A DNA stretch of 64,000 nucleotides, from positions 133,984,001-134,048,000 of the forward strand of contig CM059431.1 of the NCBI GenBank assembly GCA_030390025.1, written 5' to 3'. The position numbers and the translations under genes are program-made. Source of the stretch: Squalus acanthias (lineage: Eukaryota). The notes under the pieces are model-generated. The model was given only the letters and a program-made list of their open reading frames with translations, had not been told where the DNA came from and did not search any database. Below, piece by piece: positions 1 through 64,000 of the stretch. Each line of letters opens with the position of its first letter. Position 1 is the stretch's first letter.

Positions 1-1236
1 CCTGGCTGCTCCCCCTGGTATGGCTCTCATCTTCGCTCCCTTAAGTCCAAGGGACGCAGACTTGAATGGATATTGCAAACAACTGGTTTAGCCATTCACC
101 GCCAGATCTGGCTGGACCACATAAAGCATTATCGGGCCCTGCTCTCATCTTCCAAAATTGCTCACTATTCCAGAATCATTCTGGAATCCCAAGATAAACC
201 CTGACTCCTATTCTCTACTGCTAACCGTCTCCTTAAACCCCTCTCCCCTGTCTCCTCCACCCTCACCTACGATAACAAGTGTGAGGAGCTCATGGACTTC
301 GTTGTCTCTAAGATTGAGACCATCCGTTCAGCTGCCTCTGCCACTTCCCTTCCTTCCCCATGCCCACTGGGCCAAACTTCCTCTAAGGTTCCCCCCTGCC
401 CTAGCCCTGAACTCATATCTTTCTCCAGTTTCTCTCCGATCTCCCCTCATGACCTCTCCACGCTCATCTTGTCCATGAGACCCACCTCCTGCTCCCTCGA
501 CCCTATTCCCACCAAACTGCTGACCACCCAACTTCCATTTCTGGCTCCCATGTTAGCTGACATTGTTAACGGTTCTCTCTCCTCAGGTACTGTCCCCCTC
601 TCCCTCAAATCTGCCGTCATCACCCCCTCCTCAAAAAGCCAACCCTTGACCCTCCGTCCTTGCAAACTACCGCTCTATCTCCAACCTCCCTTTCCTCTCC
701 AAAGTCCTTGAAAGTGTTGTCGCCTCCCAAATCCATGCCCATCTTTCCCGTGATTCCATGTTTGAATCCCTCCAATCAGGTTTCCGTCCTTGCCACAGTA
801 CCGAAACAGCTCTCATCAAAGTCACAAATGACATCCTTTGTGACTGTGACAAAGGTAAACGATCCCTCCTCGTCCTTCTTGACTTGTCTGCAGCCTTTGA
901 CATGGTAGACCACTCCATCCTTCTCCATCATCTCTCCACCGTCGTCCAGCTGGGTGGGACTGCACTCGCCTGCTTCCATTCTTATCTATCTAATCGTAGC
1001 CAGAGAATCACCTGCAATGTCTTCTCTTCCCGCTCCCACATCGTTATCTCTGGTGTCCCCCAAGGATCTATCCTTGGCCCCCTCCTATTTCTCATCTACA
1101 TGTTGCCCCTTGGCGAAATCATCCGAAAACACAGCGTCAGTTTCCACATGTACGCTGACGACACCCAGCTCTACCTCACTACCTCTTCTCTTGACCCCTC
1201 CACGGTGTCTAAATTGTCAGATTGCTTGTCCAACAT
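1..1236 (+). mobile_element. L2 LINE, ORF2 (RT) 5' segment, frameshifted
   Basis: ORFs 292-711 and 758-1285 give L2-type RT motifs (QSGFRPCHSTETAL, LLDLSAAFD, GVPQGSILGPLLF, YADDTQLY). The sequence resumes at 2236 after a CR1 insertion. Confidence 0.9.
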
Positions 1237-2235
1237 TTGGCAGAGATTTGGCAGATGGAATACAACACTGGAAAGTGTGAGGTGATGCACTTTGGCAGGA
1301 AAAATCCTAGAGCAATTTATTATCTTAATGGCAAGAAACTGGAGAGTACTGAAGTGCAAAGGGATCTGGGGGTACTGGTGCACGAAACTCAAAAGGTTAG
1401 TATGCAGGTGCAGCAAGTGATTAAGAAGGCAAATGGAATGTTGGCTTTCATTGCTAGGGGGATAGAATATAAAAATAGGGAGGTATTGCTTCAGTTGTAC
1501 AAGGTATTGGTGAGACCGCACCTGGAATACTGCATACAGTTTTGGTGTCCTTACTTAAGGAAAGACATCCTTGCTCTCGAGGCAGTGCAAAAAAGGTTCA
1601 CTCGGTTAATCCCGGGGATGAGGGGGTGGTCATATGAGGAGAGGTTGGGTAGATTGGGACTCTACTCATTGGAGTTCAGAAGAATGAGAGGCGATCTTAT
1701 TGAAACATATAAGATTGTGAAGGGGTTGGATCGGGTGGATGCGGGGAGGATGTTCCCGATGACGGGTGAGACGAGAACTAGGGGACATAGTCTTAGAATA
1801 AGGGGCTGCTCTTTCAAAACTGAGATGAGGAGGAACTACTTCACTCAGAGGGTGGTAGGTCCATGGAATATGCTGCCACAAAAAGCTGTAGAAGCTACAA
1901 CATTAATTAAATTTAAAACAGAAATAGACAGTTTCCTAGAAGTAAAGGGCATTAAGGGTTACGGGGAGCGGGCAGGAATTTGGACATGAGTCTAGGTTCG
2001 GATCGGTCATGGCCCTGTGGGTAGTGGAGCGGGCCCAGGGACTGTGTAGCCTGATTCTGCTCCTATTTCGTGTGTGCAATTCTGTTAGATGCAGGAGATG
2101 GTTCTGTGATAGATAGTAGATTGGCGGTTAGGATCAGATCAGCCATGATCTTATTGAATGGCGGAGCAGGCTCGAGGGGCCGATTGGCCTACTCCTGCTC
2201 CTATTTCTTATGTTCTTATGTTCTTATGTTCTTAT
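1237..2235 (+). mobile_element. 5'-truncated CR1 LINE inserted into L2
   Basis: ORF 1222-1989 has the CR1 C-terminus (WQMEYNTGKC, LVRPHLEYC, RRMRGDLIE). The 3' end has a GGCC-GATT-GGCC hairpin and (TTCTTATG)n tail. L2 rejoins as ...CAACAT|ACAGTTCTGGATG. Confidence 0.93.
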
Positions 2236-3127
2236 ACAGTTCTGGATGAGCAAAACTTTTCTCCAATTAAATATTGGGAAAACCGAAGCCATTGTTTTCG
2301 GTCCCCGCCACAAACTCTGTTCCCTTGCTACTGACTCCATCCCTCTCCCTAACATCTGTCTGAGGCTGAACCACACTGTTCGCAACCTTGGTGTCATCTT
2401 GGACTCTGAAATGAGCTTCTGACAACATAGCCGCGGCATAACAAAGACCGCCTATGTCCACCTCCGTAACAATGTCCGTCTCCACCCTTGCCTCAGCTCA
2501 TCCGCTGCTCAAACCCTCATGCATGCCTTTGTTACCTCTAGAGTTGACTATTCCAATGCACTCCTCGCTGGCCTCCCACATTCCACCCTTCTTAAACTTG
2601 AGGTCATCCAAAACTCGGCTGCCCGTGTCCTAACTCGCACCAAGTCCCGTTCGTCCATCACCCCTGTGCTCGCTGACCTACATTGGCTCCTGGTTAAGCA
2701 ATGCCTTGATTTCAAAATTCTCATCCTTGTTTTCAAATCCCTCCATGGTTTCACCCCTTCCTATCTCTGTAATCTCCTTCAGTCCCACACCCCCCCCGAG
2801 ATATCTGTGCTCCTCTAATTCTACCCTCTTGAGCATCCCTGATTATAATCGCTCAACCTTTGGTGGCCGTGCCTTCTGTTGCCTAGGCCCTAAGCTCTGG
2901 AATTCCCTGCCTAAACCTCTCCGCCTCGCTACCTCTCTTTCCTCCTTTAAGACGCTCCTTAAAACCTACCTCTTTGACCAAGCTTTTGGTCACCTGCCCT
3001 AATTTATCCTTATGTGGCTCAGTGTCAAATTGTTTGTGTTATAATACTCCTGTGCAGCGCCTTGGGACGTTTTACTACGTTAAAGGCGCTATATAAATGC
3101 AAGTTGTGTTGTTGTTGTTGTTGTTGA
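2236..3127 (+). mobile_element. L2 LINE 3' segment with (TTG)n tail
   Basis: Translations include LQLNIGKTEAI, HAFVTSRVDYSN, IQNSAAR and GPKLWNSLP. It ends GGCGCTATATAAATGCAAG(TTG)n. Confidence 0.9.
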
Positions 3128-3129
3128 GT

Positions 3130-4067
3130 CTGGAGGCAGGTTACAATGGCAGGTAGCTGTGACTTCTGTTGTGAGCGCCCAGCAGCAATTTCCATGGAGG
3201 TGGCTACATGCTCCATGGTAGATTGCATTGTTAAGAACCCCTGTGACATCACCCCACATATGGTGGAAGTGGACTCCTCCATCTTCCCTGCCATAGTGGA
3301 GTGTGCCTGACAGGACTGCCAACACTTCACACATTTGTTTCTGTGCCTCCAGCATTCTCCTTTTCATTGCAGGTGCCCAAGGTTCTGCATCTCTGTGCTG
3401 CTGGTCAGAGCTTGGAGAGGATGGCACCCTCCAGCGTGTACTCTCCTCAGTTGTCCCAGCCATCACTGTCTTCTCCTGCTCACGTGTGCTGTGAGAATCA
3501 CTAGGTGCAGGCCCATCTATCTGACTAACATGCCCACTCGATATGCTGGTATCTGCTCTAGTGCCTGCAAAGCATGTGGCGTGTGACAGTGAAGGGATCC
3601 TCCAAGGAGTCTTCATCCTATGTGGACAGGGGTGATCTTCTTGCGAGAACCCTGGAGGAAAGAAGAAAGGATGAAGATTTTGTAATGGTACTTAGAAGAT
3701 CTCATGAAACACTTGACCATACTGGTTGATATGCTGAAGCTGGCTGCAGCTGAATTTGGTTTCTGGGAAATGAGCATTTGAAAGGTTAATGCAGTCACCC
3801 TGCTCTGGTGGTCTGCCAACCTCACCATCACCAATGCTCAAGCCTGTGCCACACATGACTGGGAATTAGACTGGACCCGGTATTGGCCCACCTGTTGAGC
3901 GTTAAGCCAATGAGCAGCAGTTTTAGCGCTGAAATCAAGACTATAGTCATGACAATGAGGACTGAGCACAAATTTTGCATGCTGTGTAGACTATTTTGAG
4001 GTGGCGTAGCTTAACATCGTTGGGCCTTAACACTGCCCGTTTCGTGGCCATATCCAATTTCTAGGCC
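3130..4067 (-). mobile_element. Harbinger fragment: partner-gene C-terminal remnant plus one terminus
   Basis: ORFs 3089-3616 and 3025-3330 resemble the partner exon at 45211-45675. The end GGCCATATCCAATTTCTAGGCC (to 4067) matches the terminus at 19045. Confidence 0.65.
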
Positions 4068-4070
4068 AGA

Positions 4071-5097
4071 GCAATGTGGTGAATGGCTGTTTTTCAGACT
4101 GGAGGGAGGTATACAGTGTGCTCCCCAGGGTTCAGTACTCGGACCACTGCTGTTTTTGATATACATTATTGACTTGGATTTGGATTGACGGGGCACAATT
4201 TTGAAATTTGCAGAAGACAAGAAGTGTAGTAAATAAACAGTGAGAAAGATAGTAATAGACTTCAAGATGATATAGATAGGCTGGTGGAATGGACGGACAC
4301 ATGGTTAATTCAACGCAGAAAGGTGTGAGGTGGTAGGAAGAATGAGGAGAGACAATACATGCTAAATGGTAAAGGGGGTGCAAGAAGAGAGAGACCTGGG
4401 GGTGTCTGTGCACAAATCTTTGAAGGTGGCAGGACAGCTTAACAAAGCAGTCAATAAAGCATATGGGATCCTGGACTTTATAAATTGAGGCATAGAGTAC
4501 AAAAGCCAGGAAGTTATGCTGAACCTATATAAAACACTAGTTTCCCTAACTGGTGTATTGTGTCTAATCTGGGCATCAAACTTTATAGGAAGAACGTGAA
4601 GGCTTTGGAGAGGGTACAGAGGAGATTTACTAGAATGGTTCCAGGCATGAGGGATTACAGTTACGTGGATAGACTGGAGCAGCTGGGGTTGTTCTCCTTA
4701 GAACAGAGAAGGCTAAGAGGAGATTTGATAGAGGTGTTTAAAATCATGAAGGGTTTAGATAGAATAAATAAAGAGAAACTGTTTCTAATGGCTGAAAGGT
4801 CGATAACCAGAAAGTACAGATTTAAGGTGATTGGCAAAAGAACCAGAGCTGATATGAGGGAAAACTTTTTTACGCAACGAGTGGTTAGGATTTGGAATGC
4901 ACCGCCTGATAGGGTGGTGGAAACAGATTCAATAGTAGCTTCCAATAGGGAATTGGATAAATACTTGAAGGAGAAAAAATTGTCGGGCTATGTGGAAAGA
5001 GCGGTGGAATGGGACTAACTGGATTGCTCTTCGAAAGAGCTGGCGCAGACTCGATGGGCCGAATGGCCTCCTTCTGTGCTGTACTATTCTATGATTT
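4071..5097 (+). mobile_element. Degraded 5'-truncated CR1 LINE
   Basis: ORF 4560-5018 (ALERVQRRFTRM, RRLRGDLIE), GGCCGAATGGCC hairpin, TTCTATGA tail. Confidence 0.88.
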
Positions 5098-5099
5098 TC

Positions 5100-5400
5100 A
5101 CAAAACATTACATCCCATACAGGTGAACTGTGGAAGAGAGGCATTAAAGAAGGATGGAGTGTTTGACATTGTTGAAGGCAGCAGAGAGATTGAGGAGATT
5201 CAGTGAACCACAATCACAATCACATAAGGTGGCGGTGGCGACTTCAAGCAATGTAGTTTTGGTGCTGTGCTTGGGGAAGAAGCCTGATTGGAAGGCCTTA
5301 AACAGGAAGTGGTGAGAGACATGGCAGCATATTTGGGAACAGGGGAAATATTTGTATGTTTGAAAGTCAACAGGCCAGATTGAATAATGCAAATGTGAGT
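5100..5400 (-). mobile_element. Old L2 RT fragment
   Basis: ORF 5144-5392 contains FQSGFFPKHSTKTTLL...LLNLSAAFN. Confidence 0.7.
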
Positions 5401-5429
5401 TTTGCTTGATTACTGTTGGAAATCATAAT

Positions 5430-6136
5430 GGCCCGTAATTTCCGATAGGAAGCTTCCTGTGTGCGGATGCCTCCTATCGGGAAAAAATCTACACCCTTAT
5501 CCTGAGGACTCCCGAGGTCCGGACACTTCCAATCCTGGGCCTCTCCACGACGAAGTGCGCAGGGTCCACGTATCCCAGGGGTGCTGGCGGTTCTGGGATC
5601 ACGTGGGCCAGGCGAGCCAATGGGAGAAGGGAATCCCCCTTCATACTTTTGACAGATAGACCTGTCAAAAGTATGAATGGGGATCACTGAAAAAAGACAC
5701 TAAAACATTAAATACATTTTTTAAAAACCATCAAGTTTTTAAAATGAGTTAAAATTACATTAAATTAAATATTTTAAACCAGTTTTTTACGGGGCTAAAA
5801 ATAAACTTACCTTTTTAAAAGTATTTTTAAATTATAAATGAGTGAAAAAAAAATTTAATTTTTTTTTATGCTGGTAAAACCAAGCCTTACGCCTGCTTTT
5901 ACCAGGTGTAAGATTTTTAAGCGATTTCAGCGGGCAGAGGTTCTGCAGAAAGCGGAACTCTCCGCCTGCAGAGGCCCTTCTCCAGGGCAGACGTCCGATC
6001 TGTCAAAAGGATTCTTGTAAGATCGGAAATGCCGGTTTTCAGCGCATGCGCTTCGCATGCCTGAAACCAGCATTTCCGATGTCCCTACGGGTGTGTACAC
6101 AGCGCGTACACCCGTCGGCATCGCAAAATACGGGCC
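5430..6136. mobile_element. MITE with imperfect TIRs (probably Harbinger/Tourist-like)
   Basis: The left end GGCCCGTAATTTCCGAT matches the reverse complement of the right end, GGCCCGTATTTTGCGAT. AT-rich core with an internal 16-bp-stem hairpin. No clean TSD. Confidence 0.7.
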
Positions 6137-6814
6137 ATCGTATTTACCCAGAACTTTCTCTCAGGGATTCAATAAGTGGAGTAGGATGGATTGGAGTTCT
6201 TGGGCTAAATGGTCCTTTCTTGTCAACTGCTTTTTAATATTCTTATGGAGTAGGTTGCTTATTTAGAATACATGACGGGTAAAGGAAGTTTATTGAAAAA
6301 TAAATGATGAACAGTTAAGTACTACAGTTACAAATGACTTACTGGATTGAGTTACAAGGTGTTTTTCTTATGTTACTGTTTTGGTAAGCCATCGTTCTCC
6401 ATCATGTTTCTTATACATAATAAAATATAAATGTTTTACATACTCAATTTTATCATTTACTGATAATGTTTTAAATTAAACTCTGGTTAATTGCAGATTA
6501 TGTACATTTATTAGTTAAGACAATTCAGCTTTATATTTAAAAATAGTTAAGAAATTAAACAAATAAAGCATGTGTCACAATGAACTCTGATTTTTCAAAT
6601 TAATTCCAGCTATGTCAGAATAAGTAAACAAATATTAATGTTGACTTTTTTTAGGTTATAAGGTTTACAGAACAGATAGGGAAAATGGCAGAGGCGGAGG
6701 AGTAGCCTTAGTGATTCGGGATGAAATCACTTCAATGATAAGAGAGGATTTAAAGAGAGGTAAGCAGCTAGTGGAGACGTTATGGGTTGAATTAAGAAAT
6801 AGGAAAGGATCTAA

Positions 6815-7649
6815 GGGGAAAAAATTGGGTTGCGCCACCTTTGGGGCGCTAACTTCGCTGTGGCGCTACTTTTAGCCCCCTGAAAAAGTTAGCGCACCCA
6901 CGCTGGAAATTGAATGGTAGCATCCCAAGCAGGAGGCGGGGTGCTACTGGAAGCACTCCCCCTCCCACTTGGGGTGCTACTATTCAATATCGCGGCGCTA
7001 CATACAACAGCGCCACGCGCATTGGCACATAGCGCCGTGGTATTACAGGCATCTCCCCCCTCCTGATTAAAGGGGAGGGGCCTAGCACAGCGGCCCACCG
7101 GGGAGCGGGGTGCCGGCAATAGAGCCCGGCACTCAAGAGGAGTGCTAGGCTGACCAATCGCGACTGGCACCCCGCAGGAGGAGGCGGAAGGGGGCAGGTG
7201 CTGGCATGCGGCCCAAAAAAAAAGGCCGCCCAGCACCTGCCCTTTAATTACCGCCGTGGCCGCAAACACAGCACCCTAACCCTGTCGGACATGGTGTCCA
7301 GCGGTAGGTCAGGGGGCGCGAGTGAAGTTTGCGGCTGGGGCGCGAGTGGGGCGCTGTGCACGGCAATGACATCATCGCCGGAGGCGCAGCGCCAAGGGGC
7401 GCTACCGGCTACCGCCGCCACTAACCTCCCGCTGAATTTTGCGGGAGGCATTAGCGGCGCTGCGCCCGGGCGCTAGGGGCTTTGCGCCCCAGGGCGCTAA
7501 TGGGAAAGAAAGAAAGAAAGACTTAAATTTATATAGCGCCTTTCACGACCACCGGACGTCTCAAAGCACTTTACAGCCAATGAAGTACTTTTTGGAGTGT
7601 AGTCACTGTTGTGATGTAGGGTGGTGCAAAGAAACCCAATTTTTCCCCC
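6815..7649. mobile_element. GC-rich PIF/Harbinger-type MITE with TAA target duplication
   Basis: TAA|GGGGAAAAAATTGGGTT...AACCCAATTTTTCCCCC|TAA. Removing it restores the CR1 frame KGSKTVVGVVYRPP. Confidence 0.9.
7505..7620 (-). mobile_element. 3' end of an L2-tailed SINE (DeuSINE/SacSINE1-like) inside the MITE
   Basis: The minus strand ends ...GTGACTACAC...CATTGGCTGTAAAG...GGCGCTATATAAAT...(CTTT)n. A related copy lies at 32308-32460. Confidence 0.6.
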
Positions 7650-10345
7650 TAAGACTGTAGTAGGAGTTGTGTATAGGCCCCCTGGTAGTAGCTCTGAAGT
7701 ACTAGCTTGTATAAATGCAGAGATTAGACAAGCATGTAGTAAAGGCAGAGCGGTTTTAATGGGAGATTTTAACTTTCATATTGATTGGAAAAAGTAAACT
7801 AGCACCTGTCAGAAAGGTAGTGAATTTCTTGAGTGTGTCTGGGATAGTTTTCCACAACAATATGTCCCAGAGGCAACAAGGGGGCAAGCCATATTAGATT
7901 TAGTAATGAGTAATGAGTCAGATTTAGTTAACAGCCTAACTGTGCGTGAACATTTATCCAATAGCGATCATAACATGATCGAGTTCAAAGTAGTGTTTGA
8001 AAGGGAGAAACGCGAAACAGCTACTAAGATTCTAGATTTGGGTAAGGCCGACTTCAACGAGATGAGGCAGAAACTGTCCAAAGTAAACTGGGCAAATCTG
8101 TTAATGGGTAAAATGACAAAAGATCAGGGGGAGATGTTTAAAAAAGAATTTAACGTGATACAGAACTAGTTTATACCCCTGAGGGGCAAGAGCTCTAATT
8201 GCCAAAAAAAACAGCTATGGACAACTAAAGAGGTAAGGGACAGCATAAAACTAAAGGAAAGGGCATACAAAAATGCAAAAACTAGCACAGATCCTGGCGA
8301 ATGGGAAAGTTACAAAGAACAGCAAAGAGTCACAAAACAGATAGTAAGAGCTACAAAAAGGGAGTATGAAAAGAAACTTGCGAGGGATATCAAAATCAAT
8401 ACAAAGAATTTTTATAGTTACATTCAGAAAAAGATGGTGGTCAGGAACAATGTTGGCCCCTTAAAAACTGAAAGTGGTGATATTGTCAATGACAATGGGG
8501 AAATGGCAGACATGTTGAATAATTACTTTGAGTCAGTATTTACAGTAGAAGAAGAGGATAGCATGCCAGAAATCCCAAAGAAACTACTATTGAATCGGGG
8601 ACCGGGACTTAGTAAAATTAACGTAGGTAAAATAAAAATAATAAAGAAAATAATAGCACGAAAGAGTGACAAATTCCCAGGGTCAGATGGTTTCCATCCC
8701 AGGGTTTTAAAGGAAGTAGGTGAGCACATTGCAGATGCCCTAACTATAATCTTCCAAAGTTCTCTAGATTCAGGAGCCATCCCTTTAGATTGGAAAATTG
8801 CGCATGTCACTCCGCTTTTTAAGAATGGTGAGAGAGGGAAACCAGGGAATTATAGACCAGTTAGCCTAACATCTGTTGTGGGGAAATTGCTAGAGTCCAT
8901 AATTAAGGATAGGGTGACTGAACACCTCGAAAATTTTCAGTTGATCAGAGAGAGCCAACTTGGATTTGTGAAAGGTAGGTCATGCCTGACAAACCTGATT
9001 GAATTTTCTGAAGAGGTGACTAAAGTAGTGGACAGGGGAATGTCTATGGCTGTTATTTATATGGACTTCCAGAAGGCATTTGATAAAGTCCCACATAAGA
9101 GACTGTTATCTAAGGTAGAAGCCCACGGAGTTGAGGGCAAATTATTGACCTGGTTAGGAAATTGGCTGAGCGGCAGGTACAGAGAGTAGGGATAATGGGT
9201 AGGTACTCAAATTGGCAGGATGTTACTCGTGGTGTCCCACAGGGATCTGTGTTGGGGCCTCAACTATTCACAATATTTATTAATGACTTAGATGATGGCA
9301 AAGAAAGTCATATATCCAAATTTGCCGATGACACAAAGATAGGCACCATTGTAGGCAGTGTAGATGAAAGCATAACATTACAAAGGGATATCGATAGATT
9401 AAGTGAATGGGGAAAACTGTGGCAAATGGATTTCAATGTAAGCAAATGTGAGCTCATCCACTTTGGACCTAATAAGGATAGAACAGGATACTTTCTAAAT
9501 GGTGAAAAGCTAAAAACAGTGGATGTCCAAAGAGACTTGGGGGTTCAGGTATATAGATCATTAAAATGTCATGAACAGGTACTGAAAATAATCAAAAAGG
9601 CTAATGGAATTCTGACCTTTATATCTAGAGGACTAGTGTACAAGGGGGTAGAAGTTATGCTGCAGCTATACAAAGCCCTGGTTAGACCACACCTGGAGTA
9701 CTGTGTTCAGTTCTGGGCACCACACCTTAGGAAGGATATATTGGCCTTGGAGGGAGTGCAGCGTAGGTTTACCAGAGTGATACCCGGACTCCAAGGGTTA
9801 AGTTACGAGGAGAGATTACACAAATTAGGGTTGCATTCCCTAGAATTTAGAAGGTTAAGGGGTGATCTGATCGAAGTTTTTAGGATATTAAGGGGAACAG
9901 ATAGGGTAGATAGAGAGAAACTATTTCCGCTGGTTGGGGATTCTAGGACTAGGGGGCATAGTCTAAAAATTAGAGCCAGACCTTTCAGGAGTGAAATTAG
10001 GAAACACTTCTACACACAAAGGGTAGTAGAAGTTTGGAACTCTCTTCCGCAAACGCCAATTGATGCTAGATCAATTGTTAATTTTAAGTCTGAGATTGAT
10101 AGCTTTTTGTTAACCAAAAGTATTAAGGGATATGAGCCAAAGGCAGGTATATGGAGTTAGGTCACAGATCAGCTATGATCTCATCGAATGGCAGAACAGG
10201 CTCGAGGGGCTGAATGGCCTACTCCTGTTCCTATGTTCCTATTTGCATAAGGTTCTGTAACTGCATTAGCATACAGGAACAGAGATGAATAACTGATGGA
10301 CCATTTATCGCCTCTGGCAATTACACCCACACAACAAATGATATG

Positions 10346-12031
10346 TTTGCCACAAACTCAGTTTCCTAGCCATTGACTCCATCCCTCTCACTGGCCACTG
10401 TCTGAGGCTGAACCAGCCTGTATTCAACCTTGATTAACTATTAGACCCTGAGCTGATCTCCCGACCACATATCCTCACCATGATCACCTACTTCCACCTC
10501 CATAACATTGCCTGTCTCCGCCCCTGCCTCAGCTCACCTGCTGCTGAAATCATCATCCATGCCTTTGTTGCTTCTAGACTCGACTATTCCAATGGTCTCC
10601 TGGCTGGCCTTCCACCTTGCACCCTCCGTAAACTTGAGCTCATCAAAACTCTGCTGCCCTTATCCTGTCTCGCACCAAATCCTGTTCACCCATCACCACT
10701 GTACTTGCTGACCTATATTGGCTCCTAATCCTGCAACGCCTCAAATTTAAAATTCTCATACTTTTGTTCAAATCTCTCCATGGCCTCCCTATCTATGTAA
10801 CCTCTGCCAGCCGTACAACCCTCCAAAATCTCTGCGCTCCTCCATTTCTAGCCTCTTGCGCATCCCCAATTTTCATCATTCAACCACTGGCGGCCGTGCC
10901 TTTAGTTGCCTAGGCCCTAAGCTGTGGAATTCCCTCCCTAAACCACTCTGCATCGCTACCTCTCTCTCCTCCTTTAAGACTCTCCTAAAAACTACCTCTT
11001 TGACCAAGCTTTTGGTCACCTGCCCTAATATTTCCCTTTCTGGCTCGGTGTCAAATTTTGTTTGATAATGTTCCTATGCTCCGATGTTTTAATACATTAA
11101 GGGGGAAAAATTCAGTTGGTTGCGCCTCCCATTAGCGCCTTAAGAGGGCGCTAATGGGGCACAAAGCAACTAGCGCCCGGGCGTGGCGATGTTTGCACCG
11201 CTCGCGAAATTAACTGGACATTTTGTGGCGGCGCTAAACACTACCGCCATGATCTCCTGCGCTGGCAGATCGTGACGTCAGTTGAGTGCGCAACGCCCCG
11301 GTAGCGCCCCGGAGCGGATATTGAGTGGCGCCCCCTGCCTTACCGCCTGCCGCTAGCAACGACAGGTTGAGGGGAGCGTTTTGCAGTCAGGAAGGGACTG
11401 GGGGAGCGCTATTTAAAAGCGACCGCTTCCTGCCTTTTATTGTTGGTGACATTTTTGAACCACGCATTCTGAGCGAGAGAGAGAGAGAGACTTCTGGAGA
11501 GATTCAACGCTGTGTGAAGGAGTTTTGGGTACTGAGCAGCACTTTGCAGGTTCATTTTGATTTGCCCTTCCTTGTATCGATTTAGAAGAGACTCTGGGGG
11601 TTGCACTCTGAGCTCTTTCCCTGGTTCTCTCCATTGTTCTTTCCAGCAGATTTGATGTACAGGTCTCTCCAGGCCGAGATTCAAGGCTGCAATGAGCAGG
11701 ATGTGGATGGAAAGCAAGATCAACCCTCTCCTTTAAGAACTGGCCAGCGCCATTGTGTGTGTGTTCCGTTGCTGACTGACATCACATGAGCTTCGCCAGC
11801 GCTCTGAGGTAGCGCCTCGCTCCTCGGCCTTTGCACCTTAAGACAGGTGTGAAGCGCCTGATTTAGCGCTCCAATCACCTCCAGGGGTGATAAAAGTCAA
11901 GTTTGCAGTCGGAGGCGATAATTAGCGCCAGGTGCTAATCTTTGCGCCCGGCCGATAATTGCGCCCCAAATGGGGCGATACTGAATTTCATCCCCTGAAA
12001 GCGCTATCTAAATGCAAGTTGTTGTTGTTGC
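10346..12031 (+). mobile_element. L2 LINE 3' fragment split by a MITE (11101-11995)
   Basis: HAFVASRLDYSN and GPKLWNSLP translations. The tail ...GCGCTATCTAAATGCAAG(TTG)n resumes after 11995. Confidence 0.85.
11101..11995. mobile_element. Harbinger-type MITE (~890 bp), copy 1
   Basis: TIRs GGGGGAAAAATTCAGT / ACTGAATTTCATCCCC, flanks TAA/TGA. Highly similar copy at 47693-48573. Confidence 0.88.
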
Positions 12032-12719
12032 ATTAAGTAAATAATGAACAATATGCAGATAGATAGTTTGGCCATGATCGACTGCATCTCTATGAACATC
12101 CCTCTCCCCAGGGTGACAATAGTAGACAGAGACAATTAAGGCAACAAGTCTTGGAAGCATGCACATGTATTTTTGTATAGATATGATGTCTAAATAACCA
12201 CATTTTATTTACATTAATGAGTTTGAATCGCTTTCTAGGATGGTGATTTATCTAGATGGAGGTGCCTATGTCAATGTAATTTCTGGAGGTTACAAATTAA
12301 CAATAAATTATTATCTTTATTTATAATGGGGACGGTTCCTATGCTTTCATACAACTACTGCACTAAGCTGTGATTTTAGATTCAAACCAGAATTTTTTAT
12401 TCTCATGCTTTTTAATGGATTTTTTTACCTTCATTTTCCTCACAATGCTCCTTTATAGGTTCCAGCTTACATGTTGCCACTGGTTGCTCTAATATTCAGC
12501 CAAACACAGGATAGACAGAGCCAGGTGGTAACCACAGAAAGGAAAGAAAGCAAAGGCAATGAAAAACATGATTATTCTATGTACTGCATCAAATGACCCA
12601 ATATTAGAGTAATACAAGAGGTAAGAGGCAAAATATACCAGATTTGAAGCTAACCTCCACATATAATAGCATTAGGCCTAGTCACCCAGTGGAAGAAATT
12701 ACAGGCATCACATCTTATT

Positions 12720-13060
12720 GATAGCTCATATTCAGTTTGCTTGATCGGTGCCTCGGCACTGGGCTCAATATCCAACCACTCCACTGTGGCTGCAAGTGTG
12801 TACAATCTACAGGATGCACAATAGCAACTCGACAAGGTCACTTCAACAACACCTCCCTTCTCTGCAACTTCGATCACTAAGAAGGACAAGAGCACCGATG
12901 TCATGGGAATACCATCACCTCCAAGTTCCCCTGCAAGTCACACACCATCCTGACTTGGGCATATATCACTGTTCCTTCGTCATCCTAGGTCAGTAATCTG
13001 GAATTCTCTGTCTAACATCATTATGGAAGCACCATTGCCAGGAGGACCAGTCAGTTGAAA
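12720..13060 (+). mobile_element. Old 3' fragment of the Zenon-like LINE
   Basis: Degenerate match to the 3' region at 46410-46750 (GTGGCTGCA..GTGTGTAC, GTCACACACCATCCTGACTTGG). Confidence 0.7.
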
Positions 13061-13439
13061 GCACTAATGGACTATTCAGTCACATTTAGCTCAGTTCTGG
13101 AAATTCCTATTGAGGAGTAAAAAAGCAAAAAGCTAGTGGACACTGAGGGAAAAAACCCATGTTTTTCTTATTAAAGTCATTAATGATAAGTTTTTACGGC
13201 ATTTTTTAGTTGCAGAGTCAAACTGAAAGTGTATTGTACTCTAGGCCTGACCAGCAGTTAATCAGTTAGTCAGGTTTAAAAGGGGAAAAGATTTCAAAGT
13301 ATCATATCATATGAGCGAAAAAAGTACTTACACAGAGGAGTTTCTGACCTGAGAATATGGGTGCAGAGGTACATCATAGTGCAGCAGGAGGAGGAACAGG
13401 ACAAGGTGACCTGGGAATGTAGAGGGCATCATAAGTGCA

Positions 13440-13680
13440 TAACTAGCAGAAGCACTATGTTTACCACAACAGGGTCAGCTATTTGGGCATGGCAGAGGAA
13501 CAGTACAGGAGTGGGCTCGGGTTCACTCGGGAGATTATGATAGAGGTGTATCACCTGTTCCATGAAGATCTACAGGAAAAGTCAATAATCTGCACACACT
13601 ACCTGCAGCAGTAAAGATCGCCACTGGCCTCAACTTTTACATCACAAGAACCTTCCAAGCACCAACAGGTTGCAATCTTG
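13440..13680 (+). pseudogene. Degraded Harbinger transposase N-terminal fragment
   Basis: Translates in pieces to LGFTREIMIEVYHLF and LPAAVKIATGLNFY...FQ, parallel to RFTKEVVTELCHLL and VALKVTVTLNFF...FQ at 16100-16250. Confidence 0.6.
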
Positions 13681-13689
13681 GTGAAGAAG

Positions 13690-15406
13690 GGAATACATTC
13701 TGTCCAGCAGACCTTTGTACACAAAAAAGAGGTCCATACAGAGTCAATATGGTTAGCGATCAAAGATAAAAGGCAATGTTTATATTAGTGGGACTGTACT
13801 GCAGACTCCTAAATTGCATAAGAGAAATGGAGCAAGAAATCGGCAGACAGATGAGGGAGATGAGTAGGAATAACAAAACTACTGTTTTTGGAGATTTCTA
13901 TTGCTCATGGAGACATTAATTACCCAGAAAAGAGAAGGATATTCCTAAAATGTGTACAGAATTCATTCTTCAAGTAGTACGTTTGTATACCTACATGGAC
14001 AGAGGCATTATGAGTAATAAAGTAAATCAAGCAGATGAGAAATTTGAGTGAGTACAATATGATAAAGCTGAAGGTCCAAATAGAAATGTAATATTTTAGT
14101 ACAAAAAAGGGCACCAGATTGGAATAAGACAGATTTTAGAAAGATGAAAAGTGAGCTAAATGGGGTAGAGGAGCAAATGGATCCAGAGGTACAGATACAC
14201 AAATCACCAAAAGAAGTGACGCAGGTTCATAAGGTCACAAATAAAGAAAACCAAGCACTGGGGTTCATTTCTAGAGGGATAGAATTGAAAAGCAGAAAAG
14301 TTATCTTAAACTTGTATAGAACCTTGGTTAGACCACACTTGGAGTACTGTGCACAGTTTTGGTCTCCATATTATAAAAAAGATATAGAGGCACTGGAGAA
14401 GGTGCAAAAAAGATTCACAAAGATGATACCAGAACTGAGAGGATATACTTATCAGGATAGGCTGAACAGGCTGGGGCTCTTTTCTCTAGAAAAGAGAAGG
14501 CTCAGTGGTGACCTGATAGAGGTCGTTAAGATTATGAAAGGGGTTGATAGGGTAGATGTAGTGAAAATATTTCCACTTGTGGGTGAGTCCAAAACTAGAA
14601 GTCATAAATATTAGACAGTCACTAATAAATCCAATAGAGAATTCAGGAGAAACTTCTTTACCCAAAGAGTGGTAAGAATGTGGAATTCACTACCACAAGG
14701 AGTAGTTGAGGTGAGTAGCTTAGATGCATTTAAGGGAAGATAGCTAAGCACGTGAGGGAGAAAGGATTACATAGGATATGCGGCACAGAAACAGGCCTTT
14801 TGGCCCAACCAATCCATGCCGGCATTTATGCTCCACTCGAGCCTCCTCCCTTCTTTCCTCATCTAAATCTATTCCCTTCTCCCTCATATGCTTATCTAGC
14901 CTCCCCTTAAATGCATCTATACTATTCGCTTCAACCACTCCCTGTGGTAGCAAGTTCCACATTCTCACCACTCTCTGGGTAAGGAAGTTTCTTCTGAATT
15001 CCCTATTTGATTTCTTGCTGACTATCTTATATTGATGGCCTCTAGTTTTGCTCTTCCCCACAAGTGGAAACACTCTCTTTCTGTCTACTCTATGAAAATC
15101 TTTCATGATTTTAAAGACCTCTATTAGGTCACCCCTCAGCCTTCTCTTTTCAAGAGAAAAGAGCCCCAGCCTGTTCATCCTTTCCTGATTGGTATACCCT
15201 CGCATTTCTAGTATCATCCTTGTAAATCTTTTTTGCACACTCTCCAATGCCTCTATATCCTTTTTACAATATGGCGACCAGAATTGTACACAGTAAAGGA
15301 ATAGGAGGATATGCTGATAGGGTTAGATGAAGTTGGCTCGTGTGGAGCATAAACGTCGGCATTAACCAGTTGGGCCGAATAGCCTGTTTCCGTGCTGTAG
15401 ACTCTG
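13690..15406 (+). mobile_element. Degraded CR1 LINE (outer copy) interrupted by an antisense CR1
   Basis: ORF 14144-14614 is a CR1 C-terminus. The 3'UTR continues at 15295-15406. Confidence 0.8.
14767..15294 (-). mobile_element. 5'-truncated CR1 inserted antisense with 6-bp TSD
   Basis: ORF 14744-15247 (-). AAAGGA occurs at both 14761-14766 and 15295-15300. Confidence 0.85.
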
Positions 15407-15899
15407 TTGCCTAGAATTCCGGGATTTAACCCTGTTAAGGCCCGTTTTCTTGAAAAAATGGCGGCCGATATGCTTCCGCCCGTTTCCGGCGGGTCCCGTG
15501 GTGGCCGCCATTTAGGGAAGGTCAGCAGCGCTGCCATTGCCAGCGCTCGCTGCTGAAATGGAAATGAGGCAGATTGTGATGTCAATGAGTGTGCAATGCT
15601 CATTTCATACACAATCTGCCGTTTTCGCCGTTCCACTTACTGCCCTTTCTTAATCACAACCAGCTGACCAAGCGTTCAGCAGCAGGAAGGAGTCCCCGGC
15701 AGCGCTATTTAAAGGGCTCATCATCAACAACTTGCAGCTTACATGGTTTCTCAATTTGACTGGCTCTGTCTAAGTTTCTGCAACTCTTGCAGCTTTCTAA
15801 ATTTGTTTAAAATTCCTGAGGTGACAGGGAGTGTTGCTGCAAGTGGAGAATACCTTCATTCTCATTTAATGGCTACTGCTCACACCACTTGCTCACAGT

Positions 15900-17060
15900 C
15901 ATGGCAGCTCTCCTTGCAGTCCCCCTCGTGCTCAAGTATCTTCGAGAGAGGGAGTGTGAGGCAGCGAAGAAGACAAGAACATGCGCGCAGTGGGAGGAGG
16001 TGGGCTAGAAGGGCTCTCAACAGGAGGCCTTACCCACCTAGGGAATTCCAAGAGCATTTCTCTTACCTCCAGTTAAGTGAGAAGCAGTGTATTAGGAGGC
16101 TCCGCTTCACCAAGGAGGTGGTCACAGAACTCTGCCACCTCTTGCAACCAGATCTGCAGCCTGAGAGCATGGCAACCACGGCTTTCCCAGTAGCCCTCAA
16201 GGTCACTGTGACCCTCAATTTCTTCACCAGCGGATCCTTCCAGTCTGCAGCATGAGACATAACTAACATCTCACAGTTCACCGTCCATCGCTGCCATCCA
16301 TGAGGTCACTGAGGCGCTCTACTACAGGAAAAGGGACTACATTGTCTTCTCTCTGAACAGAGAGAGACAGGACAAGCGCGCATGTGGCTTTGCCAGGATA
16401 GCGGGCTTCCCCATGGTGCAGGGCACCATCGACTGCACATACGTGGCCTTGCGGGCACTGTATACCAATCCTGAGATGTTCTGTAACCGCAAAGGCTACC
16501 ACTCATTTAATGTGCAGTTGTTGTGTGACCACGCCCAGTGCATCATGATGGTGAATGCCCGATTTCCTGGCAGCTGTCATGATGCCTTCGTCCTGCAACA
16601 GTCCGCTGTGCCAACAATCTTTCAGCCACCACGTCAAACCCAAGGGGTGGCTGCTCGGAGACAAGGGCTATCCGCTCTCACCTGGCTGATGACTCCCCTC
16701 TGCAACCCCACCATTCGTGCCCAACACTCATATAATGACAGCCATGCTGCCACCAGGAACATCATCGAGCAGACCATCAGGGTGCTCAAGCAAAGGTTCC
16801 GCTGTCTTGACCGCTCAGGAGGAGCCCTCCAGTGCTCGCTGCAGTGGGTGTCCCTTTTCGTGGTGGTCTGCTGCACGCTCCACAACTTGGCCATCATCAG
16901 AAGGAGGAGGAGGGAGAGGAAGAGGATGAAGAGGAAGAGGAAGATGAAGAGGACAAGGACGAGGAGGAGGTAGAGGAACAGGAGGGAGGGAGGAGGCAGG
17001 CAGCAAATTCCCGTTCAGGACAATGACAATGAATGCCTCATCAGACTCCGATTCCAGTGA
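15900..17060 (+). pseudogene. HARBI1-like DDE transposase, frameshifted
   Basis: RRLRFTKE, GSFQ, VQGTIDCTYV, NRKGYHSFNVQ, PGSCHDAF, RNIIEQTI..LKQRFRCL, CCTLHN, acidic tail. Confidence 0.9.
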
Positions 17061-18068
17061 ATGAAACCCCAGATCCCCGTTGCTCCTCACTTCCTCATCA
17101 TCTATCATAGAACATCATAGCATCCTCCTGGGCACAAAGCTGAAATGAGAGCCACCATAAAACAGACATTCCAAACAAAAACTATAAATTTAACCGAATC
17201 CAATCAAATTACAATATCACCCTTGTGCATTCCCTTAGTGCCTGTCATTCGTGTGCCTTTACCTACTCAAGTGCTCCTTCGCAGTGGTCCCCCAATGGCT
17301 ACAGCATGTCTGGTGGAAGGCTGCTGACATTCAGTGGGGGAGACTACAGATGGCATTGCACGACGACCTTGACAAGGTATGGACCTAGAAGGCTTGGCTG
17401 TAGACTGCACCACCTCAGCATGGGCGTCAGCAGTCTGGACTACTGGCTGATAGGCAGCGGCAAGGGCAACAGCGGAGTGGCAGTGGTGGGAGTAGCAATG
17501 TTATCATCATGAGAGAGGACAGCAGGTTCTTGCTCCACAGACCCACTGCCACTCCCAGGGCGGAGCCTCAGCATTCCTAGCAATCTGTTGGAGGACAGAT
17601 TACTGGCCTGCTGTGGCACCCTGCAAGACCCTTTTGAGACTCGCAATCCCAGTGACGATGGTAGCAGTCTGAACTTCCACTATGGTAGTGGGTCTCTTCC
17701 GTCTGCGCCTTTCCTCCTGGCCTGGCTGCAGCCTACTTGTGCACAGTGTCTCACCATGTGCAGATCCTGTCTCTATACTACCCTTTAAATTCTATACAGT
17801 GCCATTTTCTGAGCTGGTGTCTGTGAGTGTCAGATGCAGTGACAATGTGTCTTCTTCTCCTCCATCACTCTCCACCACAAGTTCAGGGACAGGCTGTTCT
17901 GCTGGCAGTTCTTAGGTATCCGAAAGCAGAAAGGCACAAAGGTCGGGTTGTGGTGAGGGGGAGGAGGGAATGCAAGATATCCATGTATACACCATCAGCA
18001 GCTTGTAAGTGAGAAGAGATTGTGGGATGAGGGGGAAGTGGTATGTAAGAAGAAGGATTAGGTATGAT

Positions 18069-18843
18069 AACAACAACAACAACAACTTGTATTTATATAG
18101 CACCCGTAAAACGTCCCAAGGCACTTCACAGGACTGTCATTAAAAAATTTGACACCGAGCCACATAAGGAGAAATTCGGGGAGATGACCAAAAGCTTGAT
18201 CAAAGAGGTAGGTTTTAAGGAGCGTCTTAAACCAGGAAAGAGAGGTAGAGAGGCGGAAAGGTTTATGAAGCGAATTCCAGAGCTTAGGGCCTAGGTAGCT
18301 GAAGGCACGGCCACCAATGGTTGAGTGATTGAAATCAGGAATGCTCAAGAGGCCAGAATTATAGGAGCACAGATATCTCAGGGGGTTGTGGGGCTGAAGG
18401 TGATAACAGAGATAAGGAGGGGCGAGGCCATGGAGGGATTTGAAAACAGGGATGAGAATTTTTTAAAAATCGAGATGCTGCTTAACCGGGAGCCAATGTA
18501 AGTCAGTGAGCACAGGAGTGATGGGTGAACGGGACTTAGTGCGAGTTAGGCCACGGGCGGCCGAGTTTTAAATGACCTCAAGTTTACGTAAGGTTGCAAA
18601 CAGTGTGGTTCAGCCTCAGACAGATGCTAGGGAGAGGGATGAAGTCGGTGGCTAGGGAACAGAGTTTGTGGCGGGGACTGAAGACAATGGCTTTGGTCTT
18701 CCCAATATTTAATTGGAGGAAATTTCTGCTCATCCAGTACTGGATGTCAGACAAGCAGTATGACAATTTAGAGACAGTGGAGGGGTGGAGAGAAGTGGTG
18801 GTGAGGTAGAGCTGGGTGTTGTCAGCGTGCATGTGGAAACTGA
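18069..18843 (-). mobile_element. L2 LINE 3' fragment
   Basis: (CAA)n at 18069 is the tail. ORFs 18058-18348 and 18584-18850 (-) carry L2 motifs. Confidence 0.88.
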
Positions 18844-19049
18844 GTGGCAAACATTACTGGTCCCCCACCCCGTTAAGCTCTCAGGCAATCAGCAGCACAT
18901 TTAGCGCTGAGATCAGTGCTCCAATCATTATAATGAGCAGGCAGCACGAATTTTGCGTTCTGCCTGCACCACTTTGAACGGGCGCAGGCAAATAGCGCTG
19001 GCCCTTGACACCACCCGTTTTCGGGCCATATCCAATTACTAGGCCAATG

Positions 19050-19527
19050 TAACTCTAAGTAGCTAACTGAGGTGAGGTGGAAAGAGAAATTTGCACACAG
19101 GACAAGAGATCACCAATTAGATATTTTTAAAAAGGAGGTGCAGAATAAATTTATATCATTAAAAAAGGAGGCTACTTCAAGTTCAGATTGCTGTGGATAA
19201 ACAACAAGGTTAGAAACAATCTAAAATTGAAGAAGAGGGATGTAGATCGGAAAGATATAATGAGAGAATATGAGTAAATAAGGAAAGAGGTTAAGAGAGG
19301 GATAAGGAAAGCAAAGAGGGAGTATGAGGAGAGAATGTCAAAAAATATTAAAAAGAAATGTAAAGTATTCTACAAATATATCAGTAAAAAGAGAATTGTA
19401 AATGAGGTGGAACCCCGGAGAGGAGAGGATAGTGAGTTAGTAAAGGATAAATATAAATTGGTGAAAATACTAAAAGAAAAGGATATTGAAGAGGAGGTGA
19501 ATCTTGAATTGGTTAAAAGCAAGATGT
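19050..19527 (+). mobile_element. Old CR1 ORF2 linker fragment (apparently continues at 21490-21740)
   Basis: KVFYKYISKKRI and a Lys/Glu-rich CR1 linker. GPDEIHSRNLKE appears at 21546. Confidence 0.65.
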
Positions 19528-21490
19528 GAGAACCTGGAGGAGCACGTGGGTTTGGATGCGGGTTTAAATCCTGCAAAAATGCGAGCGTGTCAGGAAGCCA
19601 GTTCCATCCCATTGATTTCCGCGTTTAACTCCAGTGCGTTAGGCTGGTTACGTGCAACCCCCTCGGGAGTGATATCTCAACACACTTTTTAAGTTTAATG
19701 TCGCATCTACGAATTTCCCGGGCTTCCTGAAACTCGCCATTGAAAGCAAGACGAGAACACAATGGCTGATTAGAAGTCATGGAAATACTGCAATACTCAG
19801 TATTCACAACTGATTTCTTACCTACTAGTGGGAAAGGGTTTGTTCACAGTACTTTTGTTGAGAGTTTAATTTCTACACTTTGGAGATTTACTGAATCACA
19901 TCAAGATGGGTAGCGCCTTGGCTGCCTTAGACTGGACTTCGGATGAGAAGCAATATGACCAGCACCAGCACCACCAGCAGCAGCAGCGGTCACTGTTGAG
20001 AGACCTGCAGCGGACAGGAGAGAGGGGAACAGCAGAGAGGTGCAGCTCGCAGGAGGCACTACCCATGACACAGAGTGTACAGACAGAGGCTGACTTTCCT
20101 TGACATGTCAGTACAGCCGTTTTTCAGGCGGCTCAGGTTATTGTGTCAGGTAGTGCGCAGACATCTGCAGCCTCATAGAAGAAGACCTGCTCCCTGCTGA
20201 ACCTGGTGGCTATGTGTTACCAATGGCTGTCGAAGTGACCACTGCCCTCAACTATTTTGCCTCCGGATCCTTTCAGGGCTCTGCTGGACACATATCCAGG
20301 ATCTCCCAGTCAGCGGCCCGCAAATGCATAAGACAGGTGAATGATGGGTTGTTTTCTAGGGCTGGCAATTATGTGACGCCAGTCAGAATGAGCAGCCACT
20401 CGGGTTTGTGTCTCTGGCTGACTTCTCACAGGTGCAGGGAGTCATCGACTGCACAAACATGGCAATTCACACAAACCCAGATCAACCATGAGTATTTGTG
20501 AAAAGAACTGCAAGGGCTTCCACTCCATCAATGTGCAGCTGCTGTGCAACCACAAAAAGATATTTCTGCAGGTGTGTGCAAGATTCCTGGGGAGCTGCCA
20601 TGATGCTTTCGTCCTGTAGCAGTCCAAGCTCCCTGACGTCTTTGGATCTGCAAGCGCACTTAAGGGGTGGCTGCTAGGAAACAAGACATACCCACTTCAA
20701 ATGTGGCTGATGACACCCATCAGAAATCCAACCAATGAAGCCCAACAGCCCTACATTGAATGACATATGACCACCAGATGTCTGATCGAACAAGCCATCG
20801 ACATGCTGAAGATGCTCTTCAGGTGCCGAGACAAATCTGGAGGCGCCCTTCAGTACGTACCAGCCAGGGTCTCCAGAATAGTTGTGGTGTGCTGCGCTTT
20901 GCACAACATTGCCCAACAGCGAGGTCTGGACCTGCAGGAAGAACAAGGCACAGAGTACAGATTGTCTGTGAACAATTCCAAGGAGGAGGGGGAGGAAGAG
21001 AGGAGGAGGAAGGTGATGAGGGCAATGCAGCACCAGCTGCTCACACTGCGGTCCAGGATACCAGGGTGCAACTGTACTCACCTTTCCTGACCTGCTTAGG
21101 TCATTATCGCACTTCCTGCACTGAATCCAGGAGCGTGGCACAGTGCTCCTACTGCTAACCTCCTGGGCCACCTCCAGCCATGCCTTCTTTATGGTAGCAG
21201 CAGGTTTCTTCCTCCCATTGCTGGGGAAGAGTATCTCTATACGGCTCCTCACTACCCCCAGCAGTACATTAAGGAAGGCATCATTGAAATGGGGCACAGC
21301 CTTTGACCATTCATGTGGGTCTTCATCACGCCCTCTGCCGCGTAATTGACGCCAATCCCTAAAATAAAATGATAATAAGCTGGCTGCATTAAAATGCCAC
21401 TGACAGATGCACTGAACTTACTTTTCGGTTTCCCATGCAATATCAGACCACCCCACTCTCAACGTGCTGCTGAGTTGTTGTCGAGGCCAT
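19528..21490 (+). mobile_element. Degraded Harbinger: transposase (+) abutting the Myb/SANT exon (-)
   Basis: The + strand gives [27 protein letters not shown] and CCALHN. The - strand (21077-21297) gives FNDAFLNVLL...AWLEVAQEV...RSWIQCRK..NDL, then a donor AAG|GTGAGT. Confidence 0.8.
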
Positions 21491-21859
21491 TGTAATAAAT
21501 AAAAGGAATGTATTAGAGAAGTTAGTTTAGTGAAAGGAGGACAAAGTGTCGGGACCTGACGAGATACATTCAAGGAACCTTAAGGAAATGGGGGAAGAAA
21601 TAGTGCAGGCAGGTGATGTGGACGTGCAGCAGGGCTTCAAGATTCAGGTTCACAAGACCTTTAAAGCAGCAGCTCAAACTCTTCAGGTTTGTCATGCAGA
21701 TAAAAAAGTTATGACCCTCTACACCTTAATGGTGAGACCTGGGACGCCCCTGACACTGGGACTCGGACCTCATTATAATGAAGCAGGTAGGGCGCAACAG
21801 CCCGCCGGCAAGATCGCATTAGCCCTCAGGTAACTGCATCCAGGGTTCAAGCCAGGGGT

Positions 21860-22130
21860 CGATGGAGGCTGGGGGTCTTGATTGGGACCGGGGTCGGATC
21901 AGCCTGGGATTCAGATCGGGGTCGGATCGGCCTGGGATTCAGATCAGGGTCGGGGGTCTAGGATCGGTCCAGGAATCATGGAGGCCGATTGGGGTCGGGT
22001 CTGGAAATCGGGGGTTGGGAGAGGAGATTGCGGTCGGGTCTGGAAATCGGGGGTTGGGAGAGGAGATTGGGGTCGGGTCTGGAAATCGGGGGTTGGGAGA
22101 GGAGATTGCGGGGGGAGGATCGGGAGCGGT
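21860..22130. repeat. G-rich tandem repeats (about 26-bp and 39-bp units)
   Basis: GGGGTCGGATC.GCCTGGGATTCAGATC repeats, then three copies of GGTCGGGTCTGGAAATCGGGGGTTGGGAGAGGAGATTG. Confidence 0.85.
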
Positions 22131-23193
22131 ACTTTTAATTGGAAACTTTTGAATCTGGATAAGACCTGCTTCATACCATTTTGTTTTACCTCTATCTCTT
22201 GTTCTCCAACAAAGGAAGCCAAAAGAAAACTGACAGATGGGCTGTGAAGACAGAAATAGAAAATAAAAAGTAATAAAAAAAGAAACTAAAGAAAGAGAAA
22301 AGTAAAAGGGGCTAGAAAAAGAGAAAATAAGAAAAAAGGACGCAGTGCTGGTTGTTTCACAGAGATACAAGCAGGACCTACGTTTTCACTGCTTGCTCAT
22401 ATCATTGTGAAGTCGGAGTGGGCAGAGATCCACACATTTTTTAAAATGTATTCTTTTATGGGATGTGGTATTCTCTTGCGAGGCCAGCATTTATTGCCTA
22501 TCCCTAATTGCCCTTGAGAAGGTGGTGGTGAGCCGCCTTCTTGAACCGCTGCAGTCCAGGTGTTGAAGCTACTCCTACAGTGCTGTTAGGTAGGGAGTTC
22601 CAGGATTTTGACCCAGCGACGATTAAGGAACAGCGATACAATTCTAAGTCAGGATGGTGTGTGACTTGGAGGGAAATTTGGAAGTGATGGTGTTCCCATG
22701 CGCCTGCTGCCCTTGTCCTTCTAGGTGGCAGAGGTCACAGGTTTGGGAGGTGCTGCCGAAGAAGCCTTGGCGAGTTGCTGCAGTGCATCTTGTCGATGGT
22801 ACACACTGCAGCCACAGTGTGCCAGTGGTGGAGGGAGTGAATGTTTAAGGGGGTAGATGGGGTGCCAATCAAGCGGGATGCTTTGTCCTGGATGTCGTCG
22901 AGCTTCTTGACTGCTGTTGGAGCTGTGCTCATCCAGGCAAGTTTACAGTATACCATCACACTCCTGACTTGTGCCTTGTAGATGGTGGAAATGCTTTGGG
23001 GAGTCAGGAGATGAGTCACTCGCTGCAGAATACCCACCCTCTGACCTGCTCTTGTAGCCACAGTATTTATGTGGCTGGTCCAGTTATGTTTCTGTTCAAT
23101 GGTGACCCCCAGGTTATTGATGGTGGGGGATTCGGCGATAGTAATCCCATTCAATGTCAAGGGGAGTTGTCTAGAATCTCGCTTGTTAGAGAT

Positions 23194-24523
23194 CATAGAA
23201 TCACAGAATGGTTACAGCACAGAAGGCGGCCATTCGGCCCATCCCGGCTCTCTGCAAGAGCACTTCAGCTAGTCCCACTCCCCCGCCCTTTCTCCGTAGC
23301 CCTGCGAATTTTTTTCTTTCAGGTACTTATCCAATTCCCTTTTGAAAGCCACGATTGAATCTGCCTCCTCCACCCTTTCAGGCAGTGCAATCCAAATCCA
23401 AACCACTCGCTGCGTAAAAAAGTTTTTCCTCATGTCGCCTTTGGTTCTTCTGCCAATCACCTTAACTCTGTGTCCTCTGGTTCTCGACCCTTCCACCAAT
23501 GCTAACAGTTTCTCTCTATTTACTCTGTCTAGACCCCTCATGATTTTGAACACCTCTATCAAATCTCCTCTCAACCTTCTCTGCTCTAAGGAGAAAAACC
23601 CCAGCTTCTCCAGTCTATCCATGAAACTGAAGTCCCTCATCCCTGGAACCATTCTTGTAAATCTTTTCTGCACTCTCTCTAAGGCCTTCACATCCTTCCT
23701 AAAATGTGGTGCCCAGAATTGGACATAGAAACATAGAAACTAGGAGCAGGAGTAGGCCATTCGGCCCGTCGAGCCTGCTCCACCATTCAATACGATCATG
23801 GCTGATCATCCAAATCCAGTACCCTGTCCCTGCTTTCTCACACAGAATCCCCACATCGAGCCTGCACCTATCCCACCCTATCCCCGTAACCCCATGTATT
23901 TAATTCCCCCTAACATATCCCATCCTATCCCCATAACCCCACATATTTAATCCCCCCCTAACACTAAGGGTCAATTTATCATAGCCAAATCAACCTAACC
24001 CGCACATTTTTGGACTGTGGGAGGAAACCGGAGCACCCGGAGGAAACCCACGCAGACACGGGGAGAATGTGCAAACTCCACACAGACAGTCACCCGAGGT
24101 CAGATTCGAACCCGGGTCCCTGGCGCTGTGAAGCACCAGTGCTAACCACTATGCCACCGTGTTGGACACAATACTCCAGTTGAGGTCGAACCACTGTTTT
24201 ATAAAGGTACATCATAACTTCCTTGCTTTTGTACTCTATGCCTCTGCTTATGAAGCCCAGGATCCCGTATGCTTTTTTAACCACTTTCTCAACCTGCCCT
24301 GCCACCTTCAACAATTTGTGCACATATACCCCCAGGTCTCTCTGTTCATGCACCCCCTTTAGAATTGTATCCTTTAGTTTATATTGCCTCTCCTTGTTCT
24401 TCTTACCAAAATGTATCACTTCGCACTTTTCTGCGTTAAATTTCATCTGCCACGTGTCCGCCCATTCCACCAGTCTGTCTATGTCCTCTTGAAGCCTATC
24501 ACTATCCCCCTCACTGTTCACTA
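23194..24523 (-). mobile_element. 5'-truncated CR1, interrupted by a SINE chimera
   Basis: ORFs 23269-23691 and 24090-24569 (-), with a tail CATAGAAT at the left end. Confidence 0.9.
23726..24161 (-). mobile_element. HE1-like V-SINE joined to a CR1 3'UTR, within a single 7-bp TSD
   Basis: tRNA-like head and V-domain match 30890-31210. TTGGACA occurs at 23719-23725 and 24162-24168. Confidence 0.85.
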
Positions 24524-24624
24524 TATGGTCATTGCCTGGCACTTGTGAGGTGCGACTGTTACTTGCCACTTATCAGCCCAAGCCTGAAAGTTGTCCAGGT
24601 CTTGCTGCATGCGGGCACAGACTG

Positions 24625-25872
24625 ACAAACTTCACTGAATTTTTTGAGGAGGTAACAAGGAGGGTAGATGAAGGTAGTGCGTTTGATGTAGTGTATATGG
24701 ACTTTAGCAAGGCTTTTGATAAGGTTCCACATGGCAGACTGGTCACGAAGTTAAAAGCCTATGGGATCCAGGGCATAGTGTCAAGTTGGATTCAAAACTG
24801 GCTCGGAGGCAGGAAGCAGGAAGTTGATGGGTGTTTTTGTGACTGGAAGGCTGTTTTCAGTGGGGTTCCGCAGGGCTCAGTACTAGGTCCCTTGCTTTTT
24901 GTGGTATATATCAATGATCTAGACTTGAATATAGGTGGTATGATTAAGAAGTTTGCAGATGATACTAAAATCGGCTGTGTGGTTGATACTGAAGAAGGAA
25001 GCTGTAGACTGCAGGAAGATATCAATAAATTGGTCAGGTGGGCAGAACAGTGGCAAATGGAATTCAATCCAGAGAAGTGTGAGGTAATGCATTTGGGGAG
25101 GGCTAACAAGGAAAGGGAATACACATTAAATGGTAGGACACTGAGTAGTGTAGAGGAACAAAGGGACCTTGGAGTGCATGTCCACAGATCCCTGAATGTA
25201 GCAGGCCAGGTAGATCAGGTGGTTAAGAAGGCATACGAAATGCTTGCCTTTATTAGCCATGGCATAGAATACAAGAGCAGGTGGGTTATGCTTCAACTGT
25301 ATAAAACACTAGTTAGGCCTCAGCTAGAGTACTGCGTGCAGTTCTGTCACCACATTACAGGAAAGATATGATTGCACTAGAGAGGGTACAGAGGAGATTT
25401 ACAAGGATGTTGCCGGGAGTAGAGAATCTTAGCTATGAGGAAAGACTGGATAGGCTGGGTTTGTTTTCTTTGGAACAGAGCAGGCTGAGGGGAGACCTTA
25501 TTGAGGTGTATAAAATTATGAGGGGCCTAGATAAAGTGGATAGAAAGCACCTATTTCCCTTAGCAGAGCGGTCAAAAACCAGGGGGCACAGATTTAAAGT
25601 AATTGATGGAAGGTTTAGAGGGATTTGAGGGGAAATTTCTTCACCCAGAGGGTTGTGGGGGTCTGGAACTCACTGCCTGAAAGGGTGGTAGAGGCAGGAA
25701 CCCTAACCACATTTAAAAAGTACTTGGATGTGCACTTGGGATGCTGTAACCTGCAGGGCTATGGACCAAGAGCTAGGAAGTGGGATTAGGCTGGAAAGCT
25801 CTTTGTTGGCCGGTGCGGACACGATGGGCCGAAATGGCCTCCTTCTGTGCTGTAACTTTCTATGATTCTATG
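24625..25872 (+). mobile_element. 5'-truncated CR1 with 6-bp TSD
   Basis: RT motifs YMDFSKAFD and FADDTK, (TTCTATGA)n tail. AGACTG occurs at 24619-24624 and 25873-25878. Confidence 0.92.
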
Positions 25873-26150
25873 AGACTGCTTCATTATCTGAAGCAATTGT
25901 ACTCAAACATGCAACAAGTGCTGAACATTGGCTTCCTACAGATAGTGTGATTTTTAAGGATCGCAAATAGCTGGCAAGATACTCAGTTATTATGAATGGT
26001 TGTACACAGCAAGTTACCAGAATTTGTTTTAACTTTAACAATTTACCTTTTTTAGTGAGAGTTTTCACCAGCTGCTTTTATACTGCAGCTAATACCAATC
26101 CCCCATGGCACCACCTCTTCGTTTCTTTAGTTACCTGGAGATGTGACATA

Positions 26151-26986
26151 GGGCGCGATCTTGCCAGCTCTGGGGAGGCGGGTATGGAGGCGGGATTGCC
26201 GGGAAAATGGCAGAATCTGGGGGCGGGTGCCCATCCCGCCCCCAAACCGCCTCCGTGCCATCTTGCCAGGAGGCAGGTAGTCGACCCCCGCCAGGTCCCG
26301 TCTCCTTGGAGGTGGGAAGGGGATTACAGCCACTTAACTGCCTGTTAACAGGTAGTTAACAGGCAGATAAGAGGATTATCCCCATTTTACCCACACAAGT
26401 GCGGGCTTCCCGAAGGCTGCGAACCCCGCCAGTGTCACCGAGGCGAGCAGTGGGTCTGCGGGGTGCAAAAGTGTGCTGTGAAGGTAAGTGATGGGTGCAA
26501 GTGTGGAGAGGTAAGTATGTGAGGTGAGTGGAAAGTGATAGAAAATGTTTACTTACCTTTGTTTCTTCCTGCAGGCCTCAAACGTTGGGGATGCGGAGAG
26601 TCTCGCACCTCCGCGGCAGAGATGACAGATGGCTGCTGCATTCTCCAATGCAACAACCATCTAATTTCTGCTAAAGAAAGAGGTTTGATGAGTCTTGAAT
26701 TCAAGAACTCATCAAACTACAGAGAATGTCAGTGTTTGACAGCTTCACAGAGCTGTCAAGCGATGACAATTCATCTGTCAAACATTTTTGACAGATGAAA
26801 TGTCATACGCTGACGTTCTCTGTAACCGGCTTCCCCTTAATTGGCCTGTTAAGCCCACTGGGCGGGCTTAACAAGGTCAATCAAGGGAAAATAGCGTGGG
26901 TTGGCCAGAAGTCGATGGAGGCGGGACTAAAACCCGACAAGTGGGAGTCCCGCCTCCAAAAGCTCCCCATTGGCAAAATCCAACCC
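26151..26986. mobile_element. MITE with imperfect TIRs
   Basis: The left end GGGCGCGATCTTGCCA matches the reverse complement of the right end, GGGTTGGATTTTGCCA. Subterminal GGAGGCGGG/CCCGCCTCC repeats and an internal hairpin. Confidence 0.75.
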
Positions 26987-27142
26987 TCAGTTTCTCTAAT
27001 CATAACTGAAGAAAGGCTGTGACTCAGAACAGTCACATCAAACTAATAGTGCGGTGAAAAAGTATTTAAACTTAGGCACGCTTGTCCAGTACTTGTGTGT
27101 TGGATGCAGCTTGCCATTTTAACTATGTTTATGGTTTTGCAG

Positions 27143-27295
27143 GAGGTGATGCCAAGGGTATGCCTTGCAAATGAAATCTCACGCGTACGATTTGCTCAAT
27201 TTGGCCACACCAAGGGTTTTCAGCCCTCAAGAAAGTTGCTGTTTTGGGATTCTGACCCTCAACTGAAACCACTAGATTTTGGATTCAGCTTTATG
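27143..27295 (+). other. Candidate host exon (153 nt, open in phase 0)
   Basis: TTTTGCAG|GAG...TTTATG|GTATGC in unique DNA. Encodes EVMPRVCLANEISRVRFAQFGHTKGFQPSRKLLFWDSDPQLKPLDFGFSFM, which I do not recognise. Confidence 0.4.
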
Positions 27296-28577
27296 GTATG
27301 CTTATTTAAGGGTATATTGTTCTGTTATATGCTACATGAAATGCAAGCTTATGTTAAAAAATATCATATCAATCAAAACATTATGACTGTTCTAATGGCC
27401 AAATTACACATGACTGGAATACCACATTCATTTCCTTATTAATCCTAATTTCTGATTCACTACAGCTTGCTTACTTCTTCCCTGATTGTTCCATTTCAGT
27501 TTTTCTGTGAGTATAAATGCAGTTTAAAGAAAATAATGGACATATCTATTTTGTCACATCTTTTGGCGTGCACTGCTATGCATTTTCCATATTTATTCAA
27601 GTTCCTCTCAGCTTCCTGGCCCTCAACATTTGTAGGTCATTAAAACCCTTTGTTTAGATGGAACTCATGCATTGAATTTTATGGTAAGCTTCTAGTAGTT
27701 TAATGTGTGAGAAAGCCCTTTTTTGACGGCGTTAAATTTAAAGCAGAGCATAAGTATAAAATACATACAATCATGCATGTCAGTACTTTTCAGAGCTAGA
27801 TTTTCTTGATGGAGGCACTACTTAAATCAACTGGTAATGGATATTGAGTAGTGTGGTAACTTTGAATGAAATAGTCCATAATTAGGCACTAGCTAGTAAG
27901 TGGCATCTCTGAAAATACAATGCAGTACAGAATTAGGGGCTATCTTCAGGTTGCTGGCAGAGTTGCACTTTTAGCTGTTTTTCTACCAAGTAAGAAAAAA
28001 ATCCACTGACATTTTTTGCCAAGTCAGCCACCAAAACAGTAACATAATTGCTGGCAGAAAAAGATTTTAATTCTTTGAATTAAAATCTTCCACATATTGC
28101 CAGAGGAGAGTCAAGTTGCCAACAGTTATGCATCCTTTTAGGATGTTCTTCATACTAATGATGTCAAATGACAGGAAGGTATCCATATGACTCACTTCCC
28201 TCACTATTTATAGTCATCCATGTTGATTTTCCCTTCAACAACCTGTACATACTCCTACAGTATGTGGAAGCGACTGAATGAGGAAGATTACAAGTTTTCT
28301 CATAATCACAATGGGCCAGTAAAAGACTTAGAATAAAATCAATACAGTCATTATTTTTTTTTTTAAAAGAGAAAAATGAAAACTTCCTTGGTTAGAGGAT
28401 AATGTGATATCAGGACAAAATAAGAAAACTGCATACGACTTTAAACTTTAACTTCATCCTGCATTGACAGTAGATCCTTAGTTTTTGACTGTAGTTGATC
28501 AAATATAAATATTTCCAAAATTAGTTTAGGTCAAACTCGTTCATTATAAAATATTCAAAAATGTTAATTTAAATGAA

Positions 28578-28795
28578 ACAAAAGCAAAATACTGCGGATG
28601 CTAGAAATCTGAAACAGAAAGAGAAAATACTGGAAATACTCAGCAGGTCAGGCAGCATCTGTGAAGAAAGAAACAGAGTTAACGTTTCAGGTCGATGACC
28701 TTTCGTCAGTTCTGATGAAAGGTCATCGACCTGAAACATTAACTCCGTTTCTCTCTCCACAGATGCTGCCTGACCTGAGTATTTCCAGCATTTTC
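28578..28795. mobile_element. Palindromic Penelope-type terminal-repeat element with 16-bp TSD
   Basis: Long inverted repeat centred on 28710-28711. TGTTAATTTAAATGAA occurs at 28562-28577 and 28796-28811. Confidence 0.8.
28708..28744 (+). ncRNA. Minimal hammerhead-ribozyme-like motif (mirror copy on - strand, about 28677-28709)
   Basis: AGTT-CTGATGA-A-AGGTC atc GACCT-GAAAC-ATT-AACT. The minus strand reads CTGACGA-A-AGGTCATCGACCT-GAAACGTT-AACT. Confidence 0.65.
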
Positions 28796-29771
28796 TGTTA
28801 ATTTAAATGAAGTTGTTTAGACCAGAAGTTACCTTTACATAACGACTTTCGTCGTGGAAGAGTTGCAGTAACTACTATAACAAAGAGAAAAAGAATTAGT
28901 GCTTCATTTTTATTTATAAATACATTGTTCAGTCATATTCAAAAGTTCAATAAAATGGTTTTATAATAAAAAAAACTACCATGCATTTCAAAAAGCTAAT
29001 TTTTAAGTGATACTCTATTAGTAGTTCCTTTATGGAATATTCACTTAATTCTGAAAATATAAGCAAAAAGATCCAAATAATTTTTAAGTCCAGTGGTGAT
29101 TATTCTTAGTCTGCAGACTCTATATACTAAGTGTAGCCTCCATAGCAGCAGATCAAAAGAAAGGCTCCAATGCCAAGTTAAGCTCAATAAATCAATTTTT
29201 GGACCTCAATTCCACGCTGTGAATTTTTTCAATTTTTAGTAAGAGTATTTTTTGATGAAATGTGAGGAAGTAGAAACCCTCGGTAGGACCAGCTAGTCCT
29301 CTCAATACCTGTACTATTAGCTGTAACTTGTCTTAAATTGGAGACCATAACTTCCCTTTTTTCTGACATCATCCATCCTGGATATTAGGGAGAAAAAGGT
29401 TACATTATCAGAAAAGCCAAAAATCCAAAATTATGGGTTTATGTGCTAATAAGGGGATAAGATAACTTTCGGGGCTCTCCCATCTGAGCTTTGTGATTAC
29501 TTTGGTGATAGTGGGAAAAGTAAGAAAGTGCAAAGGTATCTACTATGTCAAGAGAAGATTAGTCCAGTATATGCTAATGTATGGGATCCCTTGTGCTGGA
29601 GAACAAGCGCATGTTCTTGCAGATCAAAGGAGTTTACATCCTTTAAAAATAATGAAGGCCACTTCCCTTATCCACTTATGAAATGAAATATATAGCTGTC
29701 AGAAGATCTGCCACTACCTTTCCTCTGAAACTCAGGAATTGGACAGTTAATGCCACCGGGTATTTCTCATA

Positions 29772-31390
29772 CATAGAAACAGAGAAAAATAGGAGCAGTA
29801 GTAGGCCATTCGGCCCTTCGAGCCTGCTCCGCCATTCAATATGATCATGGCTGATCCTCTATCTCAATACCATATTCCTGCTCTCTCCGCATACCCCTTG
29901 ATGCCTTTTGTGTCTAGAAATCTATCTATCTCCTTCTTCAATATATTCAGTGACTTGGCCTCCACAGCCTTCTGTGGTAGAGAATTCCACAGGTTCACCA
30001 CCCTCTGAGTGAAGAAATTTCTCCTCATCTCAGTCCTAAATGTCCTACCCCGTATCCCGAGACTGTGACCCCTCGTTCTAGACCCCCCAGCCAGGGGAAA
30101 CATCCTCCCTGCATCCAGTCTGTCTAGCCCTGTCAGAATTTTATACGTTTCAATGCGATCCCCTCTCATTCTTCTAAACTCTAGTGAATACAGGCCTAGT
30201 CGACCCAATCTCTCCTCATACGACAGCCCTGCCATCCCAGGAATCAGTCTGGTGAACTTTCGCTGCACTCCCTCTATGGCAAGTATATCCTTTCTTAGGT
30301 AAGGAGACCAAAACTGCACACAGTACTCCAGGTGTGGTCTCACCAAGGCCCTGTACAGCTGTAGTAAGACATCCTTGCTCCTGTACTCAAATCCTCTTGC
30401 AATGAAGGCCATCATACCATTTGCCTTCCTAACTGCTTGCTGCACCTGCATGGTTGCTTTCAGTGACTGGTGTACAAGGACACCCAGGTCCCTTTGCACA
30501 TCAGCATTTCCCAATCTATCACTATTTAAATAATACTTTACCTTTCTGTTTTTCCTACCAAAGTGGATAACTTCACATTTATCCACGTTATACTGCAACT
30601 GCCATGTATTTGCCCACTCACTCAATTTGTCTAAATCGCCTTGAAGCCTCTTTGCATCCTCCTCACAACTCACAATTCCACCTAGTTTCGTGTCGTCAGC
30701 AAACTTGGAAATATTACATTTGGTTCCCTCATCCAAATCATTGATTTATATTGTGAATAGCTGGGGCCCAAGCACTGATCCCTGCAGTACCCCAATAGTC
30801 ACCGCCTGCCACCCCAAAAAAGACCCATTTATTCCTACTCTCTGTTTCCTGTCTGTTAACCAATTTTCAATCCATGCCAGTATATTTAAGGGCAACACGG
30901 TGGCATAGTGGTTAGCACTGTCGCCTCACAGCGCCAGGGACCCGGGTTCGAATCCGGCCTCGGGTGACTGTCTGTGTGGAGTTTGCACATTCTTCCCGTG
31001 TCTGCGTGGGTTTCCTCCGGGTGCTCCGGTTTCCTCCCACAGTCCAAAGATGTGCGGGTTAGGTTGATTTGGCTATGATAAATTGACCCTTAGCGTTAGG
31101 GGGATTAAATACGTGGGGTTACGGGGATAGGGTGGGATATGTGTCGGTGCAGGCTCGATGGGCCGAAATGGCCTCTATCTGCACTGTGGTGATTCTGTGA
31201 AATTCTGTGAATTACCCCCAATCCCATGTGCTTTAATTTTGCACACTAACCTCTGATGTGGGACTTTATCAAAGGCCTTTTGAAAATCCAAATACACCAC
31301 ATCCACTGGTTCTCCCTTATCTATTCTACCAGTTACATCCTCAAAAAACTCCAGTAGGTTTGTCAAACATGATTTCCCTTTCATAAATCG
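29772..31390 (-). mobile_element. 5'-truncated CR1, interrupted by a V-SINE
   Basis: ORFs 29864-30736 (290 aa, FADDTK to the C-terminus) and 31175-31384. Confidence 0.92.
30890..31210 (+). mobile_element. Full-length tRNA-derived V-SINE (HE1-like)
   Basis: A box TGGCATAGTGG (30901), B box GGTTCGAATCC (30945), V-domain GTGGAGTTTGCAC...GGGTTTCCTCCGGGTGCTCCGGTTTCCTCCCAC, CR1-type tail GGCCGAAATGGCC and (ATTCTGTG)n. Confidence 0.9.
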
Positions 31391-32307
31391 ATGTTGTCCT
31401 ACTTCGAATGAACCAGTGTCCTACTTAGAATATATAAAATCCTGGATTTGTGTGCCTCTTTGTTTTCATAATAGATTATAGAACTTGTGTTAATTTGCAG
31501 ACGGGTTGTTTTTTGCACTGGACAAATTGGTTCTTGATTTTAAATTCAAAACATTGCCATTCTGCCCATGGTGCTGAGTTCCAACTTGTTTTAGGCCAGG
31601 TGTATTTGATGTTCAAGCTCATCTGTTCTGTACATGAGAGGGGTAATTTTGCACTCAGCATGAAGTTCTGTGATCAGGAGCATTTATCTATTAATTGGGT
31701 GCATGGCCCCCAAATCAAGTTTGATAAGGAAACAACCTGGATCATTTAACAGAGATAGCATTACACAGAAAGAGTCCTCATAGCCACCTCCCAGAACAAA
31801 AGACTTCCAACTTTCAGATCCAGAGGGCTGTAGCCTTAAATTACCTTTTGATCGATAGTAGAAGAGGTTCTTACACACCTTCCCTCCGATGGCGCTTATA
31901 GCATGACTCAGCCTCAAGACCGAAGAGGAAGAGGTAACAGTGAATCATTCCATACAGCACAGAAAGGCTTATTCGTGGACCAGATGACCTTGAATATAAT
32001 TAAAACCTTTCGGGATCCCACACAGGGAAGAACCCCTGACTTAGATGACTAAGCAGATCTGGCACCATGACCTGTTGTGCATTCAGTTGATAGCCTAGTT
32101 TTTGAAAGGGTGAACCCAGAAGAATTAAGTTATGATCTAATATATTATGTTATAATCAGTGAGTTGTCATGATTTGGAATGCTCTGCGTGCAGTTATTTA
32201 AATAACTCCTTGGCTACAATTGCTATTTTCAGGGGTATTCATTAGCTTGCCCTTTACAAATCAAAGAATTTGATCTGGAGGAATAGTCATAGTTTTAGCA
32301 CTAGAAT

Positions 32308-32460
32308 GAAAGAAATAAAGAAGAAAGCACTTGCATTTATACAGCACCTCTCTTGATTTTAGGATGTCCCAAAGCGCTTTACAGCCAAGTAAGTTTTTTT
32401 TTAAGTGTAGTCACTGTTGTAATATAGGAAATGCAGCAGCCAATTTGCCTAAGGTCCCAT
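32308..32460 (-). mobile_element. 3' end of an L2-tailed SINE
   Basis: Matches 7505-7620 (TTGCATTTAT...AAAGCGCTTTACAGCCAA...GTGTAGTCACTGTTG). Confidence 0.6.
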
Positions 32461-34653
32461 AAACTGCAAACAGAATGGGATACTATTCATTTTCTACTAT
32501 AATTTAGGAAGTCACAGAGAAAGGAGAAGGCAATAGTGCAGGGTAACGATAGGGGTAATGATAACCAGAGTTTGACAGGAGAAGTCAAAGCATACGAACA
32601 TAAGCATGCACCAGCAAATAGCTTCAGAGTAGGTAAAAATGGTATAAAGAAAAATTTAAAGCTCTTTATCTGAATGCACGCAGCATTCGTAACAAGATAG
32701 ATGAGTTGACGGCACAAATAGAAATAAATGGATATGATCTGATAGCCATTACAGAGACTTGGTTGCAAGGTGACCACGGCTGGGAACTGATTATTCAGGG
32801 TTATTTGACATTTCAGAAGGATAAGCAGAAAGGAAAAGGAGGTGGGGTAGCTCTGTTAATAAAGGATGAGATCAGGCAGTGGTGAGAAATGATATTGGCT
32901 CAGAGGATCAAGATGTAGAATCAGTTTGGGTGGAGATAAGAAATAGTAAGGGAAAGAAGTCACTGGTGGGAGTAGTCTATAGGCCCCTAACAGTAGCTAC
33001 ACTGTAGGACGCGGTATAAATCAAGAAATAATAGGGGCTTGTAAGAAAGGTACTGCGATAATCATGGGCGATTTTAATGTTCATATAAATTGGACAAATC
33101 AAATTGGCAAGGGTAGCCTTGAAGACGAGTTCATAGATAGTATTCGGGATGGTTTCTTAGAACAATACATTGTGGAACCAACCAGGGAGAAGGCTATTTT
33201 AGATCTGGTAATGTGTAATGAGACAGGATTAATTAATGATCTCATAGTAAATGATCCGCTAGGGAAGAGTAATCATAGCATGATAGAATTTCAAATTCAG
33301 TTTGAGGGTGAGAAACTTGGGTCTGAAACTAGTGTCCTAAACTTAAATAAAGGCAATTACAAAGGTATGAAGACAGAGTTGGTTAAAGTAGACTGGGAAA
33401 ATAGATTAAAGGGTAAGACAGTAGATAAGCAGTGGCAGACATTTGAGGAGATATTTCATAACTCTCAGCAAAGGATTATTCCAATGAGAAAGAAAGACTC
33501 TAAGAGAAGAATGAACCATCTGTGGCTAACTAAGGAAGGTAAGGATGGTATCAAATTGAAAACAAAGGCATACAATGTTGCGAAGATTAGTGGTAGGCCA
33601 GAGGATTGGGAAATTTTTAGAAACCAGCAAAGGATGACTAAAAAAATAATAAAGAGGGAGAAGATAGATTATGAAAGTAAACTAGCAAAAAATATAAAAA
33701 CAGACAGTAAGAGCTTCTACAGGTATATAAAAGGGAAGAGAGTAGCTAAAGTAAACGTTGGTCCCTTAGAGGATGGGACTGGGGAATTAATAATGGGAAA
33801 CAGGGAAATGGCAGAGACTTTAAACAAATATTTTGTATCGGTCTTCACGGCAGAAGACACTAAAAGCATCCCAATAATAATTGATAATCAAGGGGCTATA
33901 GGATTGAAACAATGACTATCACTAGAGAAAAAGTACTAGGCAAACTAATGGGACGAAAGGCTAACAAGTCCCCTGGGCCTGATGGCCTACATCCTAGGGT
34001 CTTAAAAGAAGTGGCTGCAGAGATAGTGGATGTGTCGGTTGTAATCTACCAAAATTCCCTGGATTCTGGAGAGGTCCCAGCGGATTGGAAAACCGCAAAT
34101 GTAACGCCCCTATTCAAGAAAGGAGAGAGGCAGAAAGCAGGAAACTATAGGCCAGTTAGCCTAACATCTGTCATTGGGAAAATGCTGCAATCCATTATTA
34201 AGGAAGTAATAGCAGGATACTTAGAAAATCATAATACAATCAAGCAGAGTCAACATGGTTTTATGAAAGGGAAATCGTGTTTGACAAATTTACTAGAGTT
34301 CTTTGAGGATGTAACGAGCAGGGGAACCAGTGTAGTGTATTTGGATTTCCAGAAGGCATTTGATAAGGTGCCACATAAAAGGTTACTGCACAAGATATGA
34401 CCTCAGGGGGTTGGGGGTAATATATTAGCATGGATAGAGGATTGGCTAACTAACAGAAAACAAAGAGTCGGGATAAATGGGTCATTTTCGTTTGGCAAAC
34501 TGTAACTAGTGGGGTGCCACAGGGATCAGTGCTGGGGCCTCAACTATTTACAATCTATATTAATGACTTGGACGAAGGGACGGTGTGTACTGTAGCCAAA
34601 TTTGCTGATGATACAAAGATAGGTGGGAAAGCAAGTTGTGAGGAGGACACAAG

Positions 34654-35803
34654 GGGCTCTATTTTATTAATGGAGGCGGGTTGAGGGCGGGCCCGCTGCT
34701 CAGCAGCTTTCCGACCCGCTCCCGGCTGCCGCCTCCCATCACTTACTATTTTGGCTTGATTGGCCTCGTTACGGCAGACGTGCGGGTCCCTCCAGGCAAT
34801 TACTTGGAGGCTGTCAGTATCTCGCGTCTGATGATGTGTTGTTTGAATGAAAGTTTAAAGGGGCCATGTCCCCTTTGGAAAAAATGTCAATGGGATGGAT
34901 TGGTGCTGTAACATATAGAAAGGGGAGTTGACAGCATCTGTTCTGAATAAAATGTAATGAATGAAATTGCTGGTCATATTATTCCAGAAAGATTTTTATG
35001 ATTTTTTTATATATCAATTTATTATCTGACTATGAAATGAAAAAGATGCCAGATTTGTTCCAATCTCTGGCTTAGTAATATTAATGCTTTTTTCTCTTAA
35101 AGATGCTGGCTGCTGCAGGAACGGCAGCCCCAATAACTAAAGCTGCACCCAGGTTCAACGAGGGCTCTCTCCATGCTCTTGTTGAGGGAGTTAGAGGACA
35201 TCAGGAGCTCCTCTTTCCTGGAAACAGAAGGAGGAGGCCTCCTCAGCAAATCAAGGCAGCTTGGCTGCAAATTGCTGAGGAGGTGAGCTCGAGGTCTGTG
35301 TGCAGACGCACATGGGTTCAGTGTGGAAAAAGGTTTAATGATCTGCTGAGATCACCTAAAGTGTGGCCTCTTTGTTCTGGGAAATGGAAGTTTAAGAGTG
35401 AGGGCTCAGGATGATTTCCATGTAGAATGTTGGTGGTAACACTGAGCGCAAACCACCGTTTATTGGACAGATGATGCCTGGGGTTTTGAGAATGTCGGAC
35501 TTACATTCATCTCCATGTGCCAGACACCTGTGGTTGAAGCGTAAGCTTACGCGAATCTGGCATGGATGAGTGCATCCCTTGCCTGATGGCCAGCAATGTG
35601 GTCGCCTGCTGCTGGATTGGCCACATTGGCTGTTAACTGCCTTAACTATCTGTCCCACCAGTTTGGGAGCAGCTGAACAGACACTCATGAAAATCGGGTG
35701 GGGTTGGGAAGGAGGCGGGTTGGATGTCTGAAGCCATTTTTTCCGATTTTCACAGCTGACCCGCCTCCAAACCCGCCTCCTCAGGACTATTAAAATCGAG
35801 CCC
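34654..35803 (+). mobile_element. Non-autonomous Harbinger derivative carrying only a Myb/SANT exon
   Basis: TIRs GGGCTCTATTTTATTA / TATTAAAATCGAGCCC, flanks AAG/AAA. CR1 rejoins across it (GACAC-AAAG-AGTC). Confidence 0.85.
35103..35360 (+). CDS. Myb/SANT-like (NAIF1/MSANTD-type) DNA-binding domain of transposon origin
   Basis: AAPRFNEGSLHALVEGV...LLFP...AAWLQIAEEV...RTWVQCGKRFNDL, with no stop across the domain. Expression is unknown. Confidence 0.6.
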
Positions 35804-37149
35804 AAAGAGTCTACAAAGGGATATAGATCGGTTAAGTGAGTGGGCAAAAATTTGGCAGATGGAATATAATGTGGGAAAATGTGAGGTTATCCACTTTGGT
35901 AGGAAAAATAAAAAAGCAAATTATTATTTAAATGGAGAGAGACTGCATAATGCTGCGGTACAGAGGGATCTGGGAGTCCTCGTACATGAAACACAAAAGT
36001 TAGCAAGGTACAGCAAGTAATTAGGAAGGCAAATGGAATGTTGGCCTTAATTGCAAGGGGGATGGAGTATAAAAGTAGGGAAGACTTGTTACAACTGTAC
36101 AGGGTGCTGGTGAGACCACACCTGGAGTACTGAGTGCAGTTTTGGTCTCCTAATTTAAGGAGGGATATACTTGCATTGGAGGCAGTTCAGAGAAGGTTCA
36201 CTAGGTTAATTCCTGAGATGAAGGGGTTGTCTTATGAAGAAAGGTTGAGCCGGTTGGGCCTATACTCATTGAAGTTTAGAAGAATGAGAGGTGATCATAT
36301 TGAAACATATAAGATTCTGAGGGGGCTTGACAGGGTAGATGCAGGGAGGATGTTTCCCCTCATGGGGGTATCTAGAACTAGGGGGCACAGTTTCAGGATA
36401 AGGGGTTGCCCATTTAAAACGGAGATGAGGAGGAATTTCTTCTCTCAGAGGGTCATGAATCTTTGGACTTCTCTACCCCAGAGAGCTGTGGAGGAAGAGT
36501 CATTGAATATACTCAAGGCGGAGATAAACATATATTTGAGCTACAGGGGAGTCAAGGGTTATGGGGAGCGGGCGCGAAAGTGGCGTTGAGGCCAAGATCA
36601 GATCAGCCATGATCTTATTGAATGGCGCGGCAGGCTCGAGGGGCCGAATGGCCTACTCCTGCTCCTATTTCTTATGTTTTTATGTTCTTAATTAAAAGGT
36701 TGTTAAATGCTTTGGGACTATATAAATGCAAGTTCTTTCTTTACACCAGTTTAAGGAGCTTTACTGTGAGGTGTGCACATATTTTTAGAATTACAAAAGC
36801 TATTCTATGATGGCCTCACTCCAAATTCCCTCAGGGTTCATACTGCAGCTATTTCTCCTCATTATCTTCTTTACCAGTTGGAGCAGTAGCTGTTCTATAC
36901 CAGCATAGTGTACTTCCTAGCTGTGGAGATTGAAATAATGAGTAAGAATGATAGATTACGTACTACCAATCTTGCTCATTCTTTGATTGAAGGTGAATCT
37001 CTATGTACAAAATGCCCGAACTGCCAATCTCATGATTCACTTCTGACCTGGTGCAGATTGCAATATGTCTCACTTTATTATCAAGTTCCCACTGTTATAT
37101 AACAGTAACATGTTTATACATTTAAGTGCTCTCACTTAACATAGGAAGA

Positions 37150-38823
37150 TAGAGCAGATGAAGGCGTGGCTGGAGAGATGGTGTAGGAGGGAGGGCATTA
37201 GATTCCTGAGGAGTTGGAACCGTTTCTGGGGGAGGTGGGACCTCGACAAGCCAGACGGGTTGCTCCTCAACGGGAACGGGACCAATATCCTCGCGGGAGT
37301 GTTTGCTAGTGCTGTTGAGGAGGGTTTAAACTAGCTTGGCAGGGGGATGGGAACCTAAGTATAGAGTCAATAGGGAGGGAAGAAAAACTGGATTGGAAAA
37401 CAAAAACATAGAAAGTAAATTGGAAGGACAGAGGAATCAAGGGCTAGATAGTAGTCAACAAGGAGGTTTGCCTGTACTAAATGGTATATACTTCAATGCA
37501 AGGAGTATACCGAACAAGGCAGATGAGCTGAGGGCACAGGTAGATACTTGGGACTATGATATTATAGGTATTACAGAGACGTGGCTGAAAGAGGGTCAGG
37601 TATGGCAGCTCAACATTCCTGGTTACAGGATTTTCAGACCGGATAGAGAGGGAGGTGAAAAGGGAGGGGGGGGTCGCGGTATTGATTAAAGAAACTATTA
37701 CAGCTGTGAGGAGGGATGATATGTTGGAGGGATCATCAAACGAGGCCATATGGGTCGAATTGAAAAACAAAAAAGGGGCGATGACACTGCTGGGAGTGTA
37801 CTATAGACCCGCAAACAGTGAGAGGGAGATAGAAGAACAAATATGTAGACAAATTTCTGAGAAGTGCAAAAACTATAGGGCAGTAATAGTAGGGGATTTC
37901 AACAACCCAATATTAACTGGGATAAAATTAGTGTGAAGGGTATAGAGGGTGCGGAATTCCTAAAATGCATCCAGGAGAACTTTTTTAGCCAGTATGGAGC
38001 AAGCCCAAGGGAGGGGCAGTTCTGGACTTAGTTTTAAGGAATGAAGCTGGGCAGGTAGAAGCCGTATCAGTGGGGGAGCATTTTGGTGCTAGTGACCAAA
38101 ATTCAGTTAGATTTAAGGTAGTTATGGAAAAGGACAAGGATAGACCAGGAATAAAAATTCTAAATTGGGGAAAAGCAAATTTTGCTAAGCTCAGAGGGGA
38201 TTTAGCCATAGTGGACTGGAAACAGCTACTTGAAGGTAAATCAGTGTCAGAACAGTGGGAGGCATTCAAGGAGGAGATCCGGAGGGTTCAGACCAAATAT
38301 GTGCCCTTAAAGAAAAAAGGTGGGACTAACAAATCTAGACCCCCCTGGATGTCTGGAGACATACAGGGTAGGATAAAGAAAAAAAGGGAGGCGTATGACA
38401 GATACCGAGGGCTAAATACTCCAGAATCTTTAGAGGAGTACAGAAAGTACAGGGGTGCAATTAAAAAGGACATTAGGAGAGCAAAGAGAGAGCATGAAAA
38501 ATTCTTGGCAAGTAAAATCAAGGAAAACCCAAAGATGTTTTATAAATATATTAAGAGTAAGAGGTTAACAAAAGAAAGGGTAGAGCCTATTAGAGATCAT
38601 GAGGGTAATCTGTGTGTGGAGGCGGGAGACGTCGGTAGAGTTCTTAATGAATACTTTGCGTCTGTTTTCACAAAGGCGAGGTGCGAAGCAGACATTGCTA
38701 TCGGGGGGGAGGAGTGTGAAATATTAGATGAAATAAACATAGTGAGAGAGGAAGTATTAAAGGGTTTAGAAGCTTTAAAAGTGGATAAATCCCCAGGCCC
38801 AGATGAAATGTATCCCAGGCTGC
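37150..38823 (+). mobile_element. CR1 LINE: ORF1 3' end plus ORF2 endonuclease/linker, 3'-truncated
   Basis: ORF1 end AWLERWCRREG...DGLLLN..GTNILA..FASAVEEGLN*. ORF2 has YFNARS, GITETWL, GVYYRP and KSPGPDEMYPRLL. Confidence 0.9.
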
Positions 38824-41425
38824 TCTTATATTCTATGCCTCGGCTAATGAAGGCAAGTATCCCATATGCCTTTTTAACCACCTTATCTACCTGTCCTGCT
38901 GCCTTCAGGGATCTATGTACATGCACACCATGGTCCCTCTGATCCTCTGTCCTTCCTAGGGTCCTACCATTCATTGTGTATTCCCTTGCCTTGTTAGTCC
39001 TCCCAAAATACATCACCTCACACTTTTCAGGGTTAAATTCCATTTGCCACTCTTCTGCCCATCTAACCAACCTGTCTATATCGTCCTGTAGCCTGAGGCT
39101 TCCCTCCTCGCTATTTACCACTCCACCAATTTTCGTGTCATCTGTGAACTTACGGATCATACCTCCTACATTCATATCTAAATCATTAATGTACACTACA
39201 AACAGCAAGGGACCCAGCACCGATCCCTGCGGTACACCACTGGACACAGGCGTCCAATCACAAAAACAACCTTCGACCATCACCTTCTGCCTCCTGCCAC
39301 TAAGCCAATTTTGGATCCAATGTGTCAAATTGCCCTGGATCCTATGGGCTCTTACCTTCTTGACCAGTGTCCCAGGCAGGACTTTGTCAAAAGCCTTACT
39401 GAAGTCCATGTAGACTACATCAACTGCACTACCCTCATCCACACACCTAGTCACCCCCTCGAAAAATTCAATCAAATTGGTTAGACATGATCTCCCCCTG
39501 ACAAAGCCATGCTGACTATCCTTGATTAATCCTTGCCTCTCCAAGTGGAGACTAATTCTGTCCCTCAGAATATTTTCCAATAATTTCCCTACCACTGATG
39601 TTAGGCTCACTGGCCTGTAATTCCCTGGTTTATCCCTACTACCCTTCTTGAATAATGGTACTACATTAGCTGTCCTCCAGTCCTCTGGCACCTCCCCTGT
39701 GGCCAGAGAGGTTCTGAAAATTTGTGTCAAAGCCCCTGCAATCTCCTCCCTTGCCTGACACAGCAGCCTGGGATACATCTCGTCTGGGCCTAGGGATTTA
39801 TCCACTTTTAAGCCCGCTAAAACCGCTAGTACCTCCTCCCTCTCAATACTAATTTGTTCAAGTATATCACAATCCCCCTGTCTGATTTCTATGCCTACAT
39901 CGTCCTTCTCCATAGTGAACACAGATGCAACATATTCATTTAAAACCTCACCCACATCTTCCGGCTCTACACAGATTGCCACTTTGGTCCCTAATGGGCC
40001 CTACTCTTTCCCTGGTTATCCTCTTGCCCTTAATATACTTATAAAATACCTTGGGATTTTCCTTCATTTTGCCCGCCAGTGTTTTTTCATGCCCCCTCTT
40101 CGCTCTCCTAATTTCTTTTTTAAGTACCCCCCTGCACTTTCTATACTCCTCCAGGGCTTCCACTGTTTTTAGTCCTTTTTATCTGCCAAAAGCCTCCCTT
40201 TTTTTCTTGATCCATTCTCGTATATCCCTTGACTTCCAGGGTTCCCTGGGCTTGTTGGTCCACCCTTGACCTTTACGGGAACATGTTGGCACTGTACTCT
40301 CTCTATTTCCTTTCTGAAAGACTCCCACTGCTCTGATGTGGATTTTCCTACAAGTAGCTGATCCCAGTCCACTTTGGCCAGATCCTGACTTATCATATTA
40401 AAATTGGCCTTACCCCAATTTAGAACCTTTATTTCCGGTCCATCTTTGTCCTTTTCCATGACTACCTTAAATCTCACCGAATTACGGTCACTGTCACCAA
40501 AATGCTCTCCTACTGACACTTCTACCACTTGCCCGGCTACATTCCCCAGAATTAGGTCCAGTCCCGCCCCCTCTCTTGTCAGACTTTCTACATGCTGGCT
40601 CAAAAAGCTCTCCTGGATGCACTTTAAGAATTCCGCACCCTATAAGCCTTTCACACTCTGACTATCCCAGTTAATATTGGGGAAGTTGAAATCCCCTACT
40701 ATTATTACCCTATTATTTCTACACTTCTCTGAGATTTGCCTACATATCTGTTCCTCTATCTCCCCCTGACTGTTTGGGGGCCTATAGTACACTCCCAGCA
40801 AAGTGCTTGCCCCCTTTTTGTTTTTAAGTTCTACCCATATGGCCTCATTAGAGGAACCTGCTAAGATATCATCCCTCCTTACAGCAATTATTGACTCCTT
40901 GATTAATATTGCGACACCCCCTCCTCTTTTACACCCACCTCTGTCTCGCCTTGAAGATTCTCTACCCCGGAATATTGAGCTGCCAGTCCTGCCTCTCCCT
41001 CAACCATGTCTTTGTGATGGCAACAATATCATACTCCCATGTGTTCATCAACACCTTCAATTCATCTGCCTTACTCGCAAGAGTCCTTGCATTAAAATAA
41101 ATGCCATCCAGCCTTGCCATACTCCCTTGTGCCGTTACATATTTGCTCTGCCTTCCAGGCTGACTTGCTTTTTTCCTCTATATTTGGCTGTGCATCACCC
41201 CCTACTATATCTCCACTCGTATCCCATCCCCCTGCCAAGTTAGTTTAAACCCCTCCCAACAGTACTAGCAAACCTCCCCACAAGGATGTTGGTCCCGTTC
41301 CGGTTCAGGTGCAACCCGTCCGACTTGTACAGGTCCCACCTTCCTCAGAAGCAGACCCAGTGATCCAGGAGGCTAAAGCCCTCCCTCCTGCACCAACTCT
41401 TTAGCCACACATTCATCTGCTCTAT
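38819..41425 (-). mobile_element. CR1 LINE (ORF1 end to mid RT), 3'-truncated
   Basis: ORF 38597-39982 (-) with RT motifs, endonuclease ORF 40169-40603, ORF1-end homology at 41240-41425. Confidence 0.92.
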
Positions 41426-41885
41426 CCGGGAGTAGAGAATCTTAGCTATGAGGAAAGACTGGATAGGTTGGGCCTGTTATCCTTGGAACAGAGGAGGCAA
41501 AGGGGAGACCTTATTGAGGTGTATAAAATTATGAGGGGCCTAGATAAAGTGGATAGAAAGGACCTATTTCCCTTAGCAGAGGGGTCAGAAACCAAGGGGC
41601 ACAGATTTAAAGTAATTGGTGGAAGGTTTAGAGGAGATTTGAGGGGAAATTTCTTCAACCAGAGGGTTGTGGGGGTCTGGAACTCACTGCCTGAAAGGGT
41701 GGTAGAGGCAGGAACCCTAACCACATTTAAAAAGTACTTGGATGTGCACTTGGGGTGCTCTAACCTGCAGGTCTACGGACCAAGAGCTGGGAAGTGGGAT
41801 TAGGCTGGATAGCTCTTTGTTGGCCGGCACGGACACAATGGGCTGAAATGGCCTCCTTCCGTGCTGTAACTTTCTATGATTCTAT
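41426..41885 (+). mobile_element. CR1 3' end (same subfamily as 25414-25872)
   Basis: ORF 41468-41803, TTCTATGA tail, and closely matching sequence to 25414 onward. Confidence 0.9.
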
Positions 41886-43912
41886 TGAAATCATGGACAT
41901 TCTGGATATGATTTTCTCAAAGGATCAGTGATTTTCCACCATGAGATGGAAGAAATTTCTAACTGTATGCAGGGACTGAACTTTAATCAAAAGAGGAGAG
42001 CGACTGTAGAGACTCTAGCTACAGTAATTATTGTACTTTTCTCTTTCTTTCTTCAAATCCACTTCAGAAGTTGCCCTATTGCTGCATTTTTAATGTGGGA
42101 GTATATTATTATGTGCATGGATTCTAGAGACTAGAACAGAGACTTCACTTAGGAATAGCAGTAATTGCAAAAGGGAATATCCTTTGACCTGTGAACGTAA
42201 CAGCTTTTGTGAAATATGCAACCTGAAGCAAAGCCAGATTAAAAAGTCTGCAATTTGATGAAGTTGAACAACAGTGTATACGCAGCTCGAAAGAATACTG
42301 CAGAATCAGTAGCTAGATCAGAGAGGTAATGTATAGTCTTTTGTCATGTCTCTGTTAAATGTTAGAAATTTGCTTGTTGCTGGAGCAAGAATTGCCTTCT
42401 CAGAAAGCGATCTGCATATCAAACCCTTCTTGTGTTTTGTTAAAATTCAGTTTATCTCCATAGGACTTAGTAATTTAATTTTTGTTCTTTCTGAAAAACC
42501 TTGATAAATTTCAGTCTGCAAAACAGTAACAGTAGAGGACACTGGAGGCAGCTCAGCATGGGTTGGGTAAGTGCACTATCTGTAAAGTTATCAGGCAGTC
42601 AATAAAAACTACAAAGAAATGGCTCCAATTTGAGAGTCTAAATTTTTAGATGTAAAATAACAAAATTTGCCAGAGTTGAAGGGAACTAAGAATTCAGGTC
42701 TCTTTCTTTTGCTCTAGCTGCATCTGTAAGGATAATCTATAATTGCACTTCACACATAATACCATTTTTGGTACAAAAAGAACAAATCATTACTATATCA
42801 TATAAATAGTATCTTACATGGAGGCTCCACTATCTTCTTTGGTGATTTGATAGGACATGCTTTCAGCTGGAATAGAAAAGCACATCTCTATTTAAAAATT
42901 GGACTTAAGAGCTGAATTTACCAATACACACTCCTGGAAGATGAAGGTGTCTGCAGGGAGTGCACATTCGTAACATCGACCCTATAATTCTAACAACCAA
43001 ACCAAATGTTTGAGTTTCAGCCTATACCAGCCCAATACTCTTCAAACATTATAGTGCTAATTTTCTGAATATGTACTACCCCCATATAATAGGTAGAAAA
43101 TTATGGGAAGTGCAGCAAGCCAGTGATTTCCCAATATGCATGGCTGCCATGCGAGGCTCAACACTCGTAGTGCGCATTCAGAAAATCAGCCCTAATAACT
43201 TTATACAAACCAAGATGATCCATTGTTTCATTTGAGTTTCTAAAATACAGAAAAATAATAGATCCTGCATTTTAATATATAATTAGATTGTCTGCTGCAG
43301 ATATGCATGAGATTTTACTCAGAGAAATAGAAAGATATATCTATGTTGTTATAAAAGTACAATTTTAATCCCAAAGACTGGCTTGATCATTAGTCATAGT
43401 ATCAATCATTTATGTTCATTAAAGTAAGAGATGTCTGTTCTAAGAACTAAACACACTTTCCACTGTGGGTACCCAGTAAAAACATCAGTTGCTCCTAGGT
43501 CAGGCAATAACAGGAATAAATGCCAAGCTCAGCTCTCGTGACTTCTGCAACAGTGTGCCTTACCTCAAGAAAATCCACTTTTGGACCAGTCTGATTTTTT
43601 TTTTCTTTTCCCCAGATCAACAATCTTATAGCTTTTCTCAGTGAGATTACCAGTTGAAAGTGATCTACATTTTTGTGCTATGGACTCATACCTATAGGAA
43701 CTAGATTCAAACTGCACAAACACTATTACAGCTATTAAACTAAGAAGCCTTTTGTTGTTTGAGCTGGATTTGAACCCAGAGGTGAATGGACAACATCAAC
43801 TCAACCTTCTTCACGTTTACATTGTGGTCATCCTGTCATTAAATTTATTTAATGCCTGGGGTTGTGGTTGATGTAGATGCCTTGTCCGATTTTTCACTTC
43901 AGGACTAAGATA

Positions 43913-44245
43913 GGGGCCGCGATTTTGCCAACCATGGCGGGTCCGGTGCGGCCGGAGTAGGTGACGGCTTCAAACCCCGCTCCCGTCTTCATCCCGCCTC
44001 CTCCAAGTGATTTTGCCCTGATTGGGCTTGTTAAGCCCGCCCTACGAGGTTCCCAGCCAATTAAAAGAAGCGGGTCTGATGACATCATCTGATGACGCAT
44101 CAGCAGCCGGTTTCCTTAAAGGGACCATGTCCACATTCATTTTGACAGTTGTGCTGCCTGTGTTCTGCAGCATTGAGGTGCTGCAAACACTGACAAGCAC
44201 TGCACAAAGGTGCACGGCTGCACCCAGGCTCTCCCATGACTCCCA
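43913..44245 (+). mobile_element. Harbinger-type left end with start of a Myb exon, truncated by a CR1 tail fragment (44245-44320)
   Basis: GGGGCCGCGATTTTGCCA resembles the 26151 terminus. AAPRLS resembles the AAPRF start of the Myb exons. Confidence 0.55.
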
Positions 44246-45672
44246 TGATATTATTGAATGGCTGGGCAGGCTCGAGGGGCCGAATGGCCTACTCCTGCTG
44301 CTATTTTTTATGTTCTTATGTAAAGGGGAGATTGGATAAGAAGTTATTATAAATTATTAGATAGCTTATCCAAAGCCATCACTAAGTTGATTAAAGAAAT
44401 GCATCATACATTTTCATGTCCTCTACTAGGAACAAGAATATTTGGATTACCTTTGGGACAAACTATAAAAAGTTTAATGAATTAGGCAGTAATGGAGTCA
44501 CACGCTAGGTCTGAGAATACAGATAAAATGTTCAACATACACAAACTTGGTGCTGCTTGCTAATTTAAATGATAGCGGCGTGCAGCCCAGCGCTAAATGC
44601 GCTGCTGAGTGGTTGCACGCTCAGCAGAGGGCCCAGGTTCGAGCAAGGCTAACCAGCTAGCCTGCACTTCTTAAAGGGGAGGTGCAGTTTGACGAGACCA
44701 GGTGCTGGAAGTCATTCCAGAAGGCAGTTTCAACTGGGAAAGATTCAGCAATGGCAAAACAGGCCAGAGAGAGGGCTCCAAGGTTCTCAGATGCCACACC
44801 GGACGGCCTTAGTACAAGAGGTGAAGGGGAAGAGAAAGGCACTGTTCCCACAGGGGGCCATGAGGCCCTCCAGACAGAGACTGCAAAGGCAGTGGGAGCA
44901 CTGAGACACTTCCCTATCTCTTGCAGGACAAGGCAGCGGCAGCTAACCGGAGGGGGGCAGGTACGCCTCCATATCTTGACCACGCTTGAGGAGATGGTGC
45001 TTGGCATAATTGGAGTGGCTGTGACTAAGGAGCTGAAACCATTGAACATAATGGTATACTCATACCTAATCCTCCTTCTCACATCTCACTTCCCCCTCAT
45101 CCCACAATCTCTTGTAACTTACAAGCTGCAGATGGTGTAAGCATGCACCTCTTGCTTTCCCACTCCCCTCCCCTCACCACAACCCTACCCTTGTGCCTTT
45201 CTCATTTCAGAGATCCAAGAAATCCAACCTGGCCAAGTAGTAGTGGAAGAGGAAAAGGAAGAGGAGAGTGATGATGAAGAAGAAACATCGTCACTCGATC
45301 TGACACTCGCAGCCAACAGCTCAGATACTGGCACTGCATGGTCTTTAGAGGATAGCTTAGAGGCAGGATCTGCACATGGTGAGTCACCGGGCACGAGTGG
45401 GGTACAGCCAGGGCAGGGGGAAAGGGTAGCACAGGTGCCAGCTATCAGGAGGGCGAGGTCGTACACGTGTTCTGCTGCACAGGACTCAGATGAGGAATTC
45501 GATGGGGCGGCCTTCGGAACAAAGCTGATGGGAATGCTCAACGAAATGCTTGGTGCATTGGCAGGTCTGCCAGAAAATCTGAATGCAATGTCAAGGAGCA
45601 TGGAGGAGCTCAGCTCCAACCTTGCACAGGGCTTTGCACAGGGCTTTCCGCAGAGCTTGGAGCCCATCCTCT

Positions 45673-46849
45673 GGTGAAGTAAGCATGACTGCCCGTGACA
45701 TCAAGGCAGCATTTGACTGAATGTGGCATCAAGGAGCCCTAGTAAAATTGAAGTCAATGGGAATCGGGGGGAAACTCTCCACTGGCTGGAGTCATACCTA
45801 GCACAAAGGAAGACGGTTGCGGTTGCTAAAGGCCAATCATCTCAACCCCAGGACATCGCTGCAGGAGTTCCTCAGGGCAGTGTCCTAGGCCCAACCATCT
45901 GCTTCATCAATGATCTTCCCTCCATCATAAGGTCAGAAGTGGGGATGTTCGCTGATGATTGCGAAGTGTTCAGTTCCATTCGCAACTCCTCAGATAATGA
46001 AGCAGTCTGTGCCCGCATGGAACAAGACCTGGACAACATTCAGGCATGCGCTGATAAGTGGCAACTAACATTCGAGCCACAGAAGTGCCAAGCAATGACC
46101 ATTTCCAACAAGAGAGAATATAGCTACCTCCCCTTGACATTCAACGGCATTACCATCATGGTATCCCCCACCACCAACATCCTGGGGTGTCACCATTGAC
46201 CAGAAACTTAACTGGACCAGCCATATAAATACTGTGGCTACAAGAGCAGGTCAGAGGCTGTGTATTCTGCAGCAAGTGACTCAACTCAACCCAAAGCCTT
46301 TCCACCATCAACAAGGCACAAGTCGAGAGTGTGATGGAATACTCTCCACTTGCCTGGATGAGTGCAGCTACAACAGCACTCAAGAATCTCGACACCATCC
46401 AGGGCAAAACAGCCCGCTTGATTGGCACCTCAGCCACCACCCTAAACATTCACTCCCTGCACCACCGGCGCACCGTGGCTGCAGTGTGTACTATCTACAA
46501 GATGCACTGCAGCAACTCACCAATGCTTCTTCGACAGCACCTCCCAAGCTCGTGAACTCTACCACCTAGAAGGACAAGGGCAGCAGGTGTATGGGAACAC
46601 CACCACCACCTGCAAGTTCCCTCCATGTCACACACCATCCTGACTTGGAAATATATCGCCACTCCTTCATCGCCGCTGGCTCAAAATCCAGGAACTCCCT
46701 CCCTAACAGCACTGTGGGAGTACCTTCACATGACGGACTGCAGTGGTTCAAGAAGGCAGCTCACCACCACCTTCTCAAGGGCAATTAGGGATGGGCAATA
46801 AATGTTGGCTTTGCCAGCAACGCCCCATCCCATTAATAAATAAAAAAAA
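45673..46849 (+). mobile_element. Zenon-like LINE, 5'-truncated, A-rich tail
   Basis: GVPQGSVLGP, MFADDC, MEYSPLAWMSA. Flanks ATCCTCT / ATCCTTT. Confidence 0.85.
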
Positions 46850-47571
46850 ATCCTTTCTAGCATGCAAGGGGTGGGCAAATCCATTGGTGCACTTGTGGAC
46901 CCAACCATCATGCAGCGTCTGATGGCCAATGCCTCAGCTTCCATTGCAACACAAGCAGAAGTCACCCAACGTCTGAGTGCTGCAGTGGAAGCTCAGACTG
47001 AAGTCATGCAAGCTCAGCTTGCTGCCTCACAAGCACAGGCTGTTGCCAGCATGGCTGCGGTTAGCAGTGTTGAAAGGGGCTTACAGGGTGTCACAGCAGT
47101 CCAGCAAGCTGTCCTCCAACAGATTACTAGGATTGCTGAGGTGCCACTCCGGTGGAGTGGCAGCAGCTCTGTGGAGGACGAACCTGCTGTCCTCTCTCAG
47201 GAAGACAGCATTCGTCCTCCCACCACTGCTACTCCACCAGTGCCCTTGCTGTTGACTGTCAGCCAGCTAGCCAAGACTGCTGCCGCCCATGCTAAGGTGG
47301 TGCAGTCGGAAGCCAGGCCGACTAGGCCCAGGACTGCTCGAGGTTGTCCTGCAAGGCCTTCTGCAGTCTCCCCCACTGAAAGTTAACAGCCTTCTACCAG
47401 CCGTGCTGCAACCACTGGGGTAGCGCTGCATAGGAGCACAAGGAAAGGCAAAGGCACACGGAAGACAGGCACTAAGGGAATGCACAAGGGTGATTAGTTA
47501 ACTTTTGAATGAAATATTGCAATGGTTTGATTCATAAAATTGGTTTGGAATGTTTGTTTTGTGGTGGCTTT

Positions 47572-49379
47572 TCTACGAAAGGCTGATATTTAAAGATATT
47601 TAGTGGACGAGAATCATATATGTATAAATTCAAGTGTAGCCATTGACCAAATAGTATTACCCATAATTACTCCTGGGTAACTAAAATACTGAGGGGGAAA
47701 AATTCAGTTGGTTGCGCCTCCCGTTAGCGCCTTAAGAGGGCGCTAATGGGGCGCAAAGCAACTAGCGCCCGGGTGCGGCGATGTTTGTGCCGCTTGCGAA
47801 ATTAACTAGACATTTTGCGGTGGCGTTAAACACTACCGCCACGATCTCCTGCACCGGCAGATCGTGACGTCAGTCGAGTGTGCAACGCCCCGGTAGCGCC
47901 CCAGAGCGGATATTGAGTGGCGCCCCCTGCCGCTAGCAACGACAGGTTGAGTGGAGCGTTTTGCAGTCAGGAAGGGACTGGGGGAGCGCTATTTAAAGGC
48001 GACCGCTTCCTGCCTTTTTTTGTTGGTGACATTTTTGAACCACGCATTCTGAGAGAGAGAGAGAGAGACTTCTGGAGAGATTCAACGCTGTGTGAAGGAG
48101 TTTTGGGTACTGAGCAGCACTTTGCAGGTTCATTTTGATTTGCCCTTCCTTGTATCGATTTAGAAGAGACTGTGGGGGCTGCACTCTGAGCTCTTTCCCT
48201 GGTACGCTCCATTGTTCTTTCCAGCAGATTTGATGTACAGGTCTCTCCAGGCCGAGATTCAAGGCTGCAATGAGCAGGATGTGGAGGGAAAGCAAGATCA
48301 ACCCTCCTCTTTAAGAACTGGCCGGCGCCATTGTGTCTGTGTTCCATTGCTGACTGACATCACATGAGCTTAGCCAGTGCTCTGAGTTAGCGCCTCGCTC
48401 CACGGCCTTTGCGCCTTAAGACAGATGTGTAGCGCCTGATTTAGCACTCCAATCACCTCCAGGGGCAATAAAAGTCAAGTTTGCAGTTGGAGGCGATAAT
48501 TAGCCCCAGGCGCTAATCTTTGCGCCCGGCCGATAATTGCGTCCCAAACGGGGCGATACTAAATTTCTCCCCCAAGGACTTTTTCAGAATGCAGCTGCGA
48601 GGTCAGTCAAAAGCAGTTTTGACTAAGTTTTGATAACAAACAGCCACAGGCTGCAAGTGAAGGTCAAATTGTTAAATAACATATTATCGTGCTAAGCAGA
48701 AATTAGAGTTCGCTTAACAAAACTAATTGCAACAATATTAAAAGGATAATTAGTATAAGGACATAAAATGAGAAAAATCATGGAAGTTAAGGTATTTATC
48801 TGGTAGATTGAAGTGAGATAGCCTGGATACCGTCAAGCCAAGCCTAGGGAGACAACGATGATATGGGCCCCTTGGTGTGAGGCCTTGTACCGCTTGTACC
48901 AGGGGAGGCAGGAATAAAAGAGATAAGATGAATTCCAATGGGGTGAAAAGCTATAAACAAGATAACAAGACAGCAGGGGAGAGTTAGGGGAAAAGTACCG
49001 AAAAAGGAGTGGCCAGGTTACTAGCCTTAACCTGAGTGACAATGGTATTTTGATCATTAGAACCAATTAAAGAAGGTGATTTTGTTAAAGACCATATATG
49101 GACACTGGCCAAATGAACTGTTGATAAGAAAAGTGTTAAAACCTCGATACTGAAAGAACAGAGATTTGCTGCGAGGAAAAGGAACAGACTAACGACGACG
49201 TCGCCTGTGTCCGAAGGGCACCAGAGACCAAGGGCTGCGAGCTATTCATTTCGACTATCGCCTAATGTTAAGTATTGATTACGCTGTAAACTTAATAAAT
49301 CTGATCTATTGCTCAAATATACTGGCTGCTGCCTATGTGTCTTGTCGTGAACTCTGAGAGGTCACTTGATTGACTTACA
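47572..49379 (+). mobile_element. Putative solo LTR (~930 bp) with 4-bp TSD, containing a MITE
   Basis: CTTT|TCTA...TTACA|CTTT, an AATAAA about 80 bp from the right end, and Harbinger sequence that rejoins across it. Confidence 0.65.
47693..48573. mobile_element. Harbinger-type MITE, copy 2
   Basis: End-to-end similarity to 11101-11995. TIRs GGGGGAAAAATT / AATTTCTCCCCC. Confidence 0.88.
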
Positions 49380-49775
49380 CTTTTATTTTAGCATTGTGGC
49401 CGAGAGAACGCTGTGATGGTCAATAACAGAGGGAAGGTAAGGAGTGGAACTACTGCTGAATGGAGAATTGGGGTTGTGTTCACTGGTACCGGAGTCGGTT
49501 GAGTTGATCACGGACAGCTTGTCCTGCTCTATGTTGCCTCTGCTCATTCTCCCTGTCATGCTGCAGGCCAAGGGGGATACAAACTAGTGCTTCCATGTCT
49601 GGGAGCAAGTGGTTTGAGCACAAGCCTTGTAAGTTAGTACTAAGTCCTTGAACACATGCAACATCACTCCTTGTAGGCAACTTTAAAGAAGTCTAGAAAG
49701 CACCAAACAATTCTACAAAATCAGCAACAGCTAGTAGAAATAATCAGCAACCAACCTGTAAGTAGGTGACGATCC

Positions 49776-50152
49776 ATAAGAACATAAGAAATAGGAGTAG
49801 GAGCAGGCCGTACAGGCCCCTCAAGCCTGCTCCGCCATTCAATAAGATCATGGCTGATCATCGACTTCAACTCTACTTTCACGCTCGATCTCCATATCCC
49901 TTGATTCCCTGAGAGTCCAAAAATCTATCTATCTCAGCCTTGAATATACTCGAAGACTCAGCATCCACAGCTCTCTGGGGCAGACAATTCTAAAGATTCA
50001 CAACCATCTGAGTGAAGAAATTCCTCCTCATCTCGGTCTTAAATGGCCTACCCCTTATCCTGAGACTATGCCCCCTAGTTCTAGACACTCCAGCTAGGGG
50101 AAACAACCTCTCAGCATCTGCCTTCTCAATCCCCTTTAGAATCTTGTATGTT
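49776..50152 (-). mobile_element. CR1 3' end
   Basis: (CATAAGAA)n tail at the left end. The minus strand reads TYKILKG...SRTRGHSL...MRRNFF. Confidence 0.88.
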
Positions 50153-51807
50153 GAAATAGTGGACAACCAAGGGTCTAGCGAGAATGAGGAACTGAAAGAT
50201 ATTAGTATTAGTAAAAAAGTAGTACTGGGGAAATTAATGGGACTGAAAGCTGATAAATCCCCTGGACCTGACTGCCTACATCCTCGGGTTTTGAAAGAGT
50301 TGGCGAAAGAGATAGTGGATGCATTGGTTGTCATTTTCCAAAATTCCATAGATTCTAGAATGGTTCCCGCGGATTGGAAGGTAGCAAATGTAATCCCACT
50401 ATTTAATAAAGGAGGGAGAGAGATAACGGGGAACTACAGACCAGTTAGCCTGACATCAGTAGCAGGGAAAATGCTAGAATCGATTATTAAGGACATGGTA
50501 ACAGGGCAATTAGAAAATAATAATAGGATTGGGCAGAGTCAACACGGATTTATGAAAGGGAAGTCGTGTTTGACAAATCTGTTAGAGTTTTTTGAGGTTG
50601 TAACTAACAGAATAGATAAGGGGGAACCAGTGGATGTGGTGTATTTGGATTTTCAGAAGGCATTCGATAAGGTGCCACACAAGAGGTTATTAAACAAATT
50701 AGGGCTCATGGGATTGGGGGTAATATACAAGCATGGATTGAGGATTGGTTAACGGACAGAAAACAGAGAGTAGGAATAAATGGGTCATTTTCGGGTTGGC
50801 AGGCTGTAACTAGTGGGGTACCGCAAGGATCAGTGCTTGGGCCTCAGCTATTCACAATCTACATCAATGATTTGGATGAGGGAACCAAATGTAATATAGC
50901 CAAGTTTGCTGATGATGCAAAGATGGGTGGGAATGTAAGTTGTGAGGAGGATGCAAGGAGGCTTCAAGGAGATATAGACAGGCTAAGTGAGTGGGCAAGA
51001 ACATGGCAAATGGAATATAATGTGGGGAAATGTGAAGTTTTCCACTTTGGTAGGAAAAATAGAAAAGCAGAGTATTTTTTAAATGGTGAGAGATTGGGAA
51101 ATGTTGGTGTTCAGAGGGACCTGGGTGTCCTTGTACACAAATCACTGAAAGTTAACATGCAGGTACAGCAAGCAATTAGGAAAGCAAATGGTATGTTGTC
51201 CTTTATTACAAGAGGATTTGAGTATAAGAGTCTTACTGCAATTATATAGGGCCCTGGTGAGACCACACCTGGAGTAATGTGTACAGTTTTGATCTCCTTG
51301 CCATAGAGGGAGTGCAACGAAGGTTCACCAGACTGATTCCTGGGATGGGGGATTGTCCTATGAGGACAGATTGAGTAGACTAGGCCTATACTCTCTAGAG
51401 TTTAGAAGAATGAGAGGTGATCTCATTGAAACATACAAAATTCTTACAGGGCTTGACAGTGTAGATGCAGGGAGGATGTTTCCCCCTGGCTGGGGAGTCT
51501 AGAACCAGGGTCACAGTCTCAGAATAAGGGGTCGGCCATTTAGGACCGAGATGAGGAGAAATTTCTTCACTCAGAGGGTGGTGAATCTTTGGAATTCTCT
51601 ACCCCAAAGGGCTGTGGAGGCTCAGTCATTGAGTATATTCAAGTCAGAGAGCGATAGATTTTTTGGATATGAAGGGAATCAAGGGATATGGGGATAGTGC
51701 AGGAAAGTGGAGTTGAGGTAGAAGATCAGCCATGATCTTATTGAATGGCGGAGCAGGCTCAAGGGACCGAATGGACTACTCCTCCTGCTGTTTCTTATGT
51801 TCTTATG
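50153..51807 (+). mobile_element. 5'-truncated CR1 (RT to tail)
   Basis: ORFs 50012-50752 and 50833-51249, TTCTTATG tail. Confidence 0.92.
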
Positions 51808-51809
51808 TC

Positions 51810-52886
51810 ACCAGGCAAAAGACTTAAGGCATTAAACATGCTCAAATTGATCATAAGCAAACAACCTACAGAAGAAAAATATTGGGAATCCTGAATAGAA
51901 CAAACTACAGAATTCAGAGGAGTAATAGCAAAAGTAGACTTGGGCCTATTACATATTCCAATTAAAAGTAATGTCTTGACCCAATTCTAGAAAAAAATTC
52001 AAAGGGATACAGAGGATTTTAAAGAAACTGCAGCAAAACTGAGATCTATAATCAGAACATCTCAAACTACCGTGTAAAAATTAATAAACTTAAGGACATG
52101 GTTAGAGAAGAAGAAAGTGCAGGGAAATTGATTACATATATTATTAGAAATTTTGGAGAACATGGAACAACTGTCTTGTCAGAATGCCTGTCACTTAAAC
52201 AGCAGAGACATTTAGCAAAAGCAATGGCAAATTATAGGGATGAAGAACAGAGGATAGAAAGCTTATGTCAGACGGTCGCTAAGGGAAATGGAGATATAAA
52301 AGACTATGACTACAAGGCAGCCAAAGAAAGGGAAGTAGGAACCAAACCAGAAGTACTAAAACCAACAGACGGTAGAGAACCAATGTATGAACCAAATCCA
52401 CCAACAATGACATTAAACAAGTAAGATTTAACCCCAATGCTAGCCCATTTAGGCCACAAGACATCAAGGGAATTCGGACTGAGACAGAAGAGAATATGGC
52501 TTCCCGAGCCACATAGATATGGTGGAGGTTATTTTCAGAATAACCGAGGTAGAGGGAACTTGGGACCTGGAGCAAGAGATAGGCCAAGATTCTCCTACTC
52601 AGGAGATCGAAGAGATTAATGCTAGGAAGTCAGCAGTCCAAAATCCCTGGAATATAGTGTAAAAATTTTAGGGAAGACATAGGAAGCTCTGGTGGACACT
52701 GGATCTGACTTCACTATGATTTGCAGTAGACACTTCAATGATTTGCAGAATGAAACCCCTTCAATAGGGGAATTCTTGTACATGGAGTGGGAAGTGAAAT
52801 GGGAATAAAATATCACACCAGAATAGAAATAGCAGAATTCAAATTTAAGAGAGATAGACGTCATAGCATTACAATTAAGAGAGAAT
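51810..52886 (+). pseudogene. Endogenous retrovirus remnant: gag C-terminal part and protease N-terminal part
   Basis: A-rich coding-like DNA with a GR-rich segment YGGGYFQNNRGRGNLGPGARDRPR and the protease motif ALVDTGSD near 52685. Confidence 0.65.
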
Positions 52887-53191
52887 GAAGGCTAAATTCG
52901 ATAACGCCAGAAAACAGGCACGGGATCACGAGGCGGGATGAACCCACTCCAGTTCAATGTAATGCATGCAGCACGCCAACTTCGTGCCGCCTGCTCATTT
53001 ACATGATTTGTGCATGCAGCCAACGCTATCTGCGCTTTCGATTGGCTGCATGCTTCAGCAGGGGACCCAAAATCTGGAGAGACTAGAACCAGTTAAAGCC
53101 AGCCTGCACCTCTTAAAAAGGAGGTGCATTGTGCTGGAGCAGATACCGGAAATCATTCTACAACTGATTCTGACCTGGGAAACATTCAATA

Positions 53192-55052
53192 ATGACTCAA
53201 CATGGGAGAAAGTGGGCTCCAAGGTTTTCCAATGCTGCACTGCTGGAGGGGGTGGAAAGGAGGACAGATGTGTTGTCTCCACAAGGGGCCAGGAGACCCT
53301 CCAGACACACATTCAGAAGGCAGTGGAAGCAGATAGCTGTGGCGGTCAATGCCAAGAGTCAAGCCCCCGAGGACCTGAATTCAGTGCAGGAAGCTGTTTA
53401 AAGACCTCACACGAGTGGTCAAGGTCAGTGAATGCATCTTCAAATGCCATATCCTACCAACTGCACCACTAGCCTCAGCCACTACTCAATGCACCACCCA
53501 TCACTAACAATCTACCAACAATCTCTATCAATCAGGACTCGTACCTAACATTCATACCTTCACCTCACCCTCACATTTAGCACTGCTGAAAGCTTCACAC
53601 CCACATCTCACAGCTTGCAAAAACTGCCAGCTATTCAACCATGACAGCAACATCAGCCAAACATATTGCATGACATTCACTGACACACTTCCCTCTCTCA
53701 TGCAGGGCAAGGTGGCGCACAACCGGAGGCAGCAGGAGTTAACCAGCGGGGGACAGGCGCGTCTGAATGTCCTAACCCCAATGGAGGAAACGGTGTTGGT
53801 CATTCTTGGGAGAGATATTGCTGAGCCCGTGGCCAGCGGCATGCCTGAAACCAAAGAAGATGACAGTATCGTCTTACCTAATCCTCCTTCTCACATCCCA
53901 CTTCGCTCTCATCCCACAATCTCTTCTGATTTATAGCTGCAGATGATGTAAGCATGCACCTCTTGCTTTTACCACCCTCACCCCCCCTCCCCCCGCACAT
54001 CCTCCCCTCACCACAACCTTACCCTTGTGCCTTTCTCCTTTTAGATACCCAAGATCTGCAATCTGGACAGGCATCGGTAGAAGAGCAACAAGACATTGAT
54101 GATGAAGACACACCATCACTCGATTTCACACTCACAGCCACCAGCTCAGATACTGAGGTTGGCACAGAGATGGGATCTGCACGTGGTGAGATACCAGGCA
54201 CGAGTGGCCTTGCAGCCTGACATGGGGAAGGATAGCACAGGTGCTAGCTCACCAGAGGGCAAAGTCGCACTAGAGTTCTGCTGCAGAGGATTCAGCAGAG
54301 CACTTCAATGGGGCAGGCTACAGAAGAAGGCTAATGGGGAAACACAATGAAATGCTTGGTGCATTGGGAAGCCTGCCAAAAAGCAATGTCAAGGAGCATG
54401 GCTGAGTCCGGCATCAACTTGGCACAGGGCTTTGCGTAGAGCTTGGAGCACATCCTTTCCAGCATGAAGTGGTGCACAACTCTATTAGCACACTTGTGGT
54501 TCCCACCATGATGCAGCGTCTGATGGCCGATGGCTGTTTCCATTGCAGTACAGGCAGCAGCCACCCAACGTCTGAGTGCTGCAGTAGAAGCTCAGACTGC
54601 TGCCATCATGGCTCTGGATTCCAGTGTTCAAAGGGGCTTGCAGGGTGTCACAGCAGTCCAGCAATCTGTACTCCAGCAGATTACTAGGACCGCTGAGGCG
54701 CCACCCCAGGGGAGTGGCAGTGGCTCCGTGGAGCACGAACCTGCTGTCCTCTCTCAGGATGACAGCATTCATCCTCCCACCACTGCCACTCTGCCAGTGC
54801 CCTTGCTGTTGCCTGTCAGCCAACCAGCCCAAACTGCTGTCGCACATGCTGCAATGGTGCAGTCCGCAGCCGGGCATTCTAGGTCCAGAGCTGCTCGAGG
54901 TCGTCCTCCAAGGTCATCTGCCATCTCCTCCACTGAAAGTCAGCAGCCATCCACCAGCCATGCTGCAGCCACTGGGGTAACACTGTGTAGGAGCACTAGG
55001 CCAGGCAAAGGCACACGGAAGATAGGCACTAAGGGAATGCACAAGGGTGATT
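53192..55052 (+). pseudogene. Three-exon Harbinger Myb/SANT partner gene, decayed
   Basis: Exons 53192-53423 (AAG|GTCAGT), 53706-53865 and 54045-~55052. Contains APRFSNAALLEGV..QWKQIA, acidic and Ala/Gln-rich segments, and RGRPPR. Confidence 0.75.
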
Positions 55053-55068
55053 CGTTTACGTTTATATA

Positions 55069-56708
55069 TTTTTTAATTCGTTTATGGGATGTGGGCATCA
55101 CTGGCAAGGCCAGCATTTATTGCCCATCCCTAATTGCCCTTGAGAAGGTGGTGGTGAGCCGCCTTCTTGAACCGCTGCAGTCCGCGTGGTGAAGGTACTC
55201 CCACAGTGCTGTTAGGGAGGGAGTTCCAGGATTTTGACCCAGCGACGATGAAGGATCGGCGATATACTTCTAAGTCAGGATGGTGTGTGACTTGGAGGGG
55301 AACTTGGAGGTGGTGGTGTTCCCATCCGCCTGCTGCCCTTGTCCTTCTAGGTGGAAGAGGTCATGGGTTTGGGAGGTGCTGCTGAAGAAGCCTTGGCGAG
55401 TTGCTGCAGTGCATCTTGTAGATGGTACACACTGCAGCCACGGTACGCCGGTGGTGGAGGGAGTGAATGTTTAAGGTGGTGGATGGGGTGCCAATCAAAC
55501 GGGCTGCTTTGTCCTGGATGGTGTCGAGCTTCTTGAATGTTGTTGGAGCTGCACTCATCCAGGCAAGTGGAGAGTATTCCATCACACTCCTTACTTGTGC
55601 TTTGTAGATGGTGGAAAGGCTTTGGGGAGTAAGGAGGTGAGACACTCGCCGCAGAATACCCAGCCTCTGACCTGCTCTTGTTGCCACAATATTTATGTGG
55701 CTGGACCTGTTAAGTTTCTGGTCAATGGTGACCCCCAGGATGTTGATGGTGGGGGATTCAGCGATGGTAATGCCGTTGAATGTTAAGGGGCGGTGGTTAG
55801 ACTCTCGCTTGTTGGTGATAGTCATTGCCTGGCACTCTGTGGCGCGAATGTTACCTGCACTTATCAGCCCAAGCCTGAACGTCGTCCAGGTCTTGTTGCA
55901 TGCGGGCATGGACTGCTTCATTATCTGAGGAGTTGTGAATGGCTCTGAACACTGTACAGTCATCAGCGAACATCCCCATTTCTGACCTTATGTAGGAGGG
56001 AAGGTCATTGATGAAGCAGCTGAAGATGGTTGGGCCTTCAACCACCACAACCATCTTCCTTTGTGCTAGGTAGGACTCCAGCTAGTGGAGAGTTTCCCCC
56101 CCACCGATTCCCATTGACTTCAGTTTTACTAGGGCTCCTTGATGCCAGACTCGGTCAAATGCTGCCTTGATGTCCAGGGCAGTCAACTCTCACCTCACCT
56201 CTGGAATTCAGCTCCTTTGTCCATGTTTGGACCAAGGCTGTAATGAGGTCGGGAGCCAAGAGGTCTTGGCGGAACCCAAACTGGGCATCAGTGAGCAGGT
56301 TATTGGTGAGTAAGTGCCGTTTGATAGGACTGTCGATGACACCTTCCATCACTTTGCTGATGATTGAGAGTAGACTGATGGGGCGGTAATTGGCCGGATT
56401 GGATTTGTCCTGGTTTTTGTGAACAGGACATACCTGGGCAGTTTTCCACATTGTCGGATAGATGCCAGTGTTGTAGCTGTACTGGAACAGCTTGGCTAGA
56501 GGCGCGGCTAGTTCTGGAGCACAAGTTTCCAGCACGATAGCCGGGATGTTGTCGGGGCCCATAGCCTTTGCTTTATCCAGTGTGCTCAGCCGTTTCTTGA
56601 TATCACAGGGAGAGAATCGAATTGGCTGAAGACTGGCTTTTGTGATGGTGGGGACCTCAGGAGTGGGCCGATATGGATCATCCACTCAGCACTTCTGGCT
56701 GAAGATGG
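55069..56708 (-). mobile_element. Zenon-like LINE, 5'-truncated, TSD TATATA
   Basis: ORFs 56155-56685 (NYRPISLLS, QFGFR) and 55361-55963. TATATA occurs at 55063-55068 and 56709-56714. Confidence 0.87.
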
Positions 56709-56871
56709 TATATACAATACGGCTTGATTTAATTTATAAGTTTGGTTTGAAATGTTTATTTTGTGGAGGCTTTTAATTTGGTATTGTGGTCAAGCTGACG
56801 CTGTGATGGTCAGAGGGAAGGGAAGGCGTGGGACTGTTCATGAATGGGAATGGAGGTTGCGTTTACTGGTA

Positions 56872-57984
56872 TCACACTCGGATGAGATCTTCACGGATAG
56901 CCCAGCCAGAAATGGGCTGTCTAGATTGCCTCCTCCCTTCCTCTTCCTCCTCAGCTGCTTGCCGTATTGCTGGTGGCAAGGGCTGTGCCCTCATGATAGT
57001 GAGATTGTGCAGCATGCAGCAAACCACCACGAATCTTGACACCCGCTCTGCCGAGTACTGCAGGGCTTCCCCAGAGCGCTCCAGGCAGCGAAAACTTTGT
57101 TTCATAACGCCAACGGTCTGCTCTATCACATTTCCTGTGGCAGCATCTCCTTCATTGTATGCATGCTGCGAATGTGTGCGTCAGTTGTGCACTGGAGTCA
57201 TCAGCCATCTTGTCAGCGGATATCCCTCGTCGCCCGGTAGCCACCCTTTGGTTTGTCTTGGGGCTCAAATGCAGATGGCACAGCTGACTGCCATAGAATG
57301 AAGGCATCATGACTGCTGCCAGGATACTGGGCATTGACCAGCATGATTCACTGCCTATGGCTGCACATCAGCTGGATGTTGAGGAAACGTAATCACTTTT
57401 GGTTCCGGTATATGGCAGAGATGACATGCGGCACCCGCAAAGCGGTGTGCGTGCAGTCAATGGCATCCTGCACCATGGGGAAGCCTGCGATCCTTGTGAA
57501 GCTGCCTGCTCTCTCCACCTGCTCCTCTCTGGCAAGAGAGAATGAAATGTAGTCAGCTATCTTTGAATAGAGAGCCTTACGCAACAGTGGATGGCAAACT
57601 GCGAGGTGGTGCAAATATCTCCAGCTCCTGGAAGGAGCCTGACGCATAAAAGATCATCGTCAAGGTCACCTTGACAGCCACTGGCAATGCAGTACTTGCT
57701 CTGCTCTGAAGTTGCAGTTGTGGCTGCAGCAGGTGGCAGATTTCAGTGAGGATGTCCTTACTGAAGAGCAAACGTCTCACACATTGTTCCTCGCTGAGGT
57801 TCAGGTAGGAGAATTGCTCCCTGAACACCCTGGGCGGATATGGCCCTCTGCTGAGAGCCCTTCTCGCCCTCATCCTCCTCCCTCTTCCAGCAGCTTGTTC
57901 TGCTCTGTGTGCCCTCTGGTCATTCTCCAAGTCATGCTGAATTCCAAGGGGAATTCCTACTAGTGCACCCATGTCTGGCAGCAA
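56872..57984 (-). pseudogene. HARBI1-like DDE transposase, frameshifted
   Basis: RRLLFSKD, ASGSFQ, AGFPMVQDAIDCTH, IEQTVGVMKQSFRCL, CCMLHN. Confidence 0.9.
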
Positions 57985-58098
57985 GTGGTTTGTGCAGAAG
58001 TTTTGAAGTCAGGAAAAAGTTCTTCAGCAATTGCCACATCACTCCCTGTAGACTTTGGCGTCCAAAAGACGGGCGCTACGAATCCGAATTTTGCGCCC

Positions 58099-58845
58099 AA
58101 TAGATTTAGGGTGATTCTCAGCCGTGATATCATCCAATATCTACCTATCCATGTATGTGCCCTTCCAGTGGAATCTGAGAATACTCTTCCTGAGTTAATC
58201 TGACAATTACAAATACCTGAAACTTAAAAAGGAGAACCAGAGAGAGTACTTAGGAGATTTGAGTCGGGATATGCGCAGGACAAAAATGATTGTGGATATA
58301 TACCAGATGAGGAAGGTGACATTTCAAGATAGGCCCACAATGCAGTAAGACAATACCGGATTAATCCTAAAACTAAGGAATCACTAAAATCACTGAATCA
58401 TTTAGAAAATCAAGGAATACTAGAAAACTGCAGATCAAACACTAATTCACCTGTCCTAGTGCTGCCCAAACCAGATGGGAATTGAGAATGGCAATAGATT
58501 ATAGGGAACTTAACAAATGCACTAGACCTCACAAAGCAACGAATACTCATGGGGAAGCTATGATAGAAAATTTACCACAGTGGTGAATGGATTTTGGTCC
58601 ATACCTTTAGCCCTAAAAGATACAGATAAAACTGCGTTTACCTTTGGGGGATGTCAATATAGGTGGACTAGATTGCCTCAAGGATTTAGAAATTCTCTTG
58701 CTGTATTGTCTGAATTTGTACAAAGTACGTTGGAGGATGAGGAGACTGTTTACTCTTACATAGATGATGTGCAGTTTTCACGTGATGAGGTAGAAGAACA
58801 CCTGCCTATACTTTGGAGAGTACTCGCTAAACTTACAGACAAAGA
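58099..58845 (+). pseudogene. ERV protease C-terminus plus reverse transcriptase, foamy/spuma-like
   Basis: VILSRD; QYRINPKTK; NSPVLVLPKPDG; RMAIDYRELNK; NGFWSIPL; QYRWTRLPQGFRNS; YIDD; EEHL. Confidence 0.8.
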
Positions 58846-59119
58846 ACCTGAAATTTTGCACCTTAGCCCCAGCTGTTAAGGAAAAAATGGCATCCGCCTC
58901 GTTTCTGCCCACTTGGGGGGAAAAAAGTGGCGTTTTTTTTAACTTCGTCTGAAGCAGGCGTTAGGCAATTAACATATTCAAATACGGGGCCTAATACCTG
59001 TTTTTGTTCACTCTCGCAAATTTGGGTTGCGTCTGAGGCAGCCAGCACCAGCAATGTTTACTCCTGGGATAACAAACATTATGATAAAAAGGTAAGCAAT
59101 TACCATTACCAACTCCGAC

Positions 59120-61600
59120 CTCACTCCCGACTCCAACCTCCAGGTCCTCTCCAATCTTCCCCCGATGCTGGCCCCAACCTCCACATCCCTCCAATGCTGG
59201 CCCCAACCTTCCCCCAATGCTGGCCTGAGTCCCGATCTTCCCCAAATGCTGGCCCCGAGTTCCGACATCCTCCCGATGCTGGCCCAAGTCCCGATCTCCC
59301 CCAAATGCTGGCCCCGAGTCCCGCTGGCCCCAACCTCACCCTATTGCTGGACCCGAGTCATAGAATCATAGAATGGTTACAGCACAGAAGGAGGCCATTC
59401 GGTCCATCGAGCCCGTGCTAGCTCTCTGCAAGAGCACATCAGCTAGTCCCACTCCCCAGCCTTTCTCCGTAGCCCTGCAAATTTTTTCCTTCAGGTGCTC
59501 ATCTAATTCCCTTTTGAAAGTCACGATTGAGTCTGCCTCTACCACCCTTTCAGGCAGTGCATTCCAGATCCTAACCACTCGCTGCATAAATAAGTTTTTC
59601 CTCATGTTGCCTTTGGTTCCTTTGTCAAACACCTTAAATCTGTGTCCACAGGTTCTCGACCCTTCCACCAATGGGAACAGTTTCTCTCTATCTACTCTGT
59701 CTAGACCCATCATGATTTTGAACACCTCTATCAAATCTCCTCTCAACCTTCTCTGCTCTAAGGAGAACAACCCCAGCTTCTCTAGTCTATCCACATAACT
59801 GCAGTCCCTCATCCCTGGAACCATTCTTGTAAATCTTTTCTGCGCCCTCTCTAAGGCCTTCACATTCTTCCTAAGGTGCGGTGCCCAGAATTGAACACAT
59901 TACTCCAGTTGAGGTCGAACCACTGTTTTATAAAGGTTCATCATAACTTCCTTGCATTTGTACTCTATGCCTCTATTTATGAAGCCCAGGATCCCGTATG
60001 CTTTTTTAATCACTTTCTCAACCTGCCCTGCCACCTTCAACAATTTGTGCACATATGCCCCCAGGTGTCTCTGTTCATGCAACCCCTTTAGAATTGTACC
60101 CTTTAGTTTATATCGCCTCGCCTCGTTTTTCCTACGAAAATGTATCACTTCGCACTTTTCTGCATTAAATTTCATCTGCCACATATCCATGCTGCCATTG
60201 TCCCTTTTATTCCATGGGCTTCAATTTTGCTGGAAAGTCTATTATGTGACACTTTATCAAACGCCTTTTGGAAGTCCATGTACAGTATGTCAACCGTATT
60301 GCCCTCATCAACCCCTCTGTTACTTCATCAAAAAATTCAATCAAGTTAGTTAAACACAATTTCCCTTTAACAAATCCGTGCTGGCTTTCCTTAATGAATC
60401 CACACATGTCCAAGTGACTGTTAATTTTGTTCCTCATTATCGTTTCTAAATGCTTCCCCACTACCGAGGTTAAACTGACTGGCCTGTAGTTGCTGGGTTT
60501 ATCCTTACACCCTTTTTGAACAAGGGTGTAACATTTGCAATTCTCCAGTCCTCTGGCACCACCCATGTCTCAGGAGGATTGGAAGATTATGGCCAGTACC
60601 TCCACGATTTCCACCTTAACTTCCCTCAGCATCCTAGGATGCATCCCATCCGGTCCTGGTGACTTATCTGCTTTAAGTATAAACAGTTTTCTAGTACCTC
60701 CTCTTTATCAATTTTTGTCCCATTCAGTATCTCCGCTACCTCCTCTTTCACTATGACTTGATCAGCATCTTCTTCCTTGGTTTCCTCCTTTCAGCCATGC
60801 CCTCTGACTCCATGCGTAGGTCTCCTTTTTGGTCCCTAATCGGCCCCAACTTTCCTCTTACTACCCGTTTACTATTTATGCCTATAGAAGACTTTTGAAT
60901 TCCCTTTTATGGTAGCTTCCGATGGCCCCAACCTCCCCCCGATGCTGACCCCGAGTCATGCTGGCCCCGACCTCCCCCGATGCCGAACCCGAGCCCCGCT
61001 ATCCCCGAATCCCCTAGACGCTAGCCCCGAGTCCCGATAGCCCCAACCTCCCCTACTGATGCTGGCCCCGAGTCCCGATGGCCCCAACCTCCCCCCCCCC
61101 CATACTGGCCCCGAGTCCCACTGGCCCAAACATCCCCCCCCCCCCCCACAATGCTGGCCCCGAGTCCCACTGGCCCAAACATCCCCCCCCCAATGCTGGC
61201 CCCGAGTACCGATGGCCCCAACCTCCCCCGCCCGATGGCCCTGAGTACCGATGGTCCCAACCTCCCCCCGCCATGCTGGCCCCGAGTCCCACTGGCCCAA
61301 ACATCCCCCCCCCCCCAATGCTGGCCCCGAGTCCCACTGGCCCAAACATTCCCCCCCCAATGCTGGCCCCGAGTCCCACTGGCCCAAACATCCCCCCCCC
61401 AATGCTGGCCCCGAGTCCCACTGGCCCAAACATCCCCCCCCCAATGCTGGCCCCGAGTCCCACTGGCCCAAACATCCCCCCCCCCACAATGTTGGCCCCG
61501 AGTCCCGATGGCCCCAAACATCCCCCCCCCACAATGCTGGCCCCGAGTCCCGATGGCCCCAACCTCCCCCTCCCGATGGCCCTGAGTCCCTACCTACCTC
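59120..61600. repeat. C-rich minisatellite (about 40-bp unit ATGCTGGCCCCGAGTCCCACTGGCCCAAACAT(C)n) split by CR1
   Basis: Degenerate units at 59120-59357 and more homogeneous units at 60920-61600. Confidence 0.9.
59359..60920 (-). mobile_element. 5'-truncated CR1 with internal deletions
   Basis: ORFs 59366-59863, 59900-60190 and 60207-60566 (-), with a (CATAGAAT)n tail. Confidence 0.9.
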
Positions 61601-61712
61601 AGAGTCCTTGCTGGGCGTTCAGCTGTTTAGCGCTGGGCTGAACGTTACAATAATGATAATCAGCAGGCAGCACCAAGCTTCGGTGCTGCCTGCGATCTTT
61701 TAATAGGAAAGA

Positions 61713-61800
61713 AAACATATACCATGATATCAGAAAGAGAAAACAGGAATGCAGAGCGGGATTAATAGAGCACATAAGTTAGCACAGCAGGAAGCCAGGG
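61713..61800 (+). pseudogene. Probable ERV RNase H C-terminal remnant
   Basis: KHIP*YQKEKTGMQSGINRAHKLAQQEA fits the retroviral H-I-P-G-H...G-N-x-x-A-D-x-L-A pattern with substitutions. Confidence 0.45.
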
Positions 61801-61892
61801 GAACGGAATCCATGATCGTAACACGATCATGGAAAGATACTCGGCCGTGACAAACACTGACCCACAGGAACCAATCCTGTGTGTAGGAGTAA

Positions 61893-62348
61893 GGGGGGCG
61901 ATTTCCCCCCGATCCTTTAGGCGCTAAAGAGCCTCCGAGGTGGCTAAATTTTGGGCCTTAAGCTGAAATGCCAGTTTAGCCCACATTTAGCGCAAGATGG
62001 TACCTTAGTAAAGGAGCTGAAGCTTGTGCTAGGAACAGCTGCTCAGAGGACCCATCCCCAGCCTTACCTTTAACTGCTGTGAGCATTGGCCCTTCCCTTT
62101 AAGGGAGGGAAGGAGCCTGCGAATCCGGCAGCACTGCATGCAACATTGACCAGCACTCTGCCGATACCACCCCCTCACTCCCTTTAGCGCTCTAAGGGAA
62201 GTGGTAGCGCTTGATTTAGCGCTCCCCTTCCCTCTTGGAGCGCTACAACTGAATTTCGCGGGAGCCTCTCATCATTAGCACCTGGCTATAATTTTTCTGC
62301 TTCTGAAGTTTTAGCGCCCCAAAAGGGGCTATAATGAATTTCTCCCAC
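61893..62348. mobile_element. Harbinger-type MITE abutting the Gypsy truncation
   Basis: TAA|GGGGGGCGATTT...GAATTTCTCCCAC with several TTAGCGC/GCGCTAA motifs. Confidence 0.65.
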
Positions 62349-63647
62349 AATGTTCTCAGTTTCTAGTCTTTTGAGTTCTTGCTCAACTTTCTCCTCGAGT
62401 GCGTATGGTACAGGATGTGGCTTGTAGTAAACTGGTCTTGTGTCCTTCTGCATTCTGACACTCACCTTGAAGTCTTGGATCGGACTACCCGTTTCGCTGA
62501 ACACCTTCGGATACTGCTTGATGACATCATCTTTCGAGGCAAATTTCGCTTCCGCATGAAAAATCTCATTCCAATCCAGCTTCAGTGATCCCAACCAACT
62601 TCTACCTATCAAGGCAGGCTTGTCTCCTGCCACTACTATGAGAGGCAAGCTCTGACACTGATCCTTGTATTTCACTGGTATGGTGACACTTCCTACTACA
62701 GGGATTTGCTCTCCCGAGTAGTCTCGCAGCTCTACCTTCGATTCCTCTAGTCGATAATCATGCAACTTGTCGTAATATAGCGATTCCAGTACTACGCTTA
62801 CGGATGCACCAGTGTCGATTTCCATGGGTATCCTGGTTCCTGCAACATCTACTTGGATGACGATACCTCGCGAATCGCTGTTAGATACCTTCGTGCTCCT
62901 GATGACGTGAATCTCCAGAAACTCCTCGTCCTGCTGCTGCTCTGCAACGGTATGTAGTGTCTGGTGATTTCTACTTCTAAGATTGCCAGTCGGTTTACTC
63001 TGCTTTCGGCACGCCTTCGCAAGATGCCCAGTTTTCTTGCAGTTGAAACACTCTGCCTTCACATATGGACAGCTTTGAGCAATGTGTTGTCCCAGGCACT
63101 GATATGACACTGATAGGCACGACTTCAATGCACTGTTACCTTGGCCAGTTGCTGAGACCTTGGGGCCCAACTGCCTTTTACTTTTAGCCTGCAGTCGATT
63201 CACCTCGGTTGTCTGATAACTGGAAATGGCGCGAAACTCTCGGGAGTATCGGTCAGCCATATCCATCGACATAGCTGTCTGAAAAGCTAAGTCAAAAGCT
63301 AAGTTATGGGTTGTCAACAATTTACTTCTGATATGTTCATTTTTCAACCCACAAACAAAGCGGTCACGCAAAGCTCGGTCCTGAAAGTTTCTGGAATGAC
63401 AGTGAATGGATGGCTTGGTGGGAACAAGCAAGTTTTTCAGGGTTTCATACACCTCGGGGCCTGCTTCAGTCAAAAAAATAGCCCTTTTCCTTTCTAAAAC
63501 CGCCCGGTTACAGGTGACATCATCGGGGACTTCGACGATACTATTCGCGGTGAAAAACATTTCTAGCCGCTTCACATACGCTCCGAAAGTCTCTCGGTCA
63601 CGATCGAACTCACCCAAGCGCCCTATTATTCCCCTAGGCGCGGCCAT
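62349..63647 (-). CDS. Gypsy Gag-protease open frame, truncated at the start of RT
   Basis: YVKRLEMFFTAN, LRDRFVCGL, CCHC knuckle CFNCKKTGHLAKAC, protease MEIDTGAS...LIGRSWL, pre-RT PVPYALEEKVEQELKRL. Confidence 0.8.
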
Positions 63648-63799
63648 CTGGACTCTGGCAACATCGACAGTTCAACCACGTGTGCTCGAAATTACCTCGG
63701 ATGTTTACGTTTTTTCTGCAAAACGAAGAACATCTAACAGTCCCTCCATCGGTTGGCAGGAATATCCTCCAACAAAAATTTCAGCTAGGGAATCTGCAG

Positions 63800-63816
63800 T
63801 CCCATCCTCATCGCCA
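63800..63816 (-). promoter_or_regulatory. Primer-binding site, tRNA-Ser(GCT)-like
   Basis: The minus strand reads TGGCGATGAGGATGGGA, 4 nt inside the LTR end. It differs at one position from the complement of the vertebrate tRNA-Ser(GCT) 3' end (TGGCGACGAGGATGGGA). Confidence 0.75.
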
Positions 63817-64000
63817 ATTCTGTGATATCTTGCATTTCATAGGCTGCAGTGTGGTCCCAGCATATATATACACAACTGCATAACATGGCTTCCAGTAAGA
63901 ACTGCACTGCCCATGTGCTTTATTACTATATGCATCAGTAGTCACCAGGTGGTGCTATTACAATCAGGACAAAAGAACATTACAAGTCAGATACTATAAT

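Follow-up and report, generated by a model that had tools for sequence, protein, structure and literature searches.

A foamy-like endogenous retrovirus family in Squalus acanthias that carries host neurofilament and SMC1 sequences, with SMC1 exons joined in back-spliced order

The genome of the shark Squalus acanthias contains foamy-like endogenous retroviruses (FLERVs) of an extinct family whose members carry pieces of two host RNAs. In one of these pieces, which has lost its introns, exon 4 of an SMC1 paralogue runs directly into exon 2, and the joint lies on the host's splice sites. The most pol-rich remnant of the family is in the window, the 64,000-nucleotide stretch that we analyzed (GCA_030390025.1, contig CM059431.1, positions 133,984,001 to 134,048,000). 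We propose that a helper-dependent transducing FLERV copied a circular RNA (circRNA) of SMC1 exons 2–4, along with neurofilament RNA, by template switching about 60–190 million years ago. We consider this probable.

The provirus remnant in the window is on the plus strand and is bounded by a CR1-type LINE whose 5' part is inverted (49775–51808, plus strand). A gag remnant (51804–52640, plus strand) adjoins this LINE on its 5' side; it includes the middle and the Gly/Arg-rich C-terminal part, with stops and frame changes. Next is the broken N-terminal part of an aspartic protease (52650–52886, plus strand), with ALVDTGSD at 52686 and BLAST matches to retroelement proteases among the proteins compared (E = 0.002–0.02). 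The sequence-only reading of this DNA held that a Harbinger-type DNA transposon splits the protease, and we agree: the transposon (52887–58098, minus strand, with a nested LINE piece) has the 3-bp duplication AAT on both sides, imperfect inverted ends that share AAATTCG, and a transposase remnant (DDE_Tnp_4, E = 3.5e-9). Beyond it are the C-terminal end of the protease and the fingers and palm of the reverse transcriptase (RT; 58099–58846, plus strand). The foamy-like motifs QYRINP, PKPDG, DYR, NGFW, LPQGF, and YIDD are where that reading had placed them, in several frames and with stop codons throughout. The RT (RVT_1, E = 2.8e-9) has two frame changes (near 58480 and 58580), is missing a few residues before NGFW, and has a stop at 58846.

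Later insertions within the provirus (transposon-like ends, a minisatellite, and a CR1-type LINE on the minus strand) occupy 58847–61697. In this interval we detected no RT thumb, no tether, and no trace of most of RNase H; the tether, which together with a foamy-type RNase H makes up the dual RNase H of the foamy clade, was not detected in any copy examined. The C-terminal end of RNase H follows at 61698–61892 (plus strand), together with the linker that leads to the integrase zinc finger; this piece has 84–91% identity to L044, L049–L052, and L054 (sister loci). A probable RNase H end had been read at 61713, and a sister peptide does align to the C-terminal end of RNase H from feline foamy virus Pol (35% identity over 40 amino acids, with a weak pairwise E value of 0.003). 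A MITE-like non-autonomous DNA transposon (61893–62349, edges approximate) and an unrelated Gypsy-type gag-protease fragment with a zinc knuckle (62350–64000, minus strand, zf-CCHC and protease matches) fill the rest of the window. The foamy-like element resumes past the window's end, at 1159–1576 of L039 (C7:134048159-134048576). This continuation bears the neurofilament-tail segment: it is 79–87% identical to sister copies and matches the host neurofilament exon.

We found no 5' LTR, primer site, or Gag N-terminus of this copy within the 64-kb window. We detected neither its SMC1 piece nor its LTRs in the window or in 39 kb downstream, and a search of L039–L042 likewise turned up none of its integrase core, env, SMC1 piece, and LTR. 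Neither the Gag and protease pieces nor the RNase H piece matched a Pfam family, and the short protease pieces had no Spuma_A9PTase match. We considered a repeat at about 47570–49379 as the 5' LTR (40 of 40 scored candidates matched). However, this repeat sits inside Harbinger sequence, the primer site that follows its other copies is a different one, and at 14 other loci it has no gag or RT of the provirus beside it.

The RT lies inside the clade of foamy viruses and foamy-like elements, with support of 100/99 in a tree of 27 rows and SH-aLRT support of 99 with 57 rows, as the sequence-only reading had suggested. (Of the 303 RT domains retrieved, about 245, for the most part Gypsy or redundant rows, do not appear in these trees.) Its sister is a foamy-like Pol protein from a chimaera, Callorhinchus milii (XP_007889123.1, or P0191), with support of 92/93 in the 27-row tree, which is below the tool's star threshold, from about 200 usable RT residues. 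A quick tree of the 57 rows had the same topology. The same reading had also raised a basal spuma-like position; the best tree places the RT next to the C. milii Pol instead, although the basal position was not rejected (p-AU = 0.073). Grouping with Ty3/Gypsy or with epsilon/gamma endogenous retroviruses was rejected (p-AU = 0.0003 for each). The suggestion of a lokiretrovirus-like lineage fails as well: it was rejected by the AU test (p-AU = 0.0003), using one reference (P0246) picked by eye from a published lamprey sequence, and the published Loki RT motifs differ. Because the RT is in the foamy/foamy-like clade, is sister to the chimaera Pol, and has these other placements rejected, the provirus appears to be a new lineage within the foamy-like endogenous retroviruses. 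In a search of PDB, the RT core scored 62 bits on foamy Pol chains versus 34 on Ty3, so the resemblance is not due to chance. We found a single copy of this core in the genome, where the next-best RT is 49% identical. Word-index protein searches found few retroviral relatives (two matches in one search; otherwise mostly plant Gypsy proteins).

P0191 is also the best BLAST match to the window's RT (147 bits, 38% identity over 197 amino acids). Both come from cartilaginous fish, but the branches between them are long and P0191 lacks YxDD. In the accessible part of PMC5512871, only pol was detected for CmiFLERV, while here we have the LTR, primer site, gag, and host cargo; P0191 may not be the published CmiFLERV. 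With the foamy viruses, such as feline foamy virus (P0166), the family shares RT motifs and a tRNA-Lys-type primer site, and probably also the RNase H C-terminal end and a knuckle-free Gly/Arg-rich Gag end. The window copy differs from them in its DTG protease, no env, tas, or bet was seen, and it lies outside the subclade of feline foamy virus. The sequence-only reading contrasted this DTG with the DSG of mammalian foamy viruses, but DTG is not distinctive: among 11 foamy-like references tried, five matching references have DTG, one has DSG, and five gave no match.

A second copy, on C22, matches the gag remnant at 84% and 77% identity. Gag is assigned by its position, with no support from Pfam, ESM Atlas, or BLAST. 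Of the 63 C-terminal residues, 21 are glycine or arginine, and there is no cysteine. A search for a CCHC knuckle, which the sequence-only reading had not seen either, turned up none in all three frames of the window's gag, the C22 gag, and a sister Gag N-terminus, though decay weakens this negative.

The sequence-only reading had called for a genome search for fuller copies; about ten sister loci do have LTRs and the primer site, but we saw no env or accessory reading frames in them. The layout of the family is an LTR of about 720–730 nt, a tRNA-Lys-type primer site, gag, protease, RT, RNase H, and an integrase zinc finger, and then host neurofilament-tail RNA, host SMC1-paralogue RNA, a short purine tract, and the second LTR. 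The 17-nt primer-site pattern is present in L050 and L054, with near matches by eye in L060 and L061, and we take it to correspond to tRNA-Lys1,2. Foamy viruses and FLERVs use a tRNA-Lys primer. The integrase ends after its zinc finger (E = 6.7e-10). We found no integrase core or env in the sister loci examined (for seven of these, within about 1.5 kb of the matches). True foamy viruses (Spumaretrovirinae) have env, an internal promoter, and the tas/bet accessory genes. In L054/L063, L050, and L067, the host cargo instead runs nearly straight into the 3' LTR. This lack of env and accessory genes holds for the defective family and not for the progenitor, which we did not see. LTR pairs are 0.19 apart. 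The copy on C3 with two LTRs has no readable target-site duplication, and its flanks differ. The window copy is tied to the copies that bear SMC1 and LTRs by 77–91% identity in gag, the RNase H end, and the neurofilament cargo.

Both cargo pieces come from host genes. After the integrase zinc finger comes a Glu/Lys-rich sequence that shares 88% identity, across 448 nt, with the final exon of an intermediate-filament gene of the host (Filament domain, E = 1.2e-17), presumably NEFH. Neither the neurofilament tail nor the Gag piece had a usable match in ESM Atlas. The other piece, found in seven sister loci, matches residues 122–206 of human SMC1A (E = 1.2e-24). The corresponding host exons, which are 189, 113, and 204 nt long and are bordered by canonical AG/GT, share about 90% identity with it. 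We take the donor to be SMC1B. The introns are lost, only exons 2–4 are represented, and the piece is shorter than one turn of a circle. Its order is the end of exon 3, exon 4, and the start of exon 2. In six of the seven loci, exon 2 begins with its own first base, right after exon 4, a joint on host splice sites that is a signature of back-splicing. Our search of the host genome found exon 2 once and exon 4 once, in the normal order. As every copy with the junction goes back to the same capture, together they amount to a single observation.

In the proposed origin, RT would have switched templates in the germline onto co-packaged cellular RNAs, one of them a circle of SMC1 exons 2–4. The captured host RNA would have displaced the integrase core along with env and whatever accessory genes there were. 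The defective genome would have kept its cis signals, and a helper's integrase would have copied it to about ten loci; we identified no helper in the genome. Most copies would then have lost more of gag-pol. The window copy later took insertions of DNA transposons, of LINEs, and of a Gypsy element. A fuller statement, towards which we lean slightly, is that a chimaera-related foamy-like retrovirus, unrecognized in print, packaged a germline SMC1B exon 2–4 circRNA, switched templates onto it, and spread with the aid of a helper.

We also considered that the joint came from linear RNA, either by ancestral tandem duplication of exons 2–4 or by trans-splicing between pre-mRNAs. Either would likewise give non-colinear joints that are exact at splice sites, and the accessible part of PMC4897178 cautions that such joints may have other sources. 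Nor was a circle seen in RNA from related organisms: the back-joint is absent among the 15 joints listed from public contigs (a further 290 fell outside the listing), which is not evidence either way. Of four public runs analyzed, two gave linear contigs of exons 2-3-4, and the joint listing is dominated by intronic repeats. None of the sequencing-run holders listed is recorded as RNA. But duplication is at odds with the single host matches, the captured piece has no exon beyond 2–4, and SMC1B circles are documented in mammalian testis (as testis-specific circRNAs in human, in the accessible part of PMC5153637). We think a linear origin is unlikely. Less likely still, a short microhomology could have let RT jump back along an ordinary linear SMC1 mRNA, with the match to the exon edges being coincidental. 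Template switches at microsimilarity do produce such chimeras (PMC5131818, accessible part), the family shows several other switches, and exon ends often share AG|G. However, 1,255 of 59,913 donor/acceptor pairs have at least 3 nt of microhomology, so a random switch would rarely land on both splice sites, as the joint does.

The cargo might instead have given a transmissible foamy-like virus a functional accessory protein, a neurofilament-SMC1 chimera comparable to a v-onc or a cohesin decoy. One copy does read the neurofilament end and SMC1 exons 3–4 as a single frame of 164 amino acids, and 9 of 11 comparisons gave a pN/pS of less than 1. But values of about 0.6 would be expected from host-side constraint and transition bias, stops and frameshifting gaps are common, the exon 4–exon 2 joint shifts the phase, and the loci examined lack env and the integrase core. 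Pooled pN/pS for the cargo is 0.64 and 0.66, with frameshifting gaps, as compared to 0.16 between host paralogues. The cargo decays almost neutrally. We read it as a passenger and not as a working accessory gene, and we give the accessory-protein reading marginally less credence than the backward jump. Finally, an smc gene is among the features of lokiretroviruses (PMC7947760), so the element might be one of these, with the SMC1 piece as its hallmark. This is very improbable: besides the RT placement and motifs, the Loki smc is fused ahead of gag, whereas here a set of exons 90% identical to the host's is at the 3' end. Lokiretroviruses, whose RT clade is sister to all other retroviruses, also have an F-protein-like Env, while we saw no env, and none were found in the cartilaginous-fish genomes screened in that study.

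Defective transducing retroviruses, in which pieces of host RNA replace internal reading frames between the LTRs, amplify as non-autonomous elements. Similarly, LTR-mediated retrocopies have partial host RNAs in place of internal reading frames between intact LTRs and spread non-autonomously (PMC5131818, accessible part). Here the carrier is foamy-like and the exon order is back-spliced; circular templates go unmentioned in the accessible part of PMC5131818. Pseudogenes derived from circRNAs, such as mouse circRFWD2, also have a junction at back-splice sites, many copies, and an association with LTRs (PMC4897178, accessible part). Those cases are mammalian, with the mechanism left open, while here, in a cartilaginous fish, a truncated integrase and the 3' LTR of a defined retrovirus flank the junction. 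In the literature that we could search, whose coverage most subscription journals fall outside, we found no report of capture of SMC1 or neurofilament by a foamy-like endogenous retrovirus, or of circRNA capture by any endogenous retrovirus.

Without its host cargo, the provirus would be an ordinary dead FLERV. Even so, the family adds LTR, primer-site, and gag data to a chondrichthyan foamy-like lineage that was previously known from pol only. The part of PMC4897178 that is accessible leaves open the route by which circRNAs, which lack a poly(A) tail, are retroposed. Here the back-splice junction lies within a defined retroviral genome, which suggests packaging and template switching as the route. 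Our proposal predicts a circle of exons 2–4 in shark gonad. If it is correct, this would be the first transducing element of foamy type and would show germline transduction of host RNA by foamy-like viruses. It would also give the direct anatomy of how a circRNA-derived pseudogene forms, and the copies would be fossil evidence that cartilaginous fish were back-splicing RNA, dating one specific back-splice event to about 60–190 million years ago.

The window provirus is almost certainly foamy-like. Its reverse transcriptase (RT) core scored 62 bits against foamy Pol in PDB versus 34 bits against Ty3, and the top match of the X-read RT is a protein from Callorhinchus milii (P0191, XP_007889123.1; 147 bits). 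Reference sequences for the RT trees came from searching a profile against 1.84 billion representatives. Look-up supplied the names of the proteins from feline foamy virus, chimaera, salamander, catshark, and frog, and several teleost proteins go by their database names; we recognized snakehead retrovirus, a lamprey lokiretrovirus, and two groups (ZFERV-2-like and AciFLERV-like) by eye from a published alignment. In a 27-row IQ-TREE analysis (~200 residues, one Loki reference), the window RT lies inside the foamy/foamy-like clade (support 100/99), as the sequence-only reading had proposed by calling it spuma-like. It is sister to P0191 (92/93), and this pair is joined by feline foamy virus and a salamander element (88/90). 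The mostly teleost FLERVs form a separate group (98/96). A quick tree with 57 rows agrees with this placement. Grouping with Gypsy or with epsilon/gamma elements had been set beforehand as a refuting outcome; AU tests reject each (p 0.0003). The suggestion of a lokiretrovirus-like lineage fails in the same way (p 0.0003). A basal spuma-like position is not rejected if it means basal to all other foamy-like rows (p 0.073), but the best tree places the provirus beside P0191 instead. And the DTG protease, which the sequence-only reading set against the DSG of mammalian foamy viruses, is common among foamy-like references. Because foamy-like ERVs have already been reported from a chimaera (PMC5512871) and a catshark (PMC10699275), the provirus alone is one more of a known type; its lineage may even be present in the supplements of these two papers.

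P0191 itself is a 485-amino-acid open foamy-like RT-tether protein without the YxDD motif, and it may be a co-opted gene. P0238, among the teleost-type rows, is a similar case.

The motifs named in the sequence-only reading are all present in the window, spread over several frames with stops. The Harbinger insertion at 52887-58098 also holds up: it has AAT on each side, imperfect inverted ends, and a DDE_Tnp_4 remnant inside. Two frame changes interrupt the RT, near 58480 and 58580, and it extends to 58846. After further insertions, a short RNase H end restarts at ~61698, followed by a MITE-like insertion and then by part of an unrelated Gypsy element, which includes a zinc knuckle. The putative Gag end is indeed Gly/Arg-rich (21 of 63 residues), and no CCHC pattern was found in it; profile searches gave no support for the Gag label of this provirus. 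Elsewhere in the window, 47570-49379 is a MITE-split, LTR-like repeat of another high-copy family, set in Harbinger sequence, with 83-89% identity to 39 other loci.

The window lies on contig C7 of a 3.7-Gb vertebrate genome; the repeats and the nearest relatives point to a cartilaginous-fish host. No other close copy of the RT core turned up in this genome: the best remaining protein match is at 49%, and a DNA search found only pieces of 122 nt (84%) and 102 nt (74%). The window gag does match a second copy, on contig C22, and through the 3' part of that copy we reached two loci each on C3 and C2, others on C7, C8, and C18, and later C11. Among the 43 matches listed, the family comprises about 10 loci with internal sequence and about 30 that are LTR-only. 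These sister loci share 77-91% identity with the gag and RNase H end of the window and with the continuation just past the window's end. They carry LTRs of 720 and 734 nt that start with TGTAG and a primer site that we take to be of the tRNA-Lys type; their coding remnants include the N-terminus of Gag, the end of RNase H, and the zinc finger of the integrase (E 6.7e-10). We saw no integrase core or env in the sister loci read, found no LTRs in the window copy or 39 kb downstream, and identified no target-site duplication or helper element. At two loci, K2P between paired LTRs is 0.19, or ~190 Myr at 0.5e-9 (the rate assumed for catshark in PMC10699275) and ~60 Myr at 1.5e-9; both rates are assumptions. 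In four loci (L054, L050, L055, and L049), big AGAGAT-rich short-repeat expansions separate the Gag N-terminus from the RNase H end; the LTR region of L067 has an expanded unit of 37-38 nt.

Downstream of the integrase zinc finger, the sequence is E/K-rich, and 448 nt of it match the final exon of an intermediate-filament gene of the host, located on C13, at 88% identity (Filament domain, E 1.2e-17). This gene is presumably NEFH-like. Part of this segment is present in the window's own copy, just beyond the window's end (L039, to position 1576). In the copies on C22, C3:89.76M, and C2:116.23M (L048, L049, and L053/L056), degenerate tandem repeats of ~80 nt lie 3' of the zinc finger and displace part of the segment. 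The host neurofilament tail (L066:1640-2580) contains an extended array of an 11-residue repeat, KPE[AP]KAEDKKD[TIL], and this array has no KSP motifs.

Seven sister loci carry, 3' of the neurofilament segment, a piece corresponding to residues 122-206 of human SMC1A (E 1.2e-24); neither the window copy nor the 39 kb that follow it yielded this piece. The donor gene lies on C11; the exons concerned, which we number 2-4 by homology, measure 189, 113, and 204 nt and have canonical splice sites. The captured copies are 91-95% identical to exon 4 of this gene. There is a paralogue on C3727 with an exon-4 peptide almost the same as that of human SMC1A, but it shares only 67% identity with C11 exon 4. 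The donor is therefore not this SMC1A-like gene but its paralogue, probably SMC1B. In the element, 28-36 nt from the very end of exon 3 lead into exon 4, and 53-74 nt from the very start of exon 2 come next; the 6.2-kb intron is absent. Exon 2 begins at its first base in six of seven loci. Exon 4 is complete to its last base in four of six, with a small change in the last bases in the other two; in the seventh locus, a deletion spans the exon 4/exon 2 joint. The 3' LTR begins a few dozen bases later. All of these joints derive from one event. Relative to the host genes, pooled pN/pS is 0.64 for the SMC1 cargo (six loci) and 0.66 for the neurofilament cargo (five loci), both with frameshifting gaps, versus 0.16 between the host SMC1 paralogues, so the cargo looks like a passenger.

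The cargo is of host origin, was spliced before capture, and, in its SMC1 piece, is joined in non-colinear order at splice sites; the 3' viral genes were replaced by host RNA between retained cis signals. Transduction of host RNA by a foamy-like element is very probable. We propose that reverse transcription switched templates onto co-packaged cellular RNAs, one of which would be a circle of SMC1 exons 2-4, that a helper supplied integrase, and that the element then spread through the germline. Template switching is known to give LTR-mediated retrocopies, including multi-gene chimeras that still move as non-autonomous elements (PMC5131818). SMC1B has testis-specific circRNAs in human (PMC5153637), and circSMC1B is on record in cattle (PMC12023415).

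We also considered that a chance jump on linear SMC1 mRNA made the exon 4/exon 2 joint. However, about 1255 pairs with at least 3 nt of microhomology were open to such a jump. A search of the present-day genome found no SMC1 exon duplication. Against a circle, no sequencing run listed as a match is recorded as RNA, and in two of four sequencing runs from related organisms the contigs join exons 2, 3, and 4 in linear order, with no back-joint from exon 4 to exon 2 among the 15 joints listed (there were 290 further joints). Overall, a circular RNA seems a likely template for the SMC1 piece. Pseudogenes derived from circRNAs are known in mouse and human, with enrichment of flanking LTR sequence and the mechanism left open (PMC4897178). 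The smc of lokiretroviruses is fused 5' of gag, unlike the 3' host-exon piece described here (PMC7947760). PMC9040795 and PMC5210030 provide context; SMC is not mentioned in the available part of the latter. Our literature search, which covered listings of papers, returned no report of SMC1 or neurofilament cargo in a foamy-like ERV.

A second foamy-like family in this genome (L002-L020; at least 19 loci on many contigs) is at 47-49% to the window RT core and has a Spuma_A9PTase match, a tether, and RNase H. Its sister is P0181, a 1687-amino-acid foamy-like protein from a Logan contig, with a Gag-like region and Pol in a single frame, which differs from mammalian foamy viruses. The L002-L020 family groups with feline foamy virus (95/91), nearer than the salamander reference does, and this placement could bear on the co-divergence of foamy viruses and their hosts.
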